The notes below the pieces were generated by a model. It was not told where the DNA came from and searched no databases. It saw only the letters and a list, made by a program, of their open reading frames with translations. Shown here one piece after another: positions 1-64,000 of a stretch of DNA of 64,000 bases (its first letter is position 1; each line of letters opens with the position of its first letter). The translations under genes and the position numbers were made by a program. The DNA comes from Setoptus koraiensis (taxonomy: Eukaryota > Animalia > Arthropoda), in assembly GCA_048013815.1 (NCBI GenBank), contig CM106585.1:16306001-16370000 (forward strand), read 5' to 3'.

Positions 1-320
1 ACTTTGCGCCGACGCCACCAAAAACAGTCTCAGTTAATTTCAGTTAAACTGGCCAGTGTGTGCTGCGGCATGCATTATGGTCAATCATTTCGGCCGGTGC
101 GATGCTCCATTTGAGTGCAAGTGTGCCCGTCATTAGGACGTCACCGTTGCGTCATCGTGCCAGCGTCTCTCAATTGGCCGGCCACTGGGCCGTTGGCCTA
201 TCGCCGTGTGACCCCGCTCGCTTGATGCGCCGCCGCCACACACCGTTGTGCGGCGCTGACTGATTGTGCGGCGCTGCTAGACAATCGCGCTCAATAATCA
301 GTCTGGATCGCAAGCGGCCA

Positions 321-401
321 ACTGGTCACCAACCGGCCAACAGGTGAACTGGTCACCAACTGGCCAACAGGTGCACTGGTCATCAACTGGCCAACAGGTG
401 A
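321..401. repeat. 3 x 27-bp tandem repeat, each unit containing CAACAGGTG
   Basis: Units ACTGGTCACCAAC(C/T)GGCCAACAGGTG(A/C) at 321, 348 and 375. Confidence 0.9.
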
Positions 402-1806
402 ATTGTGCGCAGCACCAATTACGCACTGCGCGGCCACTGCTAACTGTTGCCGTTAATGTTGCGTCATGGCTGCCACCGCGCCGGCGGTTAATGGCCCGTT
501 AGATGGCGGGCCAGATATAGCAACAGTGACGTCCCGATGCAACAATAGCGACGGCCAGATATAGTAATAGTGACGGCCAGATATAGTAATAGTGACGGCG
601 GTGGGCCCGCACTCAGACGCTCGCTGGGCGGCCGCGCAACGCGGCGCGACGCAGCCCAATGCGGCACAATGCGGCACATTGCGGCCGCCGATGAGGTCAT
701 CGTGATGCATAAACGACCATTGTATGCAAATGAGACGTCGTTGCACACAAGTTGCGCATACTGCACACGCTGGACAGATTGCGCAATGGCCGCTGTGGCC
801 CGGCGAACCCTCTAGGTGGCCGGTTGCGCAACGACCGGCCGGTGGCACAGTCACCGATGCTCCGAACGTATGCATCCGATAACGTATTTATGTATCTGAT
901 GATGGCATCATCTGATAATAATATTACACGAAAAACAAGTTTACGTAATGTGGACCATCCATATCATGCCCACCGCAGGTCGCTGTCGAATATACAGTGT
1001 CGACCGCACCGAACGGCAGCCGCATCCGGCCCGTCGGGTCGCATCGAACGGGCCGCGCGTATCGCCCTCAACGGGGCCAGCGGGCCCGCGGGCGACAGTT
1101 TTGTTTGTCGCGAGCGACGGTTGTGCTTGTCGCGAGCGACGGTTGTGCTTGTCGCGAGCGCCGCTAGGCGACCCACGGAGCGCCAAAGTCGGGCGACAGA
1201 ACGAGGCCAAGCCGGCCCGAGGACAACAAGCCGACACGCAAGTCGGCGCTGACAATTCGCAATTGTTGTGGTTGCAGTTGACACTTTTGGTGACTTTTGT
1301 TTGTGCGGCCACAACTGTCCGATATCAGGCGCTTCAGGTGTGACAACAACCACCGATGATCGGATTGAGTCGGTGGTTGTTGCGTAAGCGTCGGGCCAGT
1401 TCTCACACACACACACACACACACGCACAGCGGACAGATATCGCATGATATGATAATCGCGCATTCATTCATTTTGTGACCATGTCCAGCACAGCACAAG
1501 CGAGCCCATGTTGCACTTGTTGTTTTGGTCGCTTGTTTGCAACGGTTTGCAACGCCAAACAAACGCAACTCACCTGTCGCACGCTGCCGGTCGCATTGTC
1601 TAGACAAACATGCGCTGATTGTGTTGCTTTGTGTCGCGCCGGCCGCAGCAACTGACCGACGCCGACGCATCGAGTTGGCCGTTGTTGCGCAACGCCAGCG
1701 GCCTCGTTCGGGCACACTTTCACATCGTTGTTGCGCAACAGTAACGGCCCCATTCGGACGAGTGCCACTGCGGCCGACAATGGCACCAATATCGCCTTGT
1801 TAGCAA

Positions 1807-1812
1807 ATTGTT

Positions 1813-1846
<34 letters not shown>

Positions 1847-1920
1847 CTGTCGTTGTTGCTGCGGTTGTTGCCGTCGTTGTCGCCGTTGCCGTTGCTGTCG
1901 TTGTTGCCGTCGTTGTCGGC
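1807..1920. repeat. Degenerate GTC/GTT/GCC/GCT trinucleotide tract
   Basis: Read directly from the sequence. Confidence 0.85.
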
Positions 1921-2816
1921 AGGCAACAAGTGGCGAGCGAATTGTTTTCGTTGCTGAACGACAACATTGTTAAACAACCGAAATTCACACACACACACAC
2001 ACACGACGACGCAAAACATTTATTGGTTGGCGTGCTTGCGGCGAGCCCGTCAGCGAGCCGCAAATTTACAAGCGCAGCCAGTGACTATAAATATGTTACA
2101 TAACATTACAAATAATGGCCAGACAGCTTGCGGTCAGCAGCTCACATCGGCGGCGAGCGATACGATTTGCAAATATGGCCATATTTGCAAATATCGCCAT
2201 AGTTGCAAATATGGCCGGCATATTGCCGGCGCCAGCGGGTATTCACTGCTGCTGCCGGCGCATTATTGCTGCACTATTATTGGCGCATTAGTGCTGCACT
2301 ATTGGCGCGTTATGGCCGCATTGTTGCCGTCGGCCATTGTGTAATCTGGTGCACCGACAGCCAACAGCCAACAACCAACAGCCGCTGACCACCAACCGCC
2401 GACTGTTGCTGTCGAGCGACCGTCAGCCGCTCGAGTTACGTAATATGTTGCCAACTGTCAGTGAGTGACCGTTACCGCAACCCATTCCGGCGTGCGTCAG
2501 ACGCCGCGTCAGCGTTGGCACCGCATTGCATCAGCGTCATTGTGATCGTTGTTGTTATAGTGTGATTGCGCTTAAGCGGTTTATGTTTGTGTTTCCATGG
2601 CGAGCTAGCGCTCGCGAGCGAATTCTTTTGTGTTATCGTCGGTGTGGCACCATTCGCAGGCGCACTAATCACTGGCCGCCACAACAAACCCATTCTTTTC
2701 GGCTTTGCTGCGAGACAGACAAAACAACAGAATCCGTCCCGACAAAACGAAGCTCGGGCCGGCGCCTGGGGTGTCGGTTCGCAGCCGCCCGAGGGGCGCG
2801 AAGAGCGCGAAAATTC

Positions 2817-2902
2817 ATTTTTCAATTTTCAATTTTCCATTTTCCATTTTCCATTTTCGGTTTTTTATTTTCCATTTTCCATTTTCGGTTTTCTATTTTC
2901 GG
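2817..2902. repeat. TTTTC(A/C/G)-based pyrimidine-rich tandem repeat
   Basis: TTTTCAATTTTCAATTTTCCATTTTCC...TTTTCGG. Confidence 0.85.
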
Positions 2903-3859
2903 CTCTCTATCTTCTATCAGCGGTCTCCAGTTTCGTCTTTGTCTCGAAAAACCGATTCGCTCGGCCGATAACAAGTCGAGCCCGATAAGACGGCCCGTGG
3001 CTGCAACCGCTGGCCGGCCAATCTCACACCCGAGTGAGATATTGCGGCGCTCCGATTCGGTGAGAGTGGCCGGCCGGCGCTGTTCCCATTGAGCGCCATA
3101 TTTGCCGCTCGGGCTATATTTGGCGCTCGAGCGCCCGTTTGAGCGGTGCTCGCCGCACGCATATGCCCCATTAGTGCAAATGTGGAGCTCGGCGAGACAC
3201 TGGCGCTCACGTGAGAATTATTGGCCCAATTAAACGGAATCGCTTGACGCAAAAGTGGTCGCCCGGAGCGACCGCCATCCAAACAGTCAACAGTCCGCGC
3301 CGCACGGCCGCGACGGGCGCTTTCGGCGGCTCGTTCGCTCGGCGAGCGGCGGCTCCTTGGCGCCCGCAAGTGGCCAAGTGGCTCGCTGCGGGCCCGGCCC
3401 GAATCGAATCGAGCGGCACGCCGGCCGCGGCCGCGCCAGGCGAAGCCGCAGACGAAAGTTGTCCCGTCGCGGTCGTGACGCAACGCTGGCCGGCATTGCG
3501 TGCCGTTTCACTTGCCACTTTTCGGCGCACAACAATGTCGGCGTCGCGCCCCTATGCAACCCGCCGATATTGTTATCTCCGTTGATTATTTCCATTTCCA
3601 TTTCATTATTATATTGGCCGCTATTTTCATTATTATTTTCGTCGTTGTTCTCGCCGTGGTTATTCTCGTTATTATTTTCATTCTCATTTGGCCGGTTATT
3701 GTCCGCGTCGGTCGTCGCCGGCGTCGGTTATTGTCAGCCGGTCAGCTGAGTGTTATTGCCGCCGTTATTGGGGTCATTAGAATGCAAATGGGCAATCGCA
3801 TCGTCGTCTGTCTCTGTTCGGCGGCTCGCTCGCTTTGTTGGTGGTTCGCGCCGAACATT

Positions 3860-3968
3860 CGGATTGCGCAACCGGCGACTTTCGGATTACGCAACCGGCG
3901 ACGTTTTGATTGCGTAACCGGCGACTTTAAGATTGCGCAACCGGCGACGTTCGGATTGCGCAACCGGC
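3860..3968. repeat. 5 x 23-bp tandem repeat, each unit with a TTRCGYAA palindrome
   Basis: Cores at 3864, 3887, 3910, 3933 and 3956 (exact 23-bp period). Confidence 0.95.
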
Positions 3969-4830
3969 AGCGTGACTCGCAACTCAAACGGGCAACTTGG
4001 CTCGACGCTAGACGGTGTGTGCGCCAGTCGCAAATTGAGGCCGCCGGCTCGGCATATCAATATACGTCAACGAGTTGCACGGCGAGCAGTCGCCACTGAC
4101 AAGTTGTTTATTGAGCGCATTGGCAGATGCGCTCGCCTCGGGCCGGGCCGCTCGGACGCCGCCGAGCGGGTAACTCACGCGCCGGCGGGCCGCTGACCGG
4201 CGCACACATTGCGTTTGTGAGGCGGTGTGCAACAGGTTGCCATTAGCGGCAACGGCGGCAACTGTGGCCAATCAATGAGTAATGAGTTTTGCTGTTTTGC
4301 ATTGATTGCTCATCATGATGAATCATCATCATCATCATGTTCCATTGGCACACATTCCCGCTGCTCCGAACGACGATAATTTAAGCATCGTCGTCATGAC
4401 GCAACGCACTTTACCTGCGCTTGCTCGAGCGCTTGCTTGCTTGTGTGGCCAGTGGCCGCTCACCTGGTCAGTGGCTAGATAGTCGCAGCATTGCGCAATG
4501 CTGCGCCGGTTGCGTAATTTAGAGCCGCTCGTAAGTAAGCAACGGCATGCATCGATTAAAACATCACAAACACACAATCTCAGCCGTTCTCACACCTGGA
4601 TGCTCTTGATTAGCTTGCTCATCATCATTTTGTGTGTCAATGGTTCTCGTTGGCTGCTTACGTCACTTAAATCAGCTGGCCGGTCACAAGTGACGCAACT
4701 CCGTGAGCTCGGCCGACTGACAGCGGCCGCTTGTTGCGCAATTGTTTACCGCGGCATAACGGTACTTCACTGTGCAAACATCGCCAGTCCGGTATCGTCT
4801 CGCATACGCAGCTCACGTAGCCAGTGTGCA

Positions 4831-4902
4831 ACTCGCAACACTCACAACACTCTTAATACTCACAATACTCACAATACTCGCAATACTCACAATACCCACA
4901 AT
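4831..4902. repeat. 8 x 9-bp ACTCACAAT-type array
   Basis: Read directly from the sequence. Confidence 0.9.
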
Positions 4903-5129
4903 ACCCCAAGTGCGGCTTGCATGCACGGGGTACTGTGGGCGCAAACAAGCGGCCGACCGGTATGCTAAAATGGCAGACCGGCGATGACCGCGCGCGGCTA
5001 TTTGACGGCCATCGCGCGGTGATTCATCATCGTTAACGGTCACAATTGTTGTTTCTGGCGATGACCGTGATGAGCAGCGCCACCAAACAAGGCTCGCTTT
5101 GTTTGCTTTGCCGTGCGCCCGCCGACACT

Positions 5130-5204
5130 CGCCGAGATTCGACGAGATTCGACGAGATTCGCCGAGATTCGACGAGGTTCGCCGAGGTTCGCAGATTCGC
5201 CGAG
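5130..5204. repeat. ~7 x 10-bp CG(A/C)CGAG(A/G)TT array
   Basis: Read directly from the sequence. Confidence 0.9.
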
Positions 5205-6130
5205 TCGAGATCCGAGCTTGGCGAGCGATTCGAGCGTCTCGGCCAGACAATCTAGGTGAACGCCGGCACGAACATGTCGATATTTCATCGCCGCCCGTCT
5301 CGCTGTTCCGAAGCCGCGATTGTCTCGCCGGCCGGCGCGGACGGGCCGGCTCGTCAGTGAGACGCGGGTCGCGCCGGCGACGTTCATCGGCGGCCCCACC
5401 GGCTCGCGTATTCGGACGCGATTGATTCCTACTGATTCTGGCCCATCGTTCAGCCCATTATTGTACAGTGGCCGGCCCGGACACTCGGGCGGCTCTGGAG
5501 GGTGCATGTGCGGACCCGGCCCTCTGTCGGGCCAATTACAACCGGCCCGGTTGTAATGGGCAGTAATGGCCGATAATAAGCAATAATAAGTAACTGCGCT
5601 AATCGCCGACCATCAAGCCGTTGCATCGCGCCGTGATTGTTATCTGGAGCGCGCCGTCGAGCGTCGTGCGTCGCTCACTAATTGATGTCGACCGGTCGAC
5701 GGTTTGCATTAAAAAATGAATATAATTGATTGCGGTCCGCCACTGGCCGGCAGCGGTGCCGTCGAGCGGTGCGGCTCCCCGCTGCGAGCCAATCACATTA
5801 CGGGCACACCAATATCACACACACACACACACACACACACGCAATACACGCAATGCGGGCAATTGGCATTTGAGAGCGTCGGCCGTGCGGTGCCGGCCCG
5901 ACCGCAACAAGTGGCCGCCGTTGCGGGCCAACAAGTGAATGTTTCTCGTTTTCTCGGCTTCTCCGCTTCTCGGCGCCGCTAGCCCACTGGCCCAGTGACT
6001 CAGTGACGCACCAGCCCGCAAACTCTCCAAATCAGCTCACCGGCTGACCGGGCATCGGCCGCTCGGACGCAAACTGTTTGCGGCCGAGCAATCTGTTGCT
6101 CAGGCGAGCTGTTGCATAATAGCCACAATC

Positions 6131-6190
6131 GGCCATTATGCAACGGGCCATTATGCAACGGGCCATTATGCAACGGGCCATTGTGCATCG
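6131..6190. repeat. 4 x 15-bp GGCCATTATGCAACG array
   Basis: Three perfect units and one degenerate unit. Confidence 0.92.
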
Positions 6191-7856
6191 TCGGCCATTG
6201 TGAGACCGCTGGCAGCAGCAAGTGACCTTGGCGCAACACAACACGGCTCGTGCCGGACATTACGCGGCGTTACGTAACGCGACGTGACGCAAACAGCGAC
6301 GCGATGGTCAGTCAGAGCGGCGCAGTGATGCCAATCGCATGATTAATGTTCTCGGGCGGACGTTGCGTAATAATTGAGCGAGCAGTGCAGCACAGTGGTC
6401 AGTTGTTGCGCAATCGGGCGACGGGCAGCTCCATTATGTTGGTATTGCAATAAATATTACAACAAATATTATAATAACAGCGTAATATTAATTGTGGCTG
6501 GCAGCGCAAATGGCTCCTCGGGAACAACTCAGCTGGAATGAGCGTCAAGGTCTCGTCGGCGCAAGGTGTGTCCGACAAGCGACCAGCGCCATTGTCCCGC
6601 GGCTCCGCGAGACGCCAGTGGCCGGCCCGCAGAGCTGCAGCCTCGGAGAGAGTTCTTTTGGCCCGAGAGTTCTTTGTCGTTCGGCGTTCGCTGTCCGACG
6701 TTCGGCGTTCGACGTTCGGCGTTCGCTGTCCGATGTTCGCGCTTCGAAGCGCGGACCGCCGAACGAGAGAACGAGCGGACGAGCGGACGGGACAACGCGA
6801 CTCCTGTCACGAGAGAGCCCTCGCGAGCCGCGCCGACGCAACTGGCGGCGATAGCGAACAGGGCAACTCGCAACGCTCCCACTGACACCAATTTGCTCGC
6901 CTGGCGTTGCCTTGCAACGGCCGATCGACATTAGCCCGATGGCGCTGATTGGCATCTTCTCGGGCAGCATCTCGGGCGGCATCTCGGGCCGCTTCTTAAG
7001 CCGCTTTTCGGGCAGCTTCTGCGGTTTGCGCGCCGTCGGAGCGCTCGCCCGCCTCATCTATGCTAAATATAACACAACATGATGCAGAGATTTATTTTGT
7101 TATTAACGCGCGCATTGTTACATAACTTTGCATGGCCGCAGCGACGGTGGCGCTGCTCACACAGCGTCGGACACGGTCGCCGCGACGGCCGGCGGCCGGC
7201 CGACAGCGTCCGACGGCGGCGAACAAAGGCGAGCAGCGAATCGGCCGAATGAATGGCCGGCCAGCGTCCGACGCGTCGTGAAACGAAAGCACTATCGCTG
7301 GGGTCAGTGTCGTCGTGCCGGCCCGGCCGCCTTGCCCGCTCGTCGAGCCGCGGCCGTCAGAAGAGAACGGGCGAGAGAGTTGGCGAGCAACAATTCTTCT
7401 CGGGCGAGAGAATGCGCCAAAGAAGCGCGACAGCCGAAAAGAAGAAGCTGCCCGCAGTGGATGGCGTGCATCAGATAAAATGAAAAGTGGCTGCCAACAA
7501 GTGGCCGAGCTCACGACGTCCGCCCGTCAGTGAGCGTGAGCGGGCCGAGCGCGGCCCGTTGCGTGACCGGCCGGCGCTCGTAGCGAAGGGGTCGCCGGCG
7601 GGCTCGTTAGCGCCCGGTCGTTAGCGACAAAAGGAAGGGCGCACAGCATCGATTCGCGCCGGCTCCGATTCGCGCCCGACCGGCCGCTGCTATTTATAGC
7701 CGCATTTCGCCCGGGCATTTTGTGTTAAATTTGGCCAGCCGACAAATTGCGCACATCGGCGCGGTCATCGCGCTGCGCTTAAGCGTTGTGATGGCGCCGA
7801 TGTTGTGTAGTTGTGTCGGCGCGCCAGCGGAACCCGGGCCGGGCCGCCGCTCGCGC

Positions 7857-7911
7857 GGGACGAAAAGAAACGGGACGAAAAGAAACGGGACGGAAAGAAA
7901 CGGGACGAAAC
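7857..7911. repeat. ~4 x 15-bp GGGACGAAAAGAAAC array near the 5' end of the long dyl intron
   Basis: Units at 7857, 7872, 7887 and a partial at 7902. Confidence 0.9.
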
Positions 7912-7954
7912 CGAGAAAAAGAGAATGCAACAGAGAAATACGAAACGGACTTAC

Positions 7955-9747
7955 CTTTGCCCACTTGGATCTGCATCCAGCAGCCGACGTTGTCGCCCGC
8001 AAAGTCGGCCCGCACAATGTCCAGCATGTCGACCGGAAACGGGCGGAAGGTGACCGCCTTCTCGTACTGGTCGTGCCAGGTGCAGCGCAACTTGCGCGCC
8101 TGGTCCCACACCTCCTGCACGTGCTGGTCGTATTGTATGACGATGGTGTTCTCGAAGTACGTTCCGCTGCCCGTTTGGCCGCCCATCCCGTACAGGCCGT
8201 TTTGGGTATTGCCCTGGGTACCGCAACTGTTGATGCTAATGTCGAAATAGGCGCTCGCCTTGCCGCTCTGCGGGGTCACGTGCGAACACTGGGCCGAATT
8301 GTAGTGGCCCTTGCTGAATATGATGCCGTTGAATATTTTGTCGAATTCGATGCTCACCTTCATGAGATTCTTTTCGCACTTCACCTCCAAATTCACTATT
8401 TTCGGTATGTCGGGCGTGGGCAGGGGCCAGTTCTCTTGATTTTGGCCCGACGACGACGACGACGACGACGTTGTCAGCGCGGACGACCCGATGCCCGGCG
8501 GCGAAGCCGCGATCACCGGATGTTGGGCGCTCGAGGCGGCGCTCAGCTGGGTGCTGGAGGCGCTGTGCGCCAGATCGCTCTCAATAGAGTTAGAGTCGAG
8601 GCTTGCGTACATGGCGCTGCTGGGCTGTTGCTGGCTGTTGACCACTTGTTGTTGTTGTTGTTGTTGTTGCTGCTGTTGTTGTTGCTGTTGCTGGTTGACC
8701 ATGATGTCGGCCGGGTGCTGTTGGCGGTGTTGCGGTTGCCCGGGCGCCTGCTGCTGTTGTTGCATCATTTGGGCCTGGGGTTGTTGTTGGGCGTTGACCA
8801 TTTGCTGCTGGGCGGCCACGGCCGGGTTCGGGTAGCCGTTGGCCGCGGCGGCGGCCACTGCCGCTGCCACCGCTGCGCTGGGCCCCATGAAGGCGCCCGC
8901 GGGCAACTGGCCCAAATGGGGCCCGCCAGCGTGCTGGCCGGCGTTGTTGGGCGGCTGGGCGGCTTGGCCGAATTGGGCCAGTTGTTGTTGTTGCTGGACG
9001 ACGGGCAGCTTGTGCAGGTTTTGCATTCGGGCAGCGGCCGCGGCCATGTTGATACCGTGATGCTCCATCATTTTGGGCTGCTGCTGTTGCAGCACCCCGA
9101 AGAGCGGATTCTGTTGCTGTTGCTGTTGTTGTTGCTGTTGCGGGTTGTGGTGGTTGCTGTAGAGCGCCGGGCCGGCCTGGTTCATCATGGCCTGCATGTC
9201 GTTGGCCTGGCGCGCGCGCAATCGGTGGCGAGACAATTGGGGCAAAATTTAGTATTTTGGGGTATTTTGGGGTATTTTGGCTATTCTGGCACCGGTGGCG
9301 TCACGCGATCGCATGAGTCCGCCGGTGCCCGATAGTGGGAGCGATGGTGAGTGATCGGGAATTAAATGAAATTAAAAACTTCGGGGGGGGGGGGCAACTT
9401 ACCCGCACGGTGAAGCCCGACTTGTGCTCGGCGGCGTCCGCTTGCGACTCGGCGGCCATCAGATCGTCGCTGGAGAAGGCGTCCGCCTGATTCGACGACA
9501 TGCCCTTGTCAATGTCTGTGCCGCCCACAATGGAGGCCACATTTTGCCCGTTGTCTGAGTGTGAGTGATCGTTGGGCCCGAAGGCGCCAATTGTGGGTGT
9601 GCGGCCCACGGCGGCGATTGCAATTGTCGCCAATAGGCCCGACAATAGCAAGCTGCTGGTCAATTGGTGCTGATAATTAATTGTTGACAATCGCGCCGAT
9701 TTGTGACGCGCAAATCTCTGACGGTGGCTAGTAGTGGTTTGTGTCAT
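7955..9747 (-). CDS. dyl: ZP-domain cuticle/apical ECM protein, dusky-like (5' partial; exons 9403-9747 and 7955-9206; remaining ZP-C exons lie left of the window)
   Basis: ZP-N sequence VKCEKNLMKVSIEFDKIFNGIIFSKGHY...QEVWDQARKLRCTWHDQYEKAVTFRPFPVDMLDIVRADFAGDNVGCWMQIQVGKG matches the dusky/dusky-like family as I recall it. Phase-0 intron 9207-9402 (CGG|GTAAGT ... CGCCAG|GCC). Donor AAAG|GTAAGT at 7954. Hydrophobic leader LTSSLLLSGLLATIAIAAVG follows ATG 9747; an upstream TTG at 9966 is not preferred. Confidence 0.85.
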
Positions 9748-10036
9748 AGTTGTGAGTTTAGTTGTGTTTGCACAAGTGGCTGTGGTTGTTGTTGTTGTTG
9801 TGGTGGTGAACGGTATCAGGTATTTTTGGGTTTGGGTTTGGCGTTGTTGTGCCTGGTGCTGCTGCTGTTGTTGTTGTGTTGCTACTGCTTGCTTGCTGGT
9901 TGCGCCTCTCTCGGCCGGTGCCGTGTTGTTGCGTCGCTTCGACAGGTGATGGGATATTTCTAACATGTTGTGTCGTAGCGGCTATTGTTTGGTCGAGTAA
10001 CTTTGCTGTTGTATTTTGATTTTGATTCTTTTATAA

Positions 10037-10127
10037 AATATTGTGAAATATTGTGAAATATTATGAAATAGTATGAAATATCATGAAATATTATGAAATA
10101 TCGTGAAATATAAATATAAATATAAAG
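10037..10127. repeat. 7 x 10-bp AAATATTRTG-type array plus (AAATAT)n upstream of dyl
   Basis: Read directly from the sequence. Confidence 0.9.
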
Positions 10128-11474
10128 CTAGGTGTGAGGCTGTTCGAACTTCGACGAGAGTGGCCACTGCTGAAAATGACCGGCGATGCGATTTGATGCA
10201 AGGCGATGCGAGTTGATGCAAGGCGATGCGAGGCGATGCTCGGCGGATTGCAACGAATAATCAATGATGACACAATCTGGCTTGTCGATCTGTTTTTGGC
10301 TGCGCTGTGGCCGGGCGAATCGGTGACGGTAACGTAATTATTGGATGCACAAACATGTAAAAAAATGATGTTAGTGGTTGTCGCGGCTAATGAGAGGCGG
10401 AGATACGAGCTGACCGTTACTGTTAGCTGGGCTTGCTATGATCGCCTCGATGATGCTCGAAATGAAATATTTATTGGTGCACTGTCGACAATCTGGCCGC
10501 TGCTTGTGCTTTTGGCTTGTGTGTCTAGATTGCAGTGATAGTTACGTAAGTGAGATATCACTCGCTATCAACTTTTTGGTATCAGCTTGCCGCTGCTATC
10601 AACTTGTTTGCCTGTTTTGCTGCTTGTTTGCTGCTGCTGCTGCTGGCTCGACGATGCGCCGGTGATGCAACTGACAATGTTGTTGTGCAACAAGGTCTCG
10701 GCGAGTGGAAGCTCGGCGGTGAGCGGAGGTCGGCGCTAGTTGGTGCCGGCTTGTTGCTAATGCGATATTATAATGCGAGCGCACCGATATTGAATTGAGC
10801 GCTGTTGCTGTTGCCGTTTGCTGTTGCCGTTTGCTGAAAACTTGTTGTTGTTGCTGCTGCTGCCCCGATCGGCTAATTTGTCAAAGATCCGGCGCCCGCT
10901 CACACGATGCGATACTGACGATGCTGACGATGCGGACGGTGCTGCCGACGATGCTGCCGAGACGCTCAGGTGATGCTCAGGTGAATGGCGATGCGCAACG
11001 CTCGCTCAGGTAGTAGCGCTGCCGGCTATATTAATAATAATAATGATAATCTGACCGTTAATCAACTAGTTCATAGATGCTATGAGTGTGCTATGAGCCG
11101 AGTGTGTTGCGCAACTTGCCGCTAACAAATTCAACTTTTGGCCTCAAGTTGACTTTGACTTTGGCTCGCTTGTGCAGCTAACTGGATCTTTATCTATTTG
11201 CCACTCTTGTAACTGGCCCTGGTATTTGGCCAAACTGACGATGATGCACTTGTAATGAGCGCCGATGATGCCGCTAGTTGTGTGTGTGTGTGTGTGTGTT
11301 GCTAACTTTGAAATTCTAACACTGCGCCAATGCTTACAACTAACTGGTTAGCCGATGATGATGCAAAAGAAGTTTGCGGCTCGCTGCAGAACTGCAAATG
11401 TTAATCCAACCTGTTGCTGCTGTTGCTGTTGCGCAAGAATTGAAATAGTCCAACTTTAGTTAGTTAGTCACTTA

Positions 11475-11645
11475 GTGTGTGTGTGTGTGTGTGTGTGCGT
11501 GTGTGTGTGTGTGTGTGTGCAAATGGATTCGATGCGATGCGATCCGATTCGGCAACACCGACGACGACGACGACGACGACGACGATGATGATATTCAACA
11601 CTTATTCCACTTCTCTCTCTCTCTCTGTCTCTCTCGCTCGCTCTC
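11475..11645. repeat. Compound microsatellite (TG)n - (GAC/GAT)n - (CT)n
   Basis: Three adjacent simple repeats. Confidence 0.9.
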
Positions 11646-12863
11646 GAACTGCCCTCGCTACAGCTCACCTAAGCTTACACAAGCGCTAAGATGCTGGCGT
11701 CGAGATGCGATGATCCCGTTATGATGAGCTCACTCGATAGCTCACCTTGATAAGGGTGTTGCGTTCGCTCTCTAAAGTAAATGTTGCATGTTGCGTAATA
11801 AGCAGTTGTTTGTTATATGTAGTTGCTGTGAGGCTTTGCAGTAACTGTTCAGTGTGTGTGTGCGTTCAGTGCTGATGCTGTTGCGCAACTGCAAGCCGAC
11901 TGGCACAAGTGCACAAAAAACAAACCAAGACCATGAGCTCGTTTGAGCTGCTGCAGTTGTAGCTGTTGCTGCTGTTGTTGCCGTTGTTGTTGAGTTGCCG
12001 TTGTTGAGTTGCTGTTGCCGCTGCGTTGGCTTTCCCTGGCTCACCTGGCCGACGTTTGTTTATTAAATACAAACAACTGCCTCTAGACACACCAGCACGA
12101 TGGCCACAAGATTTGCAAGATTGGCGATGATGAGTTTGCGACGACGATGAGAGTTGCTCCGCTGCCTTCGTTGCTGTTGCTGTTGTTGCTGCTGTTGTTG
12201 TTGTTGCCGTTGCTGCTGTCGCTGTTGTTTGCGCCGGCCGATCAACGGCCAGCTCCAGCAAGCTCCAGCGAGCTCCAGCGAGCTTCGGCCAGCTTCGGCC
12301 AGCTCCGAACGGCTGCGCATAGCTGCCGACGGCCCAAACCAACGATGCCTCCCACTTTTTTATCCCTCTCCTTATTTCACTATCACTAAACTAATGGCCG
12401 TGCGCTGCATACGCAACACTACACTGCAGCGACTATAGCGGCCAGCGGACCAATGGCCCGGCAAGCCGAACAACAATGACAGGCTCAATACGCTCACCCA
12501 GTGCAACAATATACCCGGCACCGCACTCACCCGGCGGCTTACACGGCCACACTCACCCGGCGGCTTGCGCGGCCACACTCGGGCCGGCGCCGGCCACTGG
12601 ACGCTGTCGGACGCCGACTGTCTTGCCGTGGCCAGCAGCGCGGCCGACGGTGTAACTCGGTTAGGTAAACGCATGCGGCGCGGCTCGCCGCGGCCATCGG
12701 ATTTGCGCTCGCCGACGGCCGCTCGCTGCTCGCCGACGCGGTCCGACCAGCCATTGCCGAGTCGCCCTGCTCGCCCGAACGCGCCAAATGGGCATTCTCC
12801 AATGCCCATTCGCCGCCGAATGTCGCCTCTGAACGGACCTTCGAACAGACGCTCGAGCGGACC

Positions 12864-12917
12864 TTCGAAGGGGCGTTCGAAGGGGCGTTCGAGGGGGCGT
12901 TCAAAGGGGCGTTCGAC
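12864..12917. repeat. 4 x 12-bp TTCGAAGGGGCG array
   Basis: Read directly from the sequence. Confidence 0.9.
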
Positions 12918-15189
12918 GGGACGGTTGCATGGACAGTGGTCGCCGTGTGCGGCCCAAACGCAGCCGTTTATCGGCCATGGGCACACAGGTGAGTCCGTGT
13001 CCGCGCTGGCGCGCATAGACGAAATGCCTCACGTAAGCCTGTGTGTGTTACGCAAGACTCTTGCGGCAAGAGTGTATGAGTTACGTAAGACTGCATGAGT
13101 TACGCAAGAGTGTACGTGAGTTACGTAAGGCCTTACACGATTGCATGCATTGTCGGTGCATTGTAAGTGAGCCGCCGATGAGTCTGAGCCGCCTGTGTTG
13201 CCACAAGGGCGGGTATCGGCACGGCAACGGGTACCGACTCAACGGCGCTGACTCAATCGCATTGAGCTCGGCATGTTATTGGCGCCAACACGCCGAGCGT
13301 TCGCGTCGAGCCATAAATGGGACGCCCCTTCGAAAGTCGCCCGTGAGCCCGCTGCGGCCACCACCGCATAAGTGTGTGTGTGTGTGTGTAAATATACAGG
13401 TAATAATAGCCAACGGTTACATAATACACACGCAAAGCCATGAGAGTCTCATGATGAGAGAGCCTGTTGAAAAGAAACAAGTTCTCTGGGTCAGTGGTGG
13501 CCGTCAGCTGTCTCCCCGTTCGCCAATTGTGTGTCTCGTGAGCTGGTTACAGTGGCCAGTTATGCAACGCGATTCGCAAATGCGCTGCCCGGCGCCATCT
13601 AGTCGGCGCAACAAGTGGCTCGGTGGCCCGGCGAGACAGTCCGGCGAACGGTCGTCGGCCAGCAGGCAATAAACGGTGTGTGTGTGTGTTCTGTCGATCG
13701 CAGATTGTTATTGCGCCCATTTGTCCGCTGCTGTGTCTCGGCCGCTGCTCGGCGGACGCGCCGGGCGCGATGCGGGTACGGCGGACACAGCGGACGCGGC
13801 CGGGCACAGCGAGTGAAGGGGGCGACCGCGCCGCTCAGAGATGCCGACAGCGTGCAAGTGGCCGCAAGCGGCCCGCCAGACGGCCCGACGGGCCGACGGG
13901 CAGAGAAAACAAACGACGATGCCCATCAATTGCATCATTAACTGGCGCGCTGCCGTCTGTGGATTATTGTTTCTGGCCTCGGACAAGCTCGCTCGCCGTC
14001 TCGCCGCTCCGCCGCCCCGTCCGCTGGCTGGCTGCAGCGGCTCGACCGACCGAGCTCGGGCGAGCGGCGACCCGGGCGAGCGGCCGGTGCGTCCCATTAG
14101 CATCGTTTGCGAGGCATCGCTTCGAAAACAAACAATGCCGTCGATATCGGCGCATCGATGCTGCCGTGGCCAGACACGGCCGGCACAAAGCGAATGGACG
14201 CCATAAATAATATCGCAGACGATTCAATATTGTTTGCCGGCCGAAAGTGTGCCACCGCAATCGGCTGCTGTCCGCTTGCACCGGCCGCAGTGCATCGATT
14301 TGCGCCGCGCGCCACACAGCGGACAGGTGACGAAGCAGCGGTCTTGCTGACAGGCGACGCCGTTGCCACTTTGCGTCGGCATGCACACTTTGGCCCATTG
14401 CGCCTATTAGGCCCGTTATGGCAAACTGTCCTAATAAGTGATTGTGATAAAATTATCACAACAATGACTCTATTGAAATTTCCAATGGAATATTTTCAAT
14501 TTGAGAATATTATGAATTGCACACTGCAAAACGACACTGATGCGCAAACGAGACGCCTCGCCATTGTTGTCGGCGCGCCCCGGTGACCCGCCGGCCGGCG
14601 CGCCCCGTCGACCCGCCTGCCGACTCGCCCTACGAGCTGCAAACTCGGCCGAGCCGGAGGCCCCAGTTGGGGCGCAAAGTTTGCACTTGCGCATTCGGTC
14701 GCGCGCCCGGCGATAGCGAGCGGCCCGAATGCGCGTCTCGCTGGGATACGGCGAGCGGCCCGAGCCGGCAAGCTGGTCGCTTGTTGCATTGCGCAACATT
14801 TGTGTATTATCGCCGGCCGGATAATTAGTCCGATTCTAGGTCGCTAAGTGCTTCTCCTTTTTCCATTATCGCTGCCTCCATTATCACTGCCTCCGCTACG
14901 GCCGCCTCCATTGCGGCCGCTGGCCGCTCGTTGCGCCGGCCGGCCAGGCGCTCCGGCTTGCTCGTCCGGCAGCTCGCGAGCCGGCGGCTCGGCGGATAAA
15001 CGGCGATGCAGCGCTGACAATGATGATATCATGTTAACACTAATTCCCGACGCAAGCTTACAATGGCGCTGCTGGCGGCGGCGATGAAATTGTTGCCGAA
15101 ATAACAGATTTTATTATGCCTTTTTTATTGTGCTCCCGCTTGTCGGCGCGACTTGGCCGGGCGAGCGAGCGTCGGAAAAAGTCGGCAGA

Positions 15190-15270
15190 AGCCGGCGGAG
15201 CCGACGAAGCCGAAGAAGCCGACGGAGCCGAAGAAGCCGAAGAAGCCGACGGAGCCGAAGAAGCCAGAAA
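15190..15270. repeat. 9 x 9-bp AGCCGA(A/C)G(A/G) array with 27-bp higher-order period
   Basis: Read directly from the sequence. Confidence 0.9.
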
Positions 15271-15592
15271 AAGTTGCGCTCGCAGTGTGGCCGGTTTGTG
15301 TGCCCTTTTTGCCCGCTTGCACCATCTCTCTTTTTCAATTATCATTCAATTAATGCTCGCTGGCGTGTCTCGCTGCGAGCGCCTGCGCAACCCCAAATAA
15401 TCTGCCGTCCCGCCCCACTCGGGCCTGCGCCGTCCCGCCTCTGGCCTCGAGCCGGGCCGGCCCGACGAAACGAGCGGAGCGGCGCGAATTGTTTATCGCG
15501 CACCCGTCGGCATGATTGGGCCGATTGAATAATCATTCTCGCGAATCGGCGCTCGTCGGGCGCATCTTTTGCTGCGGACCGGATCGCCGATA

Positions 15593-15669
15593 GGCCGTCA
15601 ACTATCGAGCGGCCGTCAACTGTGGAGCGGCCGTCAACTGCGGAGCGGCCGTCCACTGCGGAGCGGCCG
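15593..15669. repeat. 4 x 18-bp GGCCGTCAACTGCGGAGC-type array
   Basis: Units at 15593, 15611, 15629 and 15647. Confidence 0.9.
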
Positions 15670-17680
15670 GGCCGGCAAACGGCGAGCGCGAATTATGTGA
15701 GCGCTTTTTAGAGTCGGGCTGGCGATGCATGACGCATGCGAAATGCCGGCCGGCACGATAACATTAGTGGCGACAATCAATTTGAATTTTAATCACAATT
15801 TGAGCCCCATTAGAGGCTGGCGAGCTTGTCGAGATTGACTGTTGGCGGGCTCGTCTCACGCTGCCAGTTAATGTGCTGACAAATGAATGTCGGCCCACAG
15901 ACGCTATTAATACGGCGCGCTATTAATAAATAGATCTCAACCGGACACACTCGTCTCGTTGTGTGTGTATAATCTAAACGAAACGAAAGCCATCGAACGT
16001 CACATTACGTAAGTCAAGGCGAGCTTGTGTTTACAGTGCCGCCGCCGTCTGTCTAGCGCGACCTTACGTAATGGCAAATATTAACTAAGCAACTTAAGTA
16101 ATCCAGTATCTAGTCCACTAACTGCACAATGTCATGAACAGGTGATGAGCTTGCCAAATGCGCGCTTGTGATGCTACCTGTTGATGTCGCGCCGAGCTGA
16201 CCGGTCTGGCTGCTGGCTGCTGTCTGCTGGCTGGATCATGCCACTGCAAACAGTGATCAAGCCGAGGCTATAAATGCACTTCCTAGATGGACAAGAATAA
16301 ATTGTGTTTGTGTGACACTTGTTGCCGTCGCTTGTTTGTGTGCACTTCCTCCTTATGCTAATGCAACAAACAGTTATGTAACTCCCAACATAACTGATAA
16401 ATAACAGATAAATGCTGTTATCTACGGGATAACTGGCGAGCCACAGCGGCTAACGGAACAAATGTAGACAGAACAAAGATGTATCTATTAATGGCAATGG
16501 CAGCTTTATTTATTAATGGCGTACATCTATTATCTGCTTGGGCGACGCTCGGGCCGGCGGGAAAGTACACGGCACATGTTGACAGATGATGAATTCCCCT
16601 CGTTAAATGAATTAATGCACACAAGGACGCTGCTCGGAAAACATAACGGGCGCATCGCGTAAATCACCCCGGCCACCAATGGACACACCAGACAAACGCA
16701 ACAAACATTTTGCAATGGAAACATAAGTTGCATAAGACCAAAATAAATGGCCAACGATTAATTAGATTCGAGCGCCAGTTCAAGCGGCTTGAGTTGGCCA
16801 ACCGCAGGCCAGCACTTGTTGCAACAGGTGAAATGTTGAACGAAAAATGTCAAATGTTGTTAAATGCTGAATGTTAAATGCTGAATGCGCCGGCAACCCT
16901 GTCATGTGTGCCTTACATTGTCATGTCCACTGCGCTGCCGCTGCCAAGATTACAGGTTATGTAACAGCCAACAGGATGCCGATAAATCTAAATGGAGTCA
17001 GAGACAAAAGTATCGCTTGCCAGATATCGCGGCTCTGCGAGCAGATGTGAGCAGACTGCTTGTTATTACATAAATTATCCGGTCGCTCACTCGCCATGCT
17101 CCAGTCTGATATCTCGAGTCGCAGCATCTCGAGTCGCAGCATCTGCCGGGATTGGATCACAGTCCATGGGCAGCTCGGCGACACTTTGCGCAAAGTTCGC
17201 CCGTGTATCAATTGCGGCGACAATCGCGGAGCAGACCAGTTGAAACAAGTGCCAGTCTCGTCGCAAAATGATTAATCAAAACAAGATCTTGCGCCGGAGA
17301 TTGGGCACAATATGACAAGCTCGGGCCAGCTTGCGCCCGCTGCGACAAATGCCGCGGCGGCAGTCGCAGCCATAAATCGCCCGATTATATCATGTTATTT
17401 CTGTCCGCATTGGCGATAGCAATGACAATAATAATCTCGCCCAAGTTTCCACATCGACTGATTTAATCCTGCAAATGATGGCACACAAATTCATCAGGCG
17501 CCTCGATTCATGCGATCTCCGGCGTTGTGTCACAAAAATCATCGAAACCAATCCCCTCTGCAGGCGCCCTATTCCGAATAGGCTATTCGGCCCGATTATA
17601 CCGACGGTTCGGGCCGTCGGGACCGGCCAACTGGCCAGCAACTGGTGCCCGTTTGGCGGATAACGGCGACCGGGCCCAAA

Positions 17681-17745
17681 AAGCGCCCCAGAAGCGGCCC
17701 AGAAGCGCCCCAGAAGCGGCCCAAAAGCGGCCCAAAAGCGCCAAA
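17681..17745. repeat. 6 x 11-bp AAGCG(C/G)CCCA(G/A) array just beyond the NRF-6 stop
   Basis: Read directly from the sequence. Confidence 0.9.
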
Positions 17746-17796
17746 CGACAAGCAACAAACAATTATTGGGGAGCGGCTTACAGGGTGAATTTATCT

Positions 17797-20686
17797 TTAT
17801 TGCTTCTTAGTTTTCAGTGATTTCATCACGCGTCGGTGCAAATTCAAACATGGCGACTCATAGAAAATATACAAAAAGGAGCCAAACAACAGTGACACAA
17901 ATACGTTACCTATTATCACATATATCATGAGTGTTTGCGATGGCTCTATCAGTATTTGTTGATTGCCAAAAAATAAAAACAATACCAGCATGTGCGACAA
18001 ATAAACAATGTACGACGCCTTGCCTAAAACAATAAATATACTATTGGAGAAAAAATTGTTTAGCCAGCCACCGTAGCCCAAATGACAGGCGCAAATGATC
18101 CAGGCAAAACACGATGACCAAACAATGGCACTTAGCGAAAAATAGGCACTAGAAACTAGGCGAGTGTACCCAATTGAATCAATTACCCAGGGATAAGTAC
18201 AGTAGCTAACTGAGGCCAGGCCGGACACCGTTATGGACCAGCCCAATTTAACGTGCCTAGGCGACATGCTTTTGATTTGTCCGCTGGCCAGCTTGTAGCC
18301 GAGCCAAAAGCCCAATATAAACGGATACGAGTGACAATATGGGGTCCAAAAGAAATTGACAATCATATCTGTCCACATTTCGCCCACTTGTGGTATGGTG
18401 GCCATTAAATTGGGAGGAAAATTCATGGTGTAATGGCGATAAAATGCAAAACTAGTATAACAGGCCACTATAAATATTGAGGCCGCTAAAGCTGCACGCC
18501 TATTCACCAGTATCAGTATAAATATAAATAAGCCGGTCAATTGAAACAGCATATCCACCGAGATCCACCACGACACAAAATTGCACATCTCTCCTGGTTT
18601 GTAAAATATTTGCGCGTGCAACAAATTCACCCACCAATGCTTCTGACAATTGACGGACGTTTCGGCTGACATGGCGTCCCAAAACGGACCGCTAGATATG
18701 AGCGGAAACACTATGTACAGCAATGACGTTATGAATACTTGCGGTGTCAATCGCAAATATCTGCTAAGCATGTAATTGGCCTTGTTGAAATTGTTCCAAT
18801 TTCCTTTGCAGCCGTACCAGGCCGAATAAGCGGCAACCATGCCGCTCATGAGATAAAATATATCCACTACGTAGGTGGCGTTAAATAATGGCTGTATAGC
18901 TATCGATTTGATGGACGTCTCAATTTCGTAGGCTCGCGCAAATTCGGACCAATCATTGAATTGCATTGTGTGGGCCAGCACCACCCAAATCATTGTGCAA
19001 CTGCGAAGTCCATACAAACACAATATGTCGTTGGGATTCTTTGTTGCATCGAAATAATTCTCCCAATTGCGAGTGATGGAAAAATCCTTGGAAAGTTCTG
19101 CCAGAGACCAATTGTTAGTCGTGGCCACTATAGGCTTTGCACTCTGTTGGGTGCTGTTGGCAACCCGGCGATCCCGACAAATCCCCACAGTGGTCGCCTG
19201 ATTGCCGCACATGTCCACACTGTGCGATATTGTTGCCTTAAATTGCTGCTGCTCACCTGTTGCAAGACCGTTATTTGTTGAGCACTCGCTCAAATGATTG
19301 TTGTTGACCTCGTGCTCGTCGATGGTTATTTGTTGTTCCCCAAAGTCACACTTAATGTCGCCGCCGCCGTCTGTGTCCGCCGCCGACGTTGCTGTGGCCG
19401 TCGGACACAAACTGAAATTGGGTCCGCTGGCGGGTTTGCCACCGCTCCTGTGAAAGACACTATCGTATATGGTCAGCAAAATGGTCATTAGGGTGAATAG
19501 GCCCAGAGCTAGCAGGGCCGCGATTTGCGTTTTATTTATTGAGCTGCCCATGAATTTTGTGTTGGTGGCCAGTTCGTTGTTGTCGGCTGCGTCGGGCCCC
19601 TTGTGCTTCCTGTGACACTTTATCGGGCCCGACATGAGTATGGATCGCACGCCTATGTATTTGGCCACTGACTTTATGTCTTTCGGTGAGCACTTTCTCG
19701 GCAAACAAGTGCCTATTTTGTAATAAAGATAATGATGATATTGTGCCTTGTCTAGCAACCTAGAAAACATATCCTCCACTGTACGATTGACCGGATGATC
19801 GTGTATCGTGCGGGTTGCGTTGTGCGAGTCGGCATCAAACAATTCCACCAATTCTTTTGATTCGCGCCTCACCACCAGCTCGTAGCGTTCTCTGCTGGGC
19901 ACCACGGGCCTGTAGCTAACCGTACAATAATGGGCATGCCCTATGTAGGGATTGTTAGGAACCTCCATGCAGCTACGGAAGGAGCCAATGTCTGACAGGG
20001 TTCCCTCGAACAGGCCGGTTGGCGGGAAGGAGCCCCAAGAATTGAAAACTGCAATCGATGGATACAAGCAATCGAGACAAGTTGTGTTAGAATGCTTTCT
20101 AATGGCAAATTCGGCTCAACACTAATCCATTAACGATTGCAGTGACACTATAATACGGAATCAAATAAATAATGACCAGATAAATATACTCACGTTGTAT
20201 GGCCCACAATTCGAGGCGCACGGCCCCGTCCAGAGTGGCCTGTACGGCCTGTTGGCATTCTAGACTCACATTGGTCTTATTTAATAAACGTTGAATAATT
20301 GGCCTAAAATAGTTCACTTTGCTAGCTACCACTTTGCTAGTGTGTTGCCTGAGCAGTTGCCAAGCCCTTTGAGATTCTTTGAGTGTGATGTCGGCAAAAT
20401 CGTGAAAATCCGCCGAACCCCTGAGATCTGGTCCATCCCTGTCTAGAATGTTCATCAATTTTACGTCTGTCTCATCTTTTGTGTCCAATTTCTCAACGAA
20501 GTCACTCAATAAATAATTGAAGCCCCCAAACGAGCCTAGCTCTTGATGCTGATTATCTGGGTCATTATCTGCTAGCGTCTGTAGTGAGCTTGTTGCAATC
20601 AATATCAACAGCCATAACAGCACCAGGCTAGCATGATAGTATGAATAGTATGAGGAAACTAACGATTTTGTTGTTAAATGTTGCAT
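17797..20686 (-). CDS. Nose-resistant-to-fluoxetine 6 (NRF-6)-like / acyltransferase-3 membrane protein; exons 20194-20686 and 17797-20048 (~914 aa)
   Basis: Signal peptide; NRF domain (ECQQAV...WAIQLFNSWGSFPPTGLFEGT...C...HYC); acyltransferase-3 motifs (GLRSCTMIWVVLAH, VDIFYLMSG, RYLRLTP, WWISVDMLFQ, LGKASYIVYLSH). Phase-1 intron 20049-20193 (C|GTGAGT ... TTGCAG|TT) joins the two ORFs in frame. Confidence 0.9.
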
Positions 20687-21233
20687 TTCGAGCGCTGAAC
20701 GACGTTAGCTTGGCCGGCGATGGGTAATTAGTTTTAGTTAGTTAGTTAAATAGTTTGTGGTGGTGGTCGTCATTACATTTGACTGTAATGCACATTTAAT
20801 TTAATTGTTTGTTGCGACAACGACAACACACTATTATGCCGCAACAACTATGTAGTGATAAATCTTGTGGACACAACACAATGTAATACAAACAGCGAAA
20901 AAACAGTCATAGTATCACTATAAATAACGCTCGTCAAACATAATTGGTGATCTTGAGCGAGCTCTATTGAATTGGTGGTGTGAATTGGTGTACTATCGAG
21001 CCCGATCTCTCTCTCTGTAGGCTCGGCAATAAATAATCCGTACGGCAAGGTGTAATTGAGTAGGGGGGCATTTGCTTGAAATGAGAACAGTGATTTGTGC
21101 AGAAACCAACTAAACGCCGACTCTCGCAGTCAGTATCGAGATCAAATGTCAGCCAGTTGGAATATTCAATATTCAGGTTAGCAAGTTGATGAACGGATGA
21201 AAAAATCCTTTTTATCCGGTGTGCCAGTGTGTT

Positions 21234-21235
<2 letters not shown>

Positions 21236-21314
<79 letters not shown>
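21236..21314. repeat. Perfect (TG)39 microsatellite
   Basis: Uninterrupted TG run. Confidence 0.97.
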
Positions 21315-21316
<2 letters not shown>

Positions 21317-22417
21317 CGGCAGTTTCTAATAAGAGTGAACGAAAAGAAAAGTGAGTCTGCCCAGTTTGGATATCCGAGCTAACTGCATTATAGTTGCCAC
21401 TACTCAAAGGATATGTATACACACTCGAGACTAGCTGAACCTACCTGGTTAGCTAACTGTATTTGTCTGTGTGTATAAGTGAAGGAGTCTCTCTAGCTGA
21501 CTTCAATCGCATATCATGTCATCGTGCTTTTGAAGATGGCCGAGAGCTCGGGCTTACAGTAAGTTGTGGATGGCCACTTGGGCACCACAACGGCAGCGGC
21601 GAGAACCAACAACGGCAACAGCAACAACAACAACAACAACACGACCGGACCACTTCTTCTTCTTCTCTCAACCCTTGTACAATTGTACAATATAATCATC
21701 TTATAGTCATCTTGATCATCATGGTCTGGCGTGCACCAACGTAATGGTCACCAGTAACAACATTATCAGCAAACAGACACATTCTCATTTTCTAAGGGGG
21801 CTTAGTTTGCGCGATTGGGCCAACGGAAGAAACGGACAGGTGAATAATAATTAATACTTCCAGGAGGCGGCGCCTTCAAGTCTGCTGGCCGGGCCGAACC
21901 GAACCGGGCAGCTCTCTTTGGCAAAACCAGCCGCATTATTAGTGTGCCCGTTAGTTCATCGCGCGATGATCAACTTTTAGACAAAACAACCACTTGCAAT
22001 AATATAACTGCTTTTTTCGCTAAGAAAAACAACAACAACAACAAAAGTGGTTCTTTTATAGAATTGGCCGAGCTAGACAAACTACCTGTGGTGTATATAG
22101 TAATGTTGATAATAGAACGCACTCTCTATTTAGATGATCGCCACCTGAACTGAGCTTTCGATTAACAATTTACAGCGGCATTTGTGTACCAATGAACCTG
22201 TATTCGACTTGTTGCCATTATCAACTAGCCAGCGTGTTCTCTTTCCTTCATAGATGCTGTTATTCTCTTTTCATCTATTTATCTAATTCGTGTGTCAATA
22301 TAATACAGTACAGTTAGTTGCATTTTATTTAAATTTTTTGAATCTTTTCTTAGATTCACAAGAATCTTCGTTGACTAGTCTAGACAAGATCGTCTGAGTA
22401 TCTCAGTTTCAGAGATT

Positions 22418-23935
22418 CTAAGTCCACGGGTAAAAGTTGCAGTGTAGTATGGTGCCCAGTATAAAGTACGTAATAAAGTAAATCTTTATCAGCTTGGAAA
22501 TCCTTGGTGACTTCCTTTCAATATCAACACAAATCCAGTAGATGACAGGACAAGAGGATGCCAGTAGTCTCGTAGTTACTTGGACATTAATTACAAAGCT
22601 ACAAAAAATCAGTAATAGAACGACCTGTGCATAATAGATGAAAAGTGTGTTATTGGCCTTCCTGTTGGCTGCCTTCACCTTGTTTCTTTTATCAATACTG
22701 GTTATCTTGGTAAGCTCTTTTTGATATCTCCTCACACTCTCGGTGTACCTGTTTGTGCCATATAGAACTAAAATGGCGATTGGACTGGCCAATATAAAGT
22801 TGGGCAGCTGCTTTATCTGGTAGTACTTAAATAGTCCCACATCCCAATACTTGGATTGAACATAATTGTATGATAGAGGTACCCGATTTGAGCACCAGGC
22901 AGGCCTCGCTACTTCCTGGCTACCAATGCAAAACTTCTGATATGATCTAAGTTGGTAGGCTATAAATCCCAGCGCTCCGAGTATAAAATATAACAAAAAC
23001 AATATAGAAGCCAATAGAAATCCCAGAGAGGTTTGTATATAGTCTAAATAGATCCAATTTGTTCTGTCAGCACAAACATAGGGCATGATAAAGTGATATG
23101 AAATGAACATGAGATTCACTAGTCCGTTGGATCTAGTAGCGGTGGTCAAACTAATGAGAGGTATGGCGGGCCAACAAATATCTGCAAGTCTAGAAGATGA
23201 TGAAGTTAAATCTGTTAGATTCTTATTATCTTGATTCTTCCTGAGATTGTTCTTGTGCTCTATGAAATAAATGGCAGAGAATGTGAGCATAGCAAATAAT
23301 GATTCGGTGTAGCAGGCAGAAAAGAACACAGACGCTGGATTGTAGCAAAACCATTTGACAGCACTGTAAGCGAACTGCCTGTCGTTTTTCACAACCATGG
23401 TCAATTTAAATAGGGCCACTGTGGCTAGCGGAAAAATTACCAAATTGTTTACAATCACTCCAATGGTGCCTGACAGTAGGTAGACATACAGAGAGTCTAG
23501 TTCTTGTTGCATGATGTCGTTGGATTTATACGGCGACTCAACAATCATGCATCCTCTTACGGCAGTTATAATGAATGGATAAAGCGGAAAGAATGCAAGC
23601 AGTTGCTCGCGGGTGTAGCCAAACATTGATATATTGATCATGTATTGACCGTCCCATTTTGTTAGTCCAGAAGTTAGCCAATAGCTCAATTTGGCGTAGT
23701 TGTTATTGGCAAGCTGCTCTCTAAAATAATCCAAACTGCCATTGGTGGATATTGAGTTATCACCAATTGGAGAGAAGACATCTTGCAATCGCTTATATTG
23801 AGGCGATTTGAATGCATCGGCGTCGTGGTCCTCAAGCACAAAATTACATATTAGCTGAATGACGAACAAAATAAACCTAGAAATTATGCTGAAGGTAAAT
23901 AAACGCTTCCATAGTTTAATATCGATTAGTGCCAT
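22418..23935 (-). CDS. PIGV: GPI mannosyltransferase 2 (PIG-V), intronless
   Basis: 505-aa multi-TM ORF with KWDGQY, AFFPLYP, YTESLFA, RSNG, YVQSKYWDVG and C-terminal HCNFYPWT motifs. Confidence 0.95.
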   Translation of the reverse strand: MALIDIKLWKRLFTFSIISRFILFVIQLICNFVLEDHDADAFKSPQYKRLQDVFSPIGDNSISTNGSLDYFREQLANNNYAKLSYWLTSGLTKWDGQYMINISMFGYTREQLLAFFPLYPFIITAVRGCMIVESPYKSNDIMQQELDSLYVYLLSGTIGVIVNNLVIFPLATVALFKLTMVVKNDRQFAYSAVKWFCYNPASVFFSACYTESLFAMLTFSAIYFIEHKNNLRKNQDNKNLTDLTSSSSRLADICWPAIPLISLTTATRSNGLVNLMFISYHFIMPYVCADRTNWIYLDYIQTSLGFLLASILFLLYFILGALGFIAYQLRSYQKFCIGSQEVARPAWCSNRVPLSYNYVQSKYWDVGLFKYYQIKQLPNFILASPIAILVLYGTNRYTESVRRYQKELTKITSIDKRNKVKAANRKANNTLFIYYAQVVLLLIFCSFVINVQVTTRLLASSCPVIYWICVDIERKSPRISKLIKIYFITYFILGTILHCNFYPWT

Positions 23936-24295
23936 GTATCTATCCTGAGTATTGTTGCTGTGACGATCTCGATGTAGTGCATCACAATTAAAACATCTGA
24001 TCCTTTTTCTCTATTGGTATAAATCACAAATGTGTTAAATCTGCTAATTATTTGAGCTAAGAACGATGTTGTTAAAAATTGCCCATGGTAGACGATTTTC
24101 ACATTGCTTGAACATATAAATTTACGATTATTTTTTTTATCAAACCAAACAACTGACCACGTGATTGCGTGGTAAAAGTGCGCATGACCAGTCAATGGCC
24201 AGCCAAGTCCGTGTCCCGAGTTGATATTCGAGAGGGCGATGTAATATGTAAAAGCATCCTTTTATCTCACCAGACAAAGAATCTCAAGTGGGAAA

Positions 24296-25438
24296 ATGAG
24301 TTCCGCCGAGATAAAGACCTCACTAGCCTTGAATGCACTCTTTAAAAAATTCCAAATAGTTATAGAAGCCGCCGACATTAAACGTATGTCTTATGAGACA
24401 TTTGAACAGATTTTTTATCACTTATTTCTGCTCTACGATTCTAGTAGTTTACAAAAAAAATTTAAACATTGTTATCCAGCTCGAAATTCCGATCAAAGGA
24501 GATCGTTTGCTCAAATGACAATAGAATGTCTTCATCAGATAAATTTGCCAAATATCAAAATTATACCTGGCCATATACATGCTTTCGGGGGACCACATTT
24601 TCACAAGATACTTTCAGCTTTGATTGGTGGCACCTTGAAAGTACAGACATCCAAATTAAGAGCTCACTTAGGCTTGACTAACAATGTTCCAATCCCAGAT
24701 TGTGATAGTTTGATGAAAGAATATGAAAGGAGTCAAGAGTTATTGTCACAAAAAATTGAAGAATATAACAAAGTAGCCACTCAGTTGAAAGAGCATCACA
24801 AAAGTTTGCACAACAAAATTGACTGCGCGAGAGATCACTGGAAGGATGTGTGTCACGAATTGCAAGGTCATGAGCTACCCGTAACCAGAGCAAGTGGTAC
24901 GCTGTTGTATAAGTCACTTGATATAAGAATGAAAGACAGTGCCAAAATGAGAACAGAAAGTATGCAGAGAATTGATTTATTAAGGAAAACAATAAGTGAG
25001 ATAGAAACAGACCAATACCAATCACTCGCTCTTAGCGAAAAAAGCGAACCATTAGATACATCCACATGTACCCATACATACAGAAAGATAAGAAATAATC
25101 TGCGATTCTCTCTCGAAGGTTCGCCAGCCCGAACGAGGTCAACTGTTATCGAAATTAATGCCAGACTGACCAGTCTAGAGGACCAGACGGAAAGTCTACT
25201 CAATAAACTCGATGGCGAGCTTATATCGCTTGAAGAGGATCTACTAATGAGGCCGGAAATCGTTACTAGACTAAAATACTTTGAAAATAACATACCCAAC
25301 GTAATTCTACCAGCAATTCTACCGCGACAAGTCAGTATCCAGCTCAGTTTCGAAGAAGTTAAAGGGATATTAGATCAACACAAAGGGCCAGATAGCGACG
25401 ATGAGGACATCGACGAAGTGTTGAAAAAATTCTGCTAA
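24296..25438 (+). CDS. HAUS6: Augmin subunit HAUS6/Dgt6-like (N-terminal domain plus coiled coil), intronless
   Basis: IFYHLF...CYPARNSDQRRSF...GGPHFHKIL resembles the HAUS6 N-terminal motifs (W/YP..D..Q..FR; PGGPKF). AATAAA at 25478-25483. Confidence 0.7.
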   Translation: MSSAEIKTSLALNALFKKFQIVIEAADIKRMSYETFEQIFYHLFLLYDSSSLQKKFKHCYPARNSDQRRSFAQMTIECLHQINLPNIKIIPGHIHAFGGPHFHKILSALIGGTLKVQTSKLRAHLGLTNNVPIPDCDSLMKEYERSQELLSQKIEEYNKVATQLKEHHKSLHNKIDCARDHWKDVCHELQGHELPVTRASGTLLYKSLDIRMKDSAKMRTESMQRIDLLRKTISEIETDQYQSLALSEKSEPLDTSTCTHTYRKIRNNLRFSLEGSPARTRSTVIEINARLTSLEDQTESLLNKLDGELISLEEDLLMRPEIVTRLKYFENNIPNVILPAILPRQVSIQLSFEEVKGILDQHKGPDSDDEDIDEVLKKFC

Positions 25439-25500
25439 AAATTGATAGCCCGATTTAATATGGAACATATTCTAAGTAATAAAAATGTCAAGTTTTGTCA

Positions 25501-25690
25501 ATGGTCAATTTAAATAGGGCCACTGTGGCTAGCGGAAAAATTACCAAATTGTTTACAATCACTCCAATGGTGCCTGACAGTAGGTAGACATACAGAGAGT
25601 CTAGTTCTTGTTGCATGATGTCGTTGGATTTATACGGTGACTCAACAATCATGCATCCTCGTACGGCAGTTATAATGAGTGTATAAAGCG
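25501..25690 (-). pseudogene. 190-bp duplicated internal fragment of the PIGV coding region
   Basis: Direct alignment to 23397-23586, same orientation, 4 mismatches in 190 nt by eye. Lies 18 nt past the MSH6 stop. Confidence 0.95.
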
Positions 25691-25708
25691 ATATAAATAG
25701 TCTAACCA

Positions 25709-28700
25709 CTATGATAATGACTCAAGGACTTTCGCGCAGATCGTATCCTCATTCAATCGGTCTGACAACGCTAATTTCTGTATGCGCTTGAAAATGTCGA
25801 ACTCGAATTCTGCTTGTTTTGCTTTCTTGTAAGCATGCTTCACTAAATCACTGTCTAAACCAGCTAATCTAGCAACATTGAAGCCATAACTTTTTGGGCA
25901 ACTTCCGCTAGAGAGTTTATACAAGAAAGTGATGTTCTCCAGTGACATCTCATTTGAGTCGTTTTCATCATCTTCCACTTTACAGGCCATATGTGCCATC
26001 TTGACTGACATGCTGTGTTCGAATTCCTCCACTAATGAATGATAATGCGTAGAAAACAGACAGCGGCATCGTATATTGTTGCTAATCTCTGAGAGTACAG
26101 CAAAAGCAATAGCAGTTCCATCGTAAGTAGCCGTACCCCTGCCCAGCTCATCCAAAAGAACTAAAGAATTCCCTGTGGCGTGTGTTAACATATCAGACGT
26201 CTCTATAAGCTCTGTGTAGAAAGTGCTCTCGCCCTCTAGCAATTGATCCGACGCACCCAAACGTGAGAATACTCTATCAACAGGTGTAAGTTCCAGCGAG
26301 GAGGCAGTCACAAAGCATCCCATTTGAGCTAGTATTACTAGTAAACCAGTTTGACGCATCAGAGTAGATTTTCCTCCCATGTTAGCACCAGTCAAGAGAA
26401 TAAGTTTGTCATCTAGTTCCATATCGTTTGCAGTGAACAATGAATCCCGTTTTATTAGAGCTGGATGCCTACCATCACTTTATTTAATGAGAGATCTTTC
26501 CAATTTCGATCTATTCAATATCTTGGGTCGACAAATATCCACGTTTGAAGCTTGCATTGATCTAGTGAATTGAGCAAAGCTCACTAGAACATCTAATACG
26601 GCTAAGCATTGAGTTTTATCCGACCAATCTTTGTGCTTCTTACAGAACTTACCGAAGAGATTCTTCATTATATTGTTGAGAGCTTGATTTCTTGCAGCCT
26701 CAGCTTTGGTCATCTGTTCTGAGAGACGCTTGATAGCTGATGTATAGTAACGTTTGAAACCTTTGCGCGAAGTTTCCAACTCATAGTCATTTGATAATTT
26801 GTGACAGTAACTTTCAGGTATCTGTAGTTGGAATCGATTCTTACCGCTTCCAAAATATTCTATCTTATCACATTTCAACTGCTTCCTCTGAGCCTTAAGG
26901 TAATCATCGAATTGATCTTGAACCGCATCGATTTGCTGTATGGCTTGGTCGTAGTCTGGATCTACGCCACGTTCAGGTATGATCTTTCCACTTTCTTTTG
27001 CTTTGCGATGATCAAAGGCCCTGTCGAAGAAGTTGAGCGTTTCACTACAGTCAGGCATAGATCCACCTAAATGTTTAAATGTTAACAGTTTCTTCAAAAC
27101 ACTTGAAGTGTTGCTCGACATGTTCCGTGAAACATCTATGATGAAATTGTTGATCTTGCGGAAATTATTGAGTAGTTCAAGGAAAGATTTTATCTTGGCT
27201 TTGCTATAAATGTCACTGTCAAACATGACAGCTCTTGCCTCATTACCGCTAGACACACTCTCACTTTTGATTTTACTCAGCAAACGCTCCAGATCAGGTG
27301 TCTGTTTGAGCAACTCAACAATTAAATTGAGTAAACTAGCATTTTCTTGAGCCATCAGAGCCTCAACTGCATCCAGACGAGCATTGATTTGTTCAATATC
27401 ACATATAGGTGAACTCATCCATTCTTTGAGTAATCTTTTACCAAAATGAGTCGAGCATCTATCAACCGCCTCAAAGAGAGTAGCTGAGCGACCCCCAACA
27501 CTATTTTCGAATACTTCAAGGTTTCGCAAAGCCACATGGTCGAGTATCATCAATTTAGGTGTTATATCACTGTCGTTGATATCGGATTTCTTCCCTTCAC
27601 CCAGAGTGCTTCCCAGGGGTGGCACATAAGTTTCCATCAAGGAGCTACCCAAAACTTGTTTTGCGATCATGTGTGAATCAAGGTAGTAAACACAGGCGCC
27701 AAAGCTTTTGATTGCCATGCGAAATTCCTCCTTAGGTTCAGCTCGCTCTAGTGAGTCCGAATCATCGGCTTGAAACATGTCTTGCAAAAACTTGGGATAT
27801 TCAAACGAATCGGATTCATTATGGAAGATTTCTTGGTCACGTAAGTATCTCATGGTAGTCGTTTGGTCCCAAAATTCACTACCAGACTTTAGATGGACGA
27901 TGCGTGCTGCAGACTTAGTGAGGACTTTCTCCGTTATACTGGTCAACTTGTTGCGCTCCAATAATATCTCAACAGGTGTACGGTGCGCCAACAGAAGATG
28001 AAGATTTGAGCGAGTGCGGTCATCCTCAAACTGGCCAAAGTGCATTTTGCCGATGGTTACGTCGATGAAACATACACCTATAGTGACGTCTCGTTCACTG
28101 CTTCGATTTTTGGGGCACTCAGCTATAGCAAGCAAGTATTGATTGTTGGCAGTGTGAAATATTGACTGCATCACGCCTAACATTTGTGTTCCTTTTGTGG
28201 TAACTCGACAAATTTCTCTATTGACGACCTTGTCGAACTTGCTTTTTAGTCCCGTTCTCTGACAACGTTCATCAGCCATCTCAGGTGTCTCTGTCTGTTC
28301 TATTCTGATTACTTTGTATCCTTTCTTTATTAGTAGATTGGAATATTTCTCGTATGAGATCTCGGGGAAGCCAGCATGAGCTGGTTTGTCATCCTCTGAC
28401 TTCATATAGATAATATCTAATTCGTTTACAGCAACCACGGCATCTTGATTAAAGAACTCATAAAATTTGCCCATCTTGAAAAACAGAATAGCATCCATGT
28501 TTCTTTGCTTGATAAGCCACCATTGCCTAAGAGCAGGCGTTTGCTTCATTAAGAATTCGTTCGGCACATAAAGTGTTTTAGGGTCATAATCGGGATGATC
28601 CTTCTTTCTTCTTTCGATATCGCGAATATTGTCATCTTTGAGAAAATCGTATTTTGTGTGAGGAAAATCATCTTCCACCCGCTCATCTATGGCATTAGAA

Positions 28701-29197
28701 CCTCCATTAAAGTTAATGCTCTTACTTGCTGGACTATCAAAATGTAGCTTATTTGGGTGACTTCTGAATTTCGGTGTCGAAGTTGGAGTGTTACCGTCTT
28801 TGTATTTAGCGGCCGAGGTGAAGTACGTTTGCTGAGGAGTGAATGGAGTACCTGAATCGTTGGCCTTGAATTTGTTTATTCTGTCTTGGAGCGGCGTACA
28901 CGGACTGGCAGAATGAAGCTTATTTTTGGGGTCCGATTCCTTCTTATCGGCTACAGGTTCTTGCTCCTCTGAGTCACTATCTGATTCTAATATTCGCTTG
29001 CGGCGTGGCGTTCTAATGTGCAAAACTGGCTCATCTTCGTCTTCTTCGTCTGATCTCTTGCCATTACGAGCAGGTGGAGGCAGTTTATCTGGAACTTGAC
29101 ATTGTCTCTTCGTGCTCGATAGACATGTGACCTCATCGTCTTCGGCCGAGCGTTTTTTCGCCGGCGTAAAGAAGGCAGTAATTTTCACTTGTGACAT
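25709..29197 (-). CDS. MSH6: DNA mismatch repair protein MSH6; one continuous frame (1162 codons) interrupted by an in-frame TAA at 26480-26482
   Basis: PIP box QVKITAFF; DYDPKTLYVP; FFKMGKFYE mismatch-binding motif; then LIK*SDGRHP, Walker A GANMGGKST, DELGRGT, FSTHYH, CPKSYGFNVARLAG. Track ORFs 26480-29197 and 25709-26440 are in the same frame, separated by 13 sense codons. Confidence 0.93.
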
Positions 29198-29350
29198 TCA
29201 GGTGCTCTGATGAGTGAATCAACAAATTAGAAATAAATGGTCAATTAGGGTAGAATTATTAATGATGCGACTGATAAACAAGCTAAAATAGGTATGAACA
29301 AAGCTTGCACAACGATACGCATGACACACTGTTGGTACCTATTATGGTGA

Positions 29351-29359
29351 GCGCCAAAA
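29351..29359 (-). promoter_or_regulatory. E2F-like site (TTTTGGCGC) upstream of MSH6
   Basis: Plus strand GCGCCAAAA, ~155 nt upstream of the MSH6 ATG in the divergent MSH6/MRPS5 spacer. E2F control of repair genes is established, but this single motif is untested. Confidence 0.35.
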
Positions 29360-29831
29360 AGACAACGTTGACGCCAGCTACAGTTGATGCACTTCAACAC
29401 ATGTTATGTTACTATTGTTGTTGTTGTTGCTGATTGTTCGCATCATTTATCCGCGCTCAATCTTCACTGTATGTTCTAGAGTGGTGTAGATATTTTATTG
29501 AATCGGGGTCAAGCAACTCAAAATAGCTTAGCATTTAATCAGTCAATCATTTAATAAATTGTACAACTCGGGTAGAGAAAATTCGGCCAAATGTTGTTTT
29601 TTATCAACTCGAATCGCAATGCAGTGCAGTCTGCAGTTTGGACGATAATCGTTCGACGATTTTTTTATTTTTTGAATCTCCCGCAGATGCGACAATAGGC
29701 ACATGTTTGCTCGCGAACAATCCATAGATGCAATTCATCACGAATCTTTGTTGTTGTTATTATTATCATTGAATGGAGCCTCAATCTCGGGCCTGAAGTG
29801 ACCATTATCGATTAGACAGAGCAGGTCAACC

Positions 29832-31088
29832 ATGGGTGGAACTAGTTTCTTCAACAGATTTAGTGCTCAGAGATTATGGAAGGGTGTCACCGGAGTTTCA
29901 AGTGCCGGCAAAAGGAAGGGTCGCGGCAAAGGATCCGACAGAAAAGTTGTTATAGACTTCAATAAGGGACAACGGATAGGAGAGGGACAACGAAGAATTA
30001 AAATTCCCTATCTTAACACGCCAGCCAATCCCAGAACTATTGCCAAACCAGAAATACTTGGAGAGGACACAGAGTTCAAAGATAAATTGTTGAAAGTTCA
30101 CGAGAGGATGACTGGCTTCCGCAGACGCCGTATCCATCCAATGGACAGAGGCTGGTCAGGAAACAGAACGCCGGGAACAAAAATCGGCCCCCCAGATGAC
30201 GTAGGTGGTGTTCCGTTCACTGACTTTGAAACGATTGTTCTTCAAGCGCGTCCTTTACTCAGAATGACAGGAGCGACTGGCAGGGCGAAAAGTGTTGGAG
30301 CCTTAGTAGTGACGGGGAACGGAAACGGACTGGCAGGTTTTGCCTCAGGAAAGGGCTACGATATGAGACGTGCAATTGCAAATGCCAGAAATCGTGCAGG
30401 TCAAGCACTATTACGATTTAATTTGTACAACAATCAAACAGTTATGCACGATTTCTTTTCTCGTTACTATGATACAACAGTGTTTGTGGAGCGCAAACCT
30501 GAAGGCTATGGTGTTCACGCGCATAGAGTTATCAGAGCCATTTGTGATGTTGTAGGAATCAGGGATTTGCATGCCAAAATTGAAGGAGGCCACACGGCAA
30601 AAAGAAATGTCCTCAACATTACAAAAGCCTTCTTTTTGGGTCTAGTGAACCAGCGAACATACCAAGAGATGGCGGATGAGAAAGGTTTACACCTTGTTGA
30701 GCTCAGAGAAGAAACATTTAACTTCCCGAGAGTTTTGGCGTCACCCAGCTCGATGGCCGTCAGAACTGAGCCAAGTGTCAGGGACGAACACAGTTTAGAT
30801 TTCACATATTATATTTACAATGGAAAAATTAGGCAAGTAAAGGCTCCAATTAAGAACCCGTTCCTAGGTACACCGAGCTGGCAGAAACATTTAGACTATC
30901 AAGACTATGTAAAGAATAGAGAGACAAGTAAATTGGAATTTGCTGCAAGATATGAAGATAAGAGTGTGTTTGAGGTTTTTCCACATTTCAAGTCAACGGC
31001 TTTCAAGAACGAGGGAACAGCAAACAAAAGTGATGATGATTCTAATGAGGCGTCCGAGCAGCCAGAATCAACAGCCGAATCTAGATGA
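29832..31088 (+). CDS. MRPS5: Mitochondrial ribosomal protein S5 (uS5m), intronless
   Basis: SFF...SAQRLWKGVTGVSSAGKRKGRGK; HPMDRGWSG; S5 domain ALVVTGNGNGLAGFASGK; AICDVVGIRDLHAKIEG. Confidence 0.95.
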   Translation: MGGTSFFNRFSAQRLWKGVTGVSSAGKRKGRGKGSDRKVVIDFNKGQRIGEGQRRIKIPYLNTPANPRTIAKPEILGEDTEFKDKLLKVHERMTGFRRRRIHPMDRGWSGNRTPGTKIGPPDDVGGVPFTDFETIVLQARPLLRMTGATGRAKSVGALVVTGNGNGLAGFASGKGYDMRRAIANARNRAGQALLRFNLYNNQTVMHDFFSRYYDTTVFVERKPEGYGVHAHRVIRAICDVVGIRDLHAKIEGGHTAKRNVLNITKAFFLGLVNQRTYQEMADEKGLHLVELREETFNFPRVLASPSSMAVRTEPSVRDEHSLDFTYYIYNGKIRQVKAPIKNPFLGTPSWQKHLDYQDYVKNRETSKLEFAARYEDKSVFEVFPHFKSTAFKNEGTANKSDDDSNEASEQPESTAESR

Positions 31089-31882
31089 TGATCAATTATG
31101 TAAAGTAGTATAGTTGCCAATTAATAAAAAGTTAGCTAGTGTAGTCAACAAACAATGGTTCGTTCTACAGTGGTCAGCAAGAATGGGGGAGAGGATGAGC
31201 CCCATTTCTGGGACTACAGTTGCGCTATATCATCTGTGCGTCGTGATTTTTTCCCCCGATGTTTGTCAGTCGAATGCATTGGAAAAAGCACGTTTTCAGG
31301 GACGTTGTTGTTGCGCTTGCGCGTCAACAAACAAAAAGCCGTTGGTTGGTGCATGAAAGGCGTTACTCGTTGACACAATAATTTCGAGAAATTTGTTGGC
31401 TTCTCTAGCCGCAAGGCGCCGCTGTCAGCCATTGCAAAGGGCGCGGTAGCTCGATCCTTGTGGACTATTCATCATCTGCACGAGATTACATTCACGAACG
31501 AACCGCCATTTTGCTATATTTTCGTAATACAAGAGGCCACCTAGCGGATAAACGAAGCAAAAAATTCGTTCGTAAAGTTTGTGCCATCAAGCACATCAAG
31601 TTTTCATTGTTGTACCGATAAACCAGTTGGATCATTATCGTACTGAAACACCAATCCAATCAGGGTATACCGATTGTCACCAGAATATTGCTGCACCAAC
31701 TTAAATTGAATTTACACTTCGACCAATGACCCTTGACCAATTAACTTTTTTCGGTCGACAGGAATCATGATTGGTTATTGATAACATCCATACCGTTAGT
31801 CACTCCGCGCTTTGAACTGGACATTGAAATTCCATAAGAGAAATAACAGATTCATTATAGGAAACATTTCTTTACATTGGTG

Positions 31883-31888
31883 TCAGTT
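31883..31888 (+). promoter_or_regulatory. Initiator-like element (TCAGTT) ~50 nt upstream of the ATG at 31937
   Basis: Matches the arthropod Inr consensus TCAGTY and is positioned to start the spliced transcript described next. Confidence 0.4.
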
Positions 31889-31936
31889 CTCGAGAAAGTT
31901 ATAAACAAAAACCGATCACACAATATCGACATCCCG

Positions 31937-32704
31937 ATGGTAAGTTAATGAAGCGCATTAGTACTTTGTATTTTGTATAATTGATGTTAAACGCGTGCTG
32001 ATGGCGCCTTCTTTGAAACTTGAATTCGCACAAAAACTTTGTGAGGGGAGTATTTGTTTGATATCACTATTTATCTATATATAGATATACATATAACTAT
32101 ATATTCTGTGTCGTTTCATCATTGCATCTTTTCTTAGGATCTCAGCTTGACGTTTGCTTTAGCACTTTTACTACTACCAGTGGCATTTATACAGATTACG
32201 GATGGTGGTAGAGGCCAGACGAAGCTTAGTCAGATTGAAAAGGCGAGAGTCTTGTATAACTACGCTAGATTGGGTGAAAATTATTGTGACCTTAAAGGCC
32301 ACTACAATCACAAAGAGAGCACTGGCGCTATCAACTTTACCTGTCCATCCCATCAGTCTGTGAAGGCTTGGAAACAGAGCTTCTTGAAGTATGGGGATCT
32401 GAAAGACCGACGAGGGGGCACTAGAAATGCCAGAACTAAGATATCACCCGAATTGATTGCAGAAGTGAGAAGGCTCACCAACAATGGTACTATCCCGACA
32501 AGTGCTCGTCTCGTCGCTAAGTCTCCTTCGGTTAATGTGAGCGCTAAAACCGTCAGAAAAATAATGAAGGATCATCTCAAGTTGAGAGTCTACGTTCAGC
32601 CGCGAAGGCAACCAGTTTCATCTAGTGCACAACAACTTCCCGGCCGTCCTCGCGTCCGCGTTGCCCATTGTGAATTCCGGCCCAGAAATAGAGAAAATGT
32701 GTAA
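31937..32704 (+). CDS. Predicted spliced gene: signal-peptide-like leader fused to a Tc1/mariner-type HTH DNA-binding region (exons 31937-31939 and 32138-32704; 189 aa; no DDE/D domain)
   Basis: ATG|GTAAGT donor at 31940 and TTTTCTTAG|GAT acceptor at 32137 join in frame to give MDLSLTFALALLLLPVAFIQITDG-GRG... The downstream sequence PSHQSVKAWKQSFLKYGDLKD...ELIAEVRRL...TSARLVAK..VNVSAKTVRKIMKDHLKLRVY follows the paired-type HTH pattern of IS630-Tc1-mariner transposases. Confidence 0.65.
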
Positions 32705-32841
32705 CAAATTAGCCATGTACTCAGACCCAATCACACGAAGTTCCTCTCTATGCATGATATCCATGACGATTGCTCAATGATTGCTCCATGACGAACCGAA
32801 AAGCGCTTAAAAACAAATTTCCAAGGAGGGAAATCCTCAGC

Positions 32842-33338
32842 GTGTCACCGAGCTTTCAAATACCAGCTAAAAGAAGGGTCGCGGCATAGGATCCGACAGC
32901 AAAGTTGCGAAAGACTTCAATAAGGGACAACGGATACGAGAGGGAAAACGAAGAATTAAAATTCCCTATCTCAACAGGCCTGCTAATCCCAGAACTATTG
33001 CCAAGCCAGAAATACTCGGAGAGGATAAAGGTTTACACCTTGCTGAGCTCAGAGAAGAAACATTTAACTTTCCGAGAGTTTTGGCTTCACCCAGCTCGAC
33101 GATGGCCGTCAGAACCGAGCCAAGTGTCAGGGACGAACACAGTTTGAATTTCACACATAATATTTACAATGGAAAAATTAGGCAAGTGAAGGCTCCAAGG
33201 TGAAACCCGTTCCTAGGTACACCGAGCTGGCAGAAACGTTTAGACTATCAAGAATATGTATAGAAAAGAGAGACTAAATAAAAATGGAATTCGCTGCCAG
33301 ATATGATGATAAGAGCGTGTTTGAGGTTTTTCCACATT
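32842..33338 (+). pseudogene. Internally deleted MRPS5 pseudogene copy (5' part ~29884-30067 fused to 3' part ~30681-30989)
   Basis: About 90% identity by eye to both parent segments. In-frame junction EILGED|KGLH. Stops TAA, TGA and TAG plus a frameshift near 33275. Confidence 0.95.
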
Positions 33339-33723
33339 ACTGTTCGTTTTTTATTTTCTCACCAATGCTCTTCCGTATAAACTTTAGATGATGCCTTTTG
33401 GATTCTTTGAGACAACCACGAATGGTGCCAGAAAGGTGCAATATGTCGATGGCACAGGGATGTTGATTCATACTATTAACTAGAGGAATCGCCGCCATGA
33501 CAATACTGTGAACCCCTTTCCTTGTTGCAATAATTCCATGTCCGCTATTTTGATCGAATCTTTTCACTGAGAATGCTCTAAGTAAACAGGCTACGCCGAA
33601 ATCTCCGTACAATTGCTCCACTACATCTCGGATACTGTTACAAATGGAGCCCGGCGAAGTGCTTGCGGTTTCAGAAAGAAAACGTACACTTACGAGAACG
33701 TATCTTCGCTTAACTCTTACCAT
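33337..33723 (-). CDS. POP5: RNase P/MRP subunit POP5, intronless
   Basis: MVRVKRRYVLV...VEQLYGDFG...ILHLSGTIRGC, 128 aa. Confidence 0.92.
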   Translation of the reverse strand: MVRVKRRYVLVSVRFLSETASTSPGSICNSIRDVVEQLYGDFGVACLLRAFSVKRFDQNSGHGIIATRKGVHSIVMAAIPLVNSMNQHPCAIDILHLSGTIRGCLKESKRHHLKFIRKSIGEKIKNEQ

Positions 33724-34279
33724 AATATCTAGGTGGTGATCGTTTATTTACATGTTATTGGCGTAATATTGTCGATATGTAAGAGACACGTGCTAGCGGT
33801 TTATAATTTAAATAAAGATTCAATGTAAACAACATGCTTTCAAGTTTTCAGAAAATTCCACAAGGGGCGGCTGTCTGTAGCTTTTTCATGCAGCTCCACT
33901 ACTCGCGGTCATGCGTAATGAACCCACTCCAACCAATCAGATGAGTGTAATCTCGGAAATAATCAAACGGAAACCTCTTTGTATATCAATCACTTATATT
34001 ATCCTAAACAATCATGTTCACTCCAACTAGGATTGACTTGGAGCTCAAAGAAATTGAAGAGCTCGCCAGCGCCAACAATAAGGCCTCCAGCCTGGCAAAA
34101 GATAACAATAATGGTCAAGGATCATCATCGCCGACGTCGATTGACCCTAACATGGACGCAGTTTCGTCACAACAACAAAATATTCTCTGATAGAAATGCA
34201 CATTGAACATTACATGTGACAAAAATAATAAATTTTCTTCGATTATGACTCTTTAGTAAGAAAATTGCGCTTTTATTAT

Positions 34280-37064
34280 CTAGTAGAGGGGTGAATCTAG
34301 CTGAGCCCAAGATCCCCCACATACACACGAACTTATCCAGCGCTGATCCCATGATCTGGGCGTCCTGAAAGAAGACTTGATTAGAGAGACGCTATTGCAT
34401 CTGGTGCATCTCCTTATGTTACCTCGAGGATGAGCGCCGAGACTGATATGTCGCACAACATCTATCTTACGTTCGCCGTTCATTTTGACTGCTCCCTCAA
34501 CAAACTGTGGTTTCGTCCATTTTGGCACACTTGGCTCTTGATTGTACTCCAAATAAAGAGGCGATTGGTACAAAAGGGGACTAGCGACTCCAATGGGATA
34601 GAGAATCAATTCAAGGTAGGGTATCAGAATTGTATTAGCTAACTGGTTACATTCATCCAGCAGAGTTTCGTCTATTTTCTGATCTGTCTTATTTAAGCTA
34701 CTGAAATAGGCTCCTGATACTAGTTTGAATAAATTTGATATGACATCGAATTGATCGTTCAATTTGTGAATGATCGGAAGGCAAGCTTCATTGAGTAGTC
34801 CCCATATTTTGATAATGATCAATAATTCACGAATCATTTCGAGGGCACTTGAATTGAATGCTAGCCCGGCGCCTGGAAACTTGTATTTACTTTGAATTTG
34901 TTGAGGTAAAGATACCATGAGAAATATGGCCAGATCAGCGATCCATTGGTTCAACTGCTGAAGTGATTGTACCTGATTGGCCTCAACGATGAACTCTGTA
35001 CAATTCATTTTCACAATGACATTTGAGCAATCGCTGTAATCGCTCAACATGGTCTGATTCTTCAAAAATTCCGACAAGTATTCAGCTGGACTATCTCGAT
35101 GTTCAATGTCCGTGCTCTTTGATCGCAAGATTGACTTCAGAGTTGTAGATATTGAATTCAATTTTATCATTGTATGACAATCCGTTGCCTTACACAAACC
35201 GAAAACACTATTCTGGCATCTATGTAATGAAGCTCTGATCATGAGTTGACGATTGAAAAATTTGTCCTTAATGTATTTGGGCTGTTGCTCGAAATTGTGT
35301 GCAAGATTCTCGCATATAAGTCCAATACTGTTTTGCTCCACTTGAATTATTATATCCCACCAATCGTTTCCTGTGAAGAGGCAAAACTCCAAAAGGCATT
35401 GAATATAGGTTTGGTGGTCTTTTGAATCTTGACAGTCGATGAGTAAAGGCAGTTTCAATGCATGTATTTGACTCAATGAATCGATGACAAATGCGCCACA
35501 TTGATTGCAGGATAACTGAAAATCCGTCACAACCAGAGGCGATGATTTATCTCTTGAATCGCTCATCATATGCGATGATTGTTTATTCAAACTATCATTC
35601 AAAGCCATTAGTCGATCCATAAATGAACAGCTTTTAGAATCACCAGCACGTCCGCCGGGTGAGCATTTCCTGAACATGCTTGGGGCCAAGTCGAGAGGTT
35701 GAAATAGCTGTTGGAGATCATCTTTCCTCAAACAACGGACTGTATGGTCTTTATATGTGAGGAATATGAGATTCAGTTGGTACCCATTACTGAATAGGGG
35801 AAACTTGGGAGTGGTCATCGTGACAAGCTCCTGATCATTAACGTAATTGCCGTAGAATGACCAAGTGGAATGGACATAAGTTTGATTATTATTGTTATAT
35901 TCGTTTGAGCTGTCCTCGCTTAAAAGGCTTAAAATACTGGGATGTACAGGTGGTAGAGGCTTTTCTGATTCCAATGTCCACAACTCAATCAAAGATAGAT
36001 TCGTTCCGCTTACTTCGACAAAGACCTCTTTGGGAGCGCTCTTGGTGCCGAACTTGATATGACCAATGTTACTAAATCCTATTTTTTGTTCTGACGAGCT
36101 CACGTCGAGCAACTCTTTATCTTGAAGTATTTGTGCTATGAGATTAAGATAAAAACTACAAAAATTTTGGCACGTAAGAGTGAGACGTGTTGTTGTAGGT
36201 GTCGACGACTCAACATCATCCAGGCAAACGTTTTTGAGTTTTAAATTGATGAGATAGAATGAGATCATGGAGTTTATGTGTCCGGCGGTAGTAGCCACCA
36301 AGAAACCTCCGTTCTTTTGATATGCAACATCAGCAACTCTAATCTTGGAGCGAGATCCATCAAGACAATCAGTGTCCATCAGTATGGATCCGTCTGCTAG
36401 CAGTGTGATACAGCAAACGAGTCCTGTCTGAGTTAATAATATGCATCCCTCAGCAGCTTTGCTGCCGAACAATTTGACTGAGGCGCCGAAATTTGTTTGT
36501 TGGAATTTATCCCCATAGTTGCCGTCGTTCAAATTGGAAACTTTCTCTAAATTGATACAAGTGGATATGCCATGATGATACCACAGACCGTTCAGGAAAA
36601 CTTCGCCGGGAAATTTCTTGATATAATGAGGTTTCCAATCACTGATGAGATAGTCTACACTTGTGAATATGGTTACAGTGCCCGCGGTGGTGCAAGCCAA
36701 TAATTTTTTGCTCGTTGGATCCCATTCCAAGACTGTGATATCGTAATCAGATTCTGCTATCAGATAGGGCTGATAAGGTGTATTGACATCGGCGATATAA
36801 ATATGGTAGGCTACTGTCCTGGGTTCGGTGTGACTCAAGCAAAATGAACTAGTAAAAGCCACTAGTCCCCTCGTAGATACACTCAGTAGCCTTCGTCCTT
36901 TCACAGTCCTGCAATATGATAAAGTTGTGTAGATGGTATAAATTAATGTTTGCACCAAAGCAGACACAAATGTAGAATCACGAATAATTATTGAGAACTC
37001 ACCAGTCGGAATAGCAATTATCACCAGATATTTGGGGCCTATGAACGCTGTAAACAATGTCCAT
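34280..37064 (-). CDS. MED16: Mediator subunit 16; exons 37003-37064 and 34280-36908
   Basis: N-terminal MDIVYSV; GLVAFT; WD40-like region (LEWDPTSKKLL); C-terminal IDVVRHISLG...RRCTRC...WDQRWISSCVCGGSW. Phase-2 intron 36909-37002 (TG|GTGAGT ... TTGCAG|G). Confidence 0.92.
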
Positions 37065-37533
37065 TGTCGCTAAATCCTTGAAGCTAAATCCTAGCGATCT
37101 TTCTGTTGTTGCTAATAGACTAACTAATGGATGATGAAAAAGATATCTAAATGACTCAAACCATGCCCCACAGTTGGCGATTCATCGATACCGAAATGGA
37201 AATGGTAAAAAAATGTCGACTTGTAGAATATTCATCACCGGCAACTATGGTGCACTGTTTCACTGTAATGGTATGGCTGCATCTGCCTCAGCTGAACATC
37301 TCCCGTCCCCCTACAGTGCAAATCTGTAACTATACAATGATTAACTACTGCATAATCGATATCTCAGGCCTTCAAAATCGCGGTTGTCAAATGGGAGGTT
37401 TTGTTGGATACTTTTGTAGACAGAAGCACTTTTTTGTTGTAGTATTTTGTTACAAATAAAATATATATATCAAATACAGCAGCTATTTATTTGCTATATA
37501 ATTATCACAATCTTACGTTTACGCAAAGAAAAA

Positions 37534-39195
37534 CTAAGAGGAAGAAATCTTTTTCATTCTCTTCTGCAGCCTTTGTTGTGGTGTCAGATCGCAAGTTTTA
37601 GTATTCTCCAACTTGTTGTTTCTTCTTAATTGTTGACTAGTTGATATCTTCTTGTTCGCAGGCATTGTCAAATCGATGCCAGTTGCAACCTTGATTTCTT
37701 CCAACAATGTGGGATCCTGCCACTCTGGAACTCCACCTCTTTTGAGCTCCTTGATCTTCTCCTCTCTGATGCGGTCTTCCTCTTTAACCGGTACACCCAT
37801 ACAATCACGTTCGACTATAGTTCCGTGGAATGGACACTTGATCTTGTCTTTTCTCGGACACAGTTTACCATTGGGCAACAATGCGTTACATTGTTTAGCT
37901 TTAGTAGATTGTTCGCCTGACGTTGACGGACCGAAAATGTCAGAGTCATCTTTGATTATGCGTACAGTAGGATCAGGAGAGTCCACAGCTGGTTCCAAGC
38001 CATAATCTGATAAAAGATGTTTAGGGATGTACGACTCAAGGTCCTCTTTAGGTTGAACTTCTTCAAATTGATCCGAATCCTCCCCAGAACTGTCGTTATC
38101 CAGCGTGGAAACTTTTTTGGCCTTGGCATCTTTCGAATTCTCAACTATGTCATTCATGGAAACAATCTCTAGTTCGCTCATCTTTATGATGGAATTCATA
38201 GCTCTATGCTTGAGTTTGATCGCTCGCTTCAGCTCCTCAGAGCAAACTTCAGTCTTTCTTGATAATGTCTTTATAATAGTGTTTAATTGATCCAATTTCG
38301 TTTTTGTTAATTGTCGCCTAAACTCTTTGAGCTGTTCTATGATATCTTTGTTCGCGTCCTCTTTCGCAATAGCAACGTAACGACTGAAATGAACTTGAAT
38401 AGTCTGGTTGCCCGATGCAATCATTCCATGTTCTTGAAATTGATCACAAGTCTGCTCTAATTGATCGTTTTGTGTATGTTCTTTTGTAGCACATCCATCA
38501 GTTTCTAAATCAAAAATGCGATCGCTAACATCAACAGATGGCATTATTATGTCAAGCAATGACTCTATTTGTACAATTAGCTCCTCCATATCCGGATACA
38601 TTTGGTCCAGATCCTTGATTTTTCTCTCTATCAATTTAACAACTTGTCTATCACGCTGTTCCTGCATCCTAACCCTGTGCAACAAATCTTCATGATTGTT
38701 GACACGGAATTGACCAAAATCAACTATGTTGTGCTCTCTTAGGTAGCGATAAGCATAACGAAGTTTTTCATACCCAGTCGAATAATCAGCATGCCATCTG
38801 TAGATATATTTCGCTGTAATTTCCAAGAGGATGCTGGCATACTTCTTTGGTGGAGGTAGCTTGACTTGAGTTTGCCTGTCTTGCGTCACTTGTATGGTGA
38901 GCTCGAGAAAAGTGTCGAAATCATTCAGCAACAAAGTTCGGAATTTATGAGTTTTCCTAAATAAATAATCAATCAATTGTACGGTGGACACACGAACCTG
39001 TGAGTGTGGCTTCTTTAAATAATGCATGCAATTTTGATAGGCAAGCTGAACCAAAACATCTCCGCCTTCTTTACAAATTTGTTTCAACTCCTTAATATTG
39101 ATTCCATTAAGTTTAGGTTCGCCCGATGTTGCTAGTTTTCGTACTATTGATTTCAGCCGAGTCTCAGCATCTTTTGTAGGGGTCCAAGTGCTCAT
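37534..39195 (-). CDS. UVSSA: UV-stimulated scaffold protein A, intronless
   Basis: VHS-like N-terminus (LATSGEPKL...HSQVRVSTVQLIDYLF...LPPPK) and C-terminal CNALLPNGKLCPRKDKIKCPFHG...EWQDP. Confidence 0.92.
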   Translation of the reverse strand: MSTWTPTKDAETRLKSIVRKLATSGEPKLNGINIKELKQICKEGGDVLVQLAYQNCMHYLKKPHSQVRVSTVQLIDYLFRKTHKFRTLLLNDFDTFLELTIQVTQDRQTQVKLPPPKKYASILLEITAKYIYRWHADYSTGYEKLRYAYRYLREHNIVDFGQFRVNNHEDLLHRVRMQEQRDRQVVKLIERKIKDLDQMYPDMEELIVQIESLLDIIMPSVDVSDRIFDLETDGCATKEHTQNDQLEQTCDQFQEHGMIASGNQTIQVHFSRYVAIAKEDANKDIIEQLKEFRRQLTKTKLDQLNTIIKTLSRKTEVCSEELKRAIKLKHRAMNSIIKMSELEIVSMNDIVENSKDAKAKKVSTLDNDSSGEDSDQFEEVQPKEDLESYIPKHLLSDYGLEPAVDSPDPTVRIIKDDSDIFGPSTSGEQSTKAKQCNALLPNGKLCPRKDKIKCPFHGTIVERDCMGVPVKEEDRIREEKIKELKRGGVPEWQDPTLLEEIKVATGIDLTMPANKKISTSQQLRRNNKLENTKTCDLTPQQRLQKRMKKISSS

Positions 39196-39935
39196 TTCGA
39201 TTCTGCAATTATACTGTTTTAATTCGAAGAAAGAATGCGAATATTGTATATCTGTGGACTACTTCGTTTTCCTTCTTTGAACGGGATATGTCAATCTTCC
39301 CACATAAGGTTATACTTACAAAATAATCTAATGTCTTATCATTGAATCATGAGTAGAGTTGATGATTTTTATTTCCACTGGTCATCCAAACAAGCTGGCG
39401 ATTTCACCAAATATCTACAATCATTTTCACGTTGTCATTGTAAGCCTAGCTTTTCAATTAGTTCTAGTAGAAGAATAATCCTGTCGGATAAAATTTATTT
39501 AGTCCCATGCATACTATAGAAATTCGCCAATGAAACGCCTCGCTTCTACTCTGCTTATATTCTGCTCAAAAGAATGACTACGGCACCACATGATCAATTC
39601 TACACTGGTTGCGTTTATCGCAGATCAGCTGTAGCGCTTATTGTTTTGTTTGACTTGCGGTCCCGAGAATGATGAGTTCCAGTCACTTTTCAACTATCAA
39701 AAAAATATTGTCGATGACTTCTCCATTCTCACAGAGCCTGGGTAATCTAACAGGACAGACAAGATTTGTCATTGTTGTTATCACACAACATTCGTTAACT
39801 CTAGTCTAATCAAAAGTATCCAAGATAAAACATAACCGATATGTTTTGCAAAATTTCATCAAGAAGTTGAACTGACTAGATGAAGGACCAGACACGCACA
39901 TCTATACAGAAACTAGAAGAAATATACAATATTCC

Positions 39936-42900
39936 ATGATGAATTTATTACCCCGTCCACCATCTTCGACCAACATACAACAAAGTGTTTATGAGGCAAC
40001 TTGCCTGTTCGCTTTGATGACCGATGAGCATTCTGTATCGCGAAGGAAACGGGCACTCTGGTACTTAAGTCTCCTAAACAGAACTATTGAATTACCAACA
40101 AACGAGACAAATGATATAAACAGTGATATTAAACTAATTTCTGTGTCAAGCAATGGACAAAATAATTCCAATTTAACTACAAGCGGCAACCTGACACCAA
40201 CCAACTCCAGCCAATCCATTAGTGCCACATTATTGCTCCAAGATGACCAGACTGTCAGTGCTAGTGCATTGGGTAGCAATATAAAGAATCCGGCTTATCA
40301 TATCAGCACGAATACTCGAGCACTATTTCTAGCTTCAAGGCTTGCCACCTTGTTTGTACTGGACATAAGTCCGTCTGTGATTTCTGTTGACCCTCACAGC
40401 AATTGTGTTTTGTTGGACGCCATGTTTGAGACATTTAAAAAGAGTGTCCTGTTGCTAATACAACCTTACCATGTTTCTTCTGAAAATGATGGCAACAATA
40501 TATTGACTCCCGATGTTCACATATCAGTTATAACTTACAGTCCTCTTTTGTTTACGAAGTCTAATCAAGTTTTGTGTCAGAATCGCGGAATTAATTCATA
40601 CAACGTTGAACAATTCTTTGTAGAAGTTTGGCTAGGATTGGAGAGAGCCGCGCAAGAAATTCACGAACTCATTTCAACTATGACGCATAACAATAATCAA
40701 AATAATGCAACTCTCATACCGAACGAAGAACCTTTTCTGGATTCATGCACTTTTAACTACCCCGTTGTGACCGATAGTAGCAATCAAACTGACATGATGA
40801 GACAATCTGAGCAAGTTATCGAGGACATTTTCAATTTAGGGTTGATCTCTCTGCAATTGATGCCAGAATTGTCCAAATTGTCCATGATTATTATTACAGA
40901 TGGCCTTTTTGCCGCCACCAATGATCTCAGTGATTTTCGCCAAGAGGGCATTTCATGCTCTTTTATTTCATTAGGGTGCAATGAATCGTCGCCGGATTCT
41001 AGTTTCGGGTACATGCCCTATGTAGATTTTATGCAGTTTGTGGCAAAAACTACTTCCGGCGTATTTTACAAGCACGATCAATTGATTAACTGTCAACCTA
41101 AACTGACGGCAAAACACAGTCCACATTTGCTAGAGAATCCTTTATTTCCGTTATTCTGCTATTCTCTCTATGGTGGAAATCAATATCTTCTACAAGACGA
41201 CACATTTCTTATTGATGTACTCAACAATCATCATTCGATTCCTTACTTTCCCTCAACGAGATCCCAAACGCCACTAGACAGTCACAACAAGATCGACGAG
41301 ACTGCATCCAAATATTTCAAAATGGATCAACCGTCTCTGCGTATGCACAGTTTATCAAGCAAAAGCGAACAACGAAGTTTGCGACAATCTCTTACCAACG
41401 GTCTGTTCGGTAGTTCCAGTGCAAATTCTGTATCCCTAAAGATGCCTCAATTTCATGATTGGAGAACATGCAAACAACTAGATAGAAGTCTTGAAGCTGA
41501 ATTTGAGCAAGTTTTATCTTGTAGGCTTCACGAAGGTTATGTTATAAGCAACATTAGCTTTAAAAGGAAAGAGACTAATCAGATATGTATAGTTTTAGTT
41601 TTGCCTTGGAAGCATAACATGGATATAGAATACGACATAACTTCTTCGTTTTGGTTTGGTTCCCGCGTAACAAATGCTCAAGGTCGGAGTTTTGTAGGTC
41701 AGTCTACCCAATCGAATGATCCCGATATTCCTAATGGTAAACCTACGTTTGGAGAACCTAGGTGTGAGGTTATCGTCCATGGAAGTTATAGTTTTTTGCA
41801 CAATTTGTATTGTGGTGATAATCGAGTTAGAAGAAAATGCGAATTTAGAGAATTAGCATATCAGCAATTCAGACAACTTTTCAGGAATATATTAATATCA
41901 CACGAAAGACTGCAATATTTATACAAGTTTTATAGAGAGCCATCATTATCTAAAGTACCTACTTTCTTGATTCATGGTAACTCATTGCTATACGAGCAGC
42001 CTCATACAAACAAACTCACGTCAACTATTGAGAGTGCTGATGATGAATCCAGAGCTTCTGAATTCCAACAGTATTGGCAAGACATATCGTGTCTTGACAT
42101 AGTCTCGTGGAAAAATTACATGCATGTTCATGATATAAGGCTAGTTCTCGAACATGATCAACCCAAACAAAAATATCTACACCATCCAAATGTCAATGGT
42201 AGATACACTCATGTACAATGTCGCAGAGCTTTTAGTGTGGTTTCTAACTTCATAAAAAACTATGCATCATTCTCACTGTTGGAAGATAAGACCTATATCA
42301 AAATATTGCAACAAAATCCCACCAATGACGCTAACGAATCAACATCCACCAGCTATAGTTTCGATAAGGGTTTTATTACTATAAGAATAACCAAACAATT
42401 GCCTATACTAATTGTTCATTTACTTTTCACGAATGGCACAAATGACGTGCTGCGTTTCGAAACCGTAAAGTACCTTGAAGAAAATCTGAGCAATTGCAGA
42501 ATACGTAATTCAAAATCAACTCTTGTACCCTTCAAAGATGGTATACTGTCAGGAAAAACATTGCGACCGTCTTCAAATGAGTCTGCCTGTTACACAATCA
42601 GCTCACCTATTGAGTACATGCTTAAGAGATACAATCGCAACTTTGTCAATGACTATTTGCTTTATAATTGGGCCTATGGTCTGCCCGGTTTCTATCAACA
42701 TCATAATGTTCCATTCAACATTCTCAGGCAACAGTTATCAACAGCTAACAATCAAGCAAATTCCACATCGCAAAACCACCCAAAAACTGCTTTGTCCGAC
42801 GTTACGAGCACAATTAAGACCGAATCTATGACAACTTTAACCAATGCCAGCGATCAACTTTCGGAGAAATACTTATACGGATTGAGACTGATTAGAACGA

Positions 42901-45900
42901 TTAGCGGATTGCCTCATCGATTGGTGCCGTTATTGGCCTCTACAATCTTATCCAAGATTCTCTCTACATTGGTTAATATTAGAATAAAACAAGGATTCCA
43001 TATAGCTTTCAATGATTCAGGTATAATGAATTTATTAGTCGAACTCAAAATGATTGATCCCACCAATGAAAAGTTTAAATCCACTTGCTTAGCACAATAC
43101 GTAATATTCCCACCGATCATTAGCAGCAACAGTCAGTCTTTGAGTGCAAATATCAACTTGGGCAACCTCAGTGGATCACTAACAAACGCCAATTGCCAAA
43201 CTACTAATGGTTATAGCGATACACAGAGTATACTATCGACATTCGATGATCTCATGCATGAAAATAGGGCTGATTTTCATGACGTATCTTGTCCAACTAA
43301 CGAGGTACTCGCTGAATTCAAATTGATCTCGGAATACTGGATTGAACCTCAATATGGTCTGTCATCTGCTTCAAACAATTATCACACCTCATTGTCTGAT
43401 CTAAGATATTTTGAATTCTCCGAGAGATTATACAAATCAGAGATGGACATAGTAGACTGTTTACTTACTCATGAGTTCCTTCATCTATTGTGCGACCGAT
43501 CACCACAGTTCTCTACTCTAGATAGATGTTTATTGCAGGACTTACCTCAGACTAGTAGTCCGATATATGCCGGAACTAATAAGAGCTCATCAAATCATTT
43601 AGATAGCCTGATGAATTCATCTATGACAAATAGCCAGCAATTGAGAGGTTCATTAAGTTCCTCTTTGATGGATATTTCATATAAGTTCTCAGTTGTAAAT
43701 TTTCTTAGGTACTGCCAACAAACCAGTGTGAGTTTAGTTATGTTCAAGAACAGCTCGACGATTTCTGAAACCGCATTTATCACCGCAAATCAAATGCCTA
43801 GCTCTGCGCCGAATCAATCATCCAGACTGATACGGGCTTATACAACAGCTTCTGTTGCCCGAGATAGAAAGATGTCGTTCGAGTCCAGCGAAGAGGCAGG
43901 TGTATCAACTCGTGGTGCAAATCAATCAGGCAAGGCAAGGCCTCATAGATCGTCATATCAACAAGATTATAAGTCTCAAGCCAACAACAATTCTGTCAAT
44001 AATCTCTCCATGTATTATCACGCTACTCTTGACCAATTATTTTTCGACTTGCTTGGTAAGGCCTTCAAACAATATCATGACAAAGAATTTGAGTTGACCC
44101 CGTCGGATAGCTATGGATTGCCAGCATATTTATTGTCGCGTTTGATAAATTTCGATTTGAACAATGTGACCACTGATGATTACAAGATATCTAATCCTCC
44201 TCGTTGGAAATGTTACATAAAGAAAACTGTACAAGGCAATCTGATACTAACTATCATGCCGTCCAGCACAGAGGATATACAAAGATGGTCTTCAATAGTT
44301 GAGTCTTGTCATTTGTCGTCTGATGAAAACGGTCAAGAAGACGGTTCTTTCGTGCGAATCAGTATTAATGATAACAGACAAATATGTCCAATTATAATTT
44401 ATAGATGCTCAACAGCGATGCTCAGCGATAAAATTTTCTCGGACCTGAGCTACAACGACTCGGCTGAGAAACAGAGTACAGATTTGCCGACCCCACAGAA
44501 AGACACTGAATTGCACTTCGGACGACCATGCAAATACCTGGGTACTGAGAGGAAAAATAACGATGAGTTGGGTGATAGTGAGCTTTTATTCGGACCGAGT
44601 GAAAGTAGTTTGACAGCTGACGAAGATACGACTGGTGAAGTGGTCAACTTTCGAGCCTATATCAAAAAGATAAGAAGTATTATATTGAAGTCGCGCTTGA
44701 ACTCTCTCAACGATGCTTACACTAGACGTCTGTTTATAGATCAACAAGATCTAGTTTATTATGTGAATAATACTGAGTTTGACTTACAACGCAAATGCAT
44801 TGGATTCACACAATTGAAATCTGTAACTGATTTCATAAAATCTTTTGAAGATTTCATGTCAACTTTACCGAAAGAACTGGATCGCCCATCAAACCCAATG
44901 CTCAATAGTATCTTGTTGCAAAAATGTGGTCTATTTTTGAATCAGCCCATCACAAGGTTGAATCAGGCAAACCCTTTGTTGAAACAGATAAACGATCAAA
45001 AGTTGTTGCATCTAATCAAGAGCAATTATACTATTGATTTGCCCTTTTTAGACGAGGCCATGCTGACTGGTGGTGGCACAAATCTATTGATGAGTGTTAC
45101 TTCTAACAGAACAAACGCTTCCAGATCGTCCAAGAATAATAGCAACAATTTCATGTCAAACACAGCAACATCCAATACAATTCACGTGGGAAGTTTGGGA
45201 GCCGTTTCATCGTCTAAACAAGGCCCACAAAGTGGCTCCAATACTAACAGATGTAGCTCAATTGGAAATTCTCCCGTCACTGCAACTGGAGCTCTATCGA
45301 TGAATGCGCACATGGCTCATAGTCATAATTCATCTTCGTTTTCCTCGCCTGAACTACTTAATCATAATGGTCACAGATACATTGGAAATAACAGTCAAAT
45401 ACTTGAAGCGTTTCGTGGTATAAAGCCGTGTCGTTTGGCTGATCTACCTAAAGCTGCTGATTGCGAAGATATGGTTGCAAGGCACGAAGCTCATCTTAGA
45501 GAGGTTCTGAGAATAGGCAAAGAAAGGGACGAGGCCAATGAATTTTGGGGAGTTTTAAATGCAAGCCCGGCTTCAGTCACCGGAGGGCTATCCCATAGTA
45601 GCATAGATAGAGCTTTACGACATGTAGACAGCCTTGGGCGATTGGAGCATTTCTGTTTGACGCCATTATTGTTTAGTCCAAGCTGGCGATCTAAATTGGC
45701 GCCGGTACGCGATCACACATTGGAGAAAGTTGCCTTGCATCAAGATCAGAAACAAACAAACAATGAGACAGTAAACCAGTTGCAACAGCAGCAACAACAA
45801 CAGAACCAATCGTCGTCTGGCCAGATCAACGCCTCTGATGATGCCTGGCACCAGACTGTTTGCAACAATTACATCCAGGAATATGTACAATATTTGCAAA

Positions 45901-47981
45901 CGTTGGGCTTTGGTGCTATTCAGTTTAGGCAACAACAACAACAACAGCAAAACTCATCAAGTTATTCTACCGCCTCCACGACTATGATGACAAGTTCCGC
46001 GAGTGAACATAATCAATCTAGCTCCACTAAACGATCATCGCGACTCTATAGAAAAAATAGGTCTAGTACGTCATCGGACAAAGTTACAAGGCGATCATCT
46101 CAAGCCTCTGCGTCTCAATTGAGCTCAAGTAATACCACCAATACTGGCTATTATCTTATCAAGTTTCTCAACAGTGGTTGTCTTGTGTTTAAAGTTGGAT
46201 TCTGTGAACCATACGTCTACAGTAATCTGTATTCCATCGAGGGTGGTCGTTATAATAATATAAGCTGGAGCGCCAAAGATAACATGACAACTTTCTTGGA
46301 TGAGTTGGACAAAATTAAGGTCACCATGCATTTGCATTCCTTCACCTATGACTACCATCTAAGGAGCATTTACTCTTACATATCGGGTAGGCAGCTCACA
46401 TTTCGCCACGGATATCATTTGATTTCCTTCTTGGACGACTTCCGAAAATACTATCAGAAGGCACCCAACTATGCTAGAAATCATATAATGAGCGGCCAAG
46501 TGACAATAGATGATATCTTAGTGACAGGTCAACAATTGTACAATTACATTATAAGCCACAATCCAATTTACAGGATGGATGTGCTTCGCATGGTGTCCAC
46601 TCTGGCATTGGGACATAACTCTGATACGGATAATAGCTATAATTTAAAGAATGATTACGTTCTGATTGAGTTGTCTCAAGATAGAGTCCAATACAAAGAT
46701 AGCAAAGATTTTGATATATTCGACTGCGGTCTATTAATCACCCACGATACCTCGGCATCACCACCGGAAGCTAACTGTCTAACATTGAAATACTTTTTGT
46801 TGCTGACCAGCCAGAGAGAACTCTACCCCAAACTGATATATTCTAGTGACAACATATTGAGCTTGGGCTCATTCAAGCCCATTCGTTTTGGATCGTCGCA
46901 AATACAAAGTAGATCTTCATCTCGGAAAAGTAGTCTATTGGTAGCAGCTCCAAATGGTCGAAACGAGACAATCAATGGTATCAATAACAATACAGATCGA
47001 ACAGACAATTCGGACAATGAAAATTCCATTGAATTATCTATACACTCTGTCAATTCAAACTCGGGTCCAGCTAGCATCACCACGACCGCGTCATCGTCGG
47101 TTCACACAAATAGCTCAACTACGTTAACTCAGGCTACCGCGACAGGTGGTGGAAATACTGGCACCTTCATTGATCTTGGTGGTGGACAAAGTCAGCAGGT
47201 GACACCACAAATTCAAGTAGACCAAGCCTCAATGATACTGCCAGCTGCCAGTAATGTAATTTGTAAAGACAATGGACAATTGATGACGATCGACAACACT
47301 CCTGGCACCAGAAGCATTTGCGATGAGGAAATCACATATTTGGGTTACTTCTCAGCCTATGAGATCGACATGTTGGAGATGCTTAAGCAAAAAACCCTGT
47401 TTGTCCAGAATCATATCAGAGAGACTGTGAAAGCGGCAGAGATTCACTATCATCGCGATTACTTGTGGCATAAATTAATGCAACGTGCCAGCACAAATAC
47501 CAATCAGAATAGCTCCAATCAAAGTAGTCATAATAACAATAGTGGCCGCTCCGATTCCGAATGCTCTCTTAGTAATGATGATTTTGCGCAATTATTGTCA
47601 GTGGTCAATATAATCAAGTTACATCAATTCGACAAACAGCTTGTTCATTTGTCCAGCCTTCATATATCTTGGTACGGTAAATTGATGAGGGCATTTAGCG
47701 ATTCAAAATCATCCAACATCAACAAACACAGGATATTTGTGCACAAGAAAGATTCAAAATGCAACTTAATTTACATAGATCCACGTTGTGCGAGTGCTTT
47801 TGTTCTATTAGTCATCAACTCGGAGAATAGTTCCACCGATTTACTTTTAGTTATGAAAGATTCGCTTGAAGGCTCAAACAAGAATGGTATCTCGCCAAAC
47901 GATATTGGTAGTGACTGTCAGCAACTGGTTGAGGATTTTGTCAACTTTTGTGCCTCATTCATGTGGGTCTCCTTTGTATAA
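39936..47981 (+). CDS. SZT2: KICSTOR subunit SZT2, single 8-kb exon (2681 aa)
   Basis: EATCLFALM...SRRKRALWYL; FVLDISPS; RLHEGY; LPWKHN; HFCLTPLLF; MHLHSFTYDYHLR; YLGYFS. Confidence 0.9.
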   Translation: MMNLLPRPPSSTNIQQSVYEATCLFALMTDEHSVSRRKRALWYLSLLNRTIELPTNETNDINSDIKLISVSSNGQNNSNLTTSGNLTPTNSSQSISATLLLQDDQTVSASALGSNIKNPAYHISTNTRALFLASRLATLFVLDISPSVISVDPHSNCVLLDAMFETFKKSVLLLIQPYHVSSENDGNNILTPDVHISVITYSPLLFTKSNQVLCQNRGINSYNVEQFFVEVWLGLERAAQEIHELISTMTHNNNQNNATLIPNEEPFLDSCTFNYPVVTDSSNQTDMMRQSEQVIEDIFNLGLISLQLMPELSKLSMIIITDGLFAATNDLSDFRQEGISCSFISLGCNESSPDSSFGYMPYVDFMQFVAKTTSGVFYKHDQLINCQPKLTAKHSPHLLENPLFPLFCYSLYGGNQYLLQDDTFLIDVLNNHHSIPYFPSTRSQTPLDSHNKIDETASKYFKMDQPSLRMHSLSSKSEQRSLRQSLTNGLFGSSSANSVSLKMPQFHDWRTCKQLDRSLEAEFEQVLSCRLHEGYVISNISFKRKETNQICIVLVLPWKHNMDIEYDITSSFWFGSRVTNAQGRSFVGQSTQSNDPDIPNGKPTFGEPRCEVIVHGSYSFLHNLYCGDNRVRRKCEFRELAYQQFRQLFRNILISHERLQYLYKFYREPSLSKVPTFLIHGNSLLYEQPHTNKLTSTIESADDESRASEFQQYWQDISCLDIVSWKNYMHVHDIRLVLEHDQPKQKYLHHPNVNGRYTHVQCRRAFSVVSNFIKNYASFSLLEDKTYIKILQQNPTNDANESTSTSYSFDKGFITIRITKQLPILIVHLLFTNGTNDVLRFETVKYLEENLSNCRIRNSKSTLVPFKDGILSGKTLRPSSNESACYTISSPIEYMLKRYNRNFVNDYLLYNWAYGLPGFYQHHNVPFNILRQQLSTANNQANSTSQNHPKTALSDVTSTIKTESMTTLTNASDQLSEKYLYGLRLIRTISGLPHRLVPLLASTILSKILSTLVNIRIKQGFHIAFNDSGIMNLLVELKMIDPTNEKFKSTCLAQYVIFPPIISSNSQSLSANINLGNLSGSLTNANCQTTNGYSDTQSILSTFDDLMHENRADFHDVSCPTNEVLAEFKLISEYWIEPQYGLSSASNNYHTSLSDLRYFEFSERLYKSEMDIVDCLLTHEFLHLLCDRSPQFSTLDRCLLQDLPQTSSPIYAGTNKSSSNHLDSLMNSSMTNSQQLRGSLSSSLMDISYKFSVVNFLRYCQQTSVSLVMFKNSSTISETAFITANQMPSSAPNQSSRLIRAYTTASVARDRKMSFESSEEAGVSTRGANQSGKARPHRSSYQQDYKSQANNNSVNNLSMYYHATLDQLFFDLLGKAFKQYHDKEFELTPSDSYGLPAYLLSRLINFDLNNVTTDDYKISNPPRWKCYIKKTVQGNLILTIMPSSTEDIQRWSSIVESCHLSSDENGQEDGSFVRISINDNRQICPIIIYRCSTAMLSDKIFSDLSYNDSAEKQSTDLPTPQKDTELHFGRPCKYLGTERKNNDELGDSELLFGPSESSLTADEDTTGEVVNFRAYIKKIRSIILKSRLNSLNDAYTRRLFIDQQDLVYYVNNTEFDLQRKCIGFTQLKSVTDFIKSFEDFMSTLPKELDRPSNPMLNSILLQKCGLFLNQPITRLNQANPLLKQINDQKLLHLIKSNYTIDLPFLDEAMLTGGGTNLLMSVTSNRTNASRSSKNNSNNFMSNTATSNTIHVGSLGAVSSSKQGPQSGSNTNRCSSIGNSPVTATGALSMNAHMAHSHNSSSFSSPELLNHNGHRYIGNNSQILEAFRGIKPCRLADLPKAADCEDMVARHEAHLREVLRIGKERDEANEFWGVLNASPASVTGGLSHSSIDRALRHVDSLGRLEHFCLTPLLFSPSWRSKLAPVRDHTLEKVALHQDQKQTNNETVNQLQQQQQQQNQSSSGQINASDDAWHQTVCNNYIQEYVQYLQTLGFGAIQFRQQQQQQQNSSSYSTASTTMMTSSASEHNQSSSTKRSSRLYRKNRSSTSSDKVTRRSSQASASQLSSSNTTNTGYYLIKFLNSGCLVFKVGFCEPYVYSNLYSIEGGRYNNISWSAKDNMTTFLDELDKIKVTMHLHSFTYDYHLRSIYSYISGRQLTFRHGYHLISFLDDFRKYYQKAPNYARNHIMSGQVTIDDILVTGQQLYNYIISHNPIYRMDVLRMVSTLALGHNSDTDNSYNLKNDYVLIELSQDRVQYKDSKDFDIFDCGLLITHDTSASPPEANCLTLKYFLLLTSQRELYPKLIYSSDNILSLGSFKPIRFGSSQIQSRSSSRKSSLLVAAPNGRNETINGINNNTDRTDNSDNENSIELSIHSVNSNSGPASITTTASSSVHTNSSTTLTQATATGGGNTGTFIDLGGGQSQQVTPQIQVDQASMILPAASNVICKDNGQLMTIDNTPGTRSICDEEITYLGYFSAYEIDMLEMLKQKTLFVQNHIRETVKAAEIHYHRDYLWHKLMQRASTNTNQNSSNQSSHNNNSGRSDSECSLSNDDFAQLLSVVNIIKLHQFDKQLVHLSSLHISWYGKLMRAFSDSKSSNINKHRIFVHKKDSKCNLIYIDPRCASAFVLLVINSENSSTDLLLVMKDSLEGSNKNGISPNDIGSDCQQLVEDFVNFCASFMWVSFV

Positions 47982-48262
47982 CAATACACAACAATAAACA
48001 GTAAAGCGATTCATTTTGTAGTTGCAATGGTCTCAAAATTGAGAAAATGTATTGGCAATGATTAAGTTGCGAATTCTAAGCAACGTTCGCCTAAAATTTA
48101 CTACATCTTGGTCGATTTTTGAATCTATGTTCTAATATATAAAATCTGTTTTATCTAAACTTTGTCAAATGTTCAGCGCTACACACATAGGATTATATGT
48201 ATATACATTTAAAATAAATTTCAATCTAATGCGGAGCTTCGTGTAGAAAACCAATCGGTTAG

Positions 48263-51200
48263 TTAGACTAGGCTTAGCACACTTACAATCTCCAAAACAA
48301 ATATAAATAATCCAAATAATATTAGTGTGGCTGCAAACAAGTATAAACCAATAGCTGCTAATTTAGCCTGTCTTAATCTGTATGTCAAAGATACTAGACA
48401 AAGTCCTGGGAATACGAAGACATTGATGGATGCCAATGATCCTAATAGTTGTAACGTCATTGATATATTAGGTGCGTATAATGCTAATAATACTGTGGTA
48501 GAAAACCAGACTGTCGTTATGACAACTCTTCGTGTACATTCGGTCGCTGAATACTCCTCTGGTGACAGTTTTCTATAGGCTACATACAATCCATCAATAG
48601 CGCTCCGACCACACAACATCAACGGCGGGTAAGTGGTGATTATTTTGATGACTAACGCTACAAGGCCTATGACAACAATTGGATCGGTGCCATCGTATAA
48701 GCTGGTGATGTCCGGATCAACATTTGAGCCAAATGTCAAGTAACCATAAGACCCAACCATATTGTAGAGAAAGAATAATATAACTAGACCAAACATGGAG
48801 GCCTTCATGAAGCTTGCCATATTCCTCTGTCGCATGCAAGCATAGACAGGCACTATTACTTCGTGGGTTTGATATGCAAAACACATTATAGGTATCACCG
48901 TTATCACTTCTAGCCAATTGTCCGGCATTGTCTTGATAGGGCCAACATTAACATTTTCAAGATTGTAATACTCGTAGACTGTTAAGAAGGCGACATATAA
49001 CATTGCAAATATGCCCAGGGTACTGATGTAACGTAAAAACTCTAAACGTTGTGCATAACACATTGGCAATATAAACATTAGAGCTGTAAAGGCTATTGTG
49101 AATTTTCTATCCAGGTACCAGAATTCGGCGTGATCTGGCAGTAACGATTTAAATATTCTGTCATACTGATCGCCAATAACAACCAAAAATGTAATGTTTA
49201 TACCAAAACAGGTCATTAATATGGATAGAGCCGACATTTGTTGGGCTCGTTTTCCGCACATGGACATAAGCACTTCGTGATAAGTGTTATCTCCATTGAG
49301 GTCGCTGCAATAGATCAATATAAACATTGTGCTGGCAACAAACACAAGCAGTATCTGATTGTTGGACAAAATCAAGAAGGTCAGTCTATCGTTTGTGAAT
49401 TTTTTGTATTACTTTCATACATGTCCTTGACACTCACCACTTGTAGAATGGCCGATGGACCTACACCGCCAACCTGCCCGTAGGCATAGGGATAATTCAG
49501 CATTCCCGCACCTAGAGCGGCATTCACCAACAAGAATGCAGCTACGGCCCAGTGTATTCCTTTCCGGCCAAAAGAGTTTGTATTTATTCAGATTTTTGAG
49601 ATTGTTCATAGAGGAAGTGATGATTAGAACGATCCACAATAAGTCAAACAGTTATTAAGGAAAGGGAGAGCGGAATGAAATTAATATTATATTCAGTGTA
49701 TCTACTAGTTAGTCGTGCTATTAATTGGAAGAAATAGGGCAAAGTCGCAAGAAGTTGAGAAAGTTTTGCCGCCAAAAAGAGCGCCATCTGGCGGCCCATA
49801 ATGACGCGTCATGTGGCCAGTTCGCTGATTGGGTCTCATAAACAGCGTGGCCTGTTTTAACTGCTTTACATAACTCTTTTCTTCGGATCTTGTTCGATCA
49901 ATTGGTGGTATAAACTATTTTTCTACATATATACACAAACTGGCAACATTTTGTATCAGATTTCAAAATAACGGACCATTCCAGAAAACGCTATTGATTA
50001 CTAAATGAGATGATCACGCCGATTTTCAGCATTAAACAAGACGAGCAATATGTCCTGGTCAACATTAAGGCTCCAATGGCGAAAATTTCAGAGACAGAAG
50101 TGGAAATTCATGACCAACAGATGACATTCTATGCCGCCCCGTATTTTCTTCGTTTGAGGTTTGAGTCACCGATCAAAGATGAAGACAGTGAGGATTCCCA
50201 AGTGACTTATGACGCTGACACGTGCTCATACACAGTCAAGATAACGAAAACAAGCAAGGGACAATATTTTCGCGATCTCGATATGCTCACCAAATTACTA
50301 GTGAAACCAAAGAAAGCAACTAATGCGAAAAGATTGATAGAGGTTATCGGCGAAACTGTGCCCAGCGACACTAGTAGTCATGAGGACAAAGGGGAAGCCA
50401 GCGGTGGCGATAGAAATGATGATTTTGTTCATGAGCAAACATTGTGGACAGAGGAGGATGACCAGAAACTGTGCCTTGTGTCTCAGAAGTATGGCTTTTA
50501 CAATCAGTCAAGTGGAATCTTTGAACGCTTACAAGACGACATACGCTTGGTTGTTGACATACAGGAGCCCGATAAAAAGACCTTCAAAACAAGAAGACAA
50601 GAAAGAATACAAGAAGAGTCTATTCATTTCTCTGAGGATCATTATCTCTTCGATCTATATGAGAATGATCCTGCAATTGTTAATTTAATCAACTACGAGA
50701 CTAGTTTTAACAAAATATACAAGCGTGTGCATGAACATGAACAACAAAAACAACAACTGGTTGATCGTTCAATACACAAATTATCGATCAATCCAGATGA
50801 TAATCAGCATAGTCTATCAATCAAGATGAAGAACATTGTTATTAATGATAATAATCATCATCATCACGTTGGGAGTGATGAAAATGAACAAATTTTATCT
50901 AAAAGCACCACGAGTTGTGATTGTGCTACTTATTGTGATAAATCTAATCAAGATAAACTCAATCTAGAAACTATACACAGTGCTGACAGCAATGAACTGG
51001 TTCAATTAAGTGAAGAAGACACATATAGGCTCATGAACTTCAACAACAATGGCTACATCGCTGATGAGAGATTGAAACAACAATCACTGTTGAGTATGTT
51101 AGATATTCTTTATGCCTATTGTTATGATCTTAGAACTACAGAGGGAGAGCACTCATCAGAATCAGGTTGGACGATAATAAAACTAAGCCCTACATTGAAT

Positions 51201-51869
51201 TGGTTCGATTGTTTTGTGTCAGCTGAGGAAGTTGCAATCAGTTGCACTAGAAGAGCATTGATATATCCGTTGTACAGACATTGGAGGCTATCATTAAAGA
51301 TATGGCAAGATGTTGTTGAGATATTGGAACTGGGAAAGAAAGCAATATTGAAATGTTTCTTGGATGTTCACCGAATTCTAAATGAATCAGGCGGTGAATA
51401 TCGATACATTTTGAATGATCTCTACATAACTGATTATTGTGTTTGGATACAAAAAATCACGATTGAAGATATTGAATCTGTGAGGAAAGATCTGGAAAAA
51501 GTTGTTAAGAATGAGCAAAAAGAACCTAATGTATTAACTAAAGAAAAGATGAATCTAGATATAGTGGAACTAGAGGAGGCGGCTGAGATTGTGCTAGCGG
51601 AAGAGCGCCTCGCTTAACTTGATCAGTGAATGAGTTAGTTGTGATATAATAAAACAAAAAGAAATAACAGTTCATCGCATAAATCTTTTGTACTACTCAC
51701 CTAGCCTTACATCTACTTCTTGTCTTTGTTTGTAGGATACCACCAGATGGTTACTACATTGGATTGATATTTCGCCCTTGTATCTATCTGAGGTGTAGAT
51801 TTTTCTTGCAACACTATTGTTGAGGAGTGGGCGCTTTTCGTCATTGTCTCTCATTATCGTGGTCGTCAT
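48263..51869 (-). CDS. SLC38A7: SLC38A7-like lysosomal amino acid transporter; exons 51701-51869, 49438-49559, 48263-49354
   Basis: AAFLLVNAALGAGMLNYP, FAYQTHE, GYLTFG, YPPLMLCGR motifs. Phase-0 intron 49355-49437. Phase-1 intron 49560-51700 (CTAG|GTGAGT ... GGAAAG|GA) links an ATG exon carrying the dileucine motif EKRPLL. Exon 1 is less certain than the rest. Confidence 0.8.
49781..49794 (-). promoter_or_regulatory. CTCF-like motif CCGCCAGATGGCGC upstream of SHQ1
   Basis: Near-perfect match to the CTCF core consensus, ~215 nt before the SHQ1 ATG. Confidence 0.4.
50010..51617 (+). CDS. SHQ1: H/ACA RNP assembly factor SHQ1, intronless, nested in intron 1 of SLC38A7
   Basis: CS domain MITPIFSIKQD...PYFLRLRF; YGFYNQ; HFSEDHYL; DILYAYCYD.RTTEGEHSSESGWTIIKLSPTL; RRALIYPLYRHW. 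Confidence 0.95.
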   Translation: MITPIFSIKQDEQYVLVNIKAPMAKISETEVEIHDQQMTFYAAPYFLRLRFESPIKDEDSEDSQVTYDADTCSYTVKITKTSKGQYFRDLDMLTKLLVKPKKATNAKRLIEVIGETVPSDTSSHEDKGEASGGDRNDDFVHEQTLWTEEDDQKLCLVSQKYGFYNQSSGIFERLQDDIRLVVDIQEPDKKTFKTRRQERIQEESIHFSEDHYLFDLYENDPAIVNLINYETSFNKIYKRVHEHEQQKQQLVDRSIHKLSINPDDNQHSLSIKMKNIVINDNNHHHHVGSDENEQILSKSTTSCDCATYCDKSNQDKLNLETIHSADSNELVQLSEEDTYRLMNFNNNGYIADERLKQQSLLSMLDILYAYCYDLRTTEGEHSSESGWTIIKLSPTLNWFDCFVSAEEVAISCTRRALIYPLYRHWRLSLKIWQDVVEILELGKKAILKCFLDVHRILNESGGEYRYILNDLYITDYCVWIQKITIEDIESVRKDLEKVVKNEQKEPNVLTKEKMNLDIVELEEAAEIVLAEERLA

Positions 51870-52346
51870 TTCATAGTACTATGCGAGAGTTTTAAAAATA
51901 CGGTCCTATCTTTTTTGTTTCAAAACAAATGTGATTGTAAGTACAATAATAAAAGTTGTGAGTTGGTCGGAGTCTAGTAGCCTACTAATCAACTGTTGAT
52001 AATCAACACGTTACACTAACCAAGATAGGAGACTATCTTGGTCGCTACTAGCTACTAGCGACTCGCTAGTGGCGCCACCATAAAATCCGCTCAAGTGCGG
52101 GGCCTGACCGGCAGGGCGGTTGTTATGCCCTATCGGGCAGATGACGAGAACAAGCGGGAGGCTGGGAGAAAATGGAAAAAGTAGGATGAAACGGGAGATT
52201 TGGGAGAAATGTGTTGGAATACTGTGCGCTTGCATGCGCACACTACAAATACTGTGCACAAACCGTGATCGTTGATCACTTCGATTATTGCATTCAATAA
52301 AGACATATACATTTCCTAAAGCAAATATTCAACAAAATGAGAGAAA

Positions 52347-52410
52347 CGGGAGACGCGGGAGCTCCCGGGGGAGAATCTCCCGTCTCCCGGGGCGGGAGAT
52401 CGATCTCCCC
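52347..52410. repeat. Nested GGGAG/CTCCC inverted-repeat cluster
   Basis: CGGGAGAC..GGGAG pairs with CTCCCGTCTCCCG; also contains GGGAGCTCCC and GGGAGATCGATCTCCC. Confidence 0.8.
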
Positions 52411-52590
52411 TCATCACTAATGATATATTATCGTTTAAATTCAGCGCCTTCTCCTCAACGGCATCGCCTCTAACACGTCTTTTTCGCTCGTCGGCCTGCC
52501 ATTGTCTGTATACGTTATTTAAAAAAATTAATTTTTTCATTCCTCCAGAAACTTTTCATACGACACAACTAGAAAATATCAATTGCCAAG

Positions 52591-52980
52591 ATGACAGTCA
52601 GCAAAAATAGCAAGATTTTGCAATACATCAATTATAGAATGAGAGTTCAACTCCAGGACAACAGATATTTTGTTGGCACAATGAAAGGGTTCGATAAACA
52701 CATGAATTTAATATTGGCCGATTGCGAGGAATTTAGAAGAATGCGAGCTAAAAAAGCAAATCAGACTGGTGATCAGCCTCCCCGGGAAGAGAAACGTGTA
52801 CTTGGGTTTGTTCTACTGAGAGGCGAGAATGTTGTTTCTCTCACAGTTGAGGGCCCGCCACCGCAGGAAGACGACATTAGAGTGCCTCGCATCCCTGTCC
52901 CAAGTGCCATGCCTGGTGTTGGCATGGGCCGAGCCGTTGGTAGAGGGCTACCGCCACCAGAAATGCCGCCTCGTTTCTAG
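52591..52980 (+). CDS. SNRPB: Sm protein B (short form, 129 aa), intronless
   Basis: [48 protein letters not shown]...[26 protein letters not shown]. Confidence 0.95.
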
Positions 52981-53102
52981 TGACAGATAAAAGAAGAAAA
53001 AAATATAGATTTGGTACAAACCAATATAAATTCTTTACAACAATTGTAAATACTATATTAACATCATGTTTTTTGGTTCATTATCAACAATATTTATTGA
53101 AA

Positions 53103-56081
53103 TCACAAGGTATTTTCATGACCCGCCAAAATGTACAGACTTGATGGACTTGAAGTGGTTGTTGTAGGACGGCTTTCTAAAACAACAACTGTATCATTAC
53201 CGAGCACTTTGTATAATCGAGAGCTGTCATTGATTTCTTGAACAAGCTCATTAGTTTTAAAACTTCTTCCTTGCATACCATGTTTGTGAAAAGCTAATAC
53301 CGAGTCTGATAGACATACTAGGTATAGCGCGTGGAAGATGGGTGAAATAAATCAATTAATTAATATTGTGAATTGTGTCTGCAGATATTAGATGAGTTGG
53401 CAACATTAAATTTATATACTTTGATTATTTTTACACTTACCTATTGACTTTATCTGGAAATCGAACACAAGTTGGGAAGATGATGTCACATTGGACTTTA
53501 GGTTGCCATCAAGGTCAACAAGCTGAACTACATTGTCATAGCTGACAAGGATAGTGTCTTTATCCAATTGTGTTACACATGCCAATTCTAGCTGGCTTTG
53601 ACCCGAAATTACAGTGCTAGAGAGATCCTCATCATTGAGATTGATGAGATCCAACTTCAGAACCAATGGATTGGAACTTTTCCTTACACCGACACATAGC
53701 ATAGGATATTCTGAACCTGGAGTAATGATCATTTCAAATGTGGACAATCGTGGTGGTATATGTAGTTTGTATTGCTCCACCAACATAAACTTGTTCATCG
53801 GATTATACCATTCCATTAAAAATATGCCGCTTTGAGTAGCGCCACATAAGTATTTGTTGCCACTGAACGGATTACGCCCAATACAACAGGCTATGCAGCC
53901 TTTGGTATCTGGGACTTTTGTATAAGCAGTAAACTTGCGCGGTACAAATTTTTCTGGAATCTTGTTGATCATCGAGTCCATTGGTAATCCAAATCTGATA
54001 TATCCGTTTTTGCTATTATTATGCAAACTAACCAAATCATGTCTGAAAAGATGAGTTGTTTTTCCAGATAATGTCATAAGCACATCTTTAATAACAAACA
54101 TCCAAGTAGTTTTTCTTGGAAATATATGGTCCATACAAGCATCGTGTAGTTCATTGAGATTTAAAGTGTAGATCCCCTCGTCACAACCTAATAATATATG
54201 CTGATCTCTTGTCTCGGGGTGTATCCACGAGACGGCACAGTTCACATTCAAGGGACAACCATTAAATACTTTGGAGAAGCATGCACCCATATGGACTTTA
54301 GGAGTAGGCGGTAAACCATTGGCAATCGGTCTGATCGACGGTTGACTTGACGATGGAGGAGGTGGAGGTGGCATGGTGGGCGGTGGAGGCAGTTTATATA
54401 TAGATGAAGGCCTAGAAGAGGTCTGATGGACAGAGTGTCGTTGAGACAATTTGTTTTGCTCAACACCATTGAAAGGATCTCGCGGGTTGTTATTATCGGA
54501 AGGAAGGCCCACAGTGGTTATTGGTCTTCTTCGATCCTTCCTCCGGGGTGGAACCTCCGGGGGTTTGTCGGAAGACACATCTCCTATGTCGGCATCGACG
54601 CTCTGTTTGGTTAAATTTGTTTGATTAGTTGATTTCTGAAAATTGTTGTCAACATGTTGTTCGCTAAGACTTCTTCCCTTCCAAGGAGTCGATGGGGGTG
54701 TGGAAAATTCATCTAAATCTGTTACCTCACGGTGTTGTGATGGAACTTGCTCTTTGTGTGACATCACTGATTTACTACTAGAGGGATTATTACTACTTGG
54801 ATCTGGAGGTGATTTGAAGGAAGTCATTCCTAAGCCACGCTGATTTAATTCCTCGTCAACCATTTCTAGAAGGCTTTTCTGATTTCTAATATCAAACTCT
54901 TCAATGACATCTTGGTGAAACTTTTGCCTATCACGGCTTTCTTGCACTATGTTCCATGCTCTGATGGTAGATTCAGAATTAGTATCATCACTTGGATCTA
55001 TGGCAGCAGATGTCAATGCGGGCCTCAAGGCATGCTCAATATTAACACTTTCCAATTGTTGGTCTGATCGAGTGTTGTCGTCATATATAGCTGAATTCTT
55101 CGTTGAAGTAATACGTTGAGGCACGTCCATGAGCATCCTCTCCTCTTCAAGGTCATCGAGGGGAAAGTGACTGAAATTGTTTGGGTTTTGGGCCCGTTCC
55201 AATAAGTCGCGCATCATGTCTCGACTCAGTTCCTGATGGACAAACGAATGCTCAAGAAGTTTCTCAGCTGAAGGCCTCTTTTTAGCATTTTTATGAAGCG
55301 CTGCTTTCACAAACGACTTGAACTCTTCAGTCCAACGATTTTTGTCTTTGAGTGTTGGAGGCTTAAAATTAGATCTGGACATAAGATATAAGGCTCGCAT
55401 TGGGTGGAGATCAAACATGGGAGGCTGCAACTCGGCAAGCTCAATAGCTGTTATACCAACTGACCACACATCACATTGTTGGTCATAACCTCCTTTACGA
55501 TCCACAGCAGCAACTTCTGGAGCCATCCAGTAAGGAGAACCAATGAAAGATTTTCGTTTGCACATCGTAGCTGTTATCTGCGCTGATACCCCAAAATCAG
55601 CCAATTTGACATCTCCCAAATTAGTTAAAAGTATATTGGCTCCTTTGATGTCTCTGTGCATTTTTCCCATGGAATGCAGATAGCTGAGCCCCTTGAGAGT
55701 CTCTCGACATACTAGAGATATTTGGGCTTCACTCAGAGGCCCAGTCACATGGTAGATGTCCTGCAAAGATCCACCACCACAATACTCCATGCAGATCCAT
55801 AATTTATCACGTCGTAGATAGCTACCGTAGAAGGCTACAATGTTCGGATGAACACAGCTTTTCATCATGAGTATCTCTTGCTGGATAACAGCAAAATTAT
55901 CTCCGGGCTCTAATTTTATAATCTTGACAGCTGCCACTTGGCTAGTCTTAACATGTCTAGCTTTATAAACATCTCCGTAAGTTCCGGAGCCGACAACCTC
56001 TATCAATTCAAAAACGCCCGAAGGGTCGGATAGTGAGTTCAAATCTATTTGATAATTGTTTGAAGACGAGTGACGATCCAT
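53103..56081 (-). CDS. MAP4K3: STE20 kinase MAP4K3/5 (happyhour-like) with CNH domain; exons 53441-56081 and 53103-53317
   Basis: Kinase motifs GSGTYGDVYK, HRDIKGAN, DFG, GSPYWMAPE; PPTPKVHMGACFSKVFNGCPL. A phase-1 intron 53318-53440 restores the conserved end VCLSDSVLAFHKHGMQGRSF...LYILAGHENTL. Confidence 0.93.
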
Positions 56082-57181
56082 TCTAATTTCGTTTTCGTGT
56101 TTAATTTCAATATTATTGCGTCGATTGTCCGTGAGTAGTTAAGATAATGATATTGCCAAATTATGTCCCGATACAAACAGCACAGAATGTGTGTATAAAT
56201 TATATTTTACCCAGTTTCGATTGAATAATGTCGCTACATATTATGACTGTTTTGGCGATTTCTGACGATTGTACCACAAGTAACAAAACTCTTCTATCCA
56301 TAATATTTGATGAATATATCATATATTGATTCTATGTGAATTAAAGACATGTGTATGATAAAAACTCTGGTCTGTTGATTAGCCTGTTGAGGTATGATGA
56401 TTGACCAGTAAAATTGTTTGAATAATGCATAATAATAATAACAAGATACTCATCATATAATCGGTGAGAATCATCTGGTGGACTGAACTATTATTGTCTC
56501 CAAGTAAAATTTTGTTTATTATCCAGGACAGATCGTAAGTCAGACAGACAGATTTGTCTAGGATTTGTTGGATCTATAGTAGCAGCAATGATGTATGTAG
56601 TGTCACATTCCAGTAAACGTAGAAATATTATTTGTATCAGAAACGATGAATGGTTTCTGTCAAAATGGAAATATTTTCCAATCAGATGGGAAGAAAAATA
56701 TTCTGATGACAAATAACCGGGATTAAATTGTTGGTGCTAATTGATCAGATGTTGCTTGTCTATTCTAGGTAAATACCACAAACAATATTAGCAATAATGT
56801 AAAATGAACGTCTTGAACCTTCAAAGAAAATAATGAAAACATAAAGACATCAAAACTTGACAAAGTGTGTGTGTGTGTGTGTTTCTCGCCCAAAGACTGT
56901 GTGCGTGTGTGTGTGTATGTGTGTCTATTTTTTGCCTGTGTGTTTTCTGTGTATCACACAAACAAAAACTGCTTGGTTGACGATTAGTCGACAACTGGGG
57001 TTCTGATTGTAATTATCAATATTATTTATATATGGTATATGTATATATATGTGTATAGATTTATTTTACTTTTATCGGGACAAATAATCAACAATTCTTG
57101 TTTCTTACTCTGTTTCTATTGAGATTGTAATCGTATTATAAGAATAACAGAGGCATCACTGTGTTGAGCAGTTTGAGTTAG

Positions 57182-59020
57182 CTATACACTATCTTCGAGT
57201 AAATATTCATTACCGGTGTCAATTAGAGTTCCATGGCTCGCTTCATGACCCACCGAGTTGGGATCGCCCATGTGTTTCAAGAATAAGAATGCCGTCAGTA
57301 AAACAAAATTACCAAAACAATCACTTATGGACATGAGTATAGGTATAACACAATTATCTGGATCCCAGCGTTGCTTCCATGTGACTGGTGTCACCAGGTA
57401 AGTTAGGCATTGTATAAATGTCACTTGGGTTACGGCTGCCAGCAAACAACAAGCCACTAGATAGAATGTTATATCCACATGGCTTGGACAAAGTATAAAT
57501 ATGGAGCATAGATACACTGAAACGGCTGGCACACACATGAGAATGAGCCATCTAGATACCGATGCGTTCATGTCTAATAATTGACATCCAGGCAGAGTTG
57601 ATTGCAATGATAGAAAACAATTGTAGCTAATTAGATTGGGGTATATTGATTTTCAGCACAAGTCACTCTTGAGCAAGTGTTACTTAAACTCACCTTTAGC
57701 GTATAATGCTCTGATTGGCGATTGTAGGCATTTGCCGGCATCATTAGATGCTCTCTCGGGAGCTACTTGACTTAGTTGCTGGAAATAGGTCGAGATTCGG
57801 CTAGTTTGTACGGCCATCAAATTGACACTAACACCATTTACCACAGCTTGATATATTGCTATTCTAGCGAAGGCCTCAACGGCATGATCGAACACTAATC
57901 CGGACATAGTCGCCACACTGACTGCCATGGCCAATGGAATATGTGTCTCAATGAACATTCCCCTGGTGAAGGGATTTCCGTTTGCAACATAGATAAACAT
58001 TGGTAATAAACAAATCAATGTCAATATTAGGGTATAATATAACCAAGTATAGGTGGCTATTGTATGAAATAATGCTGCTGTTATAGATACAAAAAATACA
58101 GATGAGAAATCTCCCAACATGGCAGCTATAAGAGTGGACACATTGTCTGGATTTACATTAGCCTTCTCGGATGCCACCACTACGGCCATTATAATCATTG
58201 AACTAATTATTTCGTTGATACAAATCGAGGTCATGCCAGTGGCCAATACTCTGACGCCAAGAAAGAAGTTGAATTGTCCCACTTGCAATGTGTTGATTCC
58301 AACAACTAATAGTCCTGCCATGCAACCAAATATGACAGATTGTGTTTGTAGCAGTGCCAAATTACCCAAGAATGCTCGAAACTTCTCTTTGGGACTCTTG
58401 ATTGTGCCCATATTCGAGCAAGTGGACAATCTGGCGGCCAACGTGGCCTCAAGATTTGTTTTGAAGGCCATAACCGTTGCCAGAAGCATGTAAAATATGG
58501 TGTTTTCTCGAAACACCCTCCATGTTTGGGCATAATTTAAAAACAAACCCGCGGCAACATTACCAAAACCAGACAACAGAAACGGTATAAATACTTGCAA
58601 TAGTAGAACTCTTGTTGTTTCTTTATTCCTGATGTTGTTTCTAGCTTGTGCCGCCAATAGTGGACCACGTATGTCCTCACTGAAACGTCTTCTCTCTGTA
58701 TTGGGTACACCCAAGAATATATTTCGAATGCTGGGCTTCCTAGTCAGGGATGTATCATGAACAGTGGGCCTACGTTGATATCTAGTCAATTGTATGATGT
58801 CGTTAGGTAATGATTTAGTAGCATTCAAGTCAGGTATATAACTGTTTTGGTGAGGATTAATGGACAAAGCAAAAACTTTTCCATCGTCATATAGATCATC
58901 ATTTGTCGACCTAGCGGTGTGGCCACCACCCACGCCATTAGAGGAATTAATTTCTCCGTTATCTTCTGCCCTTCCTTGCAGATCGTATTGTTTTTTTGCG
59001 TTCCATTTTATTAGCGGCAT
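57182..59020 (-). CDS. SLC41 (MgtE-domain) Mg2+ transporter; exons 57694-59020 and 57182-57573
   Basis: LQVFIPFLLSG.G; NLEATLAARLST; NPDNV...LGD; NLMAVQTSRIST; DPDN..IP...SD. Phase-1 intron 57574-57693. ATG 59020 is preferred because an acceptor-like TCCGTCAG lies just before it; the track start at 59074 is also possible. Confidence 0.88.
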
Positions 59021-60529
59021 ATCTGACGGAATATGAATATGTGTGTCGTGGGTATAGGATATATAGGCACACACTATAGTGACTAGTTAATCGACAAAAT
59101 GATAACTAAGCTATTAACAGGTAGCTAAAAGGTGGGTACGCAATTGATATAGTAGCTCACTACTGTTGATTGATTGATAATAAGTATCATTTATACGTTG
59201 CAAACTTTCTGTTTACATTACATAATTAGTTAGCATATTGTTATGCCAACTATTTTCAACTATCGGTTATCTTGAGAGCGTTTCAAGAGGTAACATAACA
59301 GTAATTAGTAATCAGTTATTTAGTGCTAGTTGATTCTTAGGTGAAATGTGACAGAGCTTGGCTTGCAAATGAACACAAGTGCTTGGAAGTCTTGGAAGTC
59401 TATTTAACCCTGATTAGTTTTGATCATGAACCGATGCCATTCTACAAGTGACAGTCACCGATAGATTGTTCCGATTGCCTCTAATTCATGCTGGCCATTG
59501 CAACACACACACACACACATTTACACAAGTTATAGCTGCTGCCATAATAATCGATAGCGTTTGAAAGAGAGAAATCAACAATAGTGCCGATCTGAATAAT
59601 TAATTCTAATTACGATGACGTACACACATAGATCGCTTGCATGTAAATACATCCACTGGTATCCACCAGCAATTGTCCAAATATATAACTGACTAACTGA
59701 ACAAAATGGCATCATCGTGTCTAATGGCTTATTACGTCTCTGCTTAGAGCACCCATAACTACAACTTGTAACTTATAACGAAACAGAGACAGCGAGAAAA
59801 TACTGTCACTGTTTCGTAAAGTAGGCAGTAGTTGTATGGAATCGATTAATGTCAACAACACACATATTGGTAGGCTCTTTCGCTTTATTCCTACCTGATC
59901 TAGTTTAACTTATTATCACAATATATACATATAAACACTGTATGGCTGCGACAGAACTGAAGCAACCATTGACATGGGAAACATGGCAGTTTCCATTTCA
60001 ATTAGAACTAATTAATCATTGTCATCATTGGCAAACAACCATATTGTGTGCGATAATAAATAAGCTATCATTTTTGGTTCGCTGAAATCAATAATATGAT
60101 AATCAGTAATTAGACATTATTGTTAATATTGTTGTTACCTTTCATTAAATGGTAACAAACAACAACAACAGTAATAACAACATTGCATGGAGGTGTTGAC
60201 AAGGTCTTCGGAGGATATGCATTCTATGATATACCATGTGATGGCTGTTACACATAGTGTCACAAATTGGACTTACCAACAGCCTCCCCTTTGCATATTA
60301 CATGTATGGTATTACTTGTGTGCCTAATGGTGATGTTGACGGCAAAAGAACATCACAATGGAAAATCACATTACTATATCATAGTGCGAGGTGAATGGAA
60401 GGAAAAAATTATCCTCTTCTCTCTTTGAATTTAAATAGAATTTAAAACAGTATAACTCTGAGACTAGAGCGACTCTAGATAAAACATTTTGAGTATTTAT
60501 TCAACAGTGTGTAAATTCGCATGTGACAA

Positions 60530-61674
60530 TCACTCTTGATTGGTTCTTTTTTGTAGCCTCTCGTAATGGCCCATTACATCTTGAACGTCTTCCACACTAC
60601 CTAGAAAAATGGGCGCCCGCTCGTGTATCTTAGAGGGTATCAAATCAAGTACGTGAATACCCGGAGCGGCCATTGCTATTCCGCCTGCCTTTTCCATAAT
60701 GAAGGCCATTGGATTGCATTCATAAAGTAAACGCAATTTACCATTTGGCGAATCCTTCATCCTTGGGTACATAAAAATGCCACCGTATTTGAGGGTACGA
60801 TGCACATCGGAAACCATGGAGCCCACGTAACGGGCCGAATAAGGTTTTTGTTCTACACCTGCTGAGTCCTTGCCGGGATATTTTCTACTATGTACATAAC
60901 TCTTGACTGCCTCGTCCCATTTTGAGTGGTAACCCTCATTAATACTGTAGATGTTGCCCCTTGGCTTCACTCTCATATCGGCATCGGTTAGAATAAATTC
61001 ACCAATTGACGGGTCCAACATGAAACCGTGAACACAATCGTTTACGGCCAAAACAATAACTGTGGCCGACCCGTAAAGTGCATATCCGGCTGCAACAATA
61101 CTCCTGCCGCTGGGTAACTCAGGTCGAGGAACTTTCGGATCCTTTGTAAAGAGAAAACATAGGCTCCTTAGTTAACTTAACGTAATGTGATGTAATGTTG
61201 TTTGTGATAATTGTCACTGTGTGTGTGTGTGTGTAATTTACTCACCTGACGGTATATGGCAAAAATAGAACCGATTGATGCAAGACAATCAATGTTTGAT
61301 GAGCCGTCTAAGGGATCGAACGCTATGAGGTATTTGCCAGCTTTGTCAGCTTCAATACCAATGACGTTCTCGTTCTCCTCACTGATCATCATGTATGTGG
61401 TATAAGAGGATTTAAGCATATTGATAAATAATTCATTCGCTAAAACATCAAGTCTTTTGACCTCTTCGCCCTGAACGTTGACATCGCCCGCCAAACCGAA
61501 TAAGTTTGCCATACCGGCCTTCCTGACAGCCGATGAAACAGATTTGATGGCTGTCTGTAAAGCAGTTAATAATGTCGTCAATTCTCCGCTGGCATTTGGA
61601 TATTTTCTCTGTTCTTCAATGAGAAATCGTGTCAATGTCATACAATTTGTATCAAAAGATACCGAGGAAGCCAT
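60530..61674 (-). CDS. FBP1: Fructose-1,6-bisphosphatase; exons 61246-61674 and 60530-61141 (346 aa)
   Basis: [58 protein letters not shown]. Phase-0 intron 61142-61245. Confidence 0.97.
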
Positions 61675-62037
61675 TGTTACTGTGTGCTATCTGTCTGGTT
61701 ATTATTCTAGGTGCTTCTGAGATATTCAACAAGTAACATTAATATAAATGAGTAGAATAATACAGCATAGTATAGTAGAATATTTAGATTGCGACTACAA
61801 ATTGTTAGCTCTCTGTTCAACACTATCATCTCGCTAGCTGGGTACAATTGAATATCGATGTACAATTTTGTTGTCGCCGTTGTTGTTGTCTGTTTTCATG
61901 TGTATGCGCACTCGTATCTTTTCATCATCAAAAAAATATGTTTGTTATTCATTTACTTAATAGGTGCTGTCACAATCAATTGCTGATTGCGAATTTCACA
62001 ATGTGAAAACAAACACACACGCAAAATGTCTAGCTAG

Positions 62038-62145
62038 ATGCTTTCTTGTACACTAGTGGTGTGTATCGCAATAGAAAGGTTGATTGCCGTCAGATCTAAC
62101 GCAATTTTGTCAGAACCGAGAAAGAAGAGGGCACATATAATTTAT
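62038..62145 (+). pseudogene. Possible isolated class-A GPCR fragment (TM3/ICL2)
   Basis: TLVVCIAIERLIAV...RKKRAHII resembles the ERY/DRY TM3 end plus loop 2 of peptide receptors. No other helices were recognised nearby. Confidence 0.35.
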
Positions 62146-62660
62146 CAGACCTTAGAGTTTTCCAATACATGGAAAAAGTTCTTCAATTACAATGTAAGCA
62201 CTGAACAAAATCAGTCGGCAGTTTCTAGCCGACGCAAAGCTGTGGAAAGATCGAGAATGAACACTTGTATAATCCCGCCAAATTGTTGATGAATCAATGT
62301 ATCAGCTCGATGCTCTTATCAAAGCATCCAAGATAACCTAAATAGATACATGATACCGACGCAATTGATCAGCTATCACCAACACAAAATGATATTCTCT
62401 TTTATAGTACTTTATTCCTGATATATGTTTTACAAATTGTTGGTCACGCTAGATATACAATTGCTATCGAAAGTTACTTCTCCTTCTTCTTGAAACTCGG
62501 TGAATGTCAAAGACTATTTTGGATATGGTTCATAATAATAAATAATAAATATGAGGATCTCTTATAATAAATTATGAGTCTCTACAAGATTGTGTTGTTG
62601 TTTGTGCGCTTCCGTTCAGAACTCGACACTGTTAGGCCAGTGATGTCTACTGATGTAATA

Positions 62661-63592
62661 TTATATTTGGTTCTCTTGACATTGATATAATTTGGCACAA
62701 TCTTCATTGTTTCTTCCACGATGTGTAGCTTGTGTGATCTTGTTTGTTCCGTCTCCTAGAAAATAACCTGAGGCATACCCGCCTACCTGAGCTATGACAG
62801 CTCCAAAGTGTCGCCCATCTCTCACGGCGTCTCTACCGGCCTCGCATAGATATCTCTGACTGCATTCTTCATTGGCAGCCCTAAGCGACTTGACATAACC
62901 CTGAAGCATGGAAACTCCGGCAGTGGCAACTTCATCCATTGTATCTTTGAGGCCTCTGCTCGATGCACTTCGTGCCTTTTGACTAAATGTGTTCTTTAAT
63001 AGTTCGAGAGCCTGTAACAATTAATTAGACAACACCAATTTATTAGTGGATTAGTAAGTGCTTAGACGAAAGATTTAATTGATAATGAAAACGAAGCGGG
63101 GTAAATAGAACCTACCTTGGACAGGATGTCCAATACCTGTTTTGAGGTACGGCTTAGCTCTTCGGTGTTGCCCCAAATCAAATGAATGATGTTCTTGACA
63201 AGGTTTTTTGGGGTGAAAAATTCCATCACTTGCTTCTTGTCTGTTTCGGTACGATATTTGCTACTGTCGATGTTGTTGTTATTCGCGGCTGATCTACCCT
63301 GACGTTCAACAGATTGGAATGCTGCAGAGGTCACTTGTTGAGCTATGGCAGCCACATTTTCTAGAAGTTGTTGATGTTTCGATTGTTGTTGTGGTTGTTG
63401 CTGACTTCCGGATGATGTAGTCGATAAAGCAACTTGCTGAGGAGGACTGCTCTGTTTTTCGCTGCTCTGACCTGGGGCCAATTGAATTTGTCCTGGCAAC
63501 GTAGTTACTGATGCTAGTGTCTGGCTTGCAACCAGTATCAAACAAAATGCGGCTCCCAAGAGAGACGTATTATACATGATGATTTGTTGCAT
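62661..63592 (-). CDS. Secreted protein of unknown function (signal peptide, Q/S-rich linker, RQGR site, Cys motif C..RYLCE...C); exons 63116-63592 and 62661-63011
   Basis: Leader MQQIIMYNTSLLGAAFCLILVASQTLAS. Phase-0 intron 63012-63115 (AAG|GTAGGT ... TTACAG|GCT). The C-terminal motif recalls DM4/DM12-like arthropod proteins (unverified). Confidence 0.75.
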
Positions 63593-64000
63593 AGCTTTGT
63601 TGCTTTTGTGCAAATATTGCCTCTCTGACGTTATTATAAACAACGATAGATTGATGAAGGGGTATTAATGACAATGCAGTTGAATTATTGATTAAAATCA
63701 CAACGGATAACAGTCTGCAACAATAATAAACAGCTCAAACAACAATTGATGTTGTCAATTGGAAGATACAATTGTTAATGATGGTACGAAGATGGTTCAA
63801 CTTACTATGATGGCGAATGACGGACGATAGAGTTCAAGTTACGGAAAACAAGCGTAAACTTGAGCTGTAACGGTGTTGCATAAGCGTTGCGACGCCTTGT
63901 AAGATATTTTTCAAGTGTTTGAAGTGTTTTTTGTTTGCAGTCTAATTATGGAATGATTTTGGAGTAGTACAAGAAGTCGCCAGATAAGAAGTATCACTGG

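Follow-up and report, generated by a model that had tools for sequence, protein, structure and literature searches.

It is well established that transposase DNA-binding domains have given rise to host genes, as in SETMAR, CENP-B and the Pax paired domain, and the P-element KP repressor illustrates that the DNA-binding part of a transposase alone can occupy element ends and repress transposition. The locus described here lies on the forward strand at positions 31883-32704 of a Setoptus koraiensis window (the whole 64-kb stretch of DNA that was analysed). We consider it probable that this locus is a real two-exon gene for a 189-residue protein consisting of a hydrophobic leader (~22 residues), a mariner-type bipartite HTH and a basic tail, and that it descends, in truncated and immobile form, from an unusual Tc1/mariner lineage that passed the leader on to it. 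As in SETMAR, a mariner DNA-binding module has been kept by selection after the death of the element; in SETMAR, by contrast, a SET domain is joined to a whole though crippled transposase and a hydrophobic N-terminus is lacking, whereas the window gene holds the HTH pair and the leader only. The parent lineage also differs from the SETMAR/Mos1/Hsmar1 group, being DD37D rather than DD34D. Truncated regulators of the KP type suggest a plausible working mode for the window protein by analogy, although those are encoded by internally deleted copies that are still mobile and the window gene is immobile and conserved between species. Domesticated transposase DNA-binding domains being already known, the version with a leader appears to be the new part: our literature search turned up no transposase or transposase-derived protein described as carrying a signal or anchor leader, and we know of no signal- or anchor-like leader on such a protein or on the intact parent transposases.

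The gene model was read directly from the sequence. Exon 1 (31883..31939) opens with an initiator-like TCAGTT (31883-31888), at which transcription probably starts, and continues through a 5' UTR of ~52 nt to the ATG at 31937-31939, its only coding triplet. A GTAAGT donor (31940-31945) follows the ATG immediately, and the 198-nt, phase 0 intron (31940..32137) closes with TTTTCTTAG, comprising a pyrimidine tract and TTAG, the 51-nt tail before the acceptor being free of AG. Exon 2 (32138-32704, 188 codons) reads DLSLTFALALLLLPVAFIQITDGGRG... and ends with TAA at 32702-32704. The initiator, the ATG joined to its donor, the 198-nt intron ending in TTAG and the in-frame exon had all been proposed by the initial annotation, and each lies exactly where it was placed. 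Exon 2 has no ATG of its own, and an ORF listing could start its frame only at TTG; the TAG of the acceptor doubles as the in-frame stop that closes the ORF upstream in the window. Unspliced RNA read from the ATG at 31937 yields M-V-S-stop, three codons in all, so that the long ORF is expressible only through the 31939/32138 splice or a similar one. An exact-protein look-up of the window ORF from its TTG/GTG start gave no match, likely because the reference translates the start codon literally.

A protein search found a single close relative (P0001, 96% identity), which sits on an 18.9-kb Logan contig (L001) from another sample, and across the databases searched the gene occurs in just this one other species. 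In the initiator and start region, GGTCAGTT and CGATGGTAAGTT are identical in the window and L001. The intron of L001, 156 nt long, matches that of the window in position and acceptor, and the stop of L001 falls at the same codon (TAA in the window, TGA in L001). In both species a stretch without any AG, 51 nt long in the window and 110 nt in L001, precedes the acceptor, which supplies the first AG to follow it. The one-codon first exon and its intron, as originally proposed, are thus backed by an initiator, an ATG joined to GTAAGT and an acceptor that are kept in a second species. The coding exons are 567 nt long in both, with no indel in 188 codons and with 87% identity in DNA and 96% in protein. 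Outside the exon, identity is ~60-68% with many indels; the interior of the intron is poorly conserved and contains indels, and the last 60 nt of the intron reach 40% in ungapped comparison.

Differences between the two coding sequences fall at codon positions 1/2/3 in the ratio 7/4/60 (Fisher p=2e-33), and the Nei-Gojobori estimates for this one species pair are dN 0.025, dS 0.71 and dN/dS 0.035. By part, dN/dS is 0.12 in the leader (p=0.0014), 0.016 in the HTH region (codons 24-155) and 0.086 in the tail. The selection test called for by the initial annotation therefore indicates a gene kept by selection, and in this pairwise comparison purifying selection is shown to be strong on the leader, the HTH and the tail.

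The conserved unit extends beyond the exons. It spans window 31168-32731 and L001 3769-5333 (1.56 kb) and includes ~770 nt upstream of the ATG. The conserved upstream region (31168..31882), which we presume to be a promoter or regulatory region, is ~68% identical to L001 3769-4523 with near-identical blocks of 20-40 nt. Near-perfect non-coding blocks lie 300-600 nt before the start, at 31312-31350, 31360-31375, 31537-31560 and 31590-31615; one conserved block shared with L001 is TGCGCTTGCGCGT..CAAACAAAAAGCCGTTGGTT, and this at a divergence where synonymous sites are near saturation. These blocks may be regulatory sites or relics of the 5' region of the parent element. A search of 30900-33500 gave no Rfam match. 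At the other end, a short conserved 3' flank (32705..32731) forms the last part of the shared unit, the local alignment ending at window 32731, which corresponds to L001 5333.

The unit is all that the two regions have in common. In the window its neighbours are an intact intronless uS5m gene, a degraded uS5m copy, POP5 and MED16; in L001 they are a PTB protein of the IRS type and an ORF of 250 aa. Features of uS5m in the window place the source DNA within Arthropoda and no more narrowly. Because the flanking genes differ, the two loci do not correspond in position, and L001 may represent either a paralogue or a copy that has changed place. By this comparison of gene order, either the unit has moved or the region has been rearranged since the species split.

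The DNA-binding part of the protein (32231..32575) corresponds to a bipartite, paired-like HTH of the mariner type. In Pfam, HTH_32 alone matched (E=4.9e-6, 27.4 bits, under the gathering score of 33.7 bits), and the window protein gave no match to DUF4817. Searched exhaustively with phmmer, 1.84 billion cluster representatives yielded seven matches, among them P0002 (1.1e-17, 57% identity) and P0003 (2.0e-10), both of which carry DDE_3 above the cut-off. When a profile built from the family and its ordinary relatives was compared with solved structures, the best matches were to mariner-type proteins of the SETMAR/Mos1/Hsmar1 group, whose bipartite HTH fold is shared: the SETMAR DNA-binding domain (7s03) at 3.7e-7 and residues 6-112 of Mos1 at 7.6e-4. 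Ordinary transposases with DUF4817 and DDE_3, which occur in arthropods and in other animals, have a homologous HTH1-linker-HTH2 arrangement at 16-26% identity to the window protein.

The predicted structure is consistent with this assignment. The AlphaFold2 model (mean pLDDT 76.8, above 90 for most of residues 31-90) comprises an N-terminal helix (residues 2-21), two three-helix units and a disordered tail. The helices of the first unit occupy residues 32-44, 49-62 and 72-85 and those of the second residues 104-115, 123-128 and 136-146, with a basic linker between them. The best Foldseek matches of the model are Pax5, Pax6, Mos1 and Tc3, with E-values that are weak because the two halves are flexibly linked. 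The Pax paired domain (1k78 and 6pax, probability 0.97-0.98 in the structure search) and Tc3 (1u78, probability 0.82) likewise consist of two three-helix units and a basic linker; for Pax and Tc3 the E-values of 0.03-0.2, TM-scores of 0.3-0.47 and identities of 13-17% denote a likeness of fold and not membership. The bipartite transposase HTH that the initial annotation had recognised is thereby borne out by HTH_32, by relatives bearing DDE_3, by the SETMAR and Mos1 profile matches and by the 3+3 helix model.

Beyond the second HTH unit the protein ends in a basic, probably disordered tail (32585..32704, including the stop; pLDDT <50 for residues 175-188), in which an R-V-x-V/F-A motif is kept. 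In the alignment with relatives this tail corresponds to the R-L/V-x-F-A motif that follows HTH2, and the ORF stops a little ahead of where the first catalytic Asp would lie. No DDE-like sequence was found in the ORF or in the remainder of the 64-kb window. The search for terminal inverted repeats, made at about 30900-33000 and around the L001 unit, gave only short pairs at chance level. The absence of the catalytic domain and of convincing terminal repeats had been noted from the start; the former holds for the ORF and the 64-kb window, the latter for the flanks. The unit itself would thus not be an autonomous transposon, having neither a catalytic domain nor terminal inverted repeats flanked by a TA duplication. 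Descent from Tc1/mariner is supported by the HTH and by homology to DDE_3 proteins, the catalytic domain and the element ends having been lost.

The origin of the leader was examined by comparison with full-length relatives. Three of these carry a leader, namely the L002 ORF, P0003 and P0037 (on L005), and all three retain a complete DD37D triad, with 37 residues separating its second Asp from its third. P0003 is a protein of 486 aa that starts MDSYKIIVLLATIFLFAEG and continues with the HTH pair and an intact catalytic core (DDE_3). L002 has one open frame that starts straight behind a splice acceptor, and here too, as at the window locus, the TAG of the acceptor forms an in-frame stop; the frame reads NILSVLALVIILWCSTFQSGRGANKLT... 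(NILSVLALVIILWCSTF...) and runs through the HTH pair and DDE_3 into a long C-terminal extension. P0037, found with a profile made from P0003 and the L002 ORF, has the same layout of acceptor and leader. The full-length transposases of the leader clade are ~490-570 aa long (DD37D, with the extra C-terminal extension), and the clade stands well apart from other proteins, its profile scores being 760-1065 bits vs at most 209 bits for all else. Ordinary relatives with DUF4817 and DDE_3 (~350 aa) begin at HTH1, without a leader or hydrophobic N-terminus and without the C-terminal extension; their catalytic core is 31-39% identical to that of the full-length leader clade, and the window protein in turn differs from them in lacking the DDE domain as well.

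The full-length relatives look like transposons. In L002, positions 356-382 and 3193-3219, the latter at the contig end, form a perfect inverted repeat of 27 nt, which reads TAAAGGGTGGAAGCG.... At the DNA level L002 and L005 share ~75% identity, and each contig breaks off at a homologous ...CCCTTTA, as expected where an assembly meets the end of a repeated element. L002 and L005 thus look to lie in elements with apparent terminal repeats that are apparently mobile, as judged from short assembled contigs. The terminal repeat sequence of L002 is absent from the window, and a search of the window turned up no target sites. Within 1.2 kb upstream of the L002 acceptor no ATG followed by GT was found as a candidate exon 1 of the full-length relatives, and the window upstream region has no non-coding similarity to the 5' regions of L002 and L005.

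Other members of the family were also seen. L002 356-3219 and L005 1-2043 are transposon-like (~2.9 kb); in each, an intron immediately precedes the leader and the encoded transposase measures ~520-570 aa or more; their proteins combine leader, HTH, DD37D and an acidic, Cys-containing C-terminal extension that ordinary relatives are missing. L003 (P0004, positions 459-935), a frameshifted copy from the same sample as L001, is a paralogue in the species of L001 with the leader MIKILLTSVVIIISLGYVLC; its ATG and leader are in one exon, its frame is disrupted between the two HTH units and it has probably decayed. L004 is a decayed metagenome fragment broken by stop codons.

Because the leader is shared with full-length DD37D relatives, in two of which it stands directly behind a splice acceptor, the comparison indicates that it is ancestral to the truncation: the leader belongs to the transposon lineage and was inherited rather than captured. 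The initial annotation had proposed the opposite, that a host gene supplied the signal peptide by exon capture for secretion of the product, which might be a salivary effector acting on plant-cell DNA. There is something to be said for this model, since the leader has the length and shape of a signal peptide with a T-D-G/G site in agreement with the (-3,-1) rule, those of P0003 and L003 appear still closer to classical signal peptides, the basic tail could serve as a nuclear-localisation signal, and the gene is under strong selection. Capture is contradicted by the presence of the leader, at the same place and behind the acceptor in L002 and L005, in full-length, catalytically intact transposases of apparently mobile elements, which are the only close relatives; secretion sits poorly with an acidic n-region and with basic residues right after the hydrophobic core, both untypical of a signal peptide. 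We regard capture of a host signal peptide followed by secretion as unlikely. What stands of the earlier interpretation is a transposase derivative, under selection, with a translated leader; what falls is the capture of that leader from a host gene.

The leader itself (residues 2-24, 32138..32206, DLSLTFALALLLLPVAFIQITDG) resembles a signal peptide or a signal anchor in its hydrophobicity and in comparison with L001. Over its first 24 codons the window and L001 differ at positions 1/2/3 by 1/2/8, the only replacements being S/N, L/I and A/V. Its apolar run of 17 residues has a mean Kyte-Doolittle value of 2.54, and by crude rules the QITDG/G site (T-x-G/G) fits the (-3,-1) rule. Over a 19-residue window the hydrophobicity is 2.33, which is compatible with a membrane anchor too, and the charges favour a cytoplasmic C-terminal side. 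An uncleaved N-terminal anchor, leaving the HTH part exposed to cytoplasm or nucleus, would suit the leader as well: its n-region (MD) is acidic, its apolar stretch is long at 17-19 residues, and basic residues come directly after that stretch. Across the family the leaders have apolar runs of 12-19 residues (mean Kyte-Doolittle 2.2-3.1) and a very short n-region, and most fit the (-3,-1) rule. Conserved N-glycosylation sequons (NGT/NGS and NVS/NLT) were considered as a sign of passage through the ER and rejected, the second sequon being present in ordinary nuclear transposases as well.

Another explanation is that the functional product has no leader, an in-frame acceptor in exon 2 giving a nuclear protein that starts near HTH1, with the hydrophobic stretch a by-product of pyrimidine-rich sequence or confined to a minor isoform. 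Of the in-frame AGs in exon 2, those at 32218 and 32224 are conserved in L001 and would give M+TKLSQIEKA... or M+LSQIEKA..., which is exactly where ordinary relatives begin, and a transposase needs access to nuclear DNA. The nearest alternative, at 32194, is not conserved in L001, and in both species the first AG after the AG-free zone is the acceptor of the leader. The predominance of third-position differences in the leader, with conservative replacements only, argues that it is read as protein, and six divergent family members keep an open, hydrophobic frame there. As the main product, a leaderless protein seems unlikely to us, slightly more so than capture; as a minor isoform, it could arise through the conserved AGs at 32218 and 32224. 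As for what an inherited leader might do, a cleaved signal peptide (with a luminal or secreted product) and another role, or a mostly leaderless isoform, seem about equally possible, and an uncleaved N-terminal anchor with the HTH cytoplasmic or nuclear slightly less so, none of the three being probable taken singly.

The parent proteins look like working transposases, which would need access to DNA, and we therefore do not take secretion as given. A bolder version, in which the transposase of a gall- or rust-mite transposon lineage came to enter the secretory pathway and its HTH-only descendant is secreted in saliva and binds nuclear DNA of plant cells, strikes us as improbable, somewhat more so than either capture or a leaderless product. 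The notion of a neutrally decaying transposon fragment with a gene structure arisen by chance, an outcome that the initial annotation had itself raised and that could appeal to the adjoining degraded uS5m duplicate in a rearranged spot and to decayed family copies elsewhere (L003 with its frameshift, L004 with its stop codons), is scarcely credible given the low dN/dS at a dS that also rules out a very recent transfer of L001, the lack of indels, the shared position of the stop codon, and a promoter, start and splice signals that are kept in L001 while the intron and flanks diverge.

On the preferred reading of an inherited leader, the window gene would be a truncated, immobilised member of the transposon lineage that has kept its leader. 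Its protein would bind specific DNA through the retained HTH pair, the targets probably being sites related to the ends of elements of the parent family, and may act as a regulator, either as a repressor of related elements or as a host factor; the leader would send it to the endoplasmic reticulum. If the leader does direct proteins to the ER, then a transposon lineage may control or relocate its own enzyme by means of secretory or nuclear-envelope membranes, or alternatively the mite may secrete a DNA-binding protein. The gene would in addition provide a clean case of domestication by truncation, the promoter, the intron and the leader all having been inherited from the element.

RNA data bear on the locus in a limited way. 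Three poly(A)/oligo-dT RNA runs filed under the label of a species that carries the locus have zero reads on 31100-33400, a result uninformative about transcription and splicing. The runs that cover the region well are DNA-like only, and exon 2 is absent from the RNA contigs of all indexed runs. One possibly-RNA run contains a single 237-nt contig (31676-31912) that is identical to the window, lies in the promoter and 5' UTR and ends 25 nt short of the ATG; either DNA contamination or a transcript of the upstream region may account for it.

Two further features of the window may be recorded. Directly after the gene, at 32839-33338, lies a degraded partial copy of uS5m, 83-94% identical to its parent gene at 29832-31088; it is missing some 49 nt from the start of the CDS as well as an internal segment of 602 nt, and it abuts the POP5 stop codon. 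The candidate poly(A) signals for the transposase-derived gene are found only farther downstream of the shared unit, within this copy (ATTAAA at 32955 and AATAAA at 33277), so that the degraded uS5m sequence may supply its 3' UTR and poly(A) signal (AATAAA 33277). On a larger scale, the G+C content of the window falls sharply from ~57-60% to ~38-43% near 16-17 kb (1-16000 vs 16001-64000), with a dip to 47% at 10-12 kb.
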